A DNA stretch of 64,000 nucleotides from Candidatus Latescibacterota bacterium (GCA_965226795.1 CBDDDZ010000005.1:1152001-1216000), one strand, 5' to 3'. Counted from the first letter of the stretch, positions 1 through 64,000 are shown. Notes: generated by a model not told the origin, from the letters alone. Numbers and translations: made by a program.

Positions 1-908
1 CGAATGCCGTACATGCCGGCAAATATCGCCACGTTGCGGGCGGGGGTAAGGCCCCCCATCTGGCTAATGTGCATTCGGATAAAGTCAATCAGCCGGTCCT
101 GGATGAGTGGGGTCCACTCTCGCGGGTGGTTGAAGAGTTCCCCCATGGCGATGGGCGTGGCGCATTGACGCCGGATGTTTCGGAACCATTCCAGATCCTC
201 CGGGGCGAGCGGATCCTCCAGGAAAAACAGCTTGAAGGGTTCCGCATTCTTCGCGAACTGGACCGCGTCGATGGGGACCAGGCGTTCGTGGATGTCGTGG
301 AGGAGTTCGACGTGCGGGGCGGCGTTTGCGCGGACATGCCCGATCATATCGAGGATCCCGCGGGCGTATTCCCGCGGATCATAATACGCGCCCTCCGGCG
401 CACCTTCCGGTTTGCGCAAGCGGGATGTCCTGCCGCCGTACCCGCCCATCTGCACACGAATGTGCTGGTAGCCCTGTTCGTGGAATTTCAGGACGTTGTC
501 GAGGACTTCGTTCTTGTCTCGACCGTCGGCGTGCGCGTAACAGGCTGCGGCTTCGCGACATCTGCCGCCCAGGAGCTGATAGACGGGCATGCCCGCGCGC
601 TTGCCCTTGATGTCCCACAGAGCGATATCGACGCCGGAAATCGCGTTGTTGAGTACGGGGCCGTTGCGCCAGTATCCGTTGACCATACACATCTGCCAGA
701 CGTCTTCAATGCGGTCGACGTCACGTCCGATGAGAAAGGGTTTGATGTGTTTTTCAAGAGCGGTGCGGACGGCGTGGAAACGCTGGGTGAACGTGGCACA
801 GCCGAGGCCGTAGAGGCCGGGTTCGGAAGTGATCACTTTTACCACGATGAGGCGTGATCCGGCCGGCTGGGTGAGGATGGTTCTGACGTCGCGGATGGTG
901 ACGGGCAC
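1..908 (-). CDS. Enolase-superfamily dehydratase, mannonate dehydratase (ManD/RspA) subgroup; runs off the left edge
   Basis: Not in the ORF track. Manual translation from GTG at 908 (GGAGAG SD upstream) gives MPVTIRDVRTILTQP...GLGCATFTQR...YWRNGPVLNNAISGVDIALWDIKGKRAGMPVYQLLGG, the ManD/RspA N-terminal signature. Confidence 0.88.
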   Translation of the reverse strand, partial: MPVTIRDVRTILTQPAGSRLIVVKVITSEPGLYGLGCATFTQRFHAVRTALEKHIKPFLIGRDVDRIEDVWQMCMVNGYWRNGPVLNNAISGVDIALWDIKGKRAGMPVYQLLGGRCREAAACYAHADGRDKNEVLDNVLKFHEQGYQHIRVQMGGYGGRTSRLRKPEGAPEGAYYDPREYARGILDMIGHVRANAAPHVELLHDIHERLVPIDAVQFAKNAEPFKLFFLEDPLAPEDLEWFRNIRRQCATPIAMGELFNHPREWTPLIQDRLIDFIRMHISQMGGLTPARNVAIFAGMYGI

Positions 909-1070
909 GGACGACTCTCCGGCAATGACTATCGATACAACCGTTACCTCGGTCCCTGGCTTTCTTTAATAAGGCCTGTGCGGTGGAAATGTCCACGGAT
1001 ATTTTCAGGGGCGGCCAGGGGACCGGGTAGTCCGCATACCGCCCACATGCGAGTCGGCCCGTGTCGTGGT

Positions 1071-2375
1071 CTACAGCCGCCCTTCTTTCTGAAGAATGTC
1101 TCCGGCGATGGCGTAGGTTGTGCCGTGCATACCGATCACCACGAGGCCGATACCCTCGGCCAGGTAACCGCCCGGATACAGGTTTGGTACGGCTGTGCAT
1201 TCATAGTTGTGGGGATATATGGGCAATTGATGAACCTGGAAGCGATAATTGTCATATTTGTCGACCACAGGGAGCGAGGGAAAACCCTCGAAGAGGGTGT
1301 AATCCGCGATGCCGCCGATTTCAAGGATGGCGTGGTCGATTTCCAGCGTTTCGCGGTTGCCATTGCGACAAAGGGTGGCAATACCGCCCGAAACGCCCTG
1401 CTCGAAACCGAGGATCCGGGTTTCATAGCGGGCATTCAGAAGGTCGGATCGGCTTGCCATGATATCGGCGATGCGCGCGTAGTAGGGAAGGCCGAAGCGG
1501 CTGTCTGAAATGAGGCGCCAGTGCTGATCGAAGGGCTGGCGCATGACGTAGTGGATCTGTTTGCCGGCGTCGTGCAGCTCGGTAGCCGCCCAATCAGCGG
1601 ACCGGCCTCCTCCCACGACAAGGATGCGATCGCCGGGATAGTTTTCTGGTTGATCGTAGCCTGCAGTTACAAACGGGAGTTCTTCGCCCGGAACGTTGAG
1701 TTTTCGCAGAATGGAACGCTGCCCCACCGCGTATACGAGGTACTTGCAGGTGTAACGACGGGTGATTTCCGTGCTGACGTCACAGGATGTGAGCAGAAAA
1801 CCCCCTTCGTGAGGCTGGATGCGCGTAACTCTTTCGTGTGTGCGTATGTGGTCGGCGACTTCGAAGCGGCCCGGGACGGCGTGGTAATAGTCGATGAGGT
1901 GATGTTTGGCGATCAGGGCGTTGACGTCGAGATCGATGTGTTGTTCGCGGCAATGCCGGTCGAGCGGATGAAAGGCGAATTCCATCCATTGCCCCGGAGA
2001 AAGCGTAAGCATGTTTTTCGGTACATTATTCCACACGCCGCCGACCTCTTCCTGGGTGATAAGCAACACGTCGACGGGTTGGTGTTTGCGGAATTCCAGG
2101 GCGATTTCATCCTGGCCGCGGAACTTCTGTCCCGGGTGGTGCAAGAGGCGAAACAGGTCCACGGGACGGATGCCGGCATTCACGACGGCTCGGAAATCGA
2201 GGCCGAGCAGCGTGCCGTTCTCGCTCCGAAGGTAGCTGTCGACCTGACCGTATCGATTCCGGAAAAGGGCGCCACCGCGATAATACGGATACCATCCGCC
2301 GAGCACGACGGCCAATGGCAGCCCCGCCGGGCCCCCGCCCACGATGATGACGGTATGGTGTTCGGGTGTGGCCAT
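1071..2375 (-). CDS. FAD/NAD(P)-binding oxidoreductase, OSGIN/OKL38-like
   Basis: Two Rossmann motifs (VIIVGGGPAG, ILVVGGGRSA), GGVW motif, C-terminal PNLYPGG. Start moved to ATG 2375 (GGAGG upstream). Confidence 0.8.
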   Translation of the reverse strand: MATPEHHTVIIVGGGPAGLPLAVVLGGWYPYYRGGALFRNRYGQVDSYLRSENGTLLGLDFRAVVNAGIRPVDLFRLLHHPGQKFRGQDEIALEFRKHQPVDVLLITQEEVGGVWNNVPKNMLTLSPGQWMEFAFHPLDRHCREQHIDLDVNALIAKHHLIDYYHAVPGRFEVADHIRTHERVTRIQPHEGGFLLTSCDVSTEITRRYTCKYLVYAVGQRSILRKLNVPGEELPFVTAGYDQPENYPGDRILVVGGGRSADWAATELHDAGKQIHYVMRQPFDQHWRLISDSRFGLPYYARIADIMASRSDLLNARYETRILGFEQGVSGGIATLCRNGNRETLEIDHAILEIGGIADYTLFEGFPSLPVVDKYDNYRFQVHQLPIYPHNYECTAVPNLYPGGYLAEGIGLVVIGMHGTTYAIAGDILQKEGRL

Positions 2376-2535
2376 GATATTTCCGGGGGACCTCCCGTGG
2401 CCCAACTGGCGCAGTGAGATTTGATTGGCGCACACGCACTTGAGGCGAACGGGCGATCCCTGGCGGTACGTATTTCCCGGGGAAGCGGTCGATCCGCTGC
2501 GTTGGTGGGCCGGGCGTGAACCTGGGGGGTTGACC

Positions 2536-2564
2536 TTGACTTCAGCAGTTGAATGCCGTATGAT
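2536..2564 (+). promoter_or_regulatory. sigma70-like promoter for the aminotransferase operon
   Basis: TTGACT-17 nt-TATGAT. Confidence 0.6.
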
Positions 2565-2588
2565 GATGCTTCCTGATATCGAGGATGC

Positions 2589-2617
2589 AAAGTAGATATG
2601 AGGCGCAGGGGAGTCAA
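2589..2617 (-). promoter_or_regulatory. sigma70-like promoter for the OSGIN-like gene
   Basis: On the minus strand, TTGACT-17 nt-TACTTT. Confidence 0.5.
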
Positions 2618-2650
2618 GCCAAATATCGTCGTTTTGAACGGGAGAATCCG

Positions 2651-4018
2651 ATGGAGGACATACACCAACTGGATGTCGGGGAGATCCGGGCCCAGGACCG
2701 CGCGCACGTGTGGCATCCGATGATACAGCACCGGTCCCTGGAGCGCCGGGATCTGATGGTGGTCCACAAAGGGAAGGGAACAAGAGTGGTGGATGCCGAG
2801 GGTCGGGAGTATCTGGATGCGTACGCGGGACTCTGGAACGTCAACGTGGGATACGGCCGCCAGGAGATTGCGACGGCCGTGTACGAGCAGATGTTGCAGC
2901 TTTCGTACTATCCCCATCTCCAGGTTAATCTGCCCGCCGCAGAACTGGCATCCAGACTGGCTGAATTGTTGCCCGGGGATCTGAACCATCTATTCTTCTC
3001 CAACAGCGGCTCGGAGGCGAACGAGACGGCGTTGAAGATTGCGCGTCAATACGGTCGACAGAAATTTCCTGGCCAGAACCGTTACAAGGTGATCGCGCGA
3101 TACCAGGGTTACCACGGGTTTACATTTGGCGCCATGTCCGCGACGGGACAGGTTTCCAGGCGGGCCAAGTTCGAGCCCCTGGTGCCGGGTTTCTTCCACG
3201 TGGACCCTCCCTACTGTTACCGCTGCCCGCTGAAACTGACCTATCCCGACTGTGGCGTGGCGTGCGTGGACGAGGTCGAAGAGGTCATTGTCCGGGAGGA
3301 TCCGACAACGGTTGTCGCCGTCATTGCAGAACCGATTATCGGCGGCGGCGGCGTGATCATCCCGCCGGACGAGTACCTTCCTCGCCTGCGTGAGATCTGC
3401 GACCGGTATGGCGTGCTGCTGATTCTCGACGAAGTGATCACGGGGTTCGGCCGTACCGGCAAGCTGTTTGCGTCGGAGCACTGGGATGTGGTTCCGGACG
3501 TGATGACCATGGCGAAAGGGGTGTCCAGCGGATATCTGCCCCTCGGGGCATGCGCGGTGACGTCGGAGGTGTTCGAATCTTTTATGGGCGAGCCCGACGA
3601 AGAGCGGGAATTCTCCTCGGTGGCCACCTATGGCGGGCATCCGGTTTGCTGCGCGGCGGCCCTGGCGAATCTGGACATTCTGACGGCCGAACGATTGTGG
3701 GAGAATTCGGCCGACGTTGGTGCGTACCTTCTGGGTAAATTGAAAGGGCTTGATTCTCCGTTGGTCGGCGATGTGCGGGGAAAGGGGCTGATGATCGCCG
3801 TGGAACTTACTGCGGAGAACGGCGCCATGCTGGACGCCGCACGGGTCACGGCGGTGCAGGAGGGTATTAAGGAAAACGGCGTGATTGTGGGGCGCATGAG
3901 CCACGTGATGGCCGGGCCGGAGAGCATTTTCTTCCTTGCGCCGCCCTTGATTCTGACGCGGAAGGAAGCGGATCAGATCGTGTCGGCGTTCGATATGGGG
4001 CTAAAGCGTATTTCCTGA
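2651..4018 (+). CDS. Class III PLP-dependent aminotransferase (omega-amine/taurine:pyruvate type)
   Basis: YLDAYAGLWNVNVGYG, SGSEANE, GYHG, LILDEVITGFGRTG, MAKGVSSGYLPLG. Start at ATG 2651 after GGAGA. Confidence 0.93.
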   Translation: MEDIHQLDVGEIRAQDRAHVWHPMIQHRSLERRDLMVVHKGKGTRVVDAEGREYLDAYAGLWNVNVGYGRQEIATAVYEQMLQLSYYPHLQVNLPAAELASRLAELLPGDLNHLFFSNSGSEANETALKIARQYGRQKFPGQNRYKVIARYQGYHGFTFGAMSATGQVSRRAKFEPLVPGFFHVDPPYCYRCPLKLTYPDCGVACVDEVEEVIVREDPTTVVAVIAEPIIGGGGVIIPPDEYLPRLREICDRYGVLLILDEVITGFGRTGKLFASEHWDVVPDVMTMAKGVSSGYLPLGACAVTSEVFESFMGEPDEEREFSSVATYGGHPVCCAAALANLDILTAERLWENSADVGAYLLGKLKGLDSPLVGDVRGKGLMIAVELTAENGAMLDAARVTAVQEGIKENGVIVGRMSHVMAGPESIFFLAPPLILTRKEADQIVSAFDMGLKRIS

Positions 4019-4029
4019 CAGAGGACGTT

Positions 4030-5427
4030 GTGACGAACGGCTACGAAACATCCGAACCATCGGGCGGAAAGACAGCGTCGCGTATCGATGCATTGATGGA
4101 GGTGACAACTGAACTCCTTGCCCTGGAGGACCGGGCGGCGCTTGCCCGCGTGTTAAACAGGCAGCGAGCGGCCGACGTGGCGGATCTCATTAGAAGGTTG
4201 GACGACGGTACGCGTGAAATCGTGTTCGGGTTGCTGAAAGACGGTCTGGAGGTTGAGGTGCTGGCCGAGTCGGATGTGCCCACCACTCGCGCCATTGCGG
4301 ACGACCTGGAACCGGAGACCCTGTCCGAACTGGTCGAGGAAATGGCGCCGGATGATGCGGCCGACGTGTTGTCCGACCTGGAGGATGAGGATGAGGATGC
4401 GGAAAAGATTCTGGGTCTGATGGCGTCCGAGGAGGCTGAGGAAGTACAGGGGTTAATGGCTCACGACGAGGATACGGGGGAGCCCTGATGACCCCCCGGC
4501 TGGTCCTTGCCGACGTCTCGGCCACGGCGATCGAGGTGATCGAGACGTTGCGGCGTGACGCGACGTCGGCCGAAATCCTTAAACCTGTACGTGGTCGACG
4601 CCGAAGGAAGGCTGCAGGGCGCGGTGCCGCTCCATTTACTGGTTACCGCGCCTCCCGCTGCCGTGATGAGCGGATTGATGGATACGGATGTGATCAGCGT
4701 GACGCCCGAGACCGACCAGGAGGACATTGCAACGTTCTTTACGCGGTACGATCTTGTTGCGGCGCCCGTCGTGGATGGCAACGGACGGGTGATCGGTCAG
4801 ATTACCGTCGACGACGTGATGGATGTGATAGTGGAGGAGGCGACGGAAGACATCTACAAGATGGCGGGCACACGCGACGTCGAGATAGAACGACCGTCGG
4901 TCGTGCGCGTCGCGTTCATCAGACTGCCCTGGTTGCTGATGTGCCTGTTGGGAAGTTTCCTGGCCGGCTTGGTCATTCACCGGTTTGAAGTGACGCTCGA
5001 ACGGGCGATTACCCTGGCATCGTTCATTCCGGTAATTATGGCGACCGGCGGAAACAGTGGCCTGCAGGCGTCAACGGTAACCGTCCGGAGCCTGGTGACG
5101 GGCCACCTGTCTTCGGGTCTGATGCTCAGGATGGTGTTCCGGGAGGTTGGCGCGGGCGCCGTAATCGGGCTGGCGTGCGGGGTGGCCGCCAGTACGGTCG
5201 CCTGGCTGTGGTTCGGCCACGTGTTTGTTGGGGTCTGTGTTGGAATAGCGATGTTTCTGGTGATCGGTTTCGCCGTCTTTCTGGGTGTAATGACACCGAT
5301 TTTCTTCAATCGTGTCGGAATCGACCCGGCCGTCGCATCGGGTCCGTTCATAACAACCGCAAACGACGTGGCCGGCATCCTGATCTATCTGGGGCTGGCG
5401 ACGCTGCTCATGCAAACACGCTCCTAG
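4030..5427 (+). pseudogene. mgtE: Magnesium transporter MgtE with two compensating frameshifts (possibly sequencing error)
   Basis: N-domain (MAPDDAADVL), CBS pair (YVVDAEGRLQG, GQITVDD) and TM domain (RLPWL, GGNSGLQ, GIDPAVASGPFITTAND) are split across three ORFs. A G is missing in the run at ~4476-4480 and there is an extra A at ~4581. Confidence 0.88.
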
Positions 5428-5434
5428 ACCGCAT

Positions 5435-6994
5435 ATGCACGCCTGTTTCGGACATTATGTCGCCCTTCGGACGGAGATGGAAGCCTGGCTGGCGCAGAGC
5501 CGGAGCATGGACCCGCCGGGCCGGCACGGCGGGGGAGAGGATGAAGCAAACTACGCTCTGGCCTGGTTTCCGCACTTTCTGGCGACGGGCAGCCCGGCAG
5601 TGATGGAACATTTCGAGCATCTCCGTGATCAGCTTGCGGGTTGGGTCCAGCGGGAATGTCTTCACGGTTACGAGGCGGAGGCCGAGGCCCACCACGGCAC
5701 CGAACCGTTTCTGCTTTTCCTCCCGCGCTACCTGGGTCTGCTTCCGAAGGACCGGGTGGCAGCGGGGCTGCTCGCCGATGCGGCCGAACACATCGGGAAC
5801 TGGGTGAAGGGGATTCCGGGGTGGTTCGACTGGGATCGGAATCGGTTTTACGGATACCACATAGGTACACGGATTGTTGGCAGGGATCCGGAGCACGCTG
5901 TGGAACTGGCGGAGCATTTTCGGTTTATCCATATCGCCCTGGCGGCTTACCGGGTAATGAAACAAGATCGGTACCTGGATTGGGCGCTGCGATACGGCCG
6001 GCGTCGCGCGGAGATGATCGTGACGGCTCCGAAAGGGGATTTGCCGGTGATGTGGGGGCCGGACGGCCAGCCGCTCCGTGAATGCGGGTACACGGAATCG
6101 CAGCGTCGAATGAGCGGCGCCAGCCACCATTCTCAGGGCGATCCGGCGGCGGGTGTGGAGGTCCTTCTCGCCTCCGGCGCGGTCCAGGCGTTGGGCGACC
6201 TGTTCCGACTTTCAGGCGAACAGGTTTTTCGCGACGCGGCATTTCGGATCGTCGAGCCGCTTGTCGCCATGCTTCACGACCCGTATTGCGATCCCGGCGC
6301 GGCCGCCGTCTCCTATTACCGGGGCGTATTTGGCGACGATACACTGGATGGCCGCATTCGGGAGATGGTTGTGCGGATCCCGGAAGAGGAAGCCGGCGAA
6401 CTCGTGCTGATGGTGCCCGAGATTCCCAGGATGGTCTTTCCCGGCGTCGGAAAACGGGCGGATATGGTGCACTGGGGCGTGCTGGCAGACGGCATGGACC
6501 GGCTCGCGCCAACGCGCGAGCCATGCACGGCCACGTTGACGTTGGCCTACCAGATAACCGGTGATGTATCTTTCGCATCGCGGGCGTTGAGGCAGGCATC
6601 GAGGAAGTTAAGGCTGGCGCGACGCGTGTTGAGGGGAGGCCGGGAGCACGCGGACATGGGCGGGGCGGTCTGCTCCGTGGCGGCCGGCCACGGACGAAAC
6701 TGGGGTTCGGGCGCTGTGACCGGTTGCTACGGTCCGCTGTTACTGGGTGCCCGGGAGCGCCTGGGTGCGGTGAAGCCCGCGGTGGAATTTCGCCGGTCTG
6801 GCGGTGAGCCCGGTTTGCCGGAGCGTGTGGTTTCGCTGGCCGTCCCACCTGGCCCGGCGGCGGGAAGCGCTCGAATTTACAACGGTGGTGATTTGGAAGA
6901 GGCCGTTTCCTGGAGGCAGCCGGGAACGGCGTGGCATGAGGTCTCACTGCCGCCGGGAGGCGAGATAAAAGTGGTGCTGCAGGAGGATGCATGA
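5435..6994 (+). CDS. Hypothetical protein, possibly an (alpha/alpha)-barrel carbohydrate-active enzyme
   Basis: 519 aa ORF packed in the operon; recurring LxxAYxxTGDxxF/Y-like helical-hairpin motifs (LAAYRVMKQDRYLDWA, LFRLSGEQVFRDAA, LAYQITGDVSFASRA). Confidence 0.6.
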   Translation: MHACFGHYVALRTEMEAWLAQSRSMDPPGRHGGGEDEANYALAWFPHFLATGSPAVMEHFEHLRDQLAGWVQRECLHGYEAEAEAHHGTEPFLLFLPRYLGLLPKDRVAAGLLADAAEHIGNWVKGIPGWFDWDRNRFYGYHIGTRIVGRDPEHAVELAEHFRFIHIALAAYRVMKQDRYLDWALRYGRRRAEMIVTAPKGDLPVMWGPDGQPLRECGYTESQRRMSGASHHSQGDPAAGVEVLLASGAVQALGDLFRLSGEQVFRDAAFRIVEPLVAMLHDPYCDPGAAAVSYYRGVFGDDTLDGRIREMVVRIPEEEAGELVLMVPEIPRMVFPGVGKRADMVHWGVLADGMDRLAPTREPCTATLTLAYQITGDVSFASRALRQASRKLRLARRVLRGGREHADMGGAVCSVAAGHGRNWGSGAVTGCYGPLLLGARERLGAVKPAVEFRRSGGEPGLPERVVSLAVPPGPAAGSARIYNGGDLEEAVSWRQPGTAWHEVSLPPGGEIKVVLQEDA

Positions 6995-7974
6995 TGAAAT
7001 ACCGCAAGCTGGGACAAACCGGGCTGGAGGTATCGGAAATCGGGCTCGGCGCGTTTCCGATATCGGGGATGCAGAGGCAGGCGGACGGTACGCGGTTTGG
7101 ATGGACGGGAACGGTGGATTCGGAGTCGATCGCGCTGATTCATCGGTGCGAGGAACTCGGGATCAACCTGATCGATACCGCTGAGGGTTACGGCGAGGGG
7201 CACAGTGAAGTCCTTGTAGGAAGGGCCCTGCGAGGTCGGAGAGACAGGTGGATCGTGGCATCCAAGGTCCAGCCAAACGCGGGGATTCACTCGAGCACGC
7301 CGGATGAGTCGGCAGTGCGCAAGAGGATTACGGAGGCGTGTGAGCGAAGCCTGGATCGGTTGGGAATGGAGTATATCGACATCTATCAGTTGCACGCCAT
7401 TCCCTACGACTGGGCGATGCCGACGGTAATGGATACACTTGCGGGGCTCCGGCGAGAGGGGAAGGTGCGGTGGTACGGAATTTCGACCAACGACCGGCGG
7501 GCGGTCGATCGGCTCCGGTTACTGGGTCCTGTACATATATTGCAGGTCGGCTATAATCTGCTGGAACGCACGGCGGATGGGTTTCTGCATTGGGCGAAGG
7601 CGGAGAATATCGGCACATTGATTCGCGTGCCACTGGCAAAGGGGCAACTGACGGGTAAGTATTTCGGCGAGGAGGCACGGTCCATCCCGGAAAACGACGT
7701 GCGATACGAGCGCTTCAACAGACCGGAAACGGTCGATGGGCTCAAGCGGTTGCCGCAGTTGCTGTTCCTGCAGAACCGGAAGCGAACCATGGCGCAGGCG
7801 GCCCTACGATTTGTGCTGGATCATCCCGGTGTGTCGTGCGTAATCGCCGGGGCCAAAAACCGTCGGCAGGCAGAGGAGAACGCCCGTGCCGTAGAGATGC
7901 CACCGCTGACCGATGCGGAACTCGAACGTGCCATCCCGATTGCGGATACCATTGGTACGCCGGGGTGGATCTAG
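6991..7974 (+). CDS. Aldo/keto reductase
   Basis: YRKLGQTGLEVSEIGLG, IDTAEGYG, SLDRLGMEYIDIYQLH, YNLLER. Confidence 0.95.
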   Translation: MMKYRKLGQTGLEVSEIGLGAFPISGMQRQADGTRFGWTGTVDSESIALIHRCEELGINLIDTAEGYGEGHSEVLVGRALRGRRDRWIVASKVQPNAGIHSSTPDESAVRKRITEACERSLDRLGMEYIDIYQLHAIPYDWAMPTVMDTLAGLRREGKVRWYGISTNDRRAVDRLRLLGPVHILQVGYNLLERTADGFLHWAKAENIGTLIRVPLAKGQLTGKYFGEEARSIPENDVRYERFNRPETVDGLKRLPQLLFLQNRKRTMAQAALRFVLDHPGVSCVIAGAKNRRQAEENARAVEMPPLTDAELERAIPIADTIGTPGWI

Positions 7975-8088
7975 GCAGCCGTCCCCACATCCCCGGATGA
8001 ATTGGCCAACATGCCGGCACGGGTTAGAGCCATTTGGTTTGGGTTCGGCGCGAGGTTCGCCATTTCACGGGGATTCCGGAGGTAATCT

Positions 8089-9351
8089 ATGTCTTCTGCT
8101 ATTCGGATTGGCGTGGTCGGTTGCGGGCGAATCCTGAACGCGCATTTGCGTGGGTTCCGAATCCTGCAGGAAAACGGATTAGGGGATCTCTTCCGGATTA
8201 CGGCACTCTGCGCCAGGAAAACCGAGGATGCCCGCCGGTTTCGAACGCGGGGCCAAGGGCCGGGACCCAGACCGGCGCCGGTAGACGCGCCGGGTGACCC
8301 CTTGAATGCGCCACACGCCTATATAAGCGATTTGCATCCCGGTCAGGAAACGGCGATTTTCACGGATTATCGCGACATGCTTGAGCGTGGACCGGTCGAC
8401 GCGGTGTGCGTCCTGACGGGGCACGATACGCATCACACCATCGCCATCGATGCCATGCGTGCCGGCAGGCATGTGACGGTCGAAAAGCCGATGGCGATTT
8501 CGGTAAAGGCCGCACAGCGGATGTGTGAAGTGGCGTCCGAGACGGACACGGTATTGAGCGTCGCGGAGAATGTGAACTTCACTCCGTCGGTCCGGGCAAA
8601 CGGATGGGCCGTCAGCCAGGGATTGATCGGCGACGTGCAGATGGTCTACCGCGGAACGATCGGATTCCGGTCTCACCGGCCGGATCTTGTTGCCGCGCGT
8701 ACTCCCTGGAGGCAGTCAAGGCTGGGCGCCGGCGGAGGGGTATCCATTGATCTGGGGGTGCATCTCTTCAACGGCGTGCGGACGATTTGCGGACCGGTGC
8801 ATTCGGTGCAGGCCGTGTGGCGGATTCTCGAGCCGGTACGGATGCTGATGTCGGACGACGACCGCAGGGTCGCGGATGAGGTCGAGAACCAGGTGGACGA
8901 CGTGTTTTTTTCGAATTTCAGGCTTGTGAACGGAGCGATCGGGCATATGGCTGTGGCCCGAAGCGCCAGGGGCACGCAGATTGGGGTGCCGGGAGGTACT
9001 AACGTATTCGGCAGCGCGGGGGCGTTGTCCGATGGAAAAATCTTCACCGAGGATCGGGCCGGGGAAGACGTTTTGGAGCGTTTTCGACGGGACGCCCCCG
9101 AACAGGAACTGGCGGAAGCGATGCCCGCCGGGATCACGGATGCGTTCGCGCTGGAGAACCTGGACTGGCTTCGCGCAATCCGCGACGGGTCGCGGGTGCG
9201 GATGTCGGGGGAGGAGGGGACGATAGACCTGGCGTTGAGCTACGCGATCCTGGAATCGGGGCTGCTGGGACGGGAGGTGTCTCTGGAGGAGATGCTGCGC
9301 GGCGAGGTGGACGGATACCAGAGGGCAATCAACGCGCACTACGGGTTGTAG
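8089..9351 (+). CDS. Gfo/Idh/MocA family oxidoreductase
   Basis: IGVVGCGRI, HVTVEKPMA, GGGVSIDLGVH. Confidence 0.92.
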   Translation: MSSAIRIGVVGCGRILNAHLRGFRILQENGLGDLFRITALCARKTEDARRFRTRGQGPGPRPAPVDAPGDPLNAPHAYISDLHPGQETAIFTDYRDMLERGPVDAVCVLTGHDTHHTIAIDAMRAGRHVTVEKPMAISVKAAQRMCEVASETDTVLSVAENVNFTPSVRANGWAVSQGLIGDVQMVYRGTIGFRSHRPDLVAARTPWRQSRLGAGGGVSIDLGVHLFNGVRTICGPVHSVQAVWRILEPVRMLMSDDDRRVADEVENQVDDVFFSNFRLVNGAIGHMAVARSARGTQIGVPGGTNVFGSAGALSDGKIFTEDRAGEDVLERFRRDAPEQELAEAMPAGITDAFALENLDWLRAIRDGSRVRMSGEEGTIDLALSYAILESGLLGREVSLEEMLRGEVDGYQRAINAHYGL

Positions 9352-9388
9352 AGAGTCGAGGTTACGGGCGAAAATCGATTGTTGTAAC

Positions 9389-9423
9389 AGCCCACCTGCC
9401 CTCGAGCGGGTGGGCTTCTTTTT
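9389..9423 (+). terminator. Rho-independent terminator between convergent genes
   Basis: AGCCCACCTGC/GCGGGTGGGCT hairpin followed by TCTTTTT. Confidence 0.75.
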
Positions 9424-9431
9424 CGGGTGGA

Positions 9432-10010
9432 TCAGCGTTTTACGATTTCCATGTTGCGGAACCAGATCTGACTATTGTGGTCCTGAAGCCCGATGTAGCC
9501 GGTTTCGGTCATTTCGCGGTATGCGCGGTTGAATTTGTTTGACGCACCGTCGGGGTTCCGGCTCGGGGTGGTCCAGCGGCTGAGATCCATGTCGGTGACT
9601 TGCTCACCGTTTAAGGTAACCCGGATGATGTAGTCCACGGCGTAAAGGATCATATGATTCCATTCGCCCGCAGGCTTGCAGGCGTTGTGCGTGGGGGCCT
9701 GTACATCATAAACCGCACCGCAGCATTTGGTGGTTGCGGGTTCGCGACCGTGCGTATCCAGGATTTGGATTTCAATACCGGTTTGCACCGGGTCGTCCAG
9801 ATCGGTCCAGCGGAAGAATACGCCGCTGTTGGCTCCGGGCGGGTGTTTGAACTCGAGCGATAGTTCGAAATTCCTGAATTGGTCGTTCGTATAATACAGG
9901 TACTCTCCGTTTTCAGCGGTGCAGAATATACAGCCTTGATCCACGGTCCAACCGGCGGGATTGCCGGTGGCTGCCCAGCCGTCGAGGGAATTACCGTCGA
10001 AGAGTTGCAT
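9432..10010 (-). CDS. DUF1080 (3-keto-disaccharide hydrolase) family protein
   Basis: LFDGNSLDGW, ANSGVFFR, EIQILD, GEWNHM, GYIGLQDH, IWFRNM. Start at ATG 10010. Confidence 0.93.
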   Translation of the reverse strand: MQLFDGNSLDGWAATGNPAGWTVDQGCIFCTAENGEYLYYTNDQFRNFELSLEFKHPPGANSGVFFRWTDLDDPVQTGIEIQILDTHGREPATTKCCGAVYDVQAPTHNACKPAGEWNHMILYAVDYIIRVTLNGEQVTDMDLSRWTTPSRNPDGASNKFNRAYREMTETGYIGLQDHNSQIWFRNMEIVKR

Positions 10011-10257
10011 GTATCGTCCTTTCAGTTTTGGATTGCAAGGGTTGCCGCGAGACGGTCGACACCTTTCGCTGCTGATTGAACGCCAATGCCATTTCATTTG
10101 AAATTTGCACGTGCCCTATAGCGACATACCGGGTTGACACCGACTGGCAACCATTCCATCGCGGCGCGTGTGGGAACGCGGGAACCATCAAACAGGCAAT
10201 ATCTGTCAAATTGGATGAAAAACAAGCTGAAAGTCACACTCTTGAGGAGGAAATTCC

Positions 10258-11559
10258 ATGGTTGGTCAAATTACACGCGTGGTTTGTTTTTTGGCACTCT
10301 TCCCGCTCGGCATTCACGCTGATAACTGGCCGCAGTGGCGCGGGCCACAGCAAAACGGGGTTAGCGCGGCCCGAAATCTTCCAGCGTCGTGGAGTCTTGA
10401 AAAGAATATCATCTGGAAGACAGAATTGCCTTCGTGGAGCGGCAGCACGCCCGTTATCTGGAAAGATCGCATTTTCCTGACTTCGCCATCGCCTGCACAA
10501 AGGCCGGAGGAACGGGAACCGGGTGGGCCGGAGATATTTGTTCTGTGTCTGTCAAAACAAGACGGCAGTGAACGCTGGCGGTACAAATTGGATGAGGGCA
10601 ATGAGCTGTGGCGCAAGCACAACAATACGTCGCCCTCGCCTGTTACGGATGGCGCGCACGTGTGGGTAATTACGGGCAATGGGGTTGTGACGTGCCTGGA
10701 CATGGATGGAAAGGCGATTTGGAGGCGCGATATTCAAGGGGACTACGGCAACTTTGGTCTGAATTTCGGGTATGCGTCTTCGCCGATTCTATACGGAGGC
10801 AAGCTCATCATACAGGTGCTTCACGGAATGCGCACGGATGATCCCTCGTATATCGTCGCGTTAGACGCCGGGAACGGAAAGGAAGTCTGGCGCGAAGCCC
10901 GCGCGACGGATGCCGTGTGGGAGTCTCCCGATTCGTACACGACACCCGCGCTGTTGAAGCACGATGGCAAGACTCAGATTGTCATTACGGGCGGGGATTG
11001 TGTGACGGGCCACGATACGGAAACGGGGCGTGAAATCTGGCGTGCCTACGGGTTGAATCCCGAGCAACAGGGTAATTATCGGATTGTGGCCTCTCCCGTA
11101 GTGGTCGGCGACATGATCTATGCGCCGACCCGGAGGCGCCCCCTGCTGGCGCTGGCCGCCGGCGACACTGGCGATGTTTCTGACAATGTGGTGTGGAAGT
11201 GGGAGGGCGACGCCGCGCCGGATGTGCCAACGCCGGTCTGTGACGGGAAGTACTTCTACATGGTTGACGATCGCGGTCGGGCGACGTGTCTCGACGCAAA
11301 GACGGGTGCCGTTGTGTGGGGGCCTGTGAGGACGGCACAGGGTGTCGTGAGCGCGTCGCCCCATCTCGCTGATGGCAAGTTGTTTTTGCTGAACGAATAT
11401 GCTGTGACGACCGTCCTGGCCGCTGGGCCGGAATTCGAGGTCCTGGCTACGAACGAACTTGACGGCACGTACACGCTGTCGTCGCCAGTGTCTTCCGGAT
11501 CACACCTATTCATTCGGACGGCGACGCATTTGTATTGTATCGGGTATAATACCGATTAA
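10258..11559 (+). CDS. PQQ-binding-like beta-propeller repeat protein, secreted
   Basis: Signal peptide followed by DNWPQWRGP; repeated SSP/TP...W motifs; LATNEL...SSP. Confidence 0.9.
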   Translation: MVGQITRVVCFLALFPLGIHADNWPQWRGPQQNGVSAARNLPASWSLEKNIIWKTELPSWSGSTPVIWKDRIFLTSPSPAQRPEEREPGGPEIFVLCLSKQDGSERWRYKLDEGNELWRKHNNTSPSPVTDGAHVWVITGNGVVTCLDMDGKAIWRRDIQGDYGNFGLNFGYASSPILYGGKLIIQVLHGMRTDDPSYIVALDAGNGKEVWREARATDAVWESPDSYTTPALLKHDGKTQIVITGGDCVTGHDTETGREIWRAYGLNPEQQGNYRIVASPVVVGDMIYAPTRRRPLLALAAGDTGDVSDNVVWKWEGDAAPDVPTPVCDGKYFYMVDDRGRATCLDAKTGAVVWGPVRTAQGVVSASPHLADGKLFLLNEYAVTTVLAAGPEFEVLATNELDGTYTLSSPVSSGSHLFIRTATHLYCIGYNTD

Positions 11560-11591
11560 AGTTTGGTCTACATCGCAAATCGGGATTGGCG

Positions 11592-11619
11592 TTGACAGAA
11601 CGTTACAGAATCATATATT
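11592..11619 (+). promoter_or_regulatory. Putative sigma70 promoter
   Basis: TTGACA-16 nt-TATATT upstream of 11670. Confidence 0.45.
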
Positions 11620-11669
11620 GATGCCGTTTCGGATACGGATTTGACATCAGGTCGGATAAGGGGGAGTTT

Positions 11670-12839
11670 ATGGCCACGCGGCTGAATATCGGATTGTTGG
11701 GCTATTCGTTTATGGGCAAGGCCCACAGCAATGCGTTCCGCAAGGTATCGATGTTTTTTCCGGATACGGGCGTCGAGCCGGTGATGAAGGTGATATGTGG
11801 TTCAAACAGGGACAACGTGGAGGCGGCGGCACGGACGTTCGGATGGGAGGAGTACGATACAGACTGGGAGAACGTGGTTGAGCGGGATGATATTGACGTG
11901 ATCGATATCTGTACGCCCGGGAATCTGCATATGCCGATGGCGATTGCCGCCCTGGAAGCGGGGAAACATGTCATCTGTGAAAAGCCGCTCGCGAATAACC
12001 TCCAGGAGGCGATGGAGATGTTGCGGGCATCCGAAGAGGCCGAAGGGAAGACGATGGTCGCGTACAACTACCGGCGCGTTCCGGCGGTTGCCCTGGCCAG
12101 ACAGTTGATCGAGGAGGGGCGTATCGGGCAGATTTATCACTGGCGGGCCGTGTATCTGCAGGACTGGATCATCGACCCGGATTTCCCGATGGTGTGGCGT
12201 TTCGAGAAGGACAAGGCCGGCTCCGGGCCGCACGGGGATTTGAATGCGCACATTATCGATCTGGCGCTGCATCTCGTGGGAGATATTCATTCTGTCGTAG
12301 CCGCCGACACGACGTTTATCAAAGAGCGCCCGCTCGCGGAATCGATCGATGCATCGCTGGGCGCAACGGGCGGTAAATCCGATCGGATGGGAACGGTCAC
12401 GGTGGATGATGCAACCCTGTTTCTGGCACGATTCAATAGTGGCGCCCTTGGATCGTTCGAGGCCACCCGGTTTGCGGCGGGCCGGCGCAACCACAACCGT
12501 TTTGAAATTAACGGAAGCAAAGGCAGTCTCGCGTTCAACCTGGAAAAGATGAACGAATTGCAGTTTTATTCCCGCGAGGACGAGGGGCATATACAAGGAT
12601 TCCGGGAGATCATCGTGAATGAAGGCGTGCATCCGTACATATCGGCTTGGTGGCCTCCGGGCCATATCGTCGGGTGGGAGCATTCATTCGTGCATGAGGT
12701 CAAGGACTTTTTCGAAGCGATCGCCAACGACCGGGAGGCGTCACCGAATTTCAGGGAAGGCGCACGGGTCCAGGCCGTCCTCGAGGCGGCCGGCGATTCG
12801 GCGAAATCGGGCCGGTGGCACGAGGTCCCGGAAGTGTAA
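11670..12839 (+). CDS. Gfo/Idh/MocA family sugar dehydrogenase
   Basis: GYSFMGKAH, ICEKPLA, YNYRRVPA, YLQDW, GDLNAH, WWPPGH. Confidence 0.93.
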   Translation: MATRLNIGLLGYSFMGKAHSNAFRKVSMFFPDTGVEPVMKVICGSNRDNVEAAARTFGWEEYDTDWENVVERDDIDVIDICTPGNLHMPMAIAALEAGKHVICEKPLANNLQEAMEMLRASEEAEGKTMVAYNYRRVPAVALARQLIEEGRIGQIYHWRAVYLQDWIIDPDFPMVWRFEKDKAGSGPHGDLNAHIIDLALHLVGDIHSVVAADTTFIKERPLAESIDASLGATGGKSDRMGTVTVDDATLFLARFNSGALGSFEATRFAAGRRNHNRFEINGSKGSLAFNLEKMNELQFYSREDEGHIQGFREIIVNEGVHPYISAWWPPGHIVGWEHSFVHEVKDFFEAIANDREASPNFREGARVQAVLEAAGDSAKSGRWHEVPEV

Positions 12840-12908
12840 CCCACGGCAACCGCCTGCGCGGTTCAAGCGCCAGCCGGACGCCGGGAGCATTTGGAAGGAG
12901 TTGCGGTT

Positions 12909-13907
12909 ATGGCAAGACCCTGTACGTTGTTTACCGGACAATGGGCGGATCTCTCCCTGGAGGTGATGGCGGAAAAAGCGGCGGAGTTCGGGTACGACGG
13001 GTTGGAGTTGGCCTGCTGGGGAGACCATTTGGATGTTCGCGAGGCGGCGTCCAGCGATGGCTATTGCCGGAGTCGACACGAGATTCTGGAAAAACACGGC
13101 CTGAAGTTCTGGTCGATCAGCAATCATCTCGTCGGTCAGGCGGTTTGCGACAATATAGACGAACGTCACCGTGCGATTCTACCCCCCCACGTGTGGGGGA
13201 ATGGCAATCCGGACGAGGTGAAACGCCGGGCGGCCGAGGACATGATGACATCGGCCGAGGCAGCCAGGGCCCTGGGAGTGAGCGTAGTCAACGGCTTTAC
13301 CGGGTCGTCCATCTGGCATCTGCTCTATTCGTTTCCACCGTTGACCCCGGATGCGATCGATGCGGGTTTCAATGATTTCGCGGATCGATGGAATCCGATT
13401 CTGGATGCGTTTGGAAAAAACGACGTCCGGTTTGCCCTGGAGGTGCATCCGACGGAAATCGCGTTCGATCTCGCCTCCGCCGCACGGGCGGTCGCGGCGC
13501 TGGGGGGCAGAAGCGAGTTCGGGTTCAATTACGATCCCAGCCACCTGGTTTATCAGAACGTGGATTACGTGGCGTTTATCCGTGAGTTTAAAGATCGCAT
13601 CTACCATGTCCATATGAAAGACGCGTATCTGTCGCCTTTGCCCACGCGAGCAGGGATTTTCGGCGGTCACACCGAGTTTGGCGACCCTGATCGTTCCTGG
13701 GATTTCCGGTCCCCGGGCCGTGGCAGCGTGGACTTTGAAGAGATTATTCGCGCGTTGAACGACATAGGATATGGCGGGCCCTTGTCTGTAGAGTGGGAAG
13801 ATTCCGGCATGGACCGGGAACACGGCGCGGTAGAGGCTTGTGCGTTTGTGAACAGCGTGGATTTCGAACCGTCGGGCGTGGCATTCGACGCGGCGTTTGC
13901 CGAATAG
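12909..13907 (+). CDS. Sugar phosphate isomerase/epimerase (xylose-isomerase-like TIM barrel)
   Basis: [47 protein letters not shown]. Confidence 0.93.
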
Positions 13908-13925
13908 AAAACGGATGTCTGCTAC

Positions 13926-14207
13926 TGGTGTTCTGTCCCGGAGATATGTCACGATCCTTCCACCGGTTCATCCCGTTGCGATGCGTGTTTTGCGTGCGTT
14001 GCATGCGTTGAGCCGGTCGAAGCGAGCCAGCCGAAACGATCCTGTACCCTGAGCCTGTCGAAGGGTAGCGAAACAAGGGCATTCCGACAAGCTTGCTTCG
14101 ACAAGCTCAGCACGGGCAATGACCATGTTTCAACAGGTTCAGGCGCCTTGCGAGGCGGGCGACTCGTCGGCTGAACTCAGGCAAGATATTTCCGGGACGG
14201 GATACTG
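13926..14207. mobile_element. MITE copy 1 (IS630-like ends) with nested palindromic repeats
   Basis: Left end TGGTGTTCTGTCCCGGAGATAT and right end ATATTTCCGGGACGGGATACTG are imperfect inverted repeats. Internal blocks are shared with the copies at 52211 and 58033. Confidence 0.7.
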
Positions 14208-14264
14208 GCGGTCAGCAGGTGTGTGATACGGCCTGCCGGCCGCTTTTTCTTGGGGAGATCGTCT

Positions 14265-15827
14265 ATGCGGATGCGTGTTTTTTTGGTGTTTGTTCTGATG
14301 ACGGCCGTCGCCTGCGTTGCTGAACGTCCCCGGACCCTGGTGTTCGGCCGGGGCGGCGATACCGTGGGTCTGGATCCCGCACTGGAAACCGATGGAGAGT
14401 CATTCAAGGTCTGTGATAACATCTACGATACGCTTGTAACCTTTCGTCAGGGAAATACCGAGTTGGCGCCGGGTCTGGCAGAGGCCTGGACGGCGTCGGA
14501 CGACCTGAAAACATGGACATTTCGACTCAGGAAAAACGTGCGGTTCCACGATGGTACTCCGTTCAATGCCGATGCGGTGGTGTTTTCTCTGGCCCGGCAG
14601 TTTGAATCCGACCATCCGTTTCATCGTGTGGAAGGCGCGTTCCAGTATTGGAACAGTATGTCGATGAGCGATATCGTCCGGGATGTTACGAAAGTGGACG
14701 ATCATACGGTTTCCATCGCGCTGGCGCGTCCCAATGCGCCGTTTCTATCGAATCTCGCGATGAATTTCTGCGGGATCGTGAGTCCTTCCGCCGTGCGGAA
14801 ACACGGCGCGGACTATCCGCGGCACCCCGTGGGCACGGGCCCGTTCAGGTTTGTGCAATGGATCAGGGATGACCGGGTGGTACTGGAGCGAAATCCCGAC
14901 TACTGGGGCGATGCGCCGCAGATCGACCGGCTGATTTTCAGGAGCATTCCGGAGAATTCCGTGCGTCTGATTGCGTTCATCCAGGGTTCGATTGACGGGA
15001 TGGATCATCTGGTGCCGGATTTTATCCCGAATATCGAAAAGCATCCGAACCTTCGGCTCCTGACGCAGCCGGGAATGAATGTGGGGTATCTGGCAATGAA
15101 TATGGATCGGGCGCCGTTCCACCTCATCAAGGTGCGGCGGGCGGTGAACCATGCCATCCACAAACAGGCGCTGGTGGACAATCTGTATCAGGGTCTGGCG
15201 CTGCCTGCGGTCAATCCGATTCCACCGTCGATGTGGAGCTATCACGAAGGTATTGAAGGATACGCCTACGATCCCGAGCGCGCCCGTGAGCTATTGGCCG
15301 AGGCCGGTTATGCGGATGGATTCAAGACCACGCTGTGGGCCATGCCGGTGCCGCGTCCGTATATGCCCCAGCCGAGGAAAATAGCCCAGGCCATCCAGGC
15401 CGATCTGCAGGCGGTCGGTATCCAGGCCGAAATCGTGAGTTACGAGTGGGGAACCTATCTGGACAAGGTTTCGAGGGGTCAGCACGATATGGCGCTTCTG
15501 GGTTGGACCGGTGACAACGGAGACCCGGACAATTTCCTGTACGTCCTGCTGGACAAGAGCGCGACCCAGCATCCCGCCAACAATATAGCGTTCTACCGCA
15601 GCGACGAACTGCACGACGTTCTTTTGCAGGCGCAACGGGAAGTGGATATCGCCGTGAGGACGGGGCTTTACCGAAAGGCGCAGGAGATCGTGTTCCACGA
15701 TGCGCCCTGGGTGCCACTCGTGCACGCGGCGCAGACCGCTGCATTCAAGAAGACGGTTAGCGGTTTCACCCTGCATCCCACAGGTAGCAAGTGGTTCCGG
15801 AACGTCCGGATTGTGGAAGCGGATTGA
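14265..15827 (+). CDS. dppA: Peptide ABC transporter substrate-binding protein (family 5, DppA-like)
   Basis: LDPALETDGES, PGLAEAW, LRKNVRFHDG, PVGTGPF, MPVPRPYMP, GWTGDNGDPDNF. Confidence 0.9.
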   Translation: MRMRVFLVFVLMTAVACVAERPRTLVFGRGGDTVGLDPALETDGESFKVCDNIYDTLVTFRQGNTELAPGLAEAWTASDDLKTWTFRLRKNVRFHDGTPFNADAVVFSLARQFESDHPFHRVEGAFQYWNSMSMSDIVRDVTKVDDHTVSIALARPNAPFLSNLAMNFCGIVSPSAVRKHGADYPRHPVGTGPFRFVQWIRDDRVVLERNPDYWGDAPQIDRLIFRSIPENSVRLIAFIQGSIDGMDHLVPDFIPNIEKHPNLRLLTQPGMNVGYLAMNMDRAPFHLIKVRRAVNHAIHKQALVDNLYQGLALPAVNPIPPSMWSYHEGIEGYAYDPERARELLAEAGYADGFKTTLWAMPVPRPYMPQPRKIAQAIQADLQAVGIQAEIVSYEWGTYLDKVSRGQHDMALLGWTGDNGDPDNFLYVLLDKSATQHPANNIAFYRSDELHDVLLQAQREVDIAVRTGLYRKAQEIVFHDAPWVPLVHAAQTAAFKKTVSGFTLHPTGSKWFRNVRIVEAD

Positions 15828-15888
15828 AGACGCTGCCGGAACCTGCGGGGATTGGCACCTTCCCGGTAATTTCGAGGTGACACCCGAT

Positions 15889-16902
15889 ATGGGCGTCTAT
15901 ATCCTGAAACGTTTGCTTCTGCTTGTCCCGATGCTGCTGGGAATCGTGGTTCTGGTGTTCCTGATGATTCATTTCGTTCCGGGTGATCCGGCGCAGGTGA
16001 TGCTGGGTGAACGCGCCAGCGCGGAACAGGTGGCGGAACTGCGAAAGCAATTGGGGTTGGATCAGGAACTGCATGTCCAGCTAGGCCTGTACCTGTGGGG
16101 ATTGATGCAAGGCGACCTGGGGCGGTCCTTAAAGTCCCACGCGAAAGTTTCCTCCGAGTTGCTGGCCAGGTTCCCCGCGACGATTGAACTCACATTGATG
16201 AGCATGTTACTTGCCTGCGGGATTGGGATACTTGCCGGCGTGGTTTCGGCCTCCCGCAAGGGTTCCGTGATGGATTATCTCGGCATGACGGCTTCCCTGG
16301 CCGGGCTCTCGATGCCTATTTTCTGGCTGGGCTTAATGGTTATTCTGCTGATGTCGATGTTTCTGGGGTTATTTCCCGTATCCGGTCGGCTCAGCACCCA
16401 CCTGTTCATTCCGGAGGTGACGGGTCTCTATCTGATTGACAGCCTGCTTGCGTGGGATTGGCCGGCCTTCGGCGACGCCGCCTGGCATCTCGTGCTGCCC
16501 GGTCTTACCCTGGGTACCGTGCCGATGGCGGTGATTGCGCGCATGACTCGGTCCAGCGTTCTGGATGTACTCAAGGAGGACTATGTGCGTACGGCCTGGG
16601 CGAAGGGGCTGTCGGAGCGAGTTGTGGTCTTCCGGCACGCCTTGAAAAATGCGTTTATTCCCGTGTTGACGGTAATCAGCCTGCAGTTCGGGTTTCTGTT
16701 GGGCGGAGCAGTAATTACGGAAACGATCTTTGCCTGGCCGGGCGTGGGGCGGTGGCTTCTGCTTGCGGTTTACTCAAGGGACTTCCGGGCAGTTCAGGGA
16801 GGGGTGCTGCTGGTTGCCCTGACGTTTGCGCTTATCAATCTCATTGTCGACGTGATGTACGCGTGGCTGGATCCGCGCATCAGACACCAGAACGAAACGT
16901 GA
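15889..16902 (+). CDS. dppB: Peptide ABC transporter permease DppB-like
   Basis: PGDPA, GDLGRS, FPATIEL, EDYVRTAWAKGL (EAA loop), LDPRIR. Confidence 0.92.
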   Translation: MGVYILKRLLLLVPMLLGIVVLVFLMIHFVPGDPAQVMLGERASAEQVAELRKQLGLDQELHVQLGLYLWGLMQGDLGRSLKSHAKVSSELLARFPATIELTLMSMLLACGIGILAGVVSASRKGSVMDYLGMTASLAGLSMPIFWLGLMVILLMSMFLGLFPVSGRLSTHLFIPEVTGLYLIDSLLAWDWPAFGDAAWHLVLPGLTLGTVPMAVIARMTRSSVLDVLKEDYVRTAWAKGLSERVVVFRHALKNAFIPVLTVISLQFGFLLGGAVITETIFAWPGVGRWLLLAVYSRDFRAVQGGVLLVALTFALINLIVDVMYAWLDPRIRHQNET

Positions 16903-17801
16903 GACAATCATACCATCCACATCCGGGATCATCCTTGGAAACCGAAGCTTCCCCGGGCCTGAAAGCCGGTGGTTGGGGCGGGCTGTTCTGGAAACGACTC
17001 CTGAAGAACCGACTGGCAGCCGCCGGGGGTATCCTCCTGTTGGGATTCCTTTTGCTGGCCATTGCCGCGCCCCTGGCGGCGCCGCACGATCCCTTTGCTC
17101 AGAACTTGTACGAACGCCTTCAACCCCCGTCGCTGACGTATCTGTTCGGCACGGATGATTTCGGGAGGGATGTTCTGAGCCGCGTCATCCACGGCGCACG
17201 GATTTCGCTACGGGTGGGCGTTTCAGCTGTACTGATCGCGCTGATTGTGGGCGTTCCCATCGGGCTCGTGTCGGGGTATTGGGGCGGCGCGCTGGATCAG
17301 GCGTTGATGCGGGCGATGGATCTGATGCTCGCATTCCCCAGTATCCTTCTGGCCATCGCCATTGTGGCGGTCCTGGGGCCGGGGTTGGAAAATGCGATGC
17401 TGGCGGTCGGAATCGTGGCGGTGCCCCAGTACGCCCGTCTGGTGCGGGCTTCGGCGCTGGCTGTACGGGGACAGGATTACGTACAGGCCGTGCGAGCGCT
17501 CGGCGCGGGGGATTTTCAGATCCTGTTTTTTTCGGTTCTCCCGAACTGCCTGACGCCTCTGATCGTACAGTCCACGTTGGGGCTGGCTACCGCCATACTC
17601 GATGCGGCGGGCCTGAGCTTTTTGGGATTGGGCGCGCAGCCGCCGACGCCGGAGTGGGGCGCGATGCTGACTGGTGGACGGGAACTGGTACTCCGAGCGC
17701 CGTGGGTATTGGCCCTTCCGGGCCTGGCGATTTTTTTTACCGTATTGGCATTTAACCTGCTCGGAGATGGACTACGGGATGCGCTGGATCCGCGGACCTG
17801 A
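16899..17801 (+). CDS. dppC: Peptide ABC transporter permease DppC-like
   Basis: FGTDDFGRDVLSR, LSFLGLGAQPPTPEWG, NLLGDGLRDALDPR. GTG start overlaps the dppB stop. Confidence 0.92.
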   Translation: MRQSYHPHPGSSLETEASPGLKAGGWGGLFWKRLLKNRLAAAGGILLLGFLLLAIAAPLAAPHDPFAQNLYERLQPPSLTYLFGTDDFGRDVLSRVIHGARISLRVGVSAVLIALIVGVPIGLVSGYWGGALDQALMRAMDLMLAFPSILLAIAIVAVLGPGLENAMLAVGIVAVPQYARLVRASALAVRGQDYVQAVRALGAGDFQILFFSVLPNCLTPLIVQSTLGLATAILDAAGLSFLGLGAQPPTPEWGAMLTGGRELVLRAPWVLALPGLAIFFTVLAFNLLGDGLRDALDPRT

Positions 17802-18047
17802 CCCGGCTGTTTGAAGCATGAAATGCCCGTTTCGATATGGAATAAGCGACTCCCGCCGTGCCGTGTATATCGACCTGCAGGCGACGAATGGCGAATCCGC
17901 GCGGACGGCTCCGGTCAGCCAGTTACGTGCCAGCACGAAGCCAGGATGTAATGAGCGTCACAAATTAATGTTAATTAAGGTAATAAAGATATCTGAAACG
18001 AAGCACGCGTACGCCATGTTTCTGAAGGCTTCGGCTGGAAAAAGCGT

Positions 18048-18075
18048 TTGACTTCCTCGTTCGGTGGCGTATATT
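18048..18075 (+). promoter_or_regulatory. Putative sigma70 promoter ahead of a micro-ORF or small RNA
   Basis: TTGACT-16 nt-TATATT. Confidence 0.5.
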
Positions 18076-18103
18076 TTCGTTTACACGGAAAGGAGGTGGT
18101 CAA

Positions 18104-18139
18104 ATGAGCGAAATGACCAGTGGAGGTGGCTGTAGTTAG
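18104..18139 (+). CDS. Putative 11-aa micropeptide MSEMTSGGGCS (or part of a small RNA)
   Basis: Very strong SD GAAAGGAGGTGGTC immediately before the ATG, with its own promoter. Confidence 0.35.
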   Translation: MSEMTSGGGCS

Positions 18140-18357
18140 GTGCGCTGCCGGGTGCGGGAGAACATCTCGTCTGGAAACGCGCCTGGCGAATCTAAACAGC
18201 CATCGAAAGACAGGCGATCCGTCATACCGATGGGCCCCGGCCATGTGTGTGGGGCGCCGTGAGATGGAGGCCGTCTCGAGAATTGCGCCGTGGTGAGATG
18301 TGGCCGAAAAACGGCTCCCGAATCGCGGCGCATTTTTTGTCTTATAAGGGTTTGTGC

Positions 18358-18386
18358 TTGACAAAGTCACGCTCACTCATTACTTT
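18358..18386 (+). promoter_or_regulatory. rplM operon promoter
   Basis: TTGACA-17 nt-TACTTT. Confidence 0.65.
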
Positions 18387-18470
18387 CAAAGGTTTGACAT
18401 TGCGTGGAACTGTCGTTGAGAGGAGGTGAGTTCGAATTCGGCGTTTTTGTGGACGCCATTCGGATTTATT

Positions 18471-18905
18471 ATGAATACGCCAAGCGCTAAAAAGAATGAC
18501 ATTGAACGGAAATGGGTTCTGGCTGATGCCGAAGGTAAGGTCCTGGGTCGCCTTGCAAGCGAGGTGGCACGGATCCTCATGGGTAAACACAAGCCATTTT
18601 ATACGCCGCACGTGGATACCGGCGATCATGTCATTGTCGTAAATACCGAGAAGCTCATTGTCAAAGGCGCCAACAAACCCGAACAGAAGGTCTATAAGCG
18701 CTATAGCGGGTATCCTGGTGGCCTGAAAACCAAAACCCTCAGGCGGGCGCTCGAAACGCAGCCTGTGTTTGTGCTGGAACATGCCATACGAGGGATGTTG
18801 CCACGTACGAAACTGGGGCGCCGGATGATGAAGAAGGTCCGGATCTACGCGGGTCCCGACCATCCACATCGGAGTCAGGTGCCCGCCGCGATCGACCTGG
18901 TCTGA
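18471..18905 (+). CDS. rplM: 50S ribosomal protein L13
   Basis: KVLGRLASEVA, GKHKPFYTPHVDTGD, YSGYPGGLK, GMLPRTKLGR. Confidence 0.98.
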   Translation: MNTPSAKKNDIERKWVLADAEGKVLGRLASEVARILMGKHKPFYTPHVDTGDHVIVVNTEKLIVKGANKPEQKVYKRYSGYPGGLKTKTLRRALETQPVFVLEHAIRGMLPRTKLGRRMMKKVRIYAGPDHPHRSQVPAAIDLV

Positions 18906-18960
18906 AGTCCGCGGTATCGAAACAACCTTGGAGAATCGTTGACCGAGAGGAGGTGGGGTC

Positions 18961-19353
18961 TTGGCAGAGATCCTTGTTTCTGCCAGAGGCCGGCGCAAGT
19001 CGGCGACGGCAAACGTAAAGCTCTTTCCGGGTTCCGGAGAGATCACAATCAATGGCAGGCCGATTCTGGATTATCTGAGACGTGAGACGCTGGTGATGAT
19101 CGTGGAACAGCCGCTGGCGGTTACGGAGACGATCGGGCAATACAATATCGTCGCAAGCGCCAAGGGTGGTGGTCTGAGCGGCCAGGCCGGCGCCGTACGG
19201 CTGGGTATCGCCCGCAGCCTGCTCGCCCTGAACGAAGATCTCAAAAAACCGCTGCGCGAGGCCGGGCTGTTGACCCGCGACGCGCGAGAGGTGGAGCGAA
19301 AAAAGCCGGGCCGCCCGGGGGCACGCAAGCGGTTCCAGTTTTCCAAACGTTAG
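18961..19353 (+). CDS. rpsI: 30S ribosomal protein S9
   Basis: GRRKSATA, GGGLSGQAGAVRLG, LTRDAREVERKK, ARKRFQFSKR. Confidence 0.98.
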   Translation: MAEILVSARGRRKSATANVKLFPGSGEITINGRPILDYLRRETLVMIVEQPLAVTETIGQYNIVASAKGGGLSGQAGAVRLGIARSLLALNEDLKKPLREAGLLTRDAREVERKKPGRPGARKRFQFSKR

Positions 19354-19384
19354 TCGGCTGTTTTTTTTCCTATCGGCGTGTTGC

Positions 19385-19495
19385 GCATCTGGCGACGCGC
19401 CTATTTCACATGTGTCCCGACCGCAGGCCGGGTGTCGGTTTCCGACTGGTTTGTGGAATGACGGTCACAGAGGATCAACCCGGAGTTTCAGGAGG
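19385..19495 (+). promoter_or_regulatory. Possible rpsB leader (S2 autoregulatory RNA structure)
   Basis: Structured-looking 5' region with a GGGTG motif and stems (GTCGG/CCGAC) directly before rpsB; position-based inference. Confidence 0.35.
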
Positions 19496-19500
19496 ATTGT

Positions 19501-20265
19501 ATGGCTGTCGTTGAAATGAAGGCGTTGCTGGAGGCCGGGGTCCACTTCGGGCACCAGACCCGCCGATGGAATCCCAAGATGAAGAAGTTCATCTTCATCG
19601 AACGCAACGGCATTTACATTATTGATCTGCAGAAGACACTGAGGCAGATCGAAGAAGCCTATCAGGTTGTAAGCGAGGCCGTGGAGCGGGGAGATTCGGT
19701 ACTCTTCGTTGGAACGAAAAAACAGGCTAAAGACGTCATTCTTCGGGAAGCGAAGCGCTGTGAGATGTTCCATGTAACCGAGCGTTGGCTTGGCGGGATG
19801 TTGACGAATTACCAGACCATTCGTCAGAGCATTCGCCGCCTTGAAACGCTGGACAAGATGGGAGCGGACGGCACCTACGAGAAGTTGACCAAAAAAGAGG
19901 TGTTGCAGCTGGAGCGTGAGAGGGAGAAACTGGAGAGATCCTTGAGCGGTATCCGGGATATGGGCCGCCTGCCGGGGTTGGTATTTGTGGTTGATATCAA
20001 AAAAGAAAAAATCGCCGTTCATGAAGCGAGGCGTCTTAACATACCGGTAGTGGCCCTCGTCGACACCAACTGCAATCCGGACGACGTTGACTATCCGATT
20101 CCCGGAAACGACGACGCCATCCGGTCCATCGAACTCATTACCCGCCTGGTCTCCGATGCGGTGCTGGAGGGCCAGAAGATCGGGCGAGAGGGGCCCGACC
20201 GGGCGGAAGACGAACCCCAATTGCTTGGCCCGGAAATTACCGTAATTACCGAAGTCAACGAATGA
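19501..20265 (+). CDS. rpsB: 30S ribosomal protein S2
   Basis: [46 protein letters not shown]. Confidence 0.99.
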
Positions 20266-20310
20266 CGACCAGAATAGAAGGGAGAGGCGTTACGCCTGCG
20301 GGGAGAACAA

Positions 20311-20910
20311 ATGGCAATTTCTGCGAAGATGGTTCAGGAACTACGGGCCAAGACTAATGTGGGGATGATGGATTGCAAACGGGCTCTCGTCGAGAGTGAC
20401 GGGGATATGGAGATAGCCATCGAGCTCCTGCGGACCCGTGGCGTCGCCAAGGCGGGAGACCGTGCGCACCGGGCGGCGAAGGAAGGGCTGATCACGTCGT
20501 ACATTCACACTGGCAGCAAGCTCGGCGTGATGCTGGAAGTCAACAGCGAGACCGATTTTGTTGCCCGAACGGATCAGTTCCGGACTTTTGCCCGGGATCT
20601 TGCAATGCACATCGCCGCCAGCGCGCCCGTCGCCGTGAGCCGGGATCAACTGGATGAGTCCAGCATCGAGCGCGAACGCCGGATCTTCAGGCAGCAGGCG
20701 CTGGATGAGGGAAAACCCGAGCGGGTTCTCGACCGGATCGTAGAGGGGCGTCTGGAGAAGTATTTTCAGGAGGTCTGCCTCATGGAACAGCCCTTTGTGA
20801 AGGATCCGGACAAGACAGTCAGAGACCTGTTAATGGACCTGATCGCCCAGTGCGGCGAAAATGTGACCATCAGACGGTTTGTGCGGTTAGTTCTCGGAGA
20901 GGCGAGCTGA
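20311..20910 (+). CDS. tsf: Elongation factor Ts (short, ~200 aa form)
   Basis: GMMDCKRAL, EVNSETDFVAR, LAMHIAA, CLMEQPFVKD. Confidence 0.98.
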   Translation: MAISAKMVQELRAKTNVGMMDCKRALVESDGDMEIAIELLRTRGVAKAGDRAHRAAKEGLITSYIHTGSKLGVMLEVNSETDFVARTDQFRTFARDLAMHIAASAPVAVSRDQLDESSIERERRIFRQQALDEGKPERVLDRIVEGRLEKYFQEVCLMEQPFVKDPDKTVRDLLMDLIAQCGENVTIRRFVRLVLGEAS

Positions 20911-21026
20911 GGGCCCGGTATCCACGCAGCGAATCAGTCCCGTGACCAGTTCGGCGCGCCACGTGAGTTGAAGATCGGAATCTCTTTATCGTGTGAGTCC
21001 GCTATCTTCACGAAGGGACGCAGCAG

Positions 21027-21584
21027 ATGGTTGACGAGATTCTTTCAGAGACCAGGCAGTCGATGGCAAAAGCCGTGGAGGCATTTCAACACGAAATAGC
21101 CACGGTTCGGACCGGACGGGCAAACACGGCATTGCTGGACAACATCCGCGCTGAGTATTACGGCACCAGAGTGCCTCTCAACCAGGTGGCCACTATTGGC
21201 GTGCCGGAGCCGCGGCTGATTATTCTTCAACCGTGGGACAAGAGCGCAATCCCGGCTATTGAAAAGGCCATACAGACGTCGAATCTGGGTCTGACTCCCT
21301 CCAGCGACGGAACGGTAATTCGTTTGCCGATACCGCATCTGACGGAAGAGCGCCGCACGGAACTCGTGCGCGTGGTTCGCCAGATGGCGGAAGAGTGCAA
21401 GGTTTCTGTGCGCAATGCCCGGAGGGACGCCAACGAGATGTTCAGAGACGGTCAGAAAGAGGGCGAAATCCCGGAAGACGATTCCAGGACGGGGCAGGAA
21501 CAGACGCAGAAGCTGACCGACGATTTCGTGGCGGACATCGACAAGCTGCTTGCGCGGAAGAAAGAGGAGATTATGGAGGTCTGA
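21027..21584 (+). CDS. frr: Ribosome recycling factor
   Basis: VRTGRAN, IQPWDK-like motif (ILQPWDK), LTEERR, VRNARRDA. Confidence 0.98.
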   Translation: MVDEILSETRQSMAKAVEAFQHEIATVRTGRANTALLDNIRAEYYGTRVPLNQVATIGVPEPRLIILQPWDKSAIPAIEKAIQTSNLGLTPSSDGTVIRLPIPHLTEERRTELVRVVRQMAEECKVSVRNARRDANEMFRDGQKEGEIPEDDSRTGQEQTQKLTDDFVADIDKLLARKKEEIMEV

Positions 21585-21719
21585 TTTCTCTTGTACGTCC
21601 TCCTGGAATCGCTGCTTTCAGATCAACCGAGGGCGGCGGTTTTTGTTTGCCCGCCGATGAGAGGCTTCCAAAGACCTGAACCATATGAATCCCGGTGAGA
21701 ATAACTTTCCTCTGGGCCG

Positions 21720-21860
21720 GTGACCCGCGTGCTCATTGGGTTCATAGGCGACGGACACGGACGCGTGCAACGTGCCATCGCCCTGATCGCCACCTGGCAG
21801 CAACGAAACGACCGGCCTTTCGACTTCCTGATTCAGGTCGGAGACCTGCCCTACGTGCCA
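21720..21860 (+). pseudogene. N-terminal remnant of a calcineurin-like metallophosphoesterase
   Basis: GFIGDGHG (motif I) and DFLIQVGDL (motif II) are present; later motifs (GNHE/D) are absent and the ORF degenerates. Confidence 0.55.
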
Positions 21861-22047
21861 ATATATAGTGAGACAACTCCCCATCCGGGTTTAGTGACGT
21901 ATATTGGCCCGAGTAGAGAGCAGGAGATGACGGTAGTGACATCGCACAGAATCTGGAAACTCTGGAAAAAGGGCCTTGACACGTCGTCGATCGGCTGGAC
22001 CGGTATCACGACGATTTCTGATCGCCTCTTCCCAGGCGTACTCTGAT

Positions 22048-22758
22048 ATGCTCTTGTTCGAGGTCATCGCGGTTATCTTTGTGGCGGCGCTCGTCCACTC
22101 AACGCTCGGGTTCGGAACCGCCCTGGTGGCGATGCCGATGCTTGTGACGGTTCTGGATGTCAACGTGGCGACGCCTTTGGTCGGCCTGACGATGTTGACC
22201 ACAATCGCCCTGCACCTGGTTCGATCGTGGCGGGACCTGGACGTCAGGGCCGCGGTACACTTGCTCGCCGCTTCGGTTTTTGGAATTCCTCTCGGTTTGC
22301 TGATCCTTCGTTTTGCACCCCAGGATGCCTTCAAGGCCGGGCTCGGAATCCTGCTCATCGCTGTCGGTCTATATAACATGAGATCATCTGTCATGCCAAG
22401 ACTTGAACATATCGGATGGGCGCACGCGTTCGGCTTCATGTCCGGCGTCCTCGGCGGCGCATATAACGTCAACGCGGCGCCGGTGGCTGTTTACGGGATC
22501 TTGCGGCGGTGGCCGCCGGATCACTTCAGGGCGACGCTGCAGGGGTACTTCTTTCCCTCGACCCTGCTCATTGTGGCGAGCCACGGCTTGGCCGGACTGT
22601 GGTCGGGGGAGGTATTCGGATTCTATCTGCCGGCCGTGCCCGCCATCATTCTTGCGGTTGTTCTGGGCCAAATCATCGGCGCGCGCATCCCTTCCGCCCG
22701 ATTTCAGCGCGTTCTCTACGCGGCGCTACTGATATTTGGGGTCCTTCTGCTCGTTTAG
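22048..22758 (+). CDS. Sulfite exporter TauE/SafE family protein
   Basis: GFGTALVAMP, GIPLG, GFMSGVLGG, FRATL; multiple TM helices. Confidence 0.88.
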   Translation: MLLFEVIAVIFVAALVHSTLGFGTALVAMPMLVTVLDVNVATPLVGLTMLTTIALHLVRSWRDLDVRAAVHLLAASVFGIPLGLLILRFAPQDAFKAGLGILLIAVGLYNMRSSVMPRLEHIGWAHAFGFMSGVLGGAYNVNAAPVAVYGILRRWPPDHFRATLQGYFFPSTLLIVASHGLAGLWSGEVFGFYLPAVPAIILAVVLGQIIGARIPSARFQRVLYAALLIFGVLLLV

Positions 22759-22856
22759 CCGTTACAGACAGGCCCCGATTGACGCATTGCGTGTTTAATT
22801 GAACGTGACGTTCTTCAATTGCGCGGTTCGGCAACCAATTCGCAAAGGAGAGAAGA

Positions 22857-23219
22857 GTGAATGCTACAGAACCCATGGTCGTCCACTACGTCAACGAGAT
22901 GGACAGGGCGTTGCCTTTTTACCGCGACGTCATCGGACTGGAGGTGGTTTTCGAATCGCCGGGTTGGAGCACGCTTCGCTGCGGGGGGTGCATCGTGGCC
23001 CTCCATATCCTGTCTACCGGGATGAGCGAGGGCGCCGTCGCCCACGCGGGGCTGAATCTCCACGTGGATGATCTCGACGCTGCGGTGAAGGAAGTGGTGG
23101 CCGGCGGGGGCGAAATCAGAAACGTCCGCGAAGCCGGCGGCGGTATACCGGTGCGTATCGCCGTCATCAGCGACACGGAAGGCAACGTCTTCGAACTGCG
23201 CCAATACGTCGGCGACTGA
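22857..23219 (+). CDS. VOC/glyoxalase family protein
   Basis: FYRDVIGL, VDDLDAA, DTEGNVFEL. Confidence 0.88.
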   Translation: MNATEPMVVHYVNEMDRALPFYRDVIGLEVVFESPGWSTLRCGGCIVALHILSTGMSEGAVAHAGLNLHVDDLDAAVKEVVAGGGEIRNVREAGGGIPVRIAVISDTEGNVFELRQYVGD

Positions 23220-23393
23220 TACCTAAGCCATGAACCAGTGTAAGGAACCGGAATCCGGTGGCATGTCGCCAACCATCGCCGACGGCAGCTCTTCTCGTCC
23301 GCGATCTCGAATTCGCACCGCACCCGAATCGGACGGTTTCGATACGTCCGTCGGTGCTGATTCCGTGGTCAACCACCAGAAGGAGGTTTCTCC

Positions 23394-23921
23394 GTGAAGA
23401 ATTGTGTACTCGCCGTGGTTTTGTCTGCCGTTGTCCTGTTCGTCTGGGGGTTTGTCTCGTGGACAATTCTTCCGTGGCACAATATGGTTGCGAACAAATT
23501 CGCGGACGAATCGGCTGTTTCAACGGTCCTCAAGGAAAACGCGACGACTGCCGGGATCTACTATCTACCATTTGCCCAGGAAGATCTCAAGCCAGGAGGA
23601 GTATTCGCCCTCGCGAACGTATTGCCCGACGGCGCCGATACGAACATGGGCAGTATGATGGGCGTCGGCCTTGTGGGTCAAGCGGTCTCCGCCTTGCTCG
23701 TTCTTCTTCTGCTGGGTAACACATCGAACCTCGGTTACTGGGAACGGGTTCGCTTTGTCGCCCTTGCAGGTGTGGCCATCGGCTTTGTCAGCCACTTCCC
23801 CTACTGGAACTGGTTTGGCTTCTCGACGTCGTATACGCTTGTGATCATCCTGGACTCGTTGGTCGCGTGGCTTCTGGCGGGGCTTGTCATAGCCAAATTC
23901 GTCGAAGGGAAATCCACATAG
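23394..23921 (+). CDS. Hypothetical membrane protein
   Basis: AGGAGG SD, about 4 hydrophobic segments, GIYYLP and YWNWFGF motifs. Confidence 0.75.
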   Translation: MKNCVLAVVLSAVVLFVWGFVSWTILPWHNMVANKFADESAVSTVLKENATTAGIYYLPFAQEDLKPGGVFALANVLPDGADTNMGSMMGVGLVGQAVSALLVLLLLGNTSNLGYWERVRFVALAGVAIGFVSHFPYWNWFGFSTSYTLVIILDSLVAWLLAGLVIAKFVEGKST

Positions 23922-24025
23922 GAATCGGTTTACTCCTACTTGGCAAACTTGTAAGCGAATACGGCTGCCGGAGAGGTATTGCCAGGAGCGGCGAAGGGCA
24001 CCGAACGGTGCAACCCGAGCCCGTG

Positions 24026-24113
24026 CCCTGAGTCTGTCGAAGGGTAGCGAAACGCGCATTTCGACAAGCCGTTTCGACAGGCTCAACGCAAGCAATGGCC
24101 ACGCTTCGACAGG
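24026..24113. repeat. TCGA-core palindromic REP-like cluster
   Basis: CCCTGAGTCTGTCGAAGGGTAGCGAAACGCGCATTTCGACAAGCCGTTTCGACAGGCTCAACG; near-identical to 14047-14112 and to the reverse complement of 58135-58211. Confidence 0.8.
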
Positions 24114-24159
24114 CAAAGCTTCCGCAAGGTGAAGGTAGTGATGACGATCGAGGGATCGA

Positions 24160-25059
24160 ATGGCTTCGCAGCAATCCGGACTGTCTACGCAAGCGCACAG
24201 GGCGAGCAGAACGGCGAATCTGGCGGCTTGCGTACGCGCGTATCATTGTGGCTGGCACGAGTCGCCGATCTTCGCCGACACCTATGCAATTGACATGATA
24301 TCTAATTTCTGGCGTGTGATCGCCAGGAACAGAATCCTCAGCTGGTTCGTCGTTCACACGGTGTTTCGGGCTTTCCGTCCCATACACACTGAAATTATCC
24401 TTCGGGCACGGTATGCCGAAGACCGTCTTATGAAAGCCTTGCCGGCGGGGGTTGGACAGTACGCCATTCTCGGCGCCGGTCTCGATACGTTTTCCATGCG
24501 CCACAAGGGGCTTGCGGACAGGTTGCGGATATTTGAGCTGGACCATCCCGCGACCCAGGAGATGAAGCGTGAAAAGGTGCTAAGAGTCGATGGCGAGATA
24601 CCAGCCAATCTGGTGTTCGTTCCCATCGACTTTGAAACCGATAATCTCGACGATGCGCTTGCCCAGGCCGGTTTCGATCCTCTGGCGCCGTCGTTTTTTT
24701 CGTGGCTGGGAACGACCTACTATCTCACGAAAGACGCGATACGCGAGACGCTCGGTCGTATTGCGGGCGTCGCAGCCCCCGGCAGCCGTATTGTTTTCGA
24801 TTACAAGCTTGCCAGGCATCTCGTTCCGGCGGAGAGCCTGCAATTCGCCGACAAGCTGGACGGCTTCGTGGCTCGTCGGGGAGAGCCGATGATTTCCACC
24901 TTCACGCCGGAGGAGTTGAAAGAGGTGATGTCCGGATTCGGCTTTGCCGAAATGGAGAATATCCCCGCCGGCGCACAGAAATGCCTTTACCTGAACGAGA
25001 GATCCGACCTGGTCGATCCGGCACCGAATTTTTCCTTCGCGTTGTATGGCGTGACTTGA
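24160..25059 (+). CDS. Class I SAM-dependent methyltransferase (leucine carboxyl methyltransferase-like)
   Basis: RARYAED, QYAILGAGLDT, FELDHPATQ, WLGTTYYL. Confidence 0.92.
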   Translation: MASQQSGLSTQAHRASRTANLAACVRAYHCGWHESPIFADTYAIDMISNFWRVIARNRILSWFVVHTVFRAFRPIHTEIILRARYAEDRLMKALPAGVGQYAILGAGLDTFSMRHKGLADRLRIFELDHPATQEMKREKVLRVDGEIPANLVFVPIDFETDNLDDALAQAGFDPLAPSFFSWLGTTYYLTKDAIRETLGRIAGVAAPGSRIVFDYKLARHLVPAESLQFADKLDGFVARRGEPMISTFTPEELKEVMSGFGFAEMENIPAGAQKCLYLNERSDLVDPAPNFSFALYGVT

Positions 25060-25090
25060 CCTTTGGTTGTGACGACGTGAAGGTCACACT

Positions 25091-26404
25091 GTGTCCCTGG
25101 AACAAATTGAAGTCGTGAAGGCCCGGAACGTGCGTTTCCTGCCGAAGCCACACTCTCTTTGTGTTTACCGGCTGCTGTTGATCCTGATTCTCTTTCCGAC
25201 TGCCAAGGCGATGGCTCAAGCCCGGTATCAGGTGGGGATCGACGCGACGCGGTCGTCTCAGATAGGGGCGGAGAACCTTGCCGCGATCCATCGTGTGGTG
25301 TATGCCCTTGAGAATCGCATTCTCAGCCCTCGCCTGTTCGACGAAAGCACAAAACGCCGAAAGACGGCCGGGATTCTTTACCGGCTGGGCAAGACGGTTC
25401 TTGTCGACAACATTGTCGATCACCTTCTGGTCCTGATCCAACACGAGGTCTTTGGACATGGCGCCCGGTTCAGGGAATTCGGATACCGGGATATTTCATA
25501 CGATCTCAGTCTGTTTCCTCCTTACGGCAGCAGTCGCGGCACTGCCTACGGCTCACGTGACCCCGAAAGAAGAACGACACGACACGAGCGAATCGGTATT
25601 ACGATAGGGGGATCTGAAGCCAATACGATTCTTGCAAAGTCCATTCGATCCAGATGGCTTCAGCGCGGCGTCGTCAAATCGCGAGAAATCATGGTGTACC
25701 TGCCTTCGTCGCTGGATCTGACCTGGTACATCCTGCGCACCCGTTTCGGTTCCCGGCCGAGACCGGGCAACGACGTGGCCAATTATCTCCGGGACCTCAA
25801 CCTTCTTGAAGGCTATTCCGAAACAGACGACCGATTGACTCTGGAAGATCTGAGTGCGCAGACGCTGGTGGGCCTGCTCAATCCCACCGCACTCTGGGCG
25901 ATGTACGCGTATGCCGTTTCTTATCTCTATCACGGATCGGCCGAGTCCGAACTGCCCATGCTCAGGCTTCGCGCGGTCGGGTACCTGCCTTCCTTCCGCC
26001 TCGGGTTGACCCCGTTCGGCTCGGTGGTGACCTTTGAAAATGTCATTGTACATTCCGGGCGCGTCTCGAACGTTTTCTTTCGTTACGGGATGCCTTCGTT
26101 TCATAGATTTGGCGGATTCGGTGTCGCCGTCGACAATCTCGCCGCAGCGAAGGGAATCACTGTCAGTCCGAGAGCTGAGTTCTGGCATCAGCCCTCGCTT
26201 CTCCTCGGTGGGGAACGGCTGAGGGCAGGGCGATCGGGACTGGGCGGTGGGGTATGGGCCAGGATCGACTATCAGGTTGGCGCAAGCGGTTACAAGCCGA
26301 GAATTGGTCTCGAAATCGGCGGCAAGACGGACGGCTTCGTGGAAGGGGAGGCATTGGGTAGAGGATTTACGCTGAGGCTGGGATTGAGTATTGCTGAGCA
26401 TTGA
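25091..26404 (+). CDS. Hypothetical exported protein with an HExxxH-like motif; start uncertain
   Basis: 437 aa ORF; hydrophobic signal-like stretch ending AKA-MA; QHEVFGHG; beta-strand-rich C-terminus. Confidence 0.65.
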   Translation: MSLEQIEVVKARNVRFLPKPHSLCVYRLLLILILFPTAKAMAQARYQVGIDATRSSQIGAENLAAIHRVVYALENRILSPRLFDESTKRRKTAGILYRLGKTVLVDNIVDHLLVLIQHEVFGHGARFREFGYRDISYDLSLFPPYGSSRGTAYGSRDPERRTTRHERIGITIGGSEANTILAKSIRSRWLQRGVVKSREIMVYLPSSLDLTWYILRTRFGSRPRPGNDVANYLRDLNLLEGYSETDDRLTLEDLSAQTLVGLLNPTALWAMYAYAVSYLYHGSAESELPMLRLRAVGYLPSFRLGLTPFGSVVTFENVIVHSGRVSNVFFRYGMPSFHRFGGFGVAVDNLAAAKGITVSPRAEFWHQPSLLLGGERLRAGRSGLGGGVWARIDYQVGASGYKPRIGLEIGGKTDGFVEGEALGRGFTLRLGLSIAEH

Positions 26405-26454
26405 CGCCGTGGTTGGCTGCTGGAAATTCAGGGCCCTCAAACTGAAAAGACCAG

Positions 26455-26916
26455 ATGATGTCCGATACAGGAAGGAAGCGAGGAACCATCTCTCTCCGCC
26501 AGGGTCTCCTCTTGATCTTTGTCCTCGGAAGCGTTGGGCTGGGAGCCGAGTTGCTGCTGCTGGAGCATTTCCAGGAATGGCGGCAACAGGTGCCCCTGGT
26601 ACTACTGGCTTCAGGGTTGGTCCTGGTGGCGGCGCGGGCGCGCTACAGGCGGGCGGTTATCGTCTGCTTGTTCCGCCTCACGATGCTGGCGTACGTGCTG
26701 GGCGGGATCGCGGGATTCTGGTTTCATATCGCCGCGAACATGGATTTCGAATTGGAAATGTATTCAAGGTTGAGCGGTTGGGACCTGGTGTCCAGGACGG
26801 CGCGCGGCGCCCTGCCCGTGCTGGCGCCCGGCGCACTTATCCAACTTGGTCTTATCGGCTATCTCTACACGCACCGGCATCCCGATCCGGGCGCCGGACG
26901 ATCTGGGAAATATTAG
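26455..26916 (+). CDS. Hypothetical membrane protein
   Basis: About 4 TM segments; ELLLLEH and GALPVLAPG motifs. Confidence 0.7.
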   Translation: MMSDTGRKRGTISLRQGLLLIFVLGSVGLGAELLLLEHFQEWRQQVPLVLLASGLVLVAARARYRRAVIVCLFRLTMLAYVLGGIAGFWFHIAANMDFELEMYSRLSGWDLVSRTARGALPVLAPGALIQLGLIGYLYTHRHPDPGAGRSGKY

Positions 26917-27098
26917 TGCCGTCCAGTGAGTCGTCCGCGCATTCATCTCCGCCGAATCCTCGGGGCTTCGGTCCAAAACCTGTAAAATCAGCGTGAACGG
27001 GAGGAGCGGCGCGTCTACAGCCAGACGCGCCGCTCCCGTTGGGATCCAACCTCGTGTACAACGTCTGCTACGGCAAATCGGCCATGTCCGGGGTTGTC

Positions 27099-27566
27099 CT
27101 AGTACTCGATTCGGTCCGGCATACTGTGCCACTCCCGAAAGACCGCGAGCGCCTCGTCTCGCAGCAGTTGACGGGAGGGGATCCGCCGGTCGGTACGCGG
27201 CAACTGCAACTCCCTGTAGAGGAATTCATCATCGAAACCGATTTCCCCCGCGTCTTCGGCGGTATTGGCGAAGTAAATCATATCGATCCGTGCCCAGTAT
27301 ATGGCAGCCAGGCACATCGGGCAGGGCTCACAACTGGCATAGATTTCACAACCGCCAAGGTGGAATGCGCGGAGCCGGGATCCCGCTTTCCTGATCGCCA
27401 TCATCTCCGCGTGGGCCGTCGGGTCGTTGCCGGCGACCACCTCGTTGTATCCTTCCGCAACGATCATTCCGCTCGTGACGATGACCGCGCCAAATGGACC
27501 GCCTCGCCCCGTCCGCATCTGGATTCGCGAAAGTTCTATCGCCCGGGCCATGAATTCCGGCTGCAT
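27099..27566 (-). CDS. guaD: Nucleoside/guanine deaminase (cytidine deaminase fold)
   Basis: GGPFGAVIV, NDPTAHAE, SCEPCPMCLAAIYWA, GFDD. Confidence 0.9.
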   Translation of the reverse strand: MQPEFMARAIELSRIQMRTGRGGPFGAVIVTSGMIVAEGYNEVVAGNDPTAHAEMMAIRKAGSRLRAFHLGGCEIYASCEPCPMCLAAIYWARIDMIYFANTAEDAGEIGFDDEFLYRELQLPRTDRRIPSRQLLRDEALAVFREWHSMPDRIEY

Positions 27567-27592
27567 CTGAATACCCCCTTTGTTGAACTGCC

Positions 27593-29704
27593 CTACTGGT
27601 CTCGCAGGCATCCGTTTACTTTGTGATTCGGATCGTCGGGCAAACCGGCGTGGTCGAGATTCGCATCGGTACCTCTGGAAAGCGCCGTGATGGTTCCTCT
27701 GTTCAGCCGCAGCTGGTTTGGCCGCACCGATATCCCGTTCCGGTCTCTATCGCTCCGGTTAACACAATACTCAAAGGCAAGCCTGTCCGTACCCGATCCG
27801 CCTGTGTAGCGCGCACGTCGAAATATACTACTGCAGTAAAATTTGAGCATCAGAGAGGGATTGCCGGTTACAACGACTGGCACGTCGAAGGATACATCGA
27901 CACTTATGGTCTCTCCCTGGCCATAGGTGTCGCCGCTTTCGGGAGTGGACGTTATACGGAGGCCCTCGATCACCGGAATGGCTGGTGATTCTTCCAGGAC
28001 CACTTGTGCCGAAGCTGGGGTCGCTTCAGTCACGTTTGATGGAAGGTTGCCGAAGTTCAGTTGGATAACCTCTTCCGCGCCTTCACTATGATCACTGTCT
28101 TGCATTGCCGTCAGGGTAAAGGTCCGCATACTCGCGTCCGGTTCAAAGGTGAGACTGGCAGGGACCCCTGTATAGTCTTCCGGACCGGCTCCGTTTTCTT
28201 CTACCACAGAGATGGGGACCGTGATCGGCAGGGTGCCTGCCGCCGGATCCAGATAAACCGCAACCTCGACCCCCGAGGGGTCGCCCTCTACAGCAGTGTA
28301 ACGCGATGCGCCAAAGGAAACGGTGCGTCTGATCTTCTCAACCCCCGATGTCGATGACCATGCGCCGGAACCTTCGCTGTTGGTGGCCCGGACCTGAATC
28401 TCGTAGGCATCTTCGGTCAGGTTCTCCAGCGTGACCGTCGTTTCCGTCTGATCGGTATCCGTCACTTCGGTCCATGTCAGGGATCCCGCAGCGCGGTAGC
28501 GATAGTCGTAGTCGGTCACCTCGAAGCCTGCTGGAAATGCCACCAGGGCCCCATTTTCAAAGAAACCGCCAGGTGTCGTCCACTCAACGTCAATCGCCGT
28601 GTCGTCCGCCTCCTGAAATTGCGCGTCAATGTCTCCGGGAGGCGCCGGGACCCCGACGTCCTTGACCCGGATGGTCAGGTCGAGCACCGAACCGCTGCAT
28701 CCCGTCGGCGTTCCTTCGTTGTCCAGGTAATGGATATTGTGCGTGTTGACGACGCGTAACCGGTACTGATTGTCAGCGTCGCTGTCGCTGGGCACTTCAA
28801 AGTCCGGTACAGTCTTGAACGCCAGCGACACGGTTCCCGACGTCGCCCTTTCTTCTGAGGAAAGAGAGAAGTGCGTGACATCCTCACCGCCGTCCGGTAG
28901 CGTGTATGGATAGTAGGCGGTGAAGATCTCACATCGGATGAGAGGCGGCGACCAGTCGAATCCCCACTCTCGATGGTCGTCGGTGACAGCCGTCCACCTG
29001 GGCAATTCCTCGCTCGCGGGCATCGTGGTCCCTTCGTACATATCGATCGGGGTCGGGATCTCCCAGCGCTGGTCCGTTACGTATTCGGCTGGCGCTGAAA
29101 ACTGGGCCGAGCCATCATAAACCAGGTGGATGTTGAAGACCTGGGGATCGCTTTCAGCGGTTCCATCGCTCGCGTAGATTGCGGACGGCAGGGTAGGGAT
29201 GTTGGCGACTTCCCCGTAGACTGAGGTAAACCGGGCGGGGGCTATGTCTCCATTGCCGTGGAGCGCGAAGCTGTTGCCGTCGCGCGTGATGCGTAACAGG
29301 GCTTCCGAAGGCGTCTGAATGCCGGAAACACCGGGCACGGCAAACGCGAAACGGTAGGAGATGTCGTCTCCGTCCTGGTCTGTCGCCGGCTCACCTTCGA
29401 ACCGTAGCAGAGCCGACGGGCCCCTGGGGAGCAGCAGGGTCAGTTCCTGGTTGCCGATGGAACCATTGAAAGTAGGCGGGTGGTTGTTTCCGTGGTTTCT
29501 GGCTGTCGTTTTGGAAGCTGTACTGAAGACCGCGGGCTTGGAGAGTGCCCCCTTGAACCGGGCACCGGTCGAAATATCCATGGATCGCAACTTTCCGGTT
29601 GATCCAGGTGACGTTTCTGCCGGTGCGGTGGGAAATGGGGTGCTGTTACCAGCGCAGCCCGACAGGCCAACGCTGAGCGCGAGTAGTGCTGAACGAATCG
29701 ACAT
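27593..29704 (-). CDS. Surface lipoprotein with cadherin-like, fibronectin type III and Calx-beta/Ig-like domains
   Basis: Lipobox LSGC; PDFEVPSDSDADNQY (cadherin-like); W...YDYRYR...YEIQVRATNSEGSGAWS (FN3); VSFGASRYTAVEG (Calx-beta-like); C-terminal YTGGSGTDRLAFEY module. Confidence 0.82.
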   Translation of the reverse strand: MSIRSALLALSVGLSGCAGNSTPFPTAPAETSPGSTGKLRSMDISTGARFKGALSKPAVFSTASKTTARNHGNNHPPTFNGSIGNQELTLLLPRGPSALLRFEGEPATDQDGDDISYRFAFAVPGVSGIQTPSEALLRITRDGNSFALHGNGDIAPARFTSVYGEVANIPTLPSAIYASDGTAESDPQVFNIHLVYDGSAQFSAPAEYVTDQRWEIPTPIDMYEGTTMPASEELPRWTAVTDDHREWGFDWSPPLIRCEIFTAYYPYTLPDGGEDVTHFSLSSEERATSGTVSLAFKTVPDFEVPSDSDADNQYRLRVVNTHNIHYLDNEGTPTGCSGSVLDLTIRVKDVGVPAPPGDIDAQFQEADDTAIDVEWTTPGGFFENGALVAFPAGFEVTDYDYRYRAAGSLTWTEVTDTDQTETTVTLENLTEDAYEIQVRATNSEGSGAWSSTSGVEKIRRTVSFGASRYTAVEGDPSGVEVAVYLDPAAGTLPITVPISVVEENGAGPEDYTGVPASLTFEPDASMRTFTLTAMQDSDHSEGAEEVIQLNFGNLPSNVTEATPASAQVVLEESPAIPVIEGLRITSTPESGDTYGQGETISVDVSFDVPVVVTGNPSLMLKFYCSSIFRRARYTGGSGTDRLAFEYCVNRSDRDRNGISVRPNQLRLNRGTITALSRGTDANLDHAGLPDDPNHKVNGCLRDQ

Positions 29705-30166
29705 GGCGTACCCTCCTTATGGTTGTTTCATGTCTGAACGATTCGATTCCGTCCCGCGCCGTCAGGGGATAGTCGGCCGATTCTATCCGGCCCGAGGTGG
29801 CGGGGGCGGGTTAGTGCCGTAGATGCATAAGCATTAAGTCCTCCTTTAGTGATTGATAAGCTATCCTATATGACGACGCATCTGCGAGTGCGTTCCAGGA
29901 AAATGTTAAAAAAAACCGCCGCCATGAACATTCGAGTTCATCGTCTTGACAGGGATTTCACAAACACCTATGTTCCTGGTGAAGCGAAAGACATGGAATG
30001 GCGCCACGGCTGGAATGGCAGGCTGGAGGGGAAGTCCTTTAGGCGGGCGGACTCTACACCAGGGGTATGAAAAGGTTCAACATAAAGGATACATTATGGG
30101 CTTTTTCAACCCAACCCGTTGCGTGCGCGAGGTGTTGACCTGATATCGACTGGAGGGAAATCGACA

Positions 30167-31123
30167 ATGACGGAATCGTCAGCACTTGGACGTATCGAAC
30201 GGGCTGATCTTCGTGAGGCCTGGCCGCACGAGAGCGCGGATTTTACACCTTGGCTCGCGGACCATATTTCCGAACTTGGCGACGCTTTGGGGTTGGAATT
30301 AGAACTACAATCTCAGGAAACACCCGTCGGTGCTTTTTCATTGGATCTGTTGGCTCGTGTGTCGCAAACAAACCGCACGGTGATAATCGAAAACCAGCTG
30401 CAGCAGACCAATCATGACCACTTAGGAAAACTGCTCACTTACGCGGGCGGCTGCGATGCCCACGTGATAGTCTGGGTAGCAAAAGAATTCAGGGATGAAC
30501 ACCGGCAAGCGATCGACTGGTTGAACCAACGCACTGGCGAAGAGACTGAGTTCTATGCCGTCGTTGTTGAAGTATGGACGATTGACGGTTCTCGGCCCGC
30601 TCCCTACTTCAACCTGGTTGCCACTCCAAACGAGTGGCAACGCGAAGCCACTGAAACTATACGTCTGGGCAATACATCCGATAGGAACGTGCGGTATCAG
30701 TCGTTCTTCCAGAACCTTATAGACACACTCAGAGAACAAGGATTTACGAACGTCTTCAAGGCACAGCCTCAAGGTTGGTACAGCTTTTCAGCGGGATACG
30801 GCCATCGCGCTCAATATGGTGCCTGCTTCGGTCAAGGAGGAACGGTAAGGGTTGAGGTCTATATAGACTCGAACGATAAGGATTGGAACAAGACTCTGTT
30901 TGATCAGCTCATTGAAAGAAAAGTACTCATCGAATCCGAACTCGGAGGGTCTCTCGTTTGGGAGCGCCTGGACCATAGAAAAGCCAGCCGCGTCAGTTTA
31001 ACACGACAAGGTAGCATTGACGACGATGAGAAGGCGCTGGCAGAAATTAAAAACTGGATGCTTTCCAAACTCTTGGAATTTAAACGAGTATTTGGGCCGT
31101 ATCTGGATGAATTGGCAGGATAA
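30167..31123 (+). CDS. DUF4268 domain protein with an N-terminal PD-(D/E)xK-like nuclease domain
   Basis: WPHESADFTPWL, DLLA...IIENQL...HDHLGKLLTYA, LVWERL...KASRV. Confidence 0.85.
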   Translation: MTESSALGRIERADLREAWPHESADFTPWLADHISELGDALGLELELQSQETPVGAFSLDLLARVSQTNRTVIIENQLQQTNHDHLGKLLTYAGGCDAHVIVWVAKEFRDEHRQAIDWLNQRTGEETEFYAVVVEVWTIDGSRPAPYFNLVATPNEWQREATETIRLGNTSDRNVRYQSFFQNLIDTLREQGFTNVFKAQPQGWYSFSAGYGHRAQYGACFGQGGTVRVEVYIDSNDKDWNKTLFDQLIERKVLIESELGGSLVWERLDHRKASRVSLTRQGSIDDDEKALAEIKNWMLSKLLEFKRVFGPYLDELAG

Positions 31124-31186
31124 TAACCATGGCTAGTAAGCTGGCTGGCTGGCAGAGTAGCTTGGAGGACCGGAACAACGAAGGAG

Positions 31187-32542
31187 GTGTTCTTGACGCG
31201 GCAGGTTGAACAGCACACCATGCCATTCGCTACCGACACCCCGCTGCCGCGCGCGCGCCGCGTGGAAGTGATCCCGATCGACCAGGAAGGCGAGCGGGCG
31301 TTCTACATGCGCGATCCGCTGGCGTTCGCGCCGCAGCCGCTGTTGCTCGGACCGGCCGGGATGCTCGTTCTGTCGCATCTGGATGGCCGGCACACCATCG
31401 ATCAGATTCACGAAGCCTTGCGAAAGTGGCTTCCAGGCGGTGACGTGGGAGTCGGAGAGATCCGCCATGTGTTGAGCAGATTGAGCGAGGGTTGCTACCT
31501 CGATGACCACGTGGCTGCGGCGCGGATCGCCCGGGTATGCGAGGAATTCGAAAATGCGGACGTGCGACCGGCATGGCACGCCGGCAACGCCTACCCTCAG
31601 GATCCTGGGGAGCTTGCGGCGATGCTCGACAGCTTTTTCGCCGCCGCTTCGTCCGTGAAGGCACAGGATGGAGGCGCACAGGAAAACCCGACAGCGCAGC
31701 TTGCCGCTATCATGTGTCCGCACATCGATCTGCGCGCAGGCGGGGAGACCTACCCGCCCGCCTTCACGGCGCTGTCCTCGGCCGCCGGTGGATCAACGCC
31801 GTTCGAGCTCTATGTCATTCTCGGCGTGGCGCACAACGGCGGCACGGAACCGGGAAAGAGCTTCGCCATCGCTACCCGGAAACATTACGAAACCCCTTTC
31901 GGGCGGGTGCCTACGAACGCCCGGGTAATCCAGGATTGGTCACGCTGCGCGGGGCGAGATATCACCCAGCAGCAGTGGCAGCATCGCACCGAGCACTCCG
32001 TTGAGTTCGCTCTGCTGTTTCTTCAGTACATCCATGCGCGGGCGGGACTGCCGCCGTTCGAGGTGGTACCTGTCCTTCTTGGTAGCGTCGATCACTACCT
32101 GCGCGAAGGACGGGATCCCTTGCAGGCCCCCGAGATCGCCACCGAACTTGCGGCGTTGCGGGCGGCGGTATCTGCCAGCGGCAAGCGTGCCCTCTACGTG
32201 CTCAGCGTGGACCTGGCACATATCGGACCCAAATTCGGCCATCCTGAGCGGGTCGATGATGCCGCGGCGGCAGCGTGTGAGTTGACCGACCGCGACCTGC
32301 TGGGTTACGCGCAACGATTCGATGCGGCGGGTTTCTGCCGTGCGTTGCAGGCAGACGGCAACGGTCGGAACGTGGACGCCGTCTCCGGGCTGTTTTCGCT
32401 ACACACGCTTCTGCCCGGCGCCGAATGCCACGGCGACCTGCTCAGCTACGGGCGAAATCGCCAGGAGGATTCCGGTTCGCTGGTCAGCTACGCCAGCATG
32501 GCCTTCTATCAGACGCCGTCAACACCCTCGCGGCGCGCGTGA
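31187..32542 (+). CDS. MEMO1/AmmeMemoRadiSam protein B family with an N-terminal extension
   Basis: RPAWHAGNAYP, PHID, ILGVAH, EHSVE, SVDLAHIG, VSYASMAF. Confidence 0.88.
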   Translation: MFLTRQVEQHTMPFATDTPLPRARRVEVIPIDQEGERAFYMRDPLAFAPQPLLLGPAGMLVLSHLDGRHTIDQIHEALRKWLPGGDVGVGEIRHVLSRLSEGCYLDDHVAAARIARVCEEFENADVRPAWHAGNAYPQDPGELAAMLDSFFAAASSVKAQDGGAQENPTAQLAAIMCPHIDLRAGGETYPPAFTALSSAAGGSTPFELYVILGVAHNGGTEPGKSFAIATRKHYETPFGRVPTNARVIQDWSRCAGRDITQQQWQHRTEHSVEFALLFLQYIHARAGLPPFEVVPVLLGSVDHYLREGRDPLQAPEIATELAALRAAVSASGKRALYVLSVDLAHIGPKFGHPERVDDAAAAACELTDRDLLGYAQRFDAAGFCRALQADGNGRNVDAVSGLFSLHTLLPGAECHGDLLSYGRNRQEDSGSLVSYASMAFYQTPSTPSRRA

Positions 32543-32664
32543 ACCGGCGGACTCTCCAGCGTACCGATTTCTTTCCGTCCCTCTTTTCTTGTCTCTCGCA
32601 CCCTTCCCCACGGCGTGTTATATTGTCCGTGCTCCGTGAATTGGCAATCTTCCAGGAGGCCGAT

Positions 32665-33510
32665 ATGTCCCAGAGGTGGTTGCGCGTCGCCGCGGTTCAA
32701 ATGAACGCCGAAGAGGACATCGAAGGAAATGCGCGCAGGGTTGTCGACCGGCTGAATGCCTGTGCCCGTGAGGACGTGGATGTGGCAGCGTTTCACGAAG
32801 GGGTCCTGTACGGCTACTCGGACCGCCCCGAATTCTGGTCGAGCCTGGACCAGACCCGCATTGAAAGAGCCGAAACGCAGATCATCCGGGTCTGCCGGGA
32901 AAAAAGCATCGCGGCCGTGGTCGGCTCGACCCATCTGGACGACGGACGGCGCTACAATAGTCTGCTCATTGTGGACCGAGACGGCACCGTGCGGGGACGC
33001 TATGGCAAGATCCATCTTGCGGGAGAACGTTGGTGTGAACCTGCCCAACACCTGCCCATCTACAGGCTCTGCGACGTACCCTCCTGTTTCCTGATCTGTC
33101 ACGATATTCGTTACCCCGAACTGGTGCGGCTGCCTGCGGCGGCCGGCGCGATGATTTGCTTTTTCTCCAGTTGTGAGAGTTCGGTCACGTCGGAGCACAA
33201 ATTGTCGGCCTATCGGGCCATGCCCATCAGCCGCGCGACCGAGAATGGCATTTACCTGGTGATGGCCAATGCGCCCGCCGATCCGTCCAATATCGACCGC
33301 GCAGGGTCATCGCATGGCGAATCAAAGATCATTCATCCGGACGGCAATGTGATGGCGGAAGCCGGTATGTTTTCGGACGAGATTATCATTCGCAGGCTGG
33401 ACCTTCGTCAGGCATCGCGAAATATCGCAATGCGGGCCGTCAATGACGTCACCTGCATCAGCGATTGGATGAAGGACGGTACGAGGCTTGTAGACGGAGG
33501 AATCGCGTGA
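32665..33510 (+). CDS. Carbon-nitrogen hydrolase (nitrilase superfamily)
   Basis: VAAVQM, FHEG (Glu), YGKIHL (Lys), ICHDIRYPE (Cys), RATENG. Confidence 0.92.
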   Translation: MSQRWLRVAAVQMNAEEDIEGNARRVVDRLNACAREDVDVAAFHEGVLYGYSDRPEFWSSLDQTRIERAETQIIRVCREKSIAAVVGSTHLDDGRRYNSLLIVDRDGTVRGRYGKIHLAGERWCEPAQHLPIYRLCDVPSCFLICHDIRYPELVRLPAAAGAMICFFSSCESSVTSEHKLSAYRAMPISRATENGIYLVMANAPADPSNIDRAGSSHGESKIIHPDGNVMAEAGMFSDEIIIRRLDLRQASRNIAMRAVNDVTCISDWMKDGTRLVDGGIA

Positions 33511-33541
33511 CTTGTATCTTCAGTCCGCAGACGGAGAGTGC

Positions 33542-34999
33542 ATGAGAGGATCCCGGCCGAACATCCTGTGGATTTGCACGGACCAGCAGCGCTACGATAC
33601 CATTGGCGCGCTGGGGAACCCCCACGTCAACACGCCCAATATCGATCGCCTCGTGGCCGAGGGATTCGCATTTACGCACGCGTACTGTCAGAGTCCGATC
33701 TGCACACCCAGCCGGGCGAGTTTTTTGACCGGACAATACGCGAGCGCCGTCCATGTGAATGGAAACGGCAATTCGCACTTCCCTGACACGCCTCCCCTGG
33801 TCACGAAGATGCTGGCTGACGGTGGCTACGATTGCGGATTGATTGGAAAGTTGCACCTGTCCAGCGCATTCGGGCGTGTCGAGGCGCGGGTTGATGACGG
33901 GTACCGGTACTGGCAATACAGCCACGCGCCCCGGGACGATTGGGAGACCGGGCACGACTACGCCGACTGGGTACGATCGAAGGGGGAGGTACTTGGCGAA
34001 TTAATCAACAGTCCCGATGGCGTGCCCGCGGAATTGCATCAGACCACATGGTGCTCGGAGAAAACCATCGAATTCCTGAGCGAAGCCCATGACGGCCCCT
34101 GGCTGGCCTCCGTGAATATCTACGACCCGCATCCTCCATTCAACCCGCCCAGGACGTACCGCGATCTGTTCGATCCGGAACAGGTGAACGGGCCGCTGTT
34201 CAGAGAAAGCGATCTGGCGCAGCAGGAGAAGCTGGAAGCCATCGACTTTCAATCCAAAGGGCGCCGTCCCGATGCCCTGGACATCAAGAGCCCCGTGATA
34301 CCCTGGACGCAGACCCACGGGTTGCGGGAGCCGGAGACAGCGGGAAAACAGGACGCCAAAACGCTGATCGCCGCGTATTATGCCATGATCAAATTGATCG
34401 ACGATCAACTCGGGCGGATCATTTCAGCGCTGGAAGACACCGGACAGCGCGACAATACACTCGTGATATTCACCAGCGATCATGGCGAAACATTGGGAGA
34501 CCATGGGCTGATTCAGAAGGGATGCCGTTTTTACGAAGGCCTGGTGCGGGTGCCGCTTATTTTTTCGTGGCCGGGTCGGGTAAATTTGGGGCAGAGGAGC
34601 GACGCGCTCGTCGAATTGCGCGACATCGCCCCGCTCCTTCTGGAATTGGCCGGGTTACCGGTTCCGGAGCGCATGCAGGCGTGTTCTTTGTTGCCCATGC
34701 TCGGCGGCGAGAAACCAGCGGACGAACATCGCGAATTCGTGCGCTGTGAATTTTACGACGCGCTGGACCAGGCCGACGGGACGTTTGCCACGATGTATCG
34801 CGACCGCCGGTACAAGCTTGTGGTCTATCACGGTCACGGCCTGGGCGAGCTTTACGACCTGGGCGAAGATCCGGGGGAGTTTGAGAATCTCTGGGACAGC
34901 GCCGATCACGCGGACTTGAAACTCGACCTGATGCAGCGCAGTTTCGATGCGTCCATGCTCGCCATGGACAGAGGACCGGAACGCATCGGACCGATGTGA
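33542..34999 (+). CDS. Sulfatase (formylglycine-dependent)
   Basis: RPNILWICTDQQR, CTPSRASFLTG, GKLH, PHPPF, FTSDHGE, ELYDLGEDPGE. Confidence 0.95.
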   Translation: MRGSRPNILWICTDQQRYDTIGALGNPHVNTPNIDRLVAEGFAFTHAYCQSPICTPSRASFLTGQYASAVHVNGNGNSHFPDTPPLVTKMLADGGYDCGLIGKLHLSSAFGRVEARVDDGYRYWQYSHAPRDDWETGHDYADWVRSKGEVLGELINSPDGVPAELHQTTWCSEKTIEFLSEAHDGPWLASVNIYDPHPPFNPPRTYRDLFDPEQVNGPLFRESDLAQQEKLEAIDFQSKGRRPDALDIKSPVIPWTQTHGLREPETAGKQDAKTLIAAYYAMIKLIDDQLGRIISALEDTGQRDNTLVIFTSDHGETLGDHGLIQKGCRFYEGLVRVPLIFSWPGRVNLGQRSDALVELRDIAPLLLELAGLPVPERMQACSLLPMLGGEKPADEHREFVRCEFYDALDQADGTFATMYRDRRYKLVVYHGHGLGELYDLGEDPGEFENLWDSADHADLKLDLMQRSFDASMLAMDRGPERIGPM

Positions 35000-35540
35000 G
35001 GGAGGGGAAGTTGGCGCTTGCTTAATGGACGTTCCGACGCAACCTCTTTTCGGCATTCAGTTGATCCTGTTATTATTTCGCCGGTTTTGTTACACTATAA
35101 ACGAGATGTCACAATCCTCGTGTTATTGCATCGTATCCAAATCTGCTCCTGCGCCAAAACCCGGCGGTGCAGGATTCGGCCTGACAATTGGATTACTACG
35201 TTCTTAGACACAGCTTATCGCTCAAGAATATGGTGACCTCTTAACCACACTACCGGAGACATTGTAAGTGTCTGCAACATCACTCGCGTTAAAGTTGCCA
35301 GCCAGGATTTGCGAAACCCGCGAACATCAAGCCGAGTTGCCTTTTACCGTTCGGTATTTGGACGTTAAGCCGTCCCGAAACGCATTGTCCGAGTATATTA
35401 TAGACATAAATTGTTAAATACAATGGATTAATGTCTGATATTGTGATTATCATAACACTAATTGCCGTCATCGAAATAACGAGGACTAGCGTCTGCTAAT
35501 CAGCAGAATCCGGCTGAATCAAAGCGGAGGAGCCCAGGTC

Positions 35541-36722
35541 GTGCAGAGAAACGGAACCAATGACGCGCCGGAGTTCTCAGAGGATGCGGCTGAGTTAAAG
35601 AAGCGAGTTATCCGATCTCTAAGAGCTCAGGGATTTCGCGTCAGGAACGGGTCGATACTACCTCCGCAGGGTCTTACGAAAGAGGGGATCCGTAAGCTTC
35701 ATGAAACGTCAATTAAGCACAAGATTGCACAAGCAAAAGGTGGTCTCATTCGCAGAGAACCAGATCTTCTAAACTATATTGCATCAGGAAATGAGATTTC
35801 TCCAACGAGAATCCGGCCGCGATTGGTAGAGGTGAAGTCGGGGTCGAAAGAGGAGCTTCTCTTTAGATATGCGAGCGTCCATTGGAGCATTCCTGTATCA
35901 TCAGGATACGGACGACGTTTAAGGTTTGTGGTTATCGATGAAGACAACGGCAAGCTTATGGGTTTGATCGGGCTGGGTGACCCCGTCTACAACTTGAGGC
36001 CGCGAGATGAATGGATTGGATGGACTGCGGCTGACCGGAGGGGGCGTCTAACTCACGTCATGGACGCATTCGTCCTTGGTGCCGTACCTCCCTACTCGTT
36101 TCTACTGTGCGGGAAACTTGTCGCAATGTTAGCAGTTGCGAGCACGGTTATTGATGCATTTAAGGAAAAATACGGTGGCGGGCGTTCGGTTATCCGGGAC
36201 AGACTGCATGATGGACGTCTCGCTATGCTCACTACAACATCAGCCCTCGGACGTTCATCCGTCTACAATCGGCTCCGATTCGACGATAGACTTCTCTATC
36301 GGAGCGTAGGCTTCACCAAGGGGTCGGGCGAGTTTCATTTCTCAAATGGTATCTATAGCGAAATAGCCAAGTTTGCTTCGGAACATTGTAAACCCACTGC
36401 AAAACAAAAACAGTGGGGAACTGGATTTCGCAATCGGCGGGAGATCATTAAGAAGTGCCTTCCCGCCCTCGGGCTGTCGAGCGAATGGCTTTACCATGGC
36501 ATTGAGCGGGAAGTTTTCGTCGTTCCACTAGCTAGCAATACTCGGGATTTTCTTCAGGGGAAACAGGATGATTTATTGTGTTATACTCAATCTGAAGACG
36601 AGATATTCGAATACTTCCGAGATCGATGGATGCTTCCACGCAATGCGTGGGATCGACGATTCATGTCGTGGTCCAAATGGGAATGGGCGATTTGGCTGAA
36701 TAGAAAAAATGTGCGTGACTGA
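35541..36722 (+). CDS. druA: Druantia DruA-like protein (DUF4338)
   Basis: WSIPVSSGYGRRLRF, GKLMGLIGLGDPVYNL..RDEWIGW, MDAFVLGAVPPY..LLCGKLVA, TTTSALGRSSVYNRL, GFTKGSGEFHF match DruA motifs as recalled. Confidence 0.85.
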   Translation: MQRNGTNDAPEFSEDAAELKKRVIRSLRAQGFRVRNGSILPPQGLTKEGIRKLHETSIKHKIAQAKGGLIRREPDLLNYIASGNEISPTRIRPRLVEVKSGSKEELLFRYASVHWSIPVSSGYGRRLRFVVIDEDNGKLMGLIGLGDPVYNLRPRDEWIGWTAADRRGRLTHVMDAFVLGAVPPYSFLLCGKLVAMLAVASTVIDAFKEKYGGGRSVIRDRLHDGRLAMLTTTSALGRSSVYNRLRFDDRLLYRSVGFTKGSGEFHFSNGIYSEIAKFASEHCKPTAKQKQWGTGFRNRREIIKKCLPALGLSSEWLYHGIEREVFVVPLASNTRDFLQGKQDDLLCYTQSEDEIFEYFRDRWMLPRNAWDRRFMSWSKWEWAIWLNRKNVRD

Positions 36723-36760
36723 CGCGCTGCCGACGATAAACGAAATATCGGAGCTTCCCC

Positions 36761-39289
36761 ATGGCAGATCGTATTCAACTTAGTGATGCGCAGCGCAGAT
36801 ATCTACTTGATCCACGATATCTACCCAATTCGATCTGTATAAACGATAAGACCTACACACCTGAGGAACCCATACATTCTGGGTACAAGGGGGTGATATG
36901 GCGTGTTAAAGACGAGTTCGGTCGTCTACGGGCGCTAAAGCTCTGCATTTACGCCGACTATCTAGATCGTTCCTATCTGCAAGAAATGACGAGAGCGTCC
37001 GCTCTCGAACCGTATCGCGAATTTGCGTCTTTTGTGGATGCTGGGCTTGTCGAGAAAAGTATTGGCCCCCTGGAGAAACAAAAGTATGTATGCTTCGTTG
37101 AAGAATGGATTGACGGGTTGACGCTCGAGAGCTTTGTTCGAAAGCAAGCCAGCGTCGTCACAGCATCCTTTATGCTCGCTTATGTAAAGGCTTTGTGTCA
37201 CGCCTTGCACGCGCTCCATGTAATTGGTTTAAGGCATGATGATCTACACGCAGGAAATGTAATGCTTGAACGACCTGCACCGGGCGACCTTGCTGATGAA
37301 TGGAAAGTAAGAGTCGTTGATACAGGTAGCATTAAGCCATTAGACTCGAAGCTAACAAAACAAAGGACCGACCATCAAAATTACGTCGGACACATCGTCC
37401 TTCTTTGGAACACGGTCAAGGCGCGTAAAGATACGACCATCCGGGATCGTCGTTTTCTAAAAGAGACAGAGCATCTACTTCGAACCATGCTGGATGATGA
37501 TCCAAGCATCGCACTAGTAGAACCTGCTCAAATCATCAGACAATTCGAGCTAGCGTATACTCGCACCTGTCTGTCGCCGTTGGATCAAGAAAGCAGACCG
37601 GAGCCAGGGGACCCATTCGAGTTCATTTCGGCGGAACATATCGCCGATGATCGATTACTCGTTCGGATGTTTGCTCGTTCCTGTCCCTTTTTGGAGAAGG
37701 TCGATGGTCCGGACCCATGCTTGGTCACAGGTCCGCGCGGTTGCGGCAAATCAACCATATTTCGGTGGTTAAGCCTTAAGGCACATTTGCACCAATCTGT
37801 TGAGGAAATCGAACCATTTCGTATCGCGGGGTTTTACGTTTCTTGCAGTAGCGATCTCCAAAATAGACTCGCGTGTATACAGACCGAGGCGTTAGCCAGG
37901 AAGTTCCAACGAGAGATCGTCCACTACTTCAACCTTCTACTAGCTCGTGAGGTCGTGCACACTCTCTCCCTAATCTCTGCTCGTGAAGACCACCAAAGCT
38001 ATTGGGGATTTGGAACGGAGCAAGGGGAAATTGTCGGCAATTTCATTCTCTCCGCGTTGAGTGCCACCACCCGTCCGCGCGTCCAAGGTGTTCCCCACTT
38101 GGTGCAAGTGTTGGAGGCCATCGAAGCGGAAATGTTTGCGACTCATCGCAAGATGCAGGATGGCGTTAACATTTCGTCGTTTTCGGGCAATTCCTTTCTG
38201 GGTGATTTGACGACTTTGCTGGCCAGGGAGGTACCGTATTTCAGTCGGAAACGCATAGCGTTTCTGGTGGATGACTTTTCCTCGCATCGTTTACCCGAGT
38301 TTGTACAGCGAGTAATAAACCAAGTAATCTGGGAGAGAAGACCATCCCATGTATTCAAGCTTTCCTCTGAAAAATTTGGTGCAATTCTTCTTGGCGGTCT
38401 CGACGCAACCGCGGAAGTTGGCAGGGAAATGATAGAAATCGATTGCGGAAGGGAATATGTTGCGTTAGACGACTCCAACCAGGTCTCGCGCACAAGGGTT
38501 TTTGCAATTGAACTGCTGGATAACCGGCTCAAGGCGGCGTCCTATAAGGGTACCTCGCGGACGTTGATTGGCCACTCCAAATGGCCGGAGGGCAGCCTAG
38601 GGCGAGCCCTTGCCGAGAAAAGCGAAGGGAGGTCGAACGATCAATATCATGGGATCGAATGCATCGCGGATCTGTGTTCTGGTGACGCTTCGACGCTTCT
38701 GTTTGTTTATCGAAGGATCTTTGATCGGGGCGGTGTAACACGGGATACAACGGCTTGCATTCCTAAGGCGGCACAGCATGGAGCCATCGTTAGTGCATCA
38801 AGGGAACTATTTGAAGCAATCAAACACCACTATCCGTTTGGTCCCGATATGTATACGATCGTTAATTCCTTTGGAAACCTTGTGCGAAATGTCCTTCAAA
38901 AGGGGAGGTGGCTGAAGAAGGGTAATAAGACTACACCGTCACAGGTACCGAGGATCGAACTAGATCAAAGAGAGGGTACTGTATCGGACAGTCTAAACGA
39001 AAACCAACAGAAACTCGCTGATGAGTTAGTTCGGCGAGCCATTTTTATAGAAATGGAGCCAGGTCTCTCACGGCACCAAAACTTGACGACACTACGCTGG
39101 CACATGCGCAGGGTTTATTTGCCGACATTTGGAGCGGCTTTGGCAAAAAACGACGCGATTAAGGGTCGTATTGATTGGTTCAAATATTTCCTTACCAATC
39201 CGCAGGAGGCTTGTTCTTTGATCTGGAATAAAAGGCCAAAACGGGTCGAGGAGCCCGAAGGATTGCCCCTATTTAATCAGCGGAAATGA
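36761..39289 (+). CDS. Protein kinase fused to a P-loop NTPase (STAND/ORC-CDC6-like)
   Basis: Kinase: SGYKGVIW, ALK, FVEEWIDG, HDDLHAGNVML, VVDTG. NTPase: Walker A GPRGCGKST, Walker B AFLVDD. Confidence 0.85.
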   Translation: MADRIQLSDAQRRYLLDPRYLPNSICINDKTYTPEEPIHSGYKGVIWRVKDEFGRLRALKLCIYADYLDRSYLQEMTRASALEPYREFASFVDAGLVEKSIGPLEKQKYVCFVEEWIDGLTLESFVRKQASVVTASFMLAYVKALCHALHALHVIGLRHDDLHAGNVMLERPAPGDLADEWKVRVVDTGSIKPLDSKLTKQRTDHQNYVGHIVLLWNTVKARKDTTIRDRRFLKETEHLLRTMLDDDPSIALVEPAQIIRQFELAYTRTCLSPLDQESRPEPGDPFEFISAEHIADDRLLVRMFARSCPFLEKVDGPDPCLVTGPRGCGKSTIFRWLSLKAHLHQSVEEIEPFRIAGFYVSCSSDLQNRLACIQTEALARKFQREIVHYFNLLLAREVVHTLSLISAREDHQSYWGFGTEQGEIVGNFILSALSATTRPRVQGVPHLVQVLEAIEAEMFATHRKMQDGVNISSFSGNSFLGDLTTLLAREVPYFSRKRIAFLVDDFSSHRLPEFVQRVINQVIWERRPSHVFKLSSEKFGAILLGGLDATAEVGREMIEIDCGREYVALDDSNQVSRTRVFAIELLDNRLKAASYKGTSRTLIGHSKWPEGSLGRALAEKSEGRSNDQYHGIECIADLCSGDASTLLFVYRRIFDRGGVTRDTTACIPKAAQHGAIVSASRELFEAIKHHYPFGPDMYTIVNSFGNLVRNVLQKGRWLKKGNKTTPSQVPRIELDQREGTVSDSLNENQQKLADELVRRAIFIEMEPGLSRHQNLTTLRWHMRRVYLPTFGAALAKNDAIKGRIDWFKYFLTNPQEACSLIWNKRPKRVEEPEGLPLFNQRK

Positions 39290-39337
39290 CATCGTTCTCT
39301 ATTCTTCGTGATGAGCAGTGGCTAATATGGGACTGCA

Positions 39338-40444
39338 ATGCCAAAGATCGTTAGGTGTGAGTTAACAGATAAAATTAACAACCTGAGTTCGATTAGTCGT
39401 TTGGAGCGGGATGAATTGGGAACTGCGTATCCCGATGATCTCTTTCTCTGCGCACTAGGTTTCGAGCCCCGGTGCTTGACGCTACCCTCGCGGCTGAATG
39501 ATGCCGGATATCAAACTACGAGGGCCTACTACTTCAAATACAGCACAAACTTAGAGGACAATGCAGTTAACCTTTCTGAGTTGGAACGGTGCTTATTAAG
39601 GATTGCACCAATCGCTGAGCCAATAGAAGCCGACACGTTGGACCTTCCCACAAAGCTCAGTTCACTGCTCGATCTGGCATTGGGCGATTCGGAGACAAGG
39701 CCGCTTAGGGTAACAATGGATATTAGTGTGGCCGCCAATCGACTCTTGCTCCGGTGTCTTAGGGTTCTATTGAGATATGATATACGTTTACGAGTCATTT
39801 ATTCCGAGGCAGCTGTCTACCACCCCACCAGAGAAGAGTATGAGAGAAACGCCGCCCAGTGGGAAAAAGCAGGATTACTTGGCTTAGAACGAGGTGTTAG
39901 CGATGTGATGCCAAGCATTGATCATCCGGGTGACGATTTGGACCCGCAGCCAGATTCTCTAATTCTCTTTCCAAGCTTTAAGGCTGACAGAAGCAAGGCC
40001 GTTATCAGTTCAGTTGACCCCTCACTATTGCAAAATCCCGGCGATAAGGTTATATGGCTGCCCGGTGTTCCTCATGTTGACAAAGACCGATGGCGTCTCG
40101 AAGCAATGAAGAGAATCAATGGTATTGGCGAGGGCACCCGCCACTTTGAGATAAGCACCTTCGACTACAAGCAGACATTGCAGTGCCTAGAGGGTCTACA
40201 TGCTGAATTGTCAGAGAAACGACGGATCACGGTATCCCCATTGGGGTCAAAAATGCAGGCACTTGGAACAGCGCTGTTCTGTTATATGCATCCGGACATA
40301 CGCGTTATTTTGTCAACTCCGATAGAGTATAACGCTACGCAGTATTCGGAGGGCTGCAAGGAGATATGGAAGATTGACTTCGGGCCTCTTAGGGAGCTAC
40401 GTGAGTGTTTGGACCAAGTGGGAACGCTTCAGATTGTCGATTGA
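39338..40444 (+). CDS. Hypothetical protein, possibly tandem CARF-like/Rossmann domains
   Basis: Third gene of the operon; LCALGFEPR, TMDISVAAN, YSEAAVY, TVSPLGSKMQALG. Confidence 0.7.
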   Translation: MPKIVRCELTDKINNLSSISRLERDELGTAYPDDLFLCALGFEPRCLTLPSRLNDAGYQTTRAYYFKYSTNLEDNAVNLSELERCLLRIAPIAEPIEADTLDLPTKLSSLLDLALGDSETRPLRVTMDISVAANRLLLRCLRVLLRYDIRLRVIYSEAAVYHPTREEYERNAAQWEKAGLLGLERGVSDVMPSIDHPGDDLDPQPDSLILFPSFKADRSKAVISSVDPSLLQNPGDKVIWLPGVPHVDKDRWRLEAMKRINGIGEGTRHFEISTFDYKQTLQCLEGLHAELSEKRRITVSPLGSKMQALGTALFCYMHPDIRVILSTPIEYNATQYSEGCKEIWKIDFGPLRELRECLDQVGTLQIVD

Positions 40445-40920
40445 ATCTCTCATTAAGGAAAGAACCAACTATTGCTTAACATCTTATACCTCTGCGCTAT
40501 AACGAAACGTGCGAATGGACAGAAGTCCCGTCTACAACAGTCAGGATTACCCAAATGGTAAAAAACAAAGGTACACAGCTTGCTACTGCCGATAGAGAGC
40601 GATAATTGTGGCTGCCTTACTTATTGGGATTCCTACCCTCGCTTCAAGATCGCCATCAGCCATCCATGAATTTCCTTTTCCGAATTGGTTAGGTTCGGGT
40701 GGCACCTCCGTCAATGGAGCCGCACCAACAGTAGAAGGCCCCCTAATAATTGATTAAGCATATGCGAAAAACCTTCCGGGATATCCTGCACGTGCAATCG
40801 TGGTCGCGCATTCGATCCACTGAAAAATTGAGGTGGAAATTCGGTTATTGGTGGCACTAACTCTGAACACGCATTGGCACTAATTTGAGGTCGACCTCGC
40901 ACCAGAACTGCGAATAGCCC

Positions 40921-42177
40921 TCACTCCCCCGTGTACCCCCGCGATGCCCAGACTTTTTTGGCCAGCTCTTTTGCGTCGTCTGACGGTTCGATTTCGCCAA
41001 GAATGCTGCTGGGCGGCTGTCCGTCCTTTTTGCGGGCGGGATCGGGCGACCAGTCGTCGTCTTCGTATCTTTTGCGCACCGATTCGTCGCGGAAGTCGGG
41101 CACTTCCATGGTGGCCGAGTCGTTCAGCGCGGAACGCCACGCCTGGATGCCGGCGATGCTCATGTCCAGGCCGCGATATACATCGAGATAGGGTGGCTCT
41201 CCGTTACGGATCGCCTCGGCAAAGTGGTAGGTGGTGAAAAAGTCGCCGCCGCCGTGTCCGGTGCGGGTTGCCCGGTTATGGTGGATGGGGAAGTCGGGGT
41301 TGTAGACCGTTTCGACCGGCTCGCCCCTGCGTTTTTCCCACGGTTCGTACCAGACGCGCAGCCGCTGTTTGTCGCCGTGACGGCAGTTCTCCATCACCCC
41401 CTTGTTGCCGTGGATGCGGACGTAGTTTCCGTGACCGCGCAGTCCGCCGTGCAGTGACTTCATCACCGCGTCGTTGTCCATCCGGCAGATGATCACCGCG
41501 GCGGTGTCCGAACGCCTCATGTGCAGCGTCTGGGCGGGGTCGGTGAAATCAAAGGGGATGACAAAGCCGTTCACCCTCGTGGGTCTGGTGTCTGTGATGT
41601 ACATCACCGGGGCGATGGAATGGGTGCAGTAGTACGTGGCGGGGATCCAGTTGCGCCAGTGGTCTCGGCCGCAACTTCGCGCCAGTTTCACCTCGGGCGG
41701 GTCCGGGTGGACGTATTCGCCCTCGCCGTATTTGAACTCACCCACGCGACCCTTCCGGTAGAGCCGCTTCATCTCCTGGTTAAAGACCATGTAGGGGTAA
41801 TTCTCGGCGAACATGTAGATCTTTCCGCTTTTTTCGACAGCCCTCGCCAGGGCCACGCCTTCGCCCAGCGTGTGGCAGGCCGAGGTCTCGCTCATCACGT
41901 GCTTTCCGGCGTTGAGCGCTTTTATGGCAAGCGGGGCGTGCTGGTGAAAATAGTTGGCCAGCACCACCGCGTCCATGTCGCAGCCGAGAAATTCGTCGTA
42001 ATCGACGCAGGTCCGTACATTCAGCGTCTCGCCTTCCGCGATCAGCCGCTCTTCCCAGGTGTCGCAGATGGCAACCAGTTCCATGCCGGTCGCTCCTGCC
42101 GCCCGCGTAAAGGACCGGCCTCGGCCGACGCCGACCACGCCGACCCGGATTCGCTGTTTGCCGCGCTTACTCGCCAT
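40921..42177 (-). CDS. Gfo/Idh/MocA family oxidoreductase
   Basis: VGVVGVGRG, GKHVMSE, FAENYPY, YGEGEYVH, YCTHS, GHGGGD. Confidence 0.9.
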   Translation of the reverse strand: MASKRGKQRIRVGVVGVGRGRSFTRAAGATGMELVAICDTWEERLIAEGETLNVRTCVDYDEFLGCDMDAVVLANYFHQHAPLAIKALNAGKHVMSETSACHTLGEGVALARAVEKSGKIYMFAENYPYMVFNQEMKRLYRKGRVGEFKYGEGEYVHPDPPEVKLARSCGRDHWRNWIPATYYCTHSIAPVMYITDTRPTRVNGFVIPFDFTDPAQTLHMRRSDTAAVIICRMDNDAVMKSLHGGLRGHGNYVRIHGNKGVMENCRHGDKQRLRVWYEPWEKRRGEPVETVYNPDFPIHHNRATRTGHGGGDFFTTYHFAEAIRNGEPPYLDVYRGLDMSIAGIQAWRSALNDSATMEVPDFRDESVRKRYEDDDWSPDPARKKDGQPPSSILGEIEPSDDAKELAKKVWASRGYTGE

Positions 42178-42422
42178 GATTCAATCCCTTGTTGTGTAGA
42201 TGGGCAGATTCGTGAAATCTGAAAGAACCATCCGGTCCCCAGGAAGATAGTTCGGATTCTCGCTGGTCGCGGGAAATTTACGACTGCGCCGCACCTGTCG
42301 CAAACTGAGTTTTTTCGTTACAATAATAGGTACCGCGTTAATTAAACCATAATGCGACCGTTCACGTCCAACCCAAATAGGACCGCAACGCACTCTTAAG
42401 ACCTTGACGAAGGCGAATTACG

Positions 42423-43241
42423 TTGGAAACCAGATCGGAATCAGAAAACAGACTGGCGCCGGCGGAACGTTATTTCTTCGACGTCAACGGCTACGTCCTG
42501 CTTCAAGGTATTTTCAGTCGGGCGGAATGTCGCCGTTTCATCGATCTCGCAGACCGGATGGACGCCGATGACGCGTGCGCATACAAGTACGACGGGTATC
42601 CGAAGACACCGACGCTTACGGTTCTCTCCCGATGCGTCTGGTATCATCCCCATCTGCTGGAAACGGCGATGCACCCGATCCTGTTACCCATCATTCAGGA
42701 CGTGGTGGGGGGTGAGGTGCGCCTCGAGGAGCATCAATACCTCATCAACTATCCGAATGATCCGGAAGACGAAATCGTCCCGCGCGCGCCTCACGTCGCG
42801 GATGAAGGCTGGCACCGGGGCATCGCCCCGAATGTCGGCAGCTTTGAAGCCAATGGGCACTATCACTGTATGTTCAGCAAAGCGTTCATCTACCTGACCG
42901 ACAACGGACCTGGGGAGGGCACGTGGGTAGTGCCGGGAAGCCATCGAATGAACATGCCCACCGGAACGTTGCGTGAGTTCATGGACGAGACCGTGGCGCG
43001 GCAACTGCAATCCCGTGCCGGGGACGTGCTCATCCTGAGCGAAACGCTGATACACGCCGGGCCCAGACTGACACCCGGCGCGCCGCCACGCTATTCGCTG
43101 GTCTATGGATACACGGCGCCGTTCATGCAGACGTGGAATCGCTATGACCCGCCGGCTGATCTGATTGAACGGGTGACGCCTGAACAGCGGCGCCTCCTGA
43201 CGGGTGAACTCCGATACGGATTTCGCCGGGGGCAATTCTGA
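42423..43241 (+). CDS. Phytanoyl-CoA dioxygenase (PhyH) family protein
   Basis: FFDVNGYV, GWHRG, YLTD, VVPGSH, AGDV...LIHAG...R. Confidence 0.85.
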   Translation: METRSESENRLAPAERYFFDVNGYVLLQGIFSRAECRRFIDLADRMDADDACAYKYDGYPKTPTLTVLSRCVWYHPHLLETAMHPILLPIIQDVVGGEVRLEEHQYLINYPNDPEDEIVPRAPHVADEGWHRGIAPNVGSFEANGHYHCMFSKAFIYLTDNGPGEGTWVVPGSHRMNMPTGTLREFMDETVARQLQSRAGDVLILSETLIHAGPRLTPGAPPRYSLVYGYTAPFMQTWNRYDPPADLIERVTPEQRRLLTGELRYGFRRGQF

Positions 43242-43456
43242 GTTGTGACGAAAACCCCCATGCATTCCGCTACCGATGTCGTGGCGGTCCGCGACCCGGA
43301 GCACCAGGATTGCATAACGCACGTTGTTTCTCAACTTCAGGTGTCTTGGAGGTTTTCACAGAACCCCACCGAGGTGTTACAAACGGCCGATCGGACTCTC
43401 TTCGTGCCACGCCTGACAGGATGAGCCATACCGCCGGCAGATGAGTCGTTCGATCG

Positions 43457-44194
43457 TCACAATGATGGGGTTCTACGTCCATAAGCCGCCGAATATTGCC
43501 GTTCGACCCGGCCGCTGGCCAGCAGGGTCCCGATAGTGATCAGCCAGAGGAAAAACGCAGTTCCAACCACCGGATGAATCCCGGTTGCCGCGCTGAGCCA
43601 GATGAATTGCATCGCGACGCCCAATGTCGCCGATACCGGCGCTATTCTTCTAAGGGTACCACCTACCCGCCACTGATATCGTGCGGCGACTGCCAGCGCG
43701 ATCCCGGCCGCGGAAAAACCCAGCTTGCCGGTTATCCACCGAAGGTTATACGACACGTTCAACGCGGTGGCTTCGGTCGCGGCAGTAAGGCCGCCGGCTG
43801 AAATGGCCTCTGGCACCAGCTGAGACGCTATAAGGATGGCAAAGGCTCCTGAAGCGACGGTGAAGCTACCCGAGAGAACGAACAGATACGGGACGATCGG
43901 CGTTGCCCAGCGCCCACGGATGATCCAGGTATGCAGCAACAACCAACCTGCCACGAGCATCGTCAATCCGGAAATCGCGCGGGCAATTCCCGAGACGATG
44001 TACATCATGGGGTGTTCTGCGACAGATTGAAGAGACTTCAACAGCGGTGCCTGGTCGGCGTCGGCAGTCACTCTTGTGTAAACCATCGCGACTGTAAAGA
44101 GCGCGGTTAGCAGCAAGAGGACGCCGGAGCACCGAGCCGCGCGGTCGGGGAGATTTTCCGCCGCTGGAGTGGCCGTTGCGATTTCATCCGACAT
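43457..44194 (-). CDS. Hypothetical membrane protein
   Basis: GGAGG SD, about 6 TM segments. Confidence 0.7.
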   Translation of the reverse strand: MSDEIATATPAAENLPDRAARCSGVLLLLTALFTVAMVYTRVTADADQAPLLKSLQSVAEHPMMYIVSGIARAISGLTMLVAGWLLLHTWIIRGRWATPIVPYLFVLSGSFTVASGAFAILIASQLVPEAISAGGLTAATEATALNVSYNLRWITGKLGFSAAGIALAVAARYQWRVGGTLRRIAPVSATLGVAMQFIWLSAATGIHPVVGTAFFLWLITIGTLLASGRVERQYSAAYGRRTPSL

Positions 44195-44582
44195 ATCGAT
44201 ATCCTCCCGTTAGTGGATTTCGCCAGAATTGAAATGGACTGCTACGCTGACTCGCATCACACGTTTGCTCGACCTTCACACGATATTGCCATTGAAACCG
44301 CTCTCATCTTTCGGAGTTTCATATCGTTTTATATCGGTATTGTGCATCGAAACGTCAAGAGCTACATTGATGGTACGGACACAAGCAGAGTCCGCGGCGG
44401 CGTTCGCGGATGGCTGTCACCAATGCCGGTCCGGGGTTGGACGTACGGTCTTTTCTGATGCCTCGGCCCCGGGCCGCCGTACTACGGTTTAATAATCATC
44501 GTTAAGGACCAGTTGGCTCTTCGCCTCTCGCAACGCGCCCGCGGCGATCGGGTAGCCGGCACAGCAGAGGAGGCTTGCGCAC

Positions 44583-45731
44583 ATGGCACCGGAAAAACGG
44601 TTAGCCATCCAGTCAGAGCTCGTTCGCTGGCTCGTCGTCATCGTGTCTGTATACGTGCTGCTTGTGGCCGTTGGCCTGATCGGCAAAGGCTTTCGTACGG
44701 AATTCGGCGATGCGGAGGGCGTCGGATCCCTGTTCGCACTTGCGACCAACCCGTTCGTCGGACTGGTTCTCGGCATACTGGCGACCGCATTGCTCCAATC
44801 TTCCAGCACCGTTACATCCATCATCGTCGGTCTTGTAGCGGGGGGAATGCCCATTGCCGTGGCGATACCGATGGTAATGGGTGCCAATGTCGGGACAACG
44901 GTAACCAACACGCTTGTCAGTTTCGGTCATGTGGGTCGGGCGGGGGAGTTCAGAAAAGCGTTTGCGGCCGCCACCGTACACGATTTTTTCAATATTCTGA
45001 GCATCCTGGTATTCCTGCCGTTGGAATTCGCGTTCGGTTTTCTTGAAAAACTGAGCGGCGTGATGACCCATTTTATCGAGAACATCGGGACTGTTGATAC
45101 AGGTGGAAAGGGCATATTCAAGGTCGTCATCGGTTTCGGTATCGGGCTTGTTGAGTCGCTCTCATCCTGGCTCCCCGACGTGTGGGCCGGTCTGGTTCTG
45201 ATCGTCGCGGGAATCGCGCTCATTCTGCTCTCGATCATGTATCTTGGCATTGCGCTGAAAAGCGTGTTCGTAGGCAAGGCCCGGAAGTACCTGCAGGCAG
45301 CCGTCGGCAAGGGTCCGATAACCGGCATATTCTCCGGCACTCTGGTTACAGTGCTTGTGCAGTCGTCCTCGACCACAACAAGCATCATCGTGCCTCTGGC
45401 AGGATCAGGCGTAATCGGGCTTCGCCAGGTCTACCCATTCACGCTCGGCGCCAACATCGGGACGACGATCACCGCGCTTCTCGCAGCGACCGCGATAACG
45501 GGTGCCGCCCATGCCGTCGCGCACCAGATCGCGATTGCCCACTTTCTCTACAATCTGCTGGGCGTTATCGTCATCTATGGCATCCCCTGGCTGCGGGAGA
45601 TTCCGATCACGGGAGCCGAGCGGCTTGCAAGGATCGGAAGTGAACGGAAATGGTTGGCCATCGTATACATTATCTGCGCATTTTTCGTCATTCCGGCAGC
45701 GCTCGTGTTTGCCAGCGCGTGGCTGTCCTGA
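44583..45731 (+). CDS. Na+/phosphate symporter (NptA/SLC34 family)
   Basis: Duplicated QSSS motifs, MGANVGTTVTN, AATVHDFFN, LGANIGTTIT. Confidence 0.93.
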   Translation: MAPEKRLAIQSELVRWLVVIVSVYVLLVAVGLIGKGFRTEFGDAEGVGSLFALATNPFVGLVLGILATALLQSSSTVTSIIVGLVAGGMPIAVAIPMVMGANVGTTVTNTLVSFGHVGRAGEFRKAFAAATVHDFFNILSILVFLPLEFAFGFLEKLSGVMTHFIENIGTVDTGGKGIFKVVIGFGIGLVESLSSWLPDVWAGLVLIVAGIALILLSIMYLGIALKSVFVGKARKYLQAAVGKGPITGIFSGTLVTVLVQSSSTTTSIIVPLAGSGVIGLRQVYPFTLGANIGTTITALLAATAITGAAHAVAHQIAIAHFLYNLLGVIVIYGIPWLREIPITGAERLARIGSERKWLAIVYIICAFFVIPAALVFASAWLS

Positions 45732-46030
45732 CCGCTGCGTGCTAAAGGGAGATCCTTTCCGACACGGTCCTGCCCGGGTACCTGCACGCCCGGGCCGACT
45801 TCGACCAGAACATCAAGACATTTTTGGGACCGAAGCTGACCTGCTCGATGATGGGCGTCATCGAATCCGGTGGTGATTCTCGTGGCGCCCGCTTCACGAA
45901 AGGGCCTCGGATTCCCCAACCGCGAGATGTTCACGGGCTCGTTGTGAGGACTGCGTGGCGAGTCGGGCCGTTGCTTCTTCCTGCAAGAAGCAGTGTCCTG
46001 TCAATCGACTGGAAAGCAGGTATGTGCCTT

Positions 46031-47059
46031 ATGTCTTATGGTGTCGCAGTTCTGGGAACCGGCCGCATCGGCGGCAGGTACATCGACGTGGTGAAAAAGA
46101 CGCCCGGCGCGGAAATCAGGGTGGTCGCCGAGCCCAGGGAAGATGCCGCCGCGACGTGGCGGAGCCGGCATCCCGACGTCGGGTTTGTCTCCGACTATCG
46201 GGAAACTCTGGAACGCGACGACGTTGACGTCGTCATCGGGACGCTGCCGCACTGGCTCCATTACCAGGCCGCGCTTGACGCCGCGGCCGCCGGAAAACAC
46301 ATCTACATGGAGAAACCGCTCGCAGCCTGGGCGTGGCAGGCGGAGGAAATGCTCGCCGCGGCCCGGGAGAATGGCGTCAAGCTCATGACCGCGCACACCC
46401 AGCGTTACTTCCCGGCGGTAAAGGCGATGAAGGGCGTCGTCGACAGCGGTGACCTGGGTTCGGTGATCATGGCCTATGACATGTGGCACAAGCTTTACGT
46501 TCCCTACAACCGTCCGGAGTGGATGCTGGACCGCGAACGGGGCGGCGGTATGGGCCAGATGGACGGCACCCACCAGATCGACCGGCTGCTCTGGATCATC
46601 GGGGACGACGTCGCCACCGTTTCGGCGCGGCAGGGGCAGTTCACCTACCCGAAATCGGAGCATCCTGCGATCGACTGCGACGATACGGGCATGTACTTTA
46701 TCCGATGGAAGAGCGGCATCGTGGCGACGGTCTGCCGCATCGCGTGGGAACACGGCGGCACGGAATACGGCGGCGACTGGTTCTTCACCGGTGGCATGGC
46801 GCGCTTCCGGTTGCCATACGGCGGGGGAGATCCGCCGGCTTTATTCATCGCCGACACGGGCGGCGGTACCTGGCGGCGTGAGACCGTGCCGGTTCGCGAC
46901 AGCCTGCTGGACGAGTTCACCGAGTTTATCGAATCGCTTCAACGAGGCGACGACGATACGCCGATACCCCAGGTTCACGGGTTGAACGTCCTTAAGGTGC
47001 TGGAAGCAACAGAAGCATCCGCGCGTACCGGTCGGGAAGTGGTTTTGGATCTGGAATAA
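46031..47059 (+). CDS. Gfo/Idh/MocA family oxidoreductase
   Basis: VAVLGTGRIG, GKHIYMEKPLA, GGGMGQMDGTHQID. Confidence 0.9.
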   Translation: MSYGVAVLGTGRIGGRYIDVVKKTPGAEIRVVAEPREDAAATWRSRHPDVGFVSDYRETLERDDVDVVIGTLPHWLHYQAALDAAAAGKHIYMEKPLAAWAWQAEEMLAAARENGVKLMTAHTQRYFPAVKAMKGVVDSGDLGSVIMAYDMWHKLYVPYNRPEWMLDRERGGGMGQMDGTHQIDRLLWIIGDDVATVSARQGQFTYPKSEHPAIDCDDTGMYFIRWKSGIVATVCRIAWEHGGTEYGGDWFFTGGMARFRLPYGGGDPPALFIADTGGGTWRRETVPVRDSLLDEFTEFIESLQRGDDDTPIPQVHGLNVLKVLEATEASARTGREVVLDLE

Positions 47060-47074
47060 AGATGGGAGGTTAAA

Positions 47075-47827
47075 ATGAACAAAATACGCACATTTTTCGA
47101 GGAAAACGGGTACTACCTGGCCAAATGCGTCTTTTCGCCAGACGAATTGGGCCGGCTTGAAGACGAATTTGATCGAATTGTACAACAACTCGACGAACAC
47201 GACGACAGCGGCGCCTCGAACAATAACGGTGTCATCAATACACGCAATGTGCAGCAGTATTCGGGGCTATGGATGGCGTCCCTGCTTCACGAAAAGTTCC
47301 TCGACATTGTTGAAAAGCTCATCGGTCCCGACATCGTTCTCAACCATACCACGCTCTTTGAGAAGCGGATGACAACTGCTCCAACACCCTTCCGGATGCA
47401 CCAGGACTGGAGCTATCTGCCAACCCGGATGAACACAATGATTGCAGGAATGATCCATGTCAGCGAAGCCACGGCGGAAATGGGCTGCCTCAGAGTCTAT
47501 CCCGGCTCGCACAGACACGGCCGGGTGGAAGGCTCTACTGCCGTTAATGCCGCGTTCCACAAACAGTTCCCATTTGAAGGCGCCACGGCGATTGAAGCCC
47601 AGCCGGGTGACGTCACCTTCTTCGATTACTTCATCGTACATGGTTCGACGTCCAACCGCTCTGAAACGCCACGGAAGGTGGTGATTGCGCGGATGTTTTC
47701 CGGCAGGGACGAAAAGGAGGACATCTACCAGTTCAGCGAAAATCTGGTGTTGCGCGGATGGAACTACCATACGACCTCAGCCACGGCCAGGAAAACAGTT
47801 TCGAGGCCTGCAAAGTACAACGCCTGA
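47075..47827 (+). CDS. Phytanoyl-CoA dioxygenase (PhyH) family protein
   Basis: FFEENGY, MHQD, GCLRVYPGSH, PGDV...VHGS..N...R. Confidence 0.9.
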   Translation: MNKIRTFFEENGYYLAKCVFSPDELGRLEDEFDRIVQQLDEHDDSGASNNNGVINTRNVQQYSGLWMASLLHEKFLDIVEKLIGPDIVLNHTTLFEKRMTTAPTPFRMHQDWSYLPTRMNTMIAGMIHVSEATAEMGCLRVYPGSHRHGRVEGSTAVNAAFHKQFPFEGATAIEAQPGDVTFFDYFIVHGSTSNRSETPRKVVIARMFSGRDEKEDIYQFSENLVLRGWNYHTTSATARKTVSRPAKYNA

Positions 47828-48164
47828 CTTGCCTTGTCGACCGCCTCTGGCCGGACAGCTGCGTGCACCCCTTTTTTGGTCAGTCTCATTTTAGATTAGC
47901 TGATCCACAAGTCGGTTCGCCCACCCGATTGCATCACATCCAATTGCAACCGACGGATGAACTATTAAATTCTTAGTTGACCAAGTGATAATAAATCGAT
48001 ATATTAAATTATTAATAGATACAATGCGAAGCCGGGGATGCCGATCCCTGCCCCGGCCCCTCCCCGACACGGGGAGGGGAGGGATGATCCCGTCTCTCGA
48101 CAGGTTCAAGATCCCGGATCAATGATGTTCGTTGCGCGCGTTGCTTGCGCTGCCTGTTCTGCTG

Positions 48165-48200
48165 GCGCTGAGCTTGTCGAAGCGCGCCTGTCGAAGCGAG
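48165..48200. repeat. Partial TCGA-core REP-like repeat
   Basis: GCTGAGCTTGTCGAAGCGCGCCTGTCGAAGCG. Confidence 0.6.
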
Positions 48201-48252
48201 CTTTTCAAAGCGAGCTTACCATAGCGGTAAGCCAAACCGAAGGAGGTTCAGG

Positions 48253-49803
48253 ATGAAGCCTATAAGCCTCTCATTCTTCGCGTTTTTACTGTTTGGAACG
48301 CTCACGGCGAAGGCGACGCTAACGTTGGACGGCGCATCCACGGACAGTACGATCACCATCAAATATGACGTTGCGGAGTCATCGCACGTACAGATAAAGG
48401 TATCTTCGACAGTGGGCGTGCACGCCGCACCGAAATACGGATTCCAGGCGCCCGGGAACTATACGATCGTAGTGGACAAATCCGGATTTCCCAGGGAGGA
48501 TTACTCTGTAAGGCTGATACTGGATCACGATCGGAAAAAGGTCACCCGGCGGAGCTTCTTCCACAGCCCTTCGGGAAGGCCGGTTACCCAGACCAGTGAA
48601 GAACGGGATCTGTATAATCGATGCTATGCCGTCACCGGATTCGACCAGAAACAGGCCGTCGAACTCTGGAATGAACTCCTCACCCGTTATCCGGACTACG
48701 TGGAAAGGGGCGTCGCTTTTCTCTATTCCATCATGGCCAGGATTCCAGCAACCGACAGCGTCGACGTCCACGCGGCCGCAGACAGCGCGGCGGCGATAAT
48801 CCCGCATTCCGGAACATATCGCATAATCGGTCGTATTCTGAGCGGATTGGATGGTCCTCCTGGCGTGGAGGCAAAGTACCCTCGGATTGCATTGGTATTT
48901 GCCGATATGGCCGTAAAGCACATTGGCGATGTACCAGAACCATACCGCAACGAGGCGCTATATCGATACCAGTCTCTCAGGGGCCACTGCCTGCATCTCC
49001 TGGGCAGATTCCCAGAGGCCGAGAACGCTTACATCGAGGCCATCAGGATTCTTGAATCGCCGGGGGATGCCGGCACTTTCTCAGATTTCCGGGACGGCGA
49101 TTGGGCGTACCGGGGTCTCGCGTCGCTTCATGAACAGAGAGGCATGCACGCGGAAGCGATCGAATTGTACGAAAAGGCCATTAAGGATGACCCCAGGGAT
49201 CCTGATCTCTGGATGGCCTTACAGCGCAACTTCAACCTTGTCCATGGGTCCAACAGGGGTTATGTGGCATACAGCCGGAAACTCGAGGCTGAAATACGGG
49301 GCGACGCGCCGGAGAATAATGATGACCTCGTGGGCGAGCCCCTTCCTGGATTCGCACTGACGCGATTGGACGGGGACACCTTGACCCTTGAGCAGGTCAA
49401 GGGAAACGTGAGCGTCCTGAACTTCTGGGCTTTCTGGTGCGCGCCCTGCATGGCTGAGTTGTCCACTATGGCTCGCCTTTCGAGGGAAGTATCCGCCCGC
49501 GGGGTGAAGGTAATCGCCGTTCACACGCCACTGGAGTACGTTCCTGGCATCACAAAAAAGGAGTTCCCGGAAATTGTTAAAAACGCCGTGAGGAAGTACG
49601 AGGGCTCGTTCGATACCGTCTGGGACAGCAAGGAACAGAACTTCTCAGTGCGATCCGGGATCAGATCCCTGCCGGTAACGCTGGTCGCGGACAAAGAGGG
49701 GATCGTCAGATACCGGGTCGTCGGTTTCGATCCCGAAAACGCCTACCGGAAACTCAAGGCGGTTGTGGATAGCCTGAACGTCTTATCGTCCGCTCTCCGG
49801 TAG
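48253..49803 (+). CDS. Exported TPR-repeat protein with a C-terminal TlpA/redoxin domain
   Basis: Signal peptide; TPR-like LGRFPEAENAYIEAI and AIELYEKAIKDDP; LNFWAFWCAPC; SLPVTLVADKEG. Confidence 0.85.
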   Translation: MKPISLSFFAFLLFGTLTAKATLTLDGASTDSTITIKYDVAESSHVQIKVSSTVGVHAAPKYGFQAPGNYTIVVDKSGFPREDYSVRLILDHDRKKVTRRSFFHSPSGRPVTQTSEERDLYNRCYAVTGFDQKQAVELWNELLTRYPDYVERGVAFLYSIMARIPATDSVDVHAAADSAAAIIPHSGTYRIIGRILSGLDGPPGVEAKYPRIALVFADMAVKHIGDVPEPYRNEALYRYQSLRGHCLHLLGRFPEAENAYIEAIRILESPGDAGTFSDFRDGDWAYRGLASLHEQRGMHAEAIELYEKAIKDDPRDPDLWMALQRNFNLVHGSNRGYVAYSRKLEAEIRGDAPENNDDLVGEPLPGFALTRLDGDTLTLEQVKGNVSVLNFWAFWCAPCMAELSTMARLSREVSARGVKVIAVHTPLEYVPGITKKEFPEIVKNAVRKYEGSFDTVWDSKEQNFSVRSGIRSLPVTLVADKEGIVRYRVVGFDPENAYRKLKAVVDSLNVLSSALR

Positions 49804-49929
49804 TCCTACGGGACGGTGCAGATCGAAGGCAAACGGCGAAGACTCGCCACGCCAACTCTTCAGTGTTCCTCGGCTTTCGTCCCAAAACGGTAGCGTTCGG
49901 TAGATATGCCGGATACGGATCGAAATTGA

Positions 49930-50140
49930 GTGAGGTACCTGGAAGCGCGTAAGCTGTGGCTCAAGCCCCACCCCGATCCGTGGACTGACGCCGAGTGGAA
50001 AAAACGACCGTCGTTTCAATGAGAAGATCGAATCCTGGCTCGATGCCGGCTCGGGGCGCACGTCGATGCCCGTGAAACCGTCATGAACTGTCTCTTGCGC
50101 TTCGTCCGCTACATCGCGGCAAACCCGCAAAACCCGGACT
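49930..50140 (+). pseudogene. Degenerate REP-associated tyrosine transposase (RAYT/Y1) remnant
   Basis: Across frames: YLEARKLWLKPHPDPW / RRFNEKIESWLDAGSG / ARETVMNCLLRF-VRYIAANP. The HUH segment is missing. Confidence 0.6.
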
Positions 50141-50152
50141 GCGTGAACACCT

Positions 50153-50180
50153 GTAGGGGCGACCGGCCGGTCGCCCCTAC
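50153..50180. repeat. GTAG-type REP, perfect 28-bp palindrome
   Basis: GTAGGGGCGACCGGCCGGTCGCCCCTAC. Confidence 0.88.
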
Positions 50181-50240
50181 GCTATAAAGGCCGCGCAAGC
50201 CTTTCTTCTGTCTGCATTCCGGCAGAAGGACAATGATAAG

Positions 50241-50264
50241 GGCAGACAGGGATGTCTGCCCCAC
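50241..50264 (-). repeat. GTGG-type REP
   Basis: Minus strand reads GTGGGGCAGACATCCCTGTCTGCC: GTGG head plus a hairpin. Confidence 0.7.
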
Positions 50265-50493
50265 CTTCACACACGCTTCCTCAACGGCTCGACAAGCCAT
50301 TGTTCGGGGTTGAGATGATCGATTCGCGAAGAACGCAGCACTGAGGACGAGCATGAGGAGCGGTCATGGAGGGGAACCGTTTTTCCTGGCAGACGTCAAA
50401 CTATTGATGGAACGGGCTTAAACAGTCCGTACTATCCGTCGCATTTTGCGACACTCAGGGTGTTTACGAAAACTATTCCAGAAAGGCGCGCCA

Positions 50494-52213
50494 ATGAGAA
50501 CAATTCCCAGGATCACATGCCTCTGGCTTTTATTGACCGCATTTACAGCGGCCGGAGTTCGGGCGGAGACCGCCTCCCCGATGCTGCAGGCCATGCGAGA
50601 GGAATTGACCCGCTCCGTCGACCTGCTCAAACGACAGCCGGTCCCGCCCTATTATCTGAGTTATGAAATCACGGAAACGCATCTGATCCGTATCGGAGCT
50701 TCCTTCGGCGCGCTGTCCTACAACAACGAAAGACGCAGCCGTATGCTCGACATCGATCTTCGGGTGGGGGACTACGCCCTGGACAATACGCACCAGGTTC
50801 GCGGTAGCATAACCAGCAGGTCCGATCGCTATTCGCGGATCGCCATCCCGATCCACGATGACGTCGACGCGGTACGCTCGGTGCTCTGGTACCACAGCGA
50901 TAAGAAATACAAGCGTGCCATCGAACAGCTCACCACGGTGAAGACCAACGTCCAGGTCAAGGTGGAAGAGGAGGACCGGTCTGACGATTTCTCAAGAGAG
51001 CCGGTCGAGCGGTACGTGGAGGAACCCGTTTCCCTCGATGTCCCCCGCGACGAATGGGTTAACCGGGTAAAGAAGTACACGGCCCCTTTCGCCAAAGATG
51101 GAAGCATTTACGAAGCCAGCGCAAGTCTCCTTGCAACCGTTTCGACTCGCCAGTTCGTCAGCAGCGAGGGCACGAGATCCAGACGTCACAGGTGCTTTAC
51201 CGTCTGTTCGTCTACGCGTTCACGAAGGCTGACGACGGAATGGAGTTGCCGCGCTACGAGTCCTATTCCGCTTTCACGCTGCAAGGGCTGCCAGGCGACG
51301 ACGAGGTCCTGGCCCTGGTGGACCGCATGATCGCCGACCTCCAGGCACTGCGCCATGCCCCTGTCGTGGCGCCATACGCCGGTCCTGCAATTTTGTCGGG
51401 ACGCGCCAGCGGCGTCCTGTTTCACGAGATCTTCGGTCACCGCATCGAGGGCCACCGCCAGAAGCGCGAGGAAGAGGGTCAGACCTTTAAAAGGAAGATA
51501 GGGGAGAGGGTTCTGCCCGAGACGTTTTCCGTGTTCTTCGACCCCACCACAAAGAGCATCGCCGGAAGGGACCTGGTGGGCGCTTACAAGCACGACAATC
51601 AGGGCGTCAAGGCGCGGCGTGTGGCGGTTGTGGAGAACGGGATTTTCCGTCGCTTCCTTATGTCCCGTTCGCCTATCGAGAATTTCCCCATTTCCAACGG
51701 TCACGGACGCAAACAGCCGGGCTACGCCCCCGTCGCACGGCAGTCCAACCTGATCGTGGAGACCTCCGAGCCGCTGAGCCGCGACCGACTCAAGGAAATG
51801 CTCATCGATCAGTGCCGCAATGAGGGCAAGGAGTTCGGGCTCTACTTCGAGGATATTCAGGGGGGATTCACCATAACCGGACGTTTTTTTCCCAACGCCT
51901 TCAACGTGTTTCCGATTATGGTCTACCGAATTTACACCGACGGGCGTGAAGAACTGGTGCGTGGCGTCGATCTGATAGGAACGCCGCTTACCGCCTTCAG
52001 CCGGATCGCCGCCGCCGACGATCGCATCGGCGTATTCAACGGCAATTGCGGTGCGGAGTCGGGTTGGGTACCCGTGGCTGTGCTGTGTCTCCCGGCATTT
52101 ACATCTCTCAGATCGAAGTACAGAAGAAACCGAAGTCCCAGGAACGCCGCCCCATCCTCGACGCGCCCTCCTCCGAACCGGATGAAGAGAAAACGGAAGG
52201 CGACCTCCTATAG
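50494..52213 (+). pseudogene. TldD-family metallopeptidase with a signal peptide; two frameshifts (may be sequencing error)
   Basis: RVGDYALDN, FHEIFGHRIEG (HExxxH), SNGHGR..., RQSNL, GNCGAESGWVPV. Frameshifts at ~51174 and ~52080. Confidence 0.85.
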
Positions 52214-52376
52214 TGACCTGCCCCAAAAATATCTCACCATTCTCCAGCCGATTCATCCCGTCTCGCTGCGTTGCCTTCGCTCGCAGACCTTAGCAGGTCG
52301 CCTGCGCTCAGGCGCCTTGCGAGCCGGGCGACTCGACGGCCGAATTCAGGTAACCTATTTCCGGGACAGAACACTA
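52211..52376. mobile_element. MITE copy 2 (166 bp, minimal form)
   Basis: Starts at the TAG stop (TAGTGACCTGCCCCAAAAATAT) and ends TATTTCCGGGACAGAACACTA(G); shares internal blocks with copy 1. Confidence 0.7.
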
Positions 52377-52406
52377 GAACCGATCCCACCCTGCAGGAGA
52401 AATCCA

Positions 52407-54186
52407 ATGCATAGAAAGATACTCTTCCACGTTGTAACGGCCGCCAGCATTCTGACGGCTTCGGCAATCCACGCGGAAAACACCATTCTGCAGCGCGCCC
52501 TGCGAGACGAACTGGCGCGCTCGATGAAGGAACTTCAGCTCGAAGACCTGGAACGGCCCTACTTCATTTCATACCACGTACACGAAATGAAAAGTCCAGA
52601 AGTAGCTCGGCAACGTTCGGCAGTCTGCTGACAAGCCAGAAGAGCCGCTCGCGCACACTCACTGTGGAAGTGCGAGTGGGCGACTACGCCCTCGACAACA
52701 CCAACTTCCGCGCGTTCGCCTTCGGCGGAACCGGGGTGGTGCGCATGAGAGGGGGTAGCGTGGGACTGACCCTGGAAGACAACTATGATGAACTGCGCCG
52801 AAAAATCTGGCTGGCCACGGACGGGGCGTATAAGAAAGCCCTCGAGGATCTGGCAAAGAAACGCGCCGCCCTGCAGAACAAGACGCGCACGGAAGAGATA
52901 CCCGATTTCAGCAGGGAGGCGCCTGCAACCGAAGTGGACGAAATGGCGCCGGCCGTATTGGATCTCGCCGCCATGGAGCGGCGGGCGCGCCAGCTCTCCG
53001 CCCTGTTCCACGAGATGCCCGATATACACACCTCGCGCGTCCGATGCAGCGGATCCAACACCACCGTCCACTACCTCTAACAGCGAGGGCTCTTCCTTCA
53101 CCCGAACGAGTTCCTTGCTGGCCTTCACCGCCGTTGCCGCCACGCAGGCCCCCGACGGCATGGCTCTTCAGGATTTCGTGGCCGTGTACGCCCGCTCAAC
53201 GGACGGCCTTCCCGACGACAGGGATCTGGCCGCCCGCATCGGGGCCCTCGGCGAGCGCCTGCGGAAGCTGCGTCTCGCGCCCGTCGTCGAACGCTTCACC
53301 GGCCCGGTGATCTTTTCGGGTCAGGCGGCCACGGAACTGTTCAACCAGGGGTTTGTCCCCTACTTGCTGTCCACGCGCAGGGCGTTGACCGACAATCCCG
53401 ATTATGAACGTTTCTACCCCCAGAAGAAGGAAAACCCGTTCATGGACAGGATCGGCGTGCGCGTGCTTCCCGATTTCCTCAGCGTGCGCGCCGCGCCGCT
53501 CACAGACGTCTATAAGAAACGGCCATTGTTGGGCGGCTACAGGATCGACGACGAAGGGGTCCCGGCGCGTCCGACCCGGCTGGTGAGCAAGGGTGTGCTG
53601 GAGACGCTCTTAACGACCCGAACGCCGGTTCGAGGCATTGATCGCAGCACGGGGAGCCGCCGCGGCCCCGGGGTCGCGCCGAGCAATATCCTGGTTGAGC
53701 CGGAGATGGGTTTGAGCGAAGAACTGATACGGAAGGAATTCTTCAAACTGATCAGAAGGCAGAAAAAAGAATACGGCTACATCGTCACCCAAGTCGCCAA
53801 CCCTTTATATATGATAGGCGAGACACGCGATGCTTACTATCTGTCTGAACCGTCAAACGAAGAAATTAAAGTGGAAAACCCGATCTACGTGTACAGGGTC
53901 TTCCTGGACGGTCGAAAGGAACTCGTGCGCAACGCGCAATTCGCGGGGATCGGCGCCCATACCTTCAAGGACATCGTCCAGGTGTCCAGTGCGCAAGCGG
54001 TCAAACACCTTTCCCTTTCGCTCGCAGGACAATTCCTCGCCGTTTTCCGGCACACGGCGGGGCCGTCAAGTCCTCACAAGTATCGCCACCCCCCGAATGG
54101 TCCTGTTCGAAGATATCACGCTGAAACCGCCCACCGGCGAGATCCCCAAAGCGCCGGTTTCTCCGCATCCCTACTTCGACAGGTGA
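52407..54186 (+). pseudogene. TldE/PmbA-like partner with a signal peptide; three frameshifts (may be sequencing error)
   Basis: ALRDELARSM..L...ERPYFISY, RVGDYALDN, FTGPVIFSG, IDDEGV; no HExxxH seen. Frameshifts at ~52607, ~53078 and ~54060. Confidence 0.8.
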
Positions 54187-54229
54187 GGTCAGGCCATGCC
54201 GCCGCGAGGCACCGGTCTCCTGTATCCGT

Positions 54230-55234
54230 TCACACGCCGGTGAACGCTTTGGCTTTGTCCTTTGTTCTGGATGGACGCGTCGGGCGCGGCCCCCGCAACT
54301 CGCCCCAAAGGGCGATAGCGATGCCCGAAAGGATAATGCCTCCCCCGATGAGTTGCGCGGGCATGGGCACCTCGCCCAGGATGAGAGCGGCGAAGAGCAC
54401 GCCGGCCACCGGCGAAAAGCAAGACGCCGTGGCGATGTCGGCGGGGCGTACGCGCTTGATGCCGGCAAACCACGCCAGTTGCCCGCAGCCCACCACGATC
54501 CCGCCGTACAGGATCATCCAGCCCCACAGCACCGGGGCGAAAATGTCGGCGAAGTGTTGGATGCCAAAAAGGTAAAGGCCGATTCCGAGGAAGAAAAGCG
54601 CGCCTAACAGGTTGCGATAAACACTGAAGATGCCCAGGGGGATCGTCTGAAGCTGCTTGCGCCCGATTTCGGCGCCGCACACCAGGAGTACGGTCGCGAC
54701 CGCCGCGAAGACTTCACCGCTGCCCACCCCGCTCCGCATTCGCGCCGCCGCCATGCTCTCGGGCGGCGCGCCCATCTGCAGGACGAGCGTTGTCACCACG
54801 CCTCCGACGGCGCACAACGCACCCAGGACCGCGGTTCCGCTCGACTTCTCCCGGTAAAACATCCAGGCCAACAACAGTCCAAGCGGGATTTCTATGGTCT
54901 CGATCAGGACGATATTGGTGACAGACGTGCGCGAGATGGCCGTAAACATCATGGCCGGCGCGATGGCGCCGGACGTGAGGGCGAGGGCCGTCTGAACCAG
55001 CCACTGACGGCCAGACAGCTTGCGCAGACGGGAAGGGCGCCATTCCCGTTGATTGAGAGCCAACAGGGTGAGCGCAGCCACGAGATTGCCGGCGAAGAGC
55101 AAGTTGCAGAAGGAGATGGGATTGCGGCCGTCGATCAGATGCATCTGTCCGATATCGACAAGGCGCGCTACCACCGAGGCGGCGGCGGCAAAGATCAGCA
55201 CCGCAATCCACAGATAGATTCGTCCCCAGGTCAT
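54230..55234 (-). CDS. DMT/EamA family transporter
   Basis: About 10 TM segments in two repeats; LILGEVP...QLIGGGIILSGI. Confidence 0.88.
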   Translation of the reverse strand: MTWGRIYLWIAVLIFAAAASVVARLVDIGQMHLIDGRNPISFCNLLFAGNLVAALTLLALNQREWRPSRLRKLSGRQWLVQTALALTSGAIAPAMMFTAISRTSVTNIVLIETIEIPLGLLLAWMFYREKSSGTAVLGALCAVGGVVTTLVLQMGAPPESMAAARMRSGVGSGEVFAAVATVLLVCGAEIGRKQLQTIPLGIFSVYRNLLGALFFLGIGLYLFGIQHFADIFAPVLWGWMILYGGIVVGCGQLAWFAGIKRVRPADIATASCFSPVAGVLFAALILGEVPMPAQLIGGGIILSGIAIALWGELRGPRPTRPSRTKDKAKAFTGV

Positions 55235-55518
55235 CGGTCTACCGTTCAAGTGAAACGTCGTCCCGCCATCGCCCGCTCGCGTGACTCCGCGGCCCCGTGG
55301 GCGAAATGCAGGTTGTCACTGGGTTAAGTCCCAATGAAAGTAGAAAACACTTCGGACCGGCTATTTTACCCAATCTTGCGCCGCCATGCAAACCCGTTGA
55401 TCTGTGATCCGCGACGATACGGGTATCCCCGGTGGCGCATCGCTATCCCGGCCCTTTGGCGAAGAAATGGCCAGACCGGATCAACGCGGGAGCATGTCAC
55501 GTACGGAAGAGGAGAGTT

Positions 55519-55902
55519 ATGAGCCCGACACCCTCGGCAAGGCTGACTGGTATGAGCCCACAGTTCCCGGTGGCCGACCTGGAACGGTCGATCCGCTTCT
55601 ATACTGAGCAACTCGGTTTCGACCTTGATTTCCGGTACGAGGACTTCTACGCGGGGATCGTCCGGGATGGCCACTCGATTCACCTGAAACTTGCCGAAGC
55701 GACGCCGGAAGAAAGGCGATTCCGCAGAGAGAACGAACATCTCGACATCACGTTTACCGTCGATGATATCGACGCCGCATATGCCGACGTCCTGAATCGT
55801 ACCGTCCGTGTGATCCAGCCTCTCCGGACGATGCCCTACGGTCGTGAATTCTATGTTTCGGATCCCGACGGCTGTATTCTGGCATATGTGGAGACAAAAT
55901 AA
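55519..55902 (+). CDS. VOC/bleomycin-resistance family protein
   Basis: VADLERSIRFYTEQLGF, MPYGREFYVSDPDG. Confidence 0.9.
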   Translation: MSPTPSARLTGMSPQFPVADLERSIRFYTEQLGFDLDFRYEDFYAGIVRDGHSIHLKLAEATPEERRFRRENEHLDITFTVDDIDAAYADVLNRTVRVIQPLRTMPYGREFYVSDPDGCILAYVETK

Positions 55903-56058
55903 CGTGGACCAGGAATATCGTGTTTACGGGAACCAGGGCGCGCTGAGGATGGTTCGCGCTGGTGGGTTTAGCCGACCGGAACCTTAACCTTCACGTCCAA
56001 TCTTAATCGAAGATGCCCATATTGGATTCTGTCGTGCACGATCGACACGGTTCCGGTC

Positions 56059-56089
56059 TTGACATCATTACTTTTTTTATATGTATAAT
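56059..56089 (+). promoter_or_regulatory. Toxin-antitoxin operon promoter
   Basis: TTGACA...TATAAT (19-nt spacer containing a T7 run). Confidence 0.55.
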
Positions 56090-56134
56090 ATACGTGTTAA
56101 TTGGCACTGCGTTACCTGAATCGGAGAATTGCAT

Positions 56135-56365
56135 ATGCACAAGAAGCTGACCATCACGATTGATGAAGAAGTGTATCAGGGCCTGCATCGAATTATCGGC
56201 CGTGGTCGCATCAGCCGCTTTATCGAAACATTGGTCCGTCCTCATGTGCTTCAGCCAGACATGGAACAGGCATACGAAGACATGGCGCACGATGAAAAAC
56301 GGGAAGCCGAAGCTATAGAATGGGCAGAACACACCGTGGGGGACGTATTCGATGGTCCGAGGTGA
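56135..56365 (+). CDS. Type II antitoxin (RHH-like)
   Basis: KKLTITIDEEVY...ISRFIE...AYEDMA.DEKREAEAIEW; overlaps the toxin start. Confidence 0.85.
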   Translation: MHKKLTITIDEEVYQGLHRIIGRGRISRFIETLVRPHVLQPDMEQAYEDMAHDEKREAEAIEWAEHTVGDVFDGPR

Positions 56366-56672
56366 AGTGTGGTGGGTAAATTGCAACCCATCCGCAGGTG
56401 GCGAAACCCGCAAGAGACGTCCCGCGATTATCGTCGGTAACAACGCATCCAACGGGCATCTGAATCGTGTTCAGGTTGTACCGTTGACGAGCAATCTCGA
56501 TCGTCTTTACCCCAGTGAAGCCTATGTTACCGTAAACGATGAAAAACGGAAGGCGATGGCCGATCAGTTGGCAACGGTGAGTAAGCGCCGATTAAGTACG
56601 CTTCACGGACGTGTTTCTGTTTCGGATATGGACCGGGTAGAACGTGCGTTGAGAGTGCAGTTAGGCCTTTGA
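56352..56672 (+). CDS. mazF: PemK/MazF family toxin
   Basis: RGEVWWV, GETRKRRPAIIV, VVPLTS, ADQLATVSKRRL. Confidence 0.93.
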   Translation: MVRGEVWWVNCNPSAGGETRKRRPAIIVGNNASNGHLNRVQVVPLTSNLDRLYPSEAYVTVNDEKRKAMADQLATVSKRRLSTLHGRVSVSDMDRVERALRVQLGL

Positions 56673-56808
56673 TGCCCGTGGCGCCTGAGTATATTATGCG
56701 AAATCTCCAGTCGCCGGGATCGACGCATGTCGGGGTGCAGCACAGGCGGTTCAGTTGGTGACGATTGCAATCGGTCGTAGATAATAAAAGGGGGGTCAGG
56801 AAAATACG

Positions 56809-58035
56809 ATGGCGACTATCAATTCCAACTACAACAAACTCTCAGCCGGCTATCTGTTCCCGGAAATCACGAGGCGGACAGGGGCATACCTGGAAAATCA
56901 TCCCGATGTAAAGGTGATGCGCCTCGGCATCGGTAATACCACCGAGCCACTGCCTCCAAGTGTAATTGAACGTTTACATCACGCCGTGGAAAAACTCGCG
57001 GCGGTCCAGACCTATACGGGCTATGCGGACGGGAGCGAAGGCGAACTCGATCTGCGAGAGGGGATTGCGGGCCGTTACGCGGAGCGCGGCGTCGCGCTCG
57101 ATCCGGATGAAATTTTCGTCAGCGATGGCGGCAAACCCGATTCCGCGAATATTCAGTCCATTTTCGGCCTCGACAATGTGGTGGCCGTTCAGGACCCCGC
57201 CTATCCCGTCTACGTGGATAGCAACGTGATCGCCGGACGTACAGGGCAAATGGTAGACGGTCAATACGAAGGAATTGTTTACATGCCCTGTACCGAGGCA
57301 AACGGCTTTTTTCCCGAATTGCCCGCGGGAAAGGTGGATTTGATCTACATCTGCAGCCCGAATAATCCGATCGGGTCCGTTGCAACCAGGAGTCAGCTGC
57401 AGGCGTTTGTAGATTATGCGCGCGACAATCGGGCGGCGATCATCTTCGACGCGGCCTACTGCGCGTACATTTCGGATCCTGAACTGCCGCACAGTATTTA
57501 TGAGATCGACGGCGCCAGGACATGCGCGATCGAGATCAACAGCTTTTCCAAGGATACCGGATTTACCGGCGTTCGACTGGGCTGGTCGGTGGTTCCCCAG
57601 GAGCTGGTCCTGGAAGACGCCGGGCCGGGCGCGGTGAACGGGCTCTGGCGCAGACGGCAGAATACGATGTTCAACGGCGCCTCCAATATTGTGCAGGGCG
57701 GCGCTCTGGCGGTATTCACGGAAGCAGGGAAGGCGGAATGCGGCGATATGGTGGCCTATTATATGTCCAATGCCGCGCGCATCCGTTCAGGGCTGGAAAG
57801 ACTGGGCCTGACGGTCTACGGCGGGGTCCACGCACCGTATCTCTGGATGAAGACGCCCGGAGGTATGGGTTCGTGGGATTTTTTCGACAAGCTGCTTTCG
57901 GAGGCGCACGTCGTCGGGACGCCGGGGGCGGGATTCGGGCCGAGCGGCGAGGGTTTCTTCAGGTTGAGCGCGTTCGGACACCATGAGGATATCGAGTTGG
58001 CCGTGGACAGCATCGAAAAAAACCTGAAGCTCTAG
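56809..58035 (+). CDS. dapL: LL-diaminopimelate aminotransferase
   Basis: GYLFPEI, LGIG, FVSDGGK, DPAYPVYVD, CSPNNP, SFSKDTGFTGVRLG, TPGAGFGPSGEGFFRLSAF. Confidence 0.95.
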   Translation: MATINSNYNKLSAGYLFPEITRRTGAYLENHPDVKVMRLGIGNTTEPLPPSVIERLHHAVEKLAAVQTYTGYADGSEGELDLREGIAGRYAERGVALDPDEIFVSDGGKPDSANIQSIFGLDNVVAVQDPAYPVYVDSNVIAGRTGQMVDGQYEGIVYMPCTEANGFFPELPAGKVDLIYICSPNNPIGSVATRSQLQAFVDYARDNRAAIIFDAAYCAYISDPELPHSIYEIDGARTCAIEINSFSKDTGFTGVRLGWSVVPQELVLEDAGPGAVNGLWRRRQNTMFNGASNIVQGGALAVFTEAGKAECGDMVAYYMSNAARIRSGLERLGLTVYGGVHAPYLWMKTPGGMGSWDFFDKLLSEAHVVGTPGAGFGPSGEGFFRLSAFGHHEDIELAVDSIEKNLKL

Positions 58036-58247
58036 TGTCCCGTCCACGGAAATATGTCGCCATTCATCCGCCTGTCTGCGTGCAGGTCTTCCGCACAGGC
58101 AGGCCGGTTCATCCCGTCTCGCTGAGTTGATGTCCGTTGAGCTTGTCGAAACGCGCTTGTCGAAATGCCCGCGTTTCGCTACCCTTCGCCGACCCTTCGA
58201 CAAGCTCAGGGAGCGGCTCAGCGCTCAGGCGCCTTGCGAGCAGGGCG
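58033..58247. mobile_element. MITE copy 3, right end truncated, with nested palindromes
   Basis: Starts at the dapL TAG (TAGTGTCCCGTCCACGGAAATAT); carries TTCATCCCGTCTCGCTG and CTCAGGCGCCTTGCGAG blocks. Confidence 0.65.
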
Positions 58248-58282
58248 CTGCTGGCTTACTGCAAACGACCTGGAATGGAGGG

Positions 58283-59245
58283 ATGCAGATGCGTCTGCTG
58301 GCTTCTGTTTTTTGTATCTCCATTGGGATTGCCACGGCAGGGGTTTCCGCTGAGAAGAAACCGACGCCGAAACTTACCGTTGCTTTCCGGTTTGCTTCCG
58401 CTTTCGGACAGAAGGGAGGCGGTGTGGGGCACTTTCATGAACCGTCCGCTATTGCCCTCGATACGTTCGGCAATCTCTACGTGGCCGATACGGGCAACGA
58501 CCGCATCCAGAAATTCGAAGCTAACGGATCGTATCTGTCGGAGGTGGGCACGTTTGGCTGGGATCCCGGTCAATTCAGCCAGCCGGCAGGGGTCGCGGTT
58601 GGGAAGGGCGGGCTCGAGGTCTATGTTGCAGACGGGAGAAACAACCGCATCCAGATCTTCAGCCCCCACTTCCGCCTGTTGGGCGTGATTGGCGGGCGGG
58701 ATGTCGACGGTCCGATTCGACTGGGCATCCTTGGAGGGATCGCGGTCTCCGAGGCCGGCGAGCTGTATGTGTCCGATACCGACGCCGACCAGGTGGTTCA
58801 GATCAGCAATTACAGCCCCCTGGAAAACCAGTTCGGGGGGTACGGATACGGCGCCGGCCAAGTCCGGCGTCCCTTGGGCCTCGCCATTGGACACAAGGAT
58901 CGAGTCTACGTATGTGACAGCGAAAACGATCGCGTCGCGGTATTTGACAGATACGGGAATTTCAAAAAGAGCCTGGCGGAAGGGTCACTCTCCGAACCGG
59001 CGGGTGTGTGTACGGGGCCCGAAGACCTGCTGTTTGTAGCCGACACGGGGCATAACCGCGTGGTGGTCCTTGACCTGCTGACCGGGGACGTGGCTGCGCT
59101 GATCGGCGGCCCCGACGCGGGACAACGGCCGGGCGCGTTCAAAGCGCCGAAAGACGTGGCCTTCGGTCCCGGCAAAGTCCTCTATGTGCTGGACGGAGGC
59201 AACCATCGTATTCAGAAGTTTGAGATGATGATCAGCAGGAGGTAG
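58283..59245 (+). CDS. NHL-repeat beta-propeller protein, secreted
   Basis: Repeated P.gia.D..G.lYVAD.GN.RIQ.F units. Confidence 0.92.
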   Translation: MQMRLLASVFCISIGIATAGVSAEKKPTPKLTVAFRFASAFGQKGGGVGHFHEPSAIALDTFGNLYVADTGNDRIQKFEANGSYLSEVGTFGWDPGQFSQPAGVAVGKGGLEVYVADGRNNRIQIFSPHFRLLGVIGGRDVDGPIRLGILGGIAVSEAGELYVSDTDADQVVQISNYSPLENQFGGYGYGAGQVRRPLGLAIGHKDRVYVCDSENDRVAVFDRYGNFKKSLAEGSLSEPAGVCTGPEDLLFVADTGHNRVVVLDLLTGDVAALIGGPDAGQRPGAFKAPKDVAFGPGKVLYVLDGGNHRIQKFEMMISRR

Positions 59246-59313
59246 GGGGCGAAGTCCCCACGTCCATTCCAGGAGTCGGGAGTCAGGCGGGGCGGGTCGC
59301 GGGGTCCTGAAGT

Positions 59314-59335
59314 ACCGGGGCAGCCCCCGGTTTTT
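59314..59335 (+). terminator. Putative rho-independent terminator or attenuator
   Basis: ACCGGGG-CAGC-CCCCGGT followed by TTTT. Confidence 0.5.
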
Positions 59336-59358
59336 CTGACTACCGACCCCATTTTTTT

Positions 59359-62300
59359 ATGTTCAAGCACAATCTCATCCGGCAGATCTTCATGATCTGC
59401 GCCGGCTTCTGCTCCACGGTGGGCGCGGCACCGCCGCCTGAACAGTTGACCGTATACGATCTGGAGCGGTCCTTTCGGGCCGATGGGAGCCGTGGTCCTT
59501 ACCGAATCACGGAGCGGCCCATTCTGAAGGGCAGCGAAAGGGTCTGGGTGAGCGACAGTATGCTCGTCAGGGACTTGGACTACGAACTGGAGTATGCCGA
59601 CGGTTTGCTGCTGTTTGCGCAGGAGCGCCCTCGCGGCGCCGAGGTTCTCGTGCGGTTTCGGCAGTTGCCTCAGGTACTGCTTCAGGTCTACAGACGCCGT
59701 GAGCGAAACCCTCAACGTGCGTCGGTACGGCCAACCCCGGCCAGGCGCCGAAGACGTCGGGCGCCGGCGGACGCGTCGGAATCGTACGGCGGCACCCCGT
59801 CGCGGCTCGACGTGGGGGGCGCCAAGCGCATTCAGGTCACCGTGGGTGGCAATCGTGATCTCGAACTCAGCCAGGCGCTTCGGGTGCACATTACGGGACA
59901 GATGGCGGACGGCGTCGAAGTGGTCGCGATGTTGTCGGATCGGAACCTCCCGCTGGGATTCGAAGGTAGCACCCGAAACCTGCAGGAACTGGATCGGGTG
60001 ATGTTTCAGGTTCGTTCCAGGAGGGTTTCGGCTTCACTCGGCGACCTGGACGTCGTGTTTGACGGCACCACGTTCGGGAGGTATCGCCGGAGGCTTCACG
60101 GCGCGCATCTCGCGTTCTCGTCTTCAGGCGCAGACGTCAGGGTCTTCGGAGCCGCCGCGGACGGGCGTTGGATCAGCCACCGTGTTCTTCCCATCGAAGG
60201 ATACCAGGGTCCGTACCGATTGCCCGGCGATGCCGCGGCCCCGGGAGGGCGTATTGTCGCGGGTTCAGAGCGGGTCTATCAGGACGGACGCCTGCTGCGC
60301 CTGGGCGAAGGGCAGGACTACGTCGTGGACTATGAAATGTCCACGATCACGTTTACCCCCGTCAGACCGATCAACGGGCAGAGCCGCATTACCGTGGAAT
60401 ACCAGTTCGAGGCGCCTGGTACCCGCCGCCGCCTGATGGGCGCGCGCGCCACGCTGGCGCTCTCGGACGACCGGCTGAAGGTGGGGGGCACGTTTATCCG
60501 CGAGGCAGATCGGGCTGGCGGGGTCCGGGGTGTCGGCATATCCGCACCGCCTTTTCAGCCGTTGCGGCGCCAACTGGCCGTACTGGATGCCGCATATGAG
60601 CCGATCGGGGGCGTGCGGCTGGACGGCGAACTGGCGATGAGCGCGTTGCCCTCGGAGGCGGACGTCCATAAGCAAAGTGGAGGACGGGCTTTCAGGCTGG
60701 GAGTGGACCTGTGGCCGGACGCGCTGCGGTTGGGCGGTTACGCTCTCGGGCGATTTCGAATAACGGGCGCATACAGGCAGGTCGGCGCCGAGTTCAGAGG
60801 GATCGAACGGATCGTGCCGGCAACGCGTGAGGGGCGGTGGGGCTGGCAGGCCGACGCGCCGGATGCGGGAGACCGGAAAGCCGAAGTCGCGCTGCAATAT
60901 GCCCTGAGGCCAGGGATCCGTTTCGATGCCGGTTACGGCCGGCGTCACGGAAAAGTGAAGGCAGTCCGGCGCGAGGTTGGCCTGGAGGTCTCCGACCCAC
61001 GGGCCCCGCAGGTGTCCTATCGGTTCGACGAAGTGTCTCACGGGTCAGGGTTGTTCTCCAGGCATCGGGGCCGCGTCCGGGCTCCCATGCGAGGGATCAC
61101 ACCTGGATTCCGTTTTGAGTCCGAAACGGCGACAGGGTCGTCGGTTTCTCAATCGACCCTATACTATGCATCCCTGGTCGATCCCGCGCACCGTGGAATA
61201 CGCATCCGGGCGGGCGCCGTGGATCTGTCCACGCGCGTGATGGACGCGCTGGCGTGGACGTCGGAGATTTCGATTCGGCGCATAAACCTTCTGGATCACG
61301 GGTGGCGGGACAGCCTGCGGGCATGGACGACAACGCACCGTGCCTCGATGTCCGGCTGGCATGGGCTGTCGTTTTCAGGGGAGTATAGCAGGAGCAGGAC
61401 GAAATCCCCCCTGCATCCGGCAACGGGACGAATGACGGACCTGGCCCGGATGGGGTGGGGGTACGCGGCTCTGAACGGCGCGGTTTCGCACAGATTTTCC
61501 TATCGGATCTCCAGCACCGGTGCGCCCGACAGACAGCCGGTGTATGTCGCTCTCGGGCCCGGTCGAGGTACTCATGTCTGGGAAGACGTGGATGGCGACG
61601 GGCTCCAGGATCCCGAGGAGTTCGTAGCCGACGTGGATGGCGAGTACGTGCGTTATTTCAGTCCGGCCGTCGGATTTCGCCCGGTGCGTGACGCGGCTCT
61701 CGCTGCCCGTACGGAGTTCGTGCTGAAGCGGTTGCTGCGATCTCCCCGGGGAAAGTGGCTGCGTATCCTGGCCGGCCTGTCGCTGGATGTCTCGCTGGAG
61801 GCCGACAGGCAGGTACCGCCGGGTCAGGCCGGTGTGGCGCCCTGGAACATGCACGGTCTTGGCCCGGGCGACGGGATTCTCCACGGCCGGCGCGAGTTGA
61901 GAACGCGGCTTTACCTGTTTCGATATCGCCGTCCGGCCACGTTCCGCCTGTCCGCCCGCCAGGGCTCCCGCATGGACCGGGCTTTTACCGACGGCGGGCT
62001 GGAGACGACGTCGCAGGTGTCCGTGCAGGGACGTTTTGCCCTCGGGCGGACGTCGTCTTTGGAACTGGAAATGCACGGTGAACAACGTGACCGGCCCGGC
62101 GAAGGGCCGTTTTTTTACCGGATTCGGTCCCGGCGGTTATCCATGAGCGGGTATCGGCACACGCCACGGGCATGGCAGACTCAGGTGGAACTGGCATTTG
62201 GCGGAGACAGGGAGGAAAACCGGGCCTTGCTGGCCCGGTTTGTGTCTGTTCGCCCGGAAATCCGACGCGCGCTGCCGGGCCGGGGGCGTTTGCGGACATC

Positions 62301-62514
62301 CTTGGATTGGACCCGTGTGTTTGCATCGGGATCCCTGCCGCTGTTCCTGGGAATGGCGGGTGGAAACCGTGCGGGAAATAACATGGGCTGGCGTCTGGGT
62401 GTGGACTACCGGCTGGGCCCGTATCTGACGGCGATAATCGTGTACGACGGGCACAAACGGTCTGGAAAGCCGGTCCTGCATCTCGGGCGTATGGAGATGC
62501 AGGCTTTATTCTGA
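59359..62514 (+). CDS. Large hypothetical outer-membrane protein
   Basis: Two GSERV...DY.xdY modules, LSDRNLP...EGSTRNLQELD, EGYQGPY; amphipathic beta strands; C-terminal Phe. Confidence 0.75.
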   Translation: MFKHNLIRQIFMICAGFCSTVGAAPPPEQLTVYDLERSFRADGSRGPYRITERPILKGSERVWVSDSMLVRDLDYELEYADGLLLFAQERPRGAEVLVRFRQLPQVLLQVYRRRERNPQRASVRPTPARRRRRRAPADASESYGGTPSRLDVGGAKRIQVTVGGNRDLELSQALRVHITGQMADGVEVVAMLSDRNLPLGFEGSTRNLQELDRVMFQVRSRRVSASLGDLDVVFDGTTFGRYRRRLHGAHLAFSSSGADVRVFGAAADGRWISHRVLPIEGYQGPYRLPGDAAAPGGRIVAGSERVYQDGRLLRLGEGQDYVVDYEMSTITFTPVRPINGQSRITVEYQFEAPGTRRRLMGARATLALSDDRLKVGGTFIREADRAGGVRGVGISAPPFQPLRRQLAVLDAAYEPIGGVRLDGELAMSALPSEADVHKQSGGRAFRLGVDLWPDALRLGGYALGRFRITGAYRQVGAEFRGIERIVPATREGRWGWQADAPDAGDRKAEVALQYALRPGIRFDAGYGRRHGKVKAVRREVGLEVSDPRAPQVSYRFDEVSHGSGLFSRHRGRVRAPMRGITPGFRFESETATGSSVSQSTLYYASLVDPAHRGIRIRAGAVDLSTRVMDALAWTSEISIRRINLLDHGWRDSLRAWTTTHRASMSGWHGLSFSGEYSRSRTKSPLHPATGRMTDLARMGWGYAALNGAVSHRFSYRISSTGAPDRQPVYVALGPGRGTHVWEDVDGDGLQDPEEFVADVDGEYVRYFSPAVGFRPVRDAALAARTEFVLKRLLRSPRGKWLRILAGLSLDVSLEADRQVPPGQAGVAPWNMHGLGPGDGILHGRRELRTRLYLFRYRRPATFRLSARQGSRMDRAFTDGGLETTSQVSVQGRFALGRTSSLELEMHGEQRDRPGEGPFFYRIRSRRLSMSGYRHTPRAWQTQVELAFGGDREENRALLARFVSVRPEIRRALPGRGRLRTSLDWTRVFASGSLPLFLGMAGGNRAGNNMGWRLGVDYRLGPYLTAIIVYDGHKRSGKPVLHLGRMEMQALF

Positions 62515-62617
62515 AAGGCGCGGCGTGTTTCGGTATGGACGTCAGATTACCCGGAGTTTCCTGTTCGGGCGTATAGGCAGAGGTTTAGAGACGACTTCGA
62601 CGCGGCCGCTTACGTTT

Positions 62618-64000
62618 ATGGGGTATGGGCGCGTATTGCTCGTTGGCCTCGTTATTCCCCTTCTGTCGGGGGTGTGGGTGGACGTGTCCGCGACAGGTCG
62701 CGTTCTCGTACGGAAAGTGCGGGTTGATGGAGCGCGTCGGATTTCCGAAGATCGTGTTCGAAGCTGGCTGATGACGCGCACCGGTATGCCGGTGGACAGC
62801 CTGCTCCTAGAGAAGGACATGGTGCGAATCCTGGATGGATATATAGCCGAGGGATACTGGCAGGTATCCGTTGCGTTTCCGAAGGTGGAGGTGAATCGGG
62901 GGCGTGTTTTTTTCCGAATCGAGGAGGGGAGGCGGACGCTCATCGACACGGTCGAAATCGCAGGAAACGAACACGCTGCATCGGACTCCCTGCTGGACGA
63001 GATGTTCTCGCTCAGAGGGGCGCCTCTGATACGGGAAACCCTTGAAGTGGATCTGGAGGCGCTCGTCCGGTTTTACGAAAACCGCGGGTATCCCTTTTGT
63101 TCCCTGACTCCGGAGGTGAGCGTGCCGCCAGGGAGCGACACGGCGCGGTTTCGGATAGAGGTAGATGAAGGGCCCTTCGTGCGGGTGGATACGATTCGCT
63201 TCTACGGCAACCGGATTACGCGTGTCGAGACGCTGCTTCGGGAGATGCGGATGCCGAAGGGCGAGCCCTACGATCAGCGCCGGGTGGACCGGGCGCTTCT
63301 TGCGCTTCGGCGTCTGCCGTTTTTGCTGGATGTGGACGCCGCCGTGTTGAAGACCGAGCCCGACGGACGTACGGCACTGGTGGTTTCCGTCCAGGAAGCG
63401 CCGCCGGGCCGGGCAGAAGGCATCGTGGGCATTGCGCCGGCATCGCGAGATCGTGCGCGAGGCCTGACGGGATCGTTCGCCATCGCATTTGGCAATTTAC
63501 TGGGGACCGGACGGCGCGCGGACGCCTCCTGGTCGCGCAGGGGAAACGCGGCGTCCGATCTGGATATGCTCTATGTTGAACCGTGGATTCTGAGGCAGCC
63601 ATTAGGCCTGGAGGCGACGCTTCTGATGCGGCAACGGCCCGGGTTTGCCGAGAACCGCATGGGTCTGGGAGTAAGGCTATCCACAAGCAACGGCGCCGAC
63701 GTTCGGGTTGGTGTTTCCAAAGGCGGCGTTCGGCCGGATTCAAGCGGGGCGGGCGGTTTTATCAAGGGTCGCATCTGGTCATTGGATGGTGCGCTCGAAT
63801 TCGACCGCCGGGACGATCGATGGAATCCGATATCGGGTTCGCTGCATCGGATCCGACTGGTATGGAGCCGCGTCACGCAGGACGGCGGCACGGGCCGGAG
63901 ATTGCGCTTTCTGGCGGATCTGCATCGATATCTGGCGTTGGGCCGGCGTGCGGTGATCGCCGCGTCTGTGCACGGCGCGGGAGTGGCGGAAAACGGGGTC
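62618..64000 (+). CDS. BamA/TamA-like outer-membrane protein with POTRA domains; runs off the right edge
   Basis: Manual translation: signal peptide, then VRKVRVDG...YIAEGY, IEEG...IAGN...YENRGYP, VDEGP..RFYGNRITR, NLLGTG, YVEPW. Confidence 0.85.
   Translation, partial: MGYGRVLLVGLVIPLLSGVWVDVSATGRVLVRKVRVDGARRISEDRVRSWLMTRTGMPVDSLLLEKDMVRILDGYIAEGYWQVSVAFPKVEVNRGRVFFRIEEGRRTLIDTVEIAGNEHAASDSLLDEMFSLRGAPLIRETLEVDLEALVRFYENRGYPFCSLTPEVSVPPGSDTARFRIEVDEGPFVRVDTIRFYGNRITRVETLLREMRMPKGEPYDQRRVDRALLALRRLPFLLDVDAAVLKTEPDGRTALVVSVQEAPPGRAEGIVGIAPASRDRARGLTGSFAIAFGNLLGTGRRADASWSRRGNAASDLDMLYVEPWILRQPLGLEATLLMRQRPGFAENRMGLGVRLSTSNGADVRVGVSKGGVRPDSSGAGGFIKGRIWSLDGALEFDRRDDRWNPISGSLHRIRLVWSRVTQDGGTGRRLRFLADLHRYLALGRRAVIAASVHGAGVAENGV

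Follow-up and report, generated by a model that had tools for sequence, protein, structure and literature searches.

Organization of the locus

The window analyzed in this work is a stretch of 64,000 nucleotides of DNA from Candidatus Latescibacterota bacterium (GCA_965226795.1 CBDDDZ010000005.1:1152001-1216000), and it carries a cassette of three intact open reading frames, all on the plus strand (Table 1). A preliminary description of this DNA had placed three co-oriented genes on an AT-richer island between two convergent genes, with gaps of 38 nt between genes 1 and 2 and of 48 nt between genes 2 and 3. The ORF coordinates reproduce these spacings, the GC content of the trio genes is 0.492 compared to 0.583 for the genome (with only 0.8% of 1082 5-kb genome windows being this low), and the flanks are convergent since the sulfatase lies on the plus strand and the oxidoreductase on the minus strand. 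The three genes are the sole content of the insert, where PglZ, PglX and a nuclease are without a Pfam or PADLOC match. The earlier reading of gene 1 as DruA, of gene 2 as a protein kinase fused to a P-loop NTPase and of gene 3 as CARF-like also holds, through the profile matches of Table 1 and, for the tandem CARF protein, a structural match to 6sce.

Table 1. The three-gene cassette and its surroundings, in nucleotides counted from the start of the window.
Feature	Coordinates	Strand	Basis and remarks
druA (DUF4338), gene 1, 393 aa	35541..36722	+	Pfam DruA PF14236, 394 bits, 296/297 positions
Gene 2, 842 aa, kinase-ATPase fusion	36761..39289	+	ORF
Gene 2, N-terminal Ser/Thr/Tyr protein kinase domain, residues ~1-270	36761..37570	+	Pfam kinase matches; predicted effector
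Gene 2, ORC/CDC6-type AAA+ ATPase part	37571..39289	+	PF24389, 122 bits; PADLOC CARF6--CARF_STK_AAA, 74 bits
Gene 3, tandem (two-domain) CARF protein, 368 aa	39338..40444	+	PADLOC CARF6--CARF_CARF_CARF, 66 bits; predicted nucleotide sensor
Low-GC insert (0.487), variable defense hotspot	35001..40920	.	GC; same-genus comparison
Sulfatase, conserved left flank, outside the system	33512..34999	+	Pfam PF00884
Gfo/Idh/MocA oxidoreductase, conserved right flank, outside the system	40921..42177	-	Pfam PF01408

A DruA protein outside Druantia

The product of gene 1 has a PADLOC DruA1 match of 399 bits and is 39.7% identical to the DruA of a complete P. putida Druantia I locus; the genome holds one druA copy. 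A full-length DruA in a cassette is the likeness to Druantia type I, which, however, has DruB, DruC, DruD and DruE, whereas none of these was detected in the genome that carries the cassette. Their absence from the window, as claimed in the preliminary description, is upheld and extends beyond it: DruB, DruC and DruD are not in the insert, the DUF1998 profile (PF09369, DruE) has no match in the 95.9% complete genome (the control matched in 8/14), and tblastn with one P. putida set of DruB, DruC, DruD and DruE returned nothing from the genome at E 1e-4, a search that very divergent copies could escape. DUF1998 matches do occur in 3 of 5 other genomes with the trio, off the trio contigs or far from the trio; as domain-level matches without DruE typing they are uninformative.

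DruA is a predicted GNAT-fold enzyme. One study names DUF4338 a GNAT and lists it among fused co-effectors, read as acting on proteins (PMC10853773). The fold evidence from the window protein itself agrees, if weakly, as its structure model has a pLDDT of 65, its VIA structural rows are nearly all GNAT-fold with Z at most 4.4, and its Atlas GNAT-phage-like score is 0.81; Foldseek with this model gave no match at E 0.001, and sequence searches of the PDB, run with the profiles of DruA and of CARF, yielded no useful match. Proteins and tRNA are acylated by GNATs too, and this, together with the weak GNAT call and the co-effector reading, is counted against the alarm mechanism proposed below. Mom of phage Mu is a GNAT-fold enzyme that modifies adenine in DNA, with a modification visible in SMRT sequencing (PMC13219725); one DruA homologue weakly matches the Pfam family of this adenine modifier (E 7e-4, under the cut-off), whereas the window DruA itself has no Pfam Mom match. 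In E. coli, an m6A-type SMRT signal is reported to come with Druantia I although the system has no known methylase gene (10.1101/2024.04.14.589459).

The kinase-ATPase and the tandem CARF protein

The Pkinase match in gene 2 (E 1.5e-6) does not reach the curated cut-off. Across 47 distinct homologues of full length, the kinase residues K60, E75, H159, D161, N166 and D187 never vary (47/47). The same 47 retain the Walker A motif GPRGCGK (residues 324-330, with an arginine in the P-loop) and the Walker B residues D504-D505, and from the invariance of both sets of motifs the two domains are predicted to be active. The aspartate of the HDD motif had been named as the kinase residue; this is correct for the second aspartate (D161, 47/47) and not for the first, as D160 varies (37/47). 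Compared to PglW, the kinase reaches an E value of 0.0015 only, and no cysteine pair was found N-terminal of the kinase in gene 2.

Gene 3 is without a Pfam match, and its assignment comes from the PADLOC CARF6 match and from structure. The AF2 model (pLDDT 91.9) has as its best VIA match the tandem-CARF nuclease 6sce (Z 13.9, rmsd 3.6, 237 aligned), followed by Card1 (Z 11.0), Csm6 (10.7) and Can2 (10.5); in Foldseek, unrelated folds come first by E-value and 6sce has the highest TM-score, 0.42. Two CARF domains and no effector domain are seen in the protein, the VIA rows for the gene 3 model (residues 26-355 of 368) list no wHTH, and none of the three trio proteins has a PUA or ASCH Pfam match. 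The solved CARF matches are CRISPR-associated, several of them bound to cyclic oligoadenylates, and no solved CARF entry among the matches listed is described with a mononucleotide. While CBASS and type III CRISPR signaling have a linked cyclic-oligonucleotide synthase, no cyclase lies in the insert or among the recurring neighbor clusters scanned, so the CARF ligand needs another source. Two SMODS (CBASS-like) loci far off in the same genome could supply it, and they are counted against the alarm mechanism below, as is the binding of cyclic oligoadenylates by CARF relatives.

The description in Makarova 2014 (PMC4012209) presents a small family of fused proteins with a Zn ribbon, a kinase, an AAA+ ATPase with a P-loop arginine, CARF and a wHTH (PADLOC CARF6), and the cassette has the same order of kinase, P-loop-arginine AAA+ and CARF. 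In that description the family is one fused polypeptide with an N-terminal Zn ribbon, and druA goes without mention, whereas the cassette divides the domains over two adjacent ORFs and has druA as a partner. As judged from domain order, this kinase-AAA+-CARF family is represented in split form by genes 2 and 3, and since the family had already been noted computationally, the core of the cassette is not new.

Recurrence of the trio

Recurrence in other genomes, on which the preliminary description depended, was found. A metagenome scan with a gene-3 alignment, of which the best 80 of 125 confirmed stretches were used, gave 76 non-redundant loci, with druA present in 42 of the 76 and most of the other 34 ending too early. 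When the non-redundant loci of this set (best 80 of 125) are limited to those that include the kinase domain and have 1300 nt or more upstream, druA lies within 5 kb in 32 of 32. Four arrangements are seen in the 42 loci: where druA is on the same strand it is upstream in 27 and downstream in 4, and where it is on the opposite strand it is upstream in 5 and downstream in 6. Gene 2 comes before gene 3 in 59 of the 62 loci with room (exceptions L125, L142 and L153), and the identity of linked DruA proteins to that of the window runs from 83% down to 20%, all within the best 80 of 125. Distances between DruA proteins correlate with those between gene 2 proteins (Spearman 0.68), and the trio recurs across phyla. 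A scan of genome contigs with a single protein found nothing, whereas the alignment scan succeeded; viral contigs held no relative, and a narrow gene-3 profile matched in 1 of 401 genomes. The cassette is real and widespread, and what may be new in it is the pairing with DruA, the kinase-AAA+-CARF part being known computationally.

A variable defense hotspot

The sulfatase and oxidoreductase flanks are matched in 14 of 14 same-genus genomes, with inserts of ~1-34 kb between them. The trio is mobile, and it is present in only 1 of 30 relatives (G011), at 72% DNA identity. A PADLOC scan of 48 of the 85 ORFs in the hotspot stretches, which left out the large ORFs of G006, G012, G002 and G013, gave defense matches in the inserts of five genomes: PsyrTA in G014, G005 and G010 (and PsyrA in G001), Hma with a Ppl-like protein in G010, DRT3 in G001 and G011, type III R-M with Pycsar in G001 and a HEC-06-like protein in G011. 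The small inserts of G008, G003, G007, G009 and G004 gave no PADLOC defense match. The cassette site is therefore a defense hotspot that holds other systems in the same genus. Integration at a tRNA was rejected, as the window has no tRNA gene, and so were flanking direct repeats, no repeat being seen at the boundaries.

The patchy spread among relatives would suit any mobile cargo, including a cassette without a role in defense or one in which druA is a passenger from a neighboring system. We consider this very improbable given the 32/32 linkage of druA (best 80 of 125) in four arrangements, the known defense systems at the same site in relatives, and the catalytic or invariant residues that all three proteins retain.

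DruA with other partners

A genome scan with a DruA alignment (best 80 of 89 confirmed, through two peptide patterns that favor this clade and under-sample classical Druantia) divides, at the thresholds used, into 60 loci with NurA-like and HerA genes, 4 with one of them, 7 with kinase-ATPase and CARF, and 9 with neither. Among the last nine, L084 has a divergent kinase-CARF pair, L079 a second type of NurA-HerA and L050 a homologue of DruE (32% over 1811 residues). The loci span Acidobacteria, Chloroflexi, Firmicutes, Actinobacteria, Planctomycetes, Proteobacteria and Thermoplasmata. A search of DUF4338 neighborhoods for kinase-NTPase genes, as had been suggested, is thus rewarded with 7 loci, but a NurA nuclease and a HerA translocase are by far the commoner company (60/80, best 80 of 89). 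None of the 60 DruA-NurA-HerA loci (best 80 of 89) has a CARF sensor, and therefore the product of DruA is not used only as an alarm, a further point against the alarm mechanism proposed below. From the other side, NurA or HerA stands beside the kinase-CARF pair in six metagenome loci (best 80 of 125).

In a FastTree phylogeny of 114 DruA proteins the partner types are interleaved, with 20 changes, of which strong branches force at least 7, compared to 35 when the labels are shuffled, and near-identical DruA proteins carry different partners. In the literature searched we found no description of DruA with kinase-ATPase-CARF or with NurA-HerA, although supplements, Makarova 2020 and Nicastro 2023 may list them; druA-nurA-herA, apparently the commoner cassette, is likewise not found described there. 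The claim that the combination was undescribed accordingly survives for the pairing with DruA, and not for genes 2 and 3, which belong to a family already noted.

Exchange of the druA and kinase positions in distant relatives

A broad gene-3 profile, used on four samples of 386 genomes (matches in 4, 4, 8 and 10, centers included, the first sample overlapping that of the narrow profile), gave 23 new distant loci, for which 52 selected neighbors were scanned. The position of druA is held by a DNA methyltransferase in 15 of them, by a pyrimidine-nucleoside-phosphorylase-like gene in 3 and by DruA in 1; the 4 loci without a gene in this slot are two at contig ends (L255 and L256), one decayed (L250) and one intact (L234). 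The methyltransferases lie in the same gene run and are of N4/N6, D12, C5 and HhH-GPD-C5 types (the match in L249 being under the Pfam cut-off), and methyltransferases are present in L165, L202 and L205 too. In a set of 47 trio loci with DruA, 22 of which have at least 1200 nt on both sides, there is no methyltransferase match within 1.5 kb, and in 5 of the 47 one lies 1.6-5.8 kb away. The kinase position is exchanged as well, being taken in relatives by TIR, PRTase-CE, HD-CE or phosphoesterase domains. These swaps, of methyltransferase for DruA and of other effectors for the kinase, make the kinase the probable effector and DruA the probable modifier. A CARF tree was built from 54 selected rows; 33 of the DruA-linked ones fall in a single branch with support of 100, and 3 partner changes account for all 54. 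Another 2 DruA-linked rows stand beside phosphorylase-linked ones, and long branches leave the deep order of the tree unsure. Since effector type follows this tree too, its clustering does not point to the modifier in particular.

The placement of DruA in a signaling-type module, as put forward in the preliminary description, is consistent with the recurrence of the trio, the lack of DruE, the hotspot location, the CARF sensor, the ATPase and the intact kinase. What does not stand is DruA as simply a fourth part of a signaling chain: it occupies the DNA methyltransferase slot of distant relatives and its clade is more often found with NurA-HerA.

The same exchanges bear on whether DruA could instead be an additional toxin that acylates proteins or tRNA and is checked or triggered by the kinase-ATPase-CARF proteins. 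The GNAT fold (named in PMC10853773 and suggested by the weak VIA rows), the counting of DUF4338 among fused co-effectors in that source, and the correlated distances of DruA and gene 2 would all agree with such a toxin. Since DruA swaps with methyltransferases while the kinase swaps with effectors, and since partner changes among near-identical DruA proteins fit a dedicated toxin-regulator interface poorly, we find this assignment unlikely.

Genes of nucleotide metabolism also recur around these loci. The phosphorylase-like gene of L239 is matched at E 5e-17 and those of the other two loci are 40-43% identical to it, while thyX is found in 5 of 76 metagenome loci (best 80 of 125), in L047 and L165 and in 4 of the 23 distant loci, in both the DruA and the methyltransferase versions. 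ASCH and HAD genes lie near some loci. The phosphorylase-like genes and the recurrent thyX point to thymidine metabolism, and we count against the alarm mechanism both the recurrence of thyX and the three loci where the slot holds a phosphorylase-like gene instead of a DNA modifier. With such genes nearby, and with two SMODS loci in its own genome, the CARF protein might sense a change in the nucleotide pool (thymidine-related or phage-made) or the cyclic oligonucleotide of an unlinked system, an accessory enzyme tuning the pool. However, the cassette has no thyX and the genome no thyX profile match, DNA methyltransferases, which are the most frequent partners, have DNA rather than the pool as their substrate, and a search of the genome with the Cmr2 model revealed no Cas10, so that we regard a sensor of this kind as quite improbable.

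A proposed self-marking alarm

We propose that the cassette acts as a self-marking anti-phage alarm, to which we assign a probability of roughly 45%. In this mechanism DruA would chemically mark a base in the host DNA, the breakdown of the chromosome by phage nucleases would free the marked mononucleotide, and the tandem CARF protein would bind it; the ligand-bound CARF protein would then drive oligomerization of the ATPase, which would switch on the kinase, and the kinase would halt the infected cell. We infer the role of DruA as a modifier of host self DNA and its substrate, as well as the CARF ligand, the order of signaling, the targets of the kinase and any anti-phage activity. The proposal draws on the activity of Mom, the m6A-type signal of Druantia I, a CARF protein without a linked cyclase, and the precedent of Metis. 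Also in its favor are the 32/32 linkage of druA (best 80 of 125), the exchange of DruA with methyltransferases and of the kinase with other effectors, the weak Mom match of a DruA homologue, the clustering of partner types on the CARF tree and the defense hotspot. Metis and PUA-Cal-HAD are reported to sense m6dAMP freed by degradation of host DNA, and the Metis authors predict type III versions with their own methylase (10.1101/2025.11.05.686725; 10.64898/2026.01.15.699771).

A marking function for DruA is also common to another reading, that of restriction resembling BREX type 2 (Pgl), in which DruA would mark self, the ORC/CDC6 ATPase would load on unmarked invader DNA and fire the kinase, and the CARF protein would be a secondary regulator. 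BREX type 2 unites a kinase (PglW), ATPases of the ORC/Cdc6 clade and a methylase; moreover, self-protection is the simplest role for DruA in the 60 of 80 loci where its clade accompanies NurA and HerA (best 80 of 89) and in L050 with DruE, and six loci unite NurA or HerA with the kinase-CARF pair (best 80 of 125). On the other hand, the cassette is without a nuclease or PglZ, and the ATPase and CARF genes are together in 59 of 62 loci (best 80 of 125) and fused in L205, L239, L242 and L243, which makes the CARF protein look central rather than secondary. Restriction of this type therefore seems rather unlikely to us, if less so than a toxin role for DruA.

Beyond the alarm mechanism itself, a wider claim is possible but doubtful, namely that DruA is an unrecognized family of DNA base modifiers that would serve as a plug-in for Druantia I, NurA-HerA and this cassette, and also that the ORC/CDC6-tandem-CARF core would be another sensor of host-genome destruction that arose independently, with CARF reading a modified mononucleotide set by its own modifier gene. 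If true, this would mean a DNA modification and a class of CARF ligand that are both new. The exchange with methyltransferases makes DruA a candidate for the source of the m6A-type signal of Druantia I, modifiers and sensors come in matched sets within the family for the study of CARF proteins without a linked cyclase, and one small operon makes both the function of DruA and the ligand of such a CARF protein testable.

Comparison with known systems

The cassette is not a full match to a named system, as had been claimed: by membership it is not Druantia, Metis or BREX. The logic proposed for the cassette resembles that of the predicted type III Metis: modified host DNA, a modified mononucleotide as the danger signal and, with DruA as the putative modifier, a modifier gene of its own. 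However, the Metis sensor is PUA-like (MisA/MisC) whereas that of the cassette is tandem CARF, the effectors of Metis and PUA-Cal-HAD are an NAD diphosphatase, a membrane protein and dNTP-depleting enzymes as opposed to a predicted kinase effector behind an ORC/CDC6 ATPase, and the Metis modifier is a methylase where the cassette has a predicted GNAT; the term 'CARF' is absent from the Metis preprint. The likeness to BREX type 2 is the presence in one locus of a kinase, an ORC/Cdc6-clade ATPase and a DNA modifier, a putative one in the cassette. The cassette differs in having no PglZ, PglX or helicase, and in having a tandem CARF protein, which is not known from the BREX core.

Another relation is to the ORC-CDC6-like systems (PF24389, PF24390, PF24391 and PF24408), Pfam families attributed to Nicastro et al. 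2023. These systems share the core of ATPase and tandem CARF with the cassette, but they carry methyltransferases and effectors of PRTase-CE, HD-CE, TIR or calcineurin type, whereas the cassette carries DruA and a kinase.

Gene neighbourhoods of DruA relatives

The commonest setting of DruA in the window's DruA clade is a three-gene cassette of druA, nurA and herA, found at 60 of 80 genome loci (the best 80 of 89 confirmed) and apparently more frequent than the trio of druA, kinase-ATPase and CARF genes; no description of it was found in the literature searched. The two sets of genes also occur together, as three large versions of the trio (L131, L134 and L140) carry nurA and herA alongside its three genes, as well as a protein with a hydrophobic C-terminus and no Pfam family (cluster c5, 16 loci), with ASCH, HAD or YunG genes as further additions. 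At two loci, L050 and L194 (a Meiothermus plasmid), a large helicase gene, a DruE homologue at L050, is followed directly by druA with no druBCD seen, possibly a two-gene DruE-DruA form.

At some loci a thyX gene (flavin thymidylate synthase) lies within or adjoining the cassette, in DruA and methyltransferase versions alike. In L239, L242 and L243, where kinase, ATPase and CARF parts are fused into a single protein (about 1230 aa), its gene has a divergent pyrimidine-nucleoside-phosphorylase-like gene as immediate 5' neighbour. Kinase and ATPase are distinct, overlapping ORFs in L009, L086 and L165, which may reflect a frameshift, a sequencing error or a natural split.

Defence-type genes at the junction and elsewhere in the genome

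Between the sulfatase and oxidoreductase genes lies a defence hotspot, where same-genus inserts (L176-L192) carry PsyrTA, Hma, DRT3, Pycsar and type III R-M; several ORFs of these inserts had no PADLOC match and are candidate defence genes. Of two CBASS-like loci in the window's own genome, one combines SMODS, HORMA and an AAA ATPase and the other SMODS and a 4TM effector; the latter's cyclase frame spans only 165 aa and may be broken. The DUF4268 gene lies 4.4 kb upstream of the trio, in a kilobase of slightly lower GC.

Coordinates of cassette examples, associated genes and other defence-type loci
Feature	Position	Strand	Remark
Helicase-druA	L050:2246-9158		
druA-nurA-herA	L014:7959-12030; L015:853-4930		among L006-L082 (DruA-alignment genome scan)
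thyX	L047:9207-10028		
thyX	L090:4578-5396		
thyX	L165:9845-10768		
thyX	L092, L133, L240, L245, L250, L252		
Phosphorylase-like	L239:1429-2652		
Phosphorylase-like	L242:3709-4923		
Phosphorylase-like	L243:9072-10286		
DUF4268 protein	window 30119-31123	+	PADLOC candidate PDC-S11 match, 367 bits
CBASS-like loci	G000:C5:663778-664197; G000:C4:329768-330196		L203, L204; far from trio
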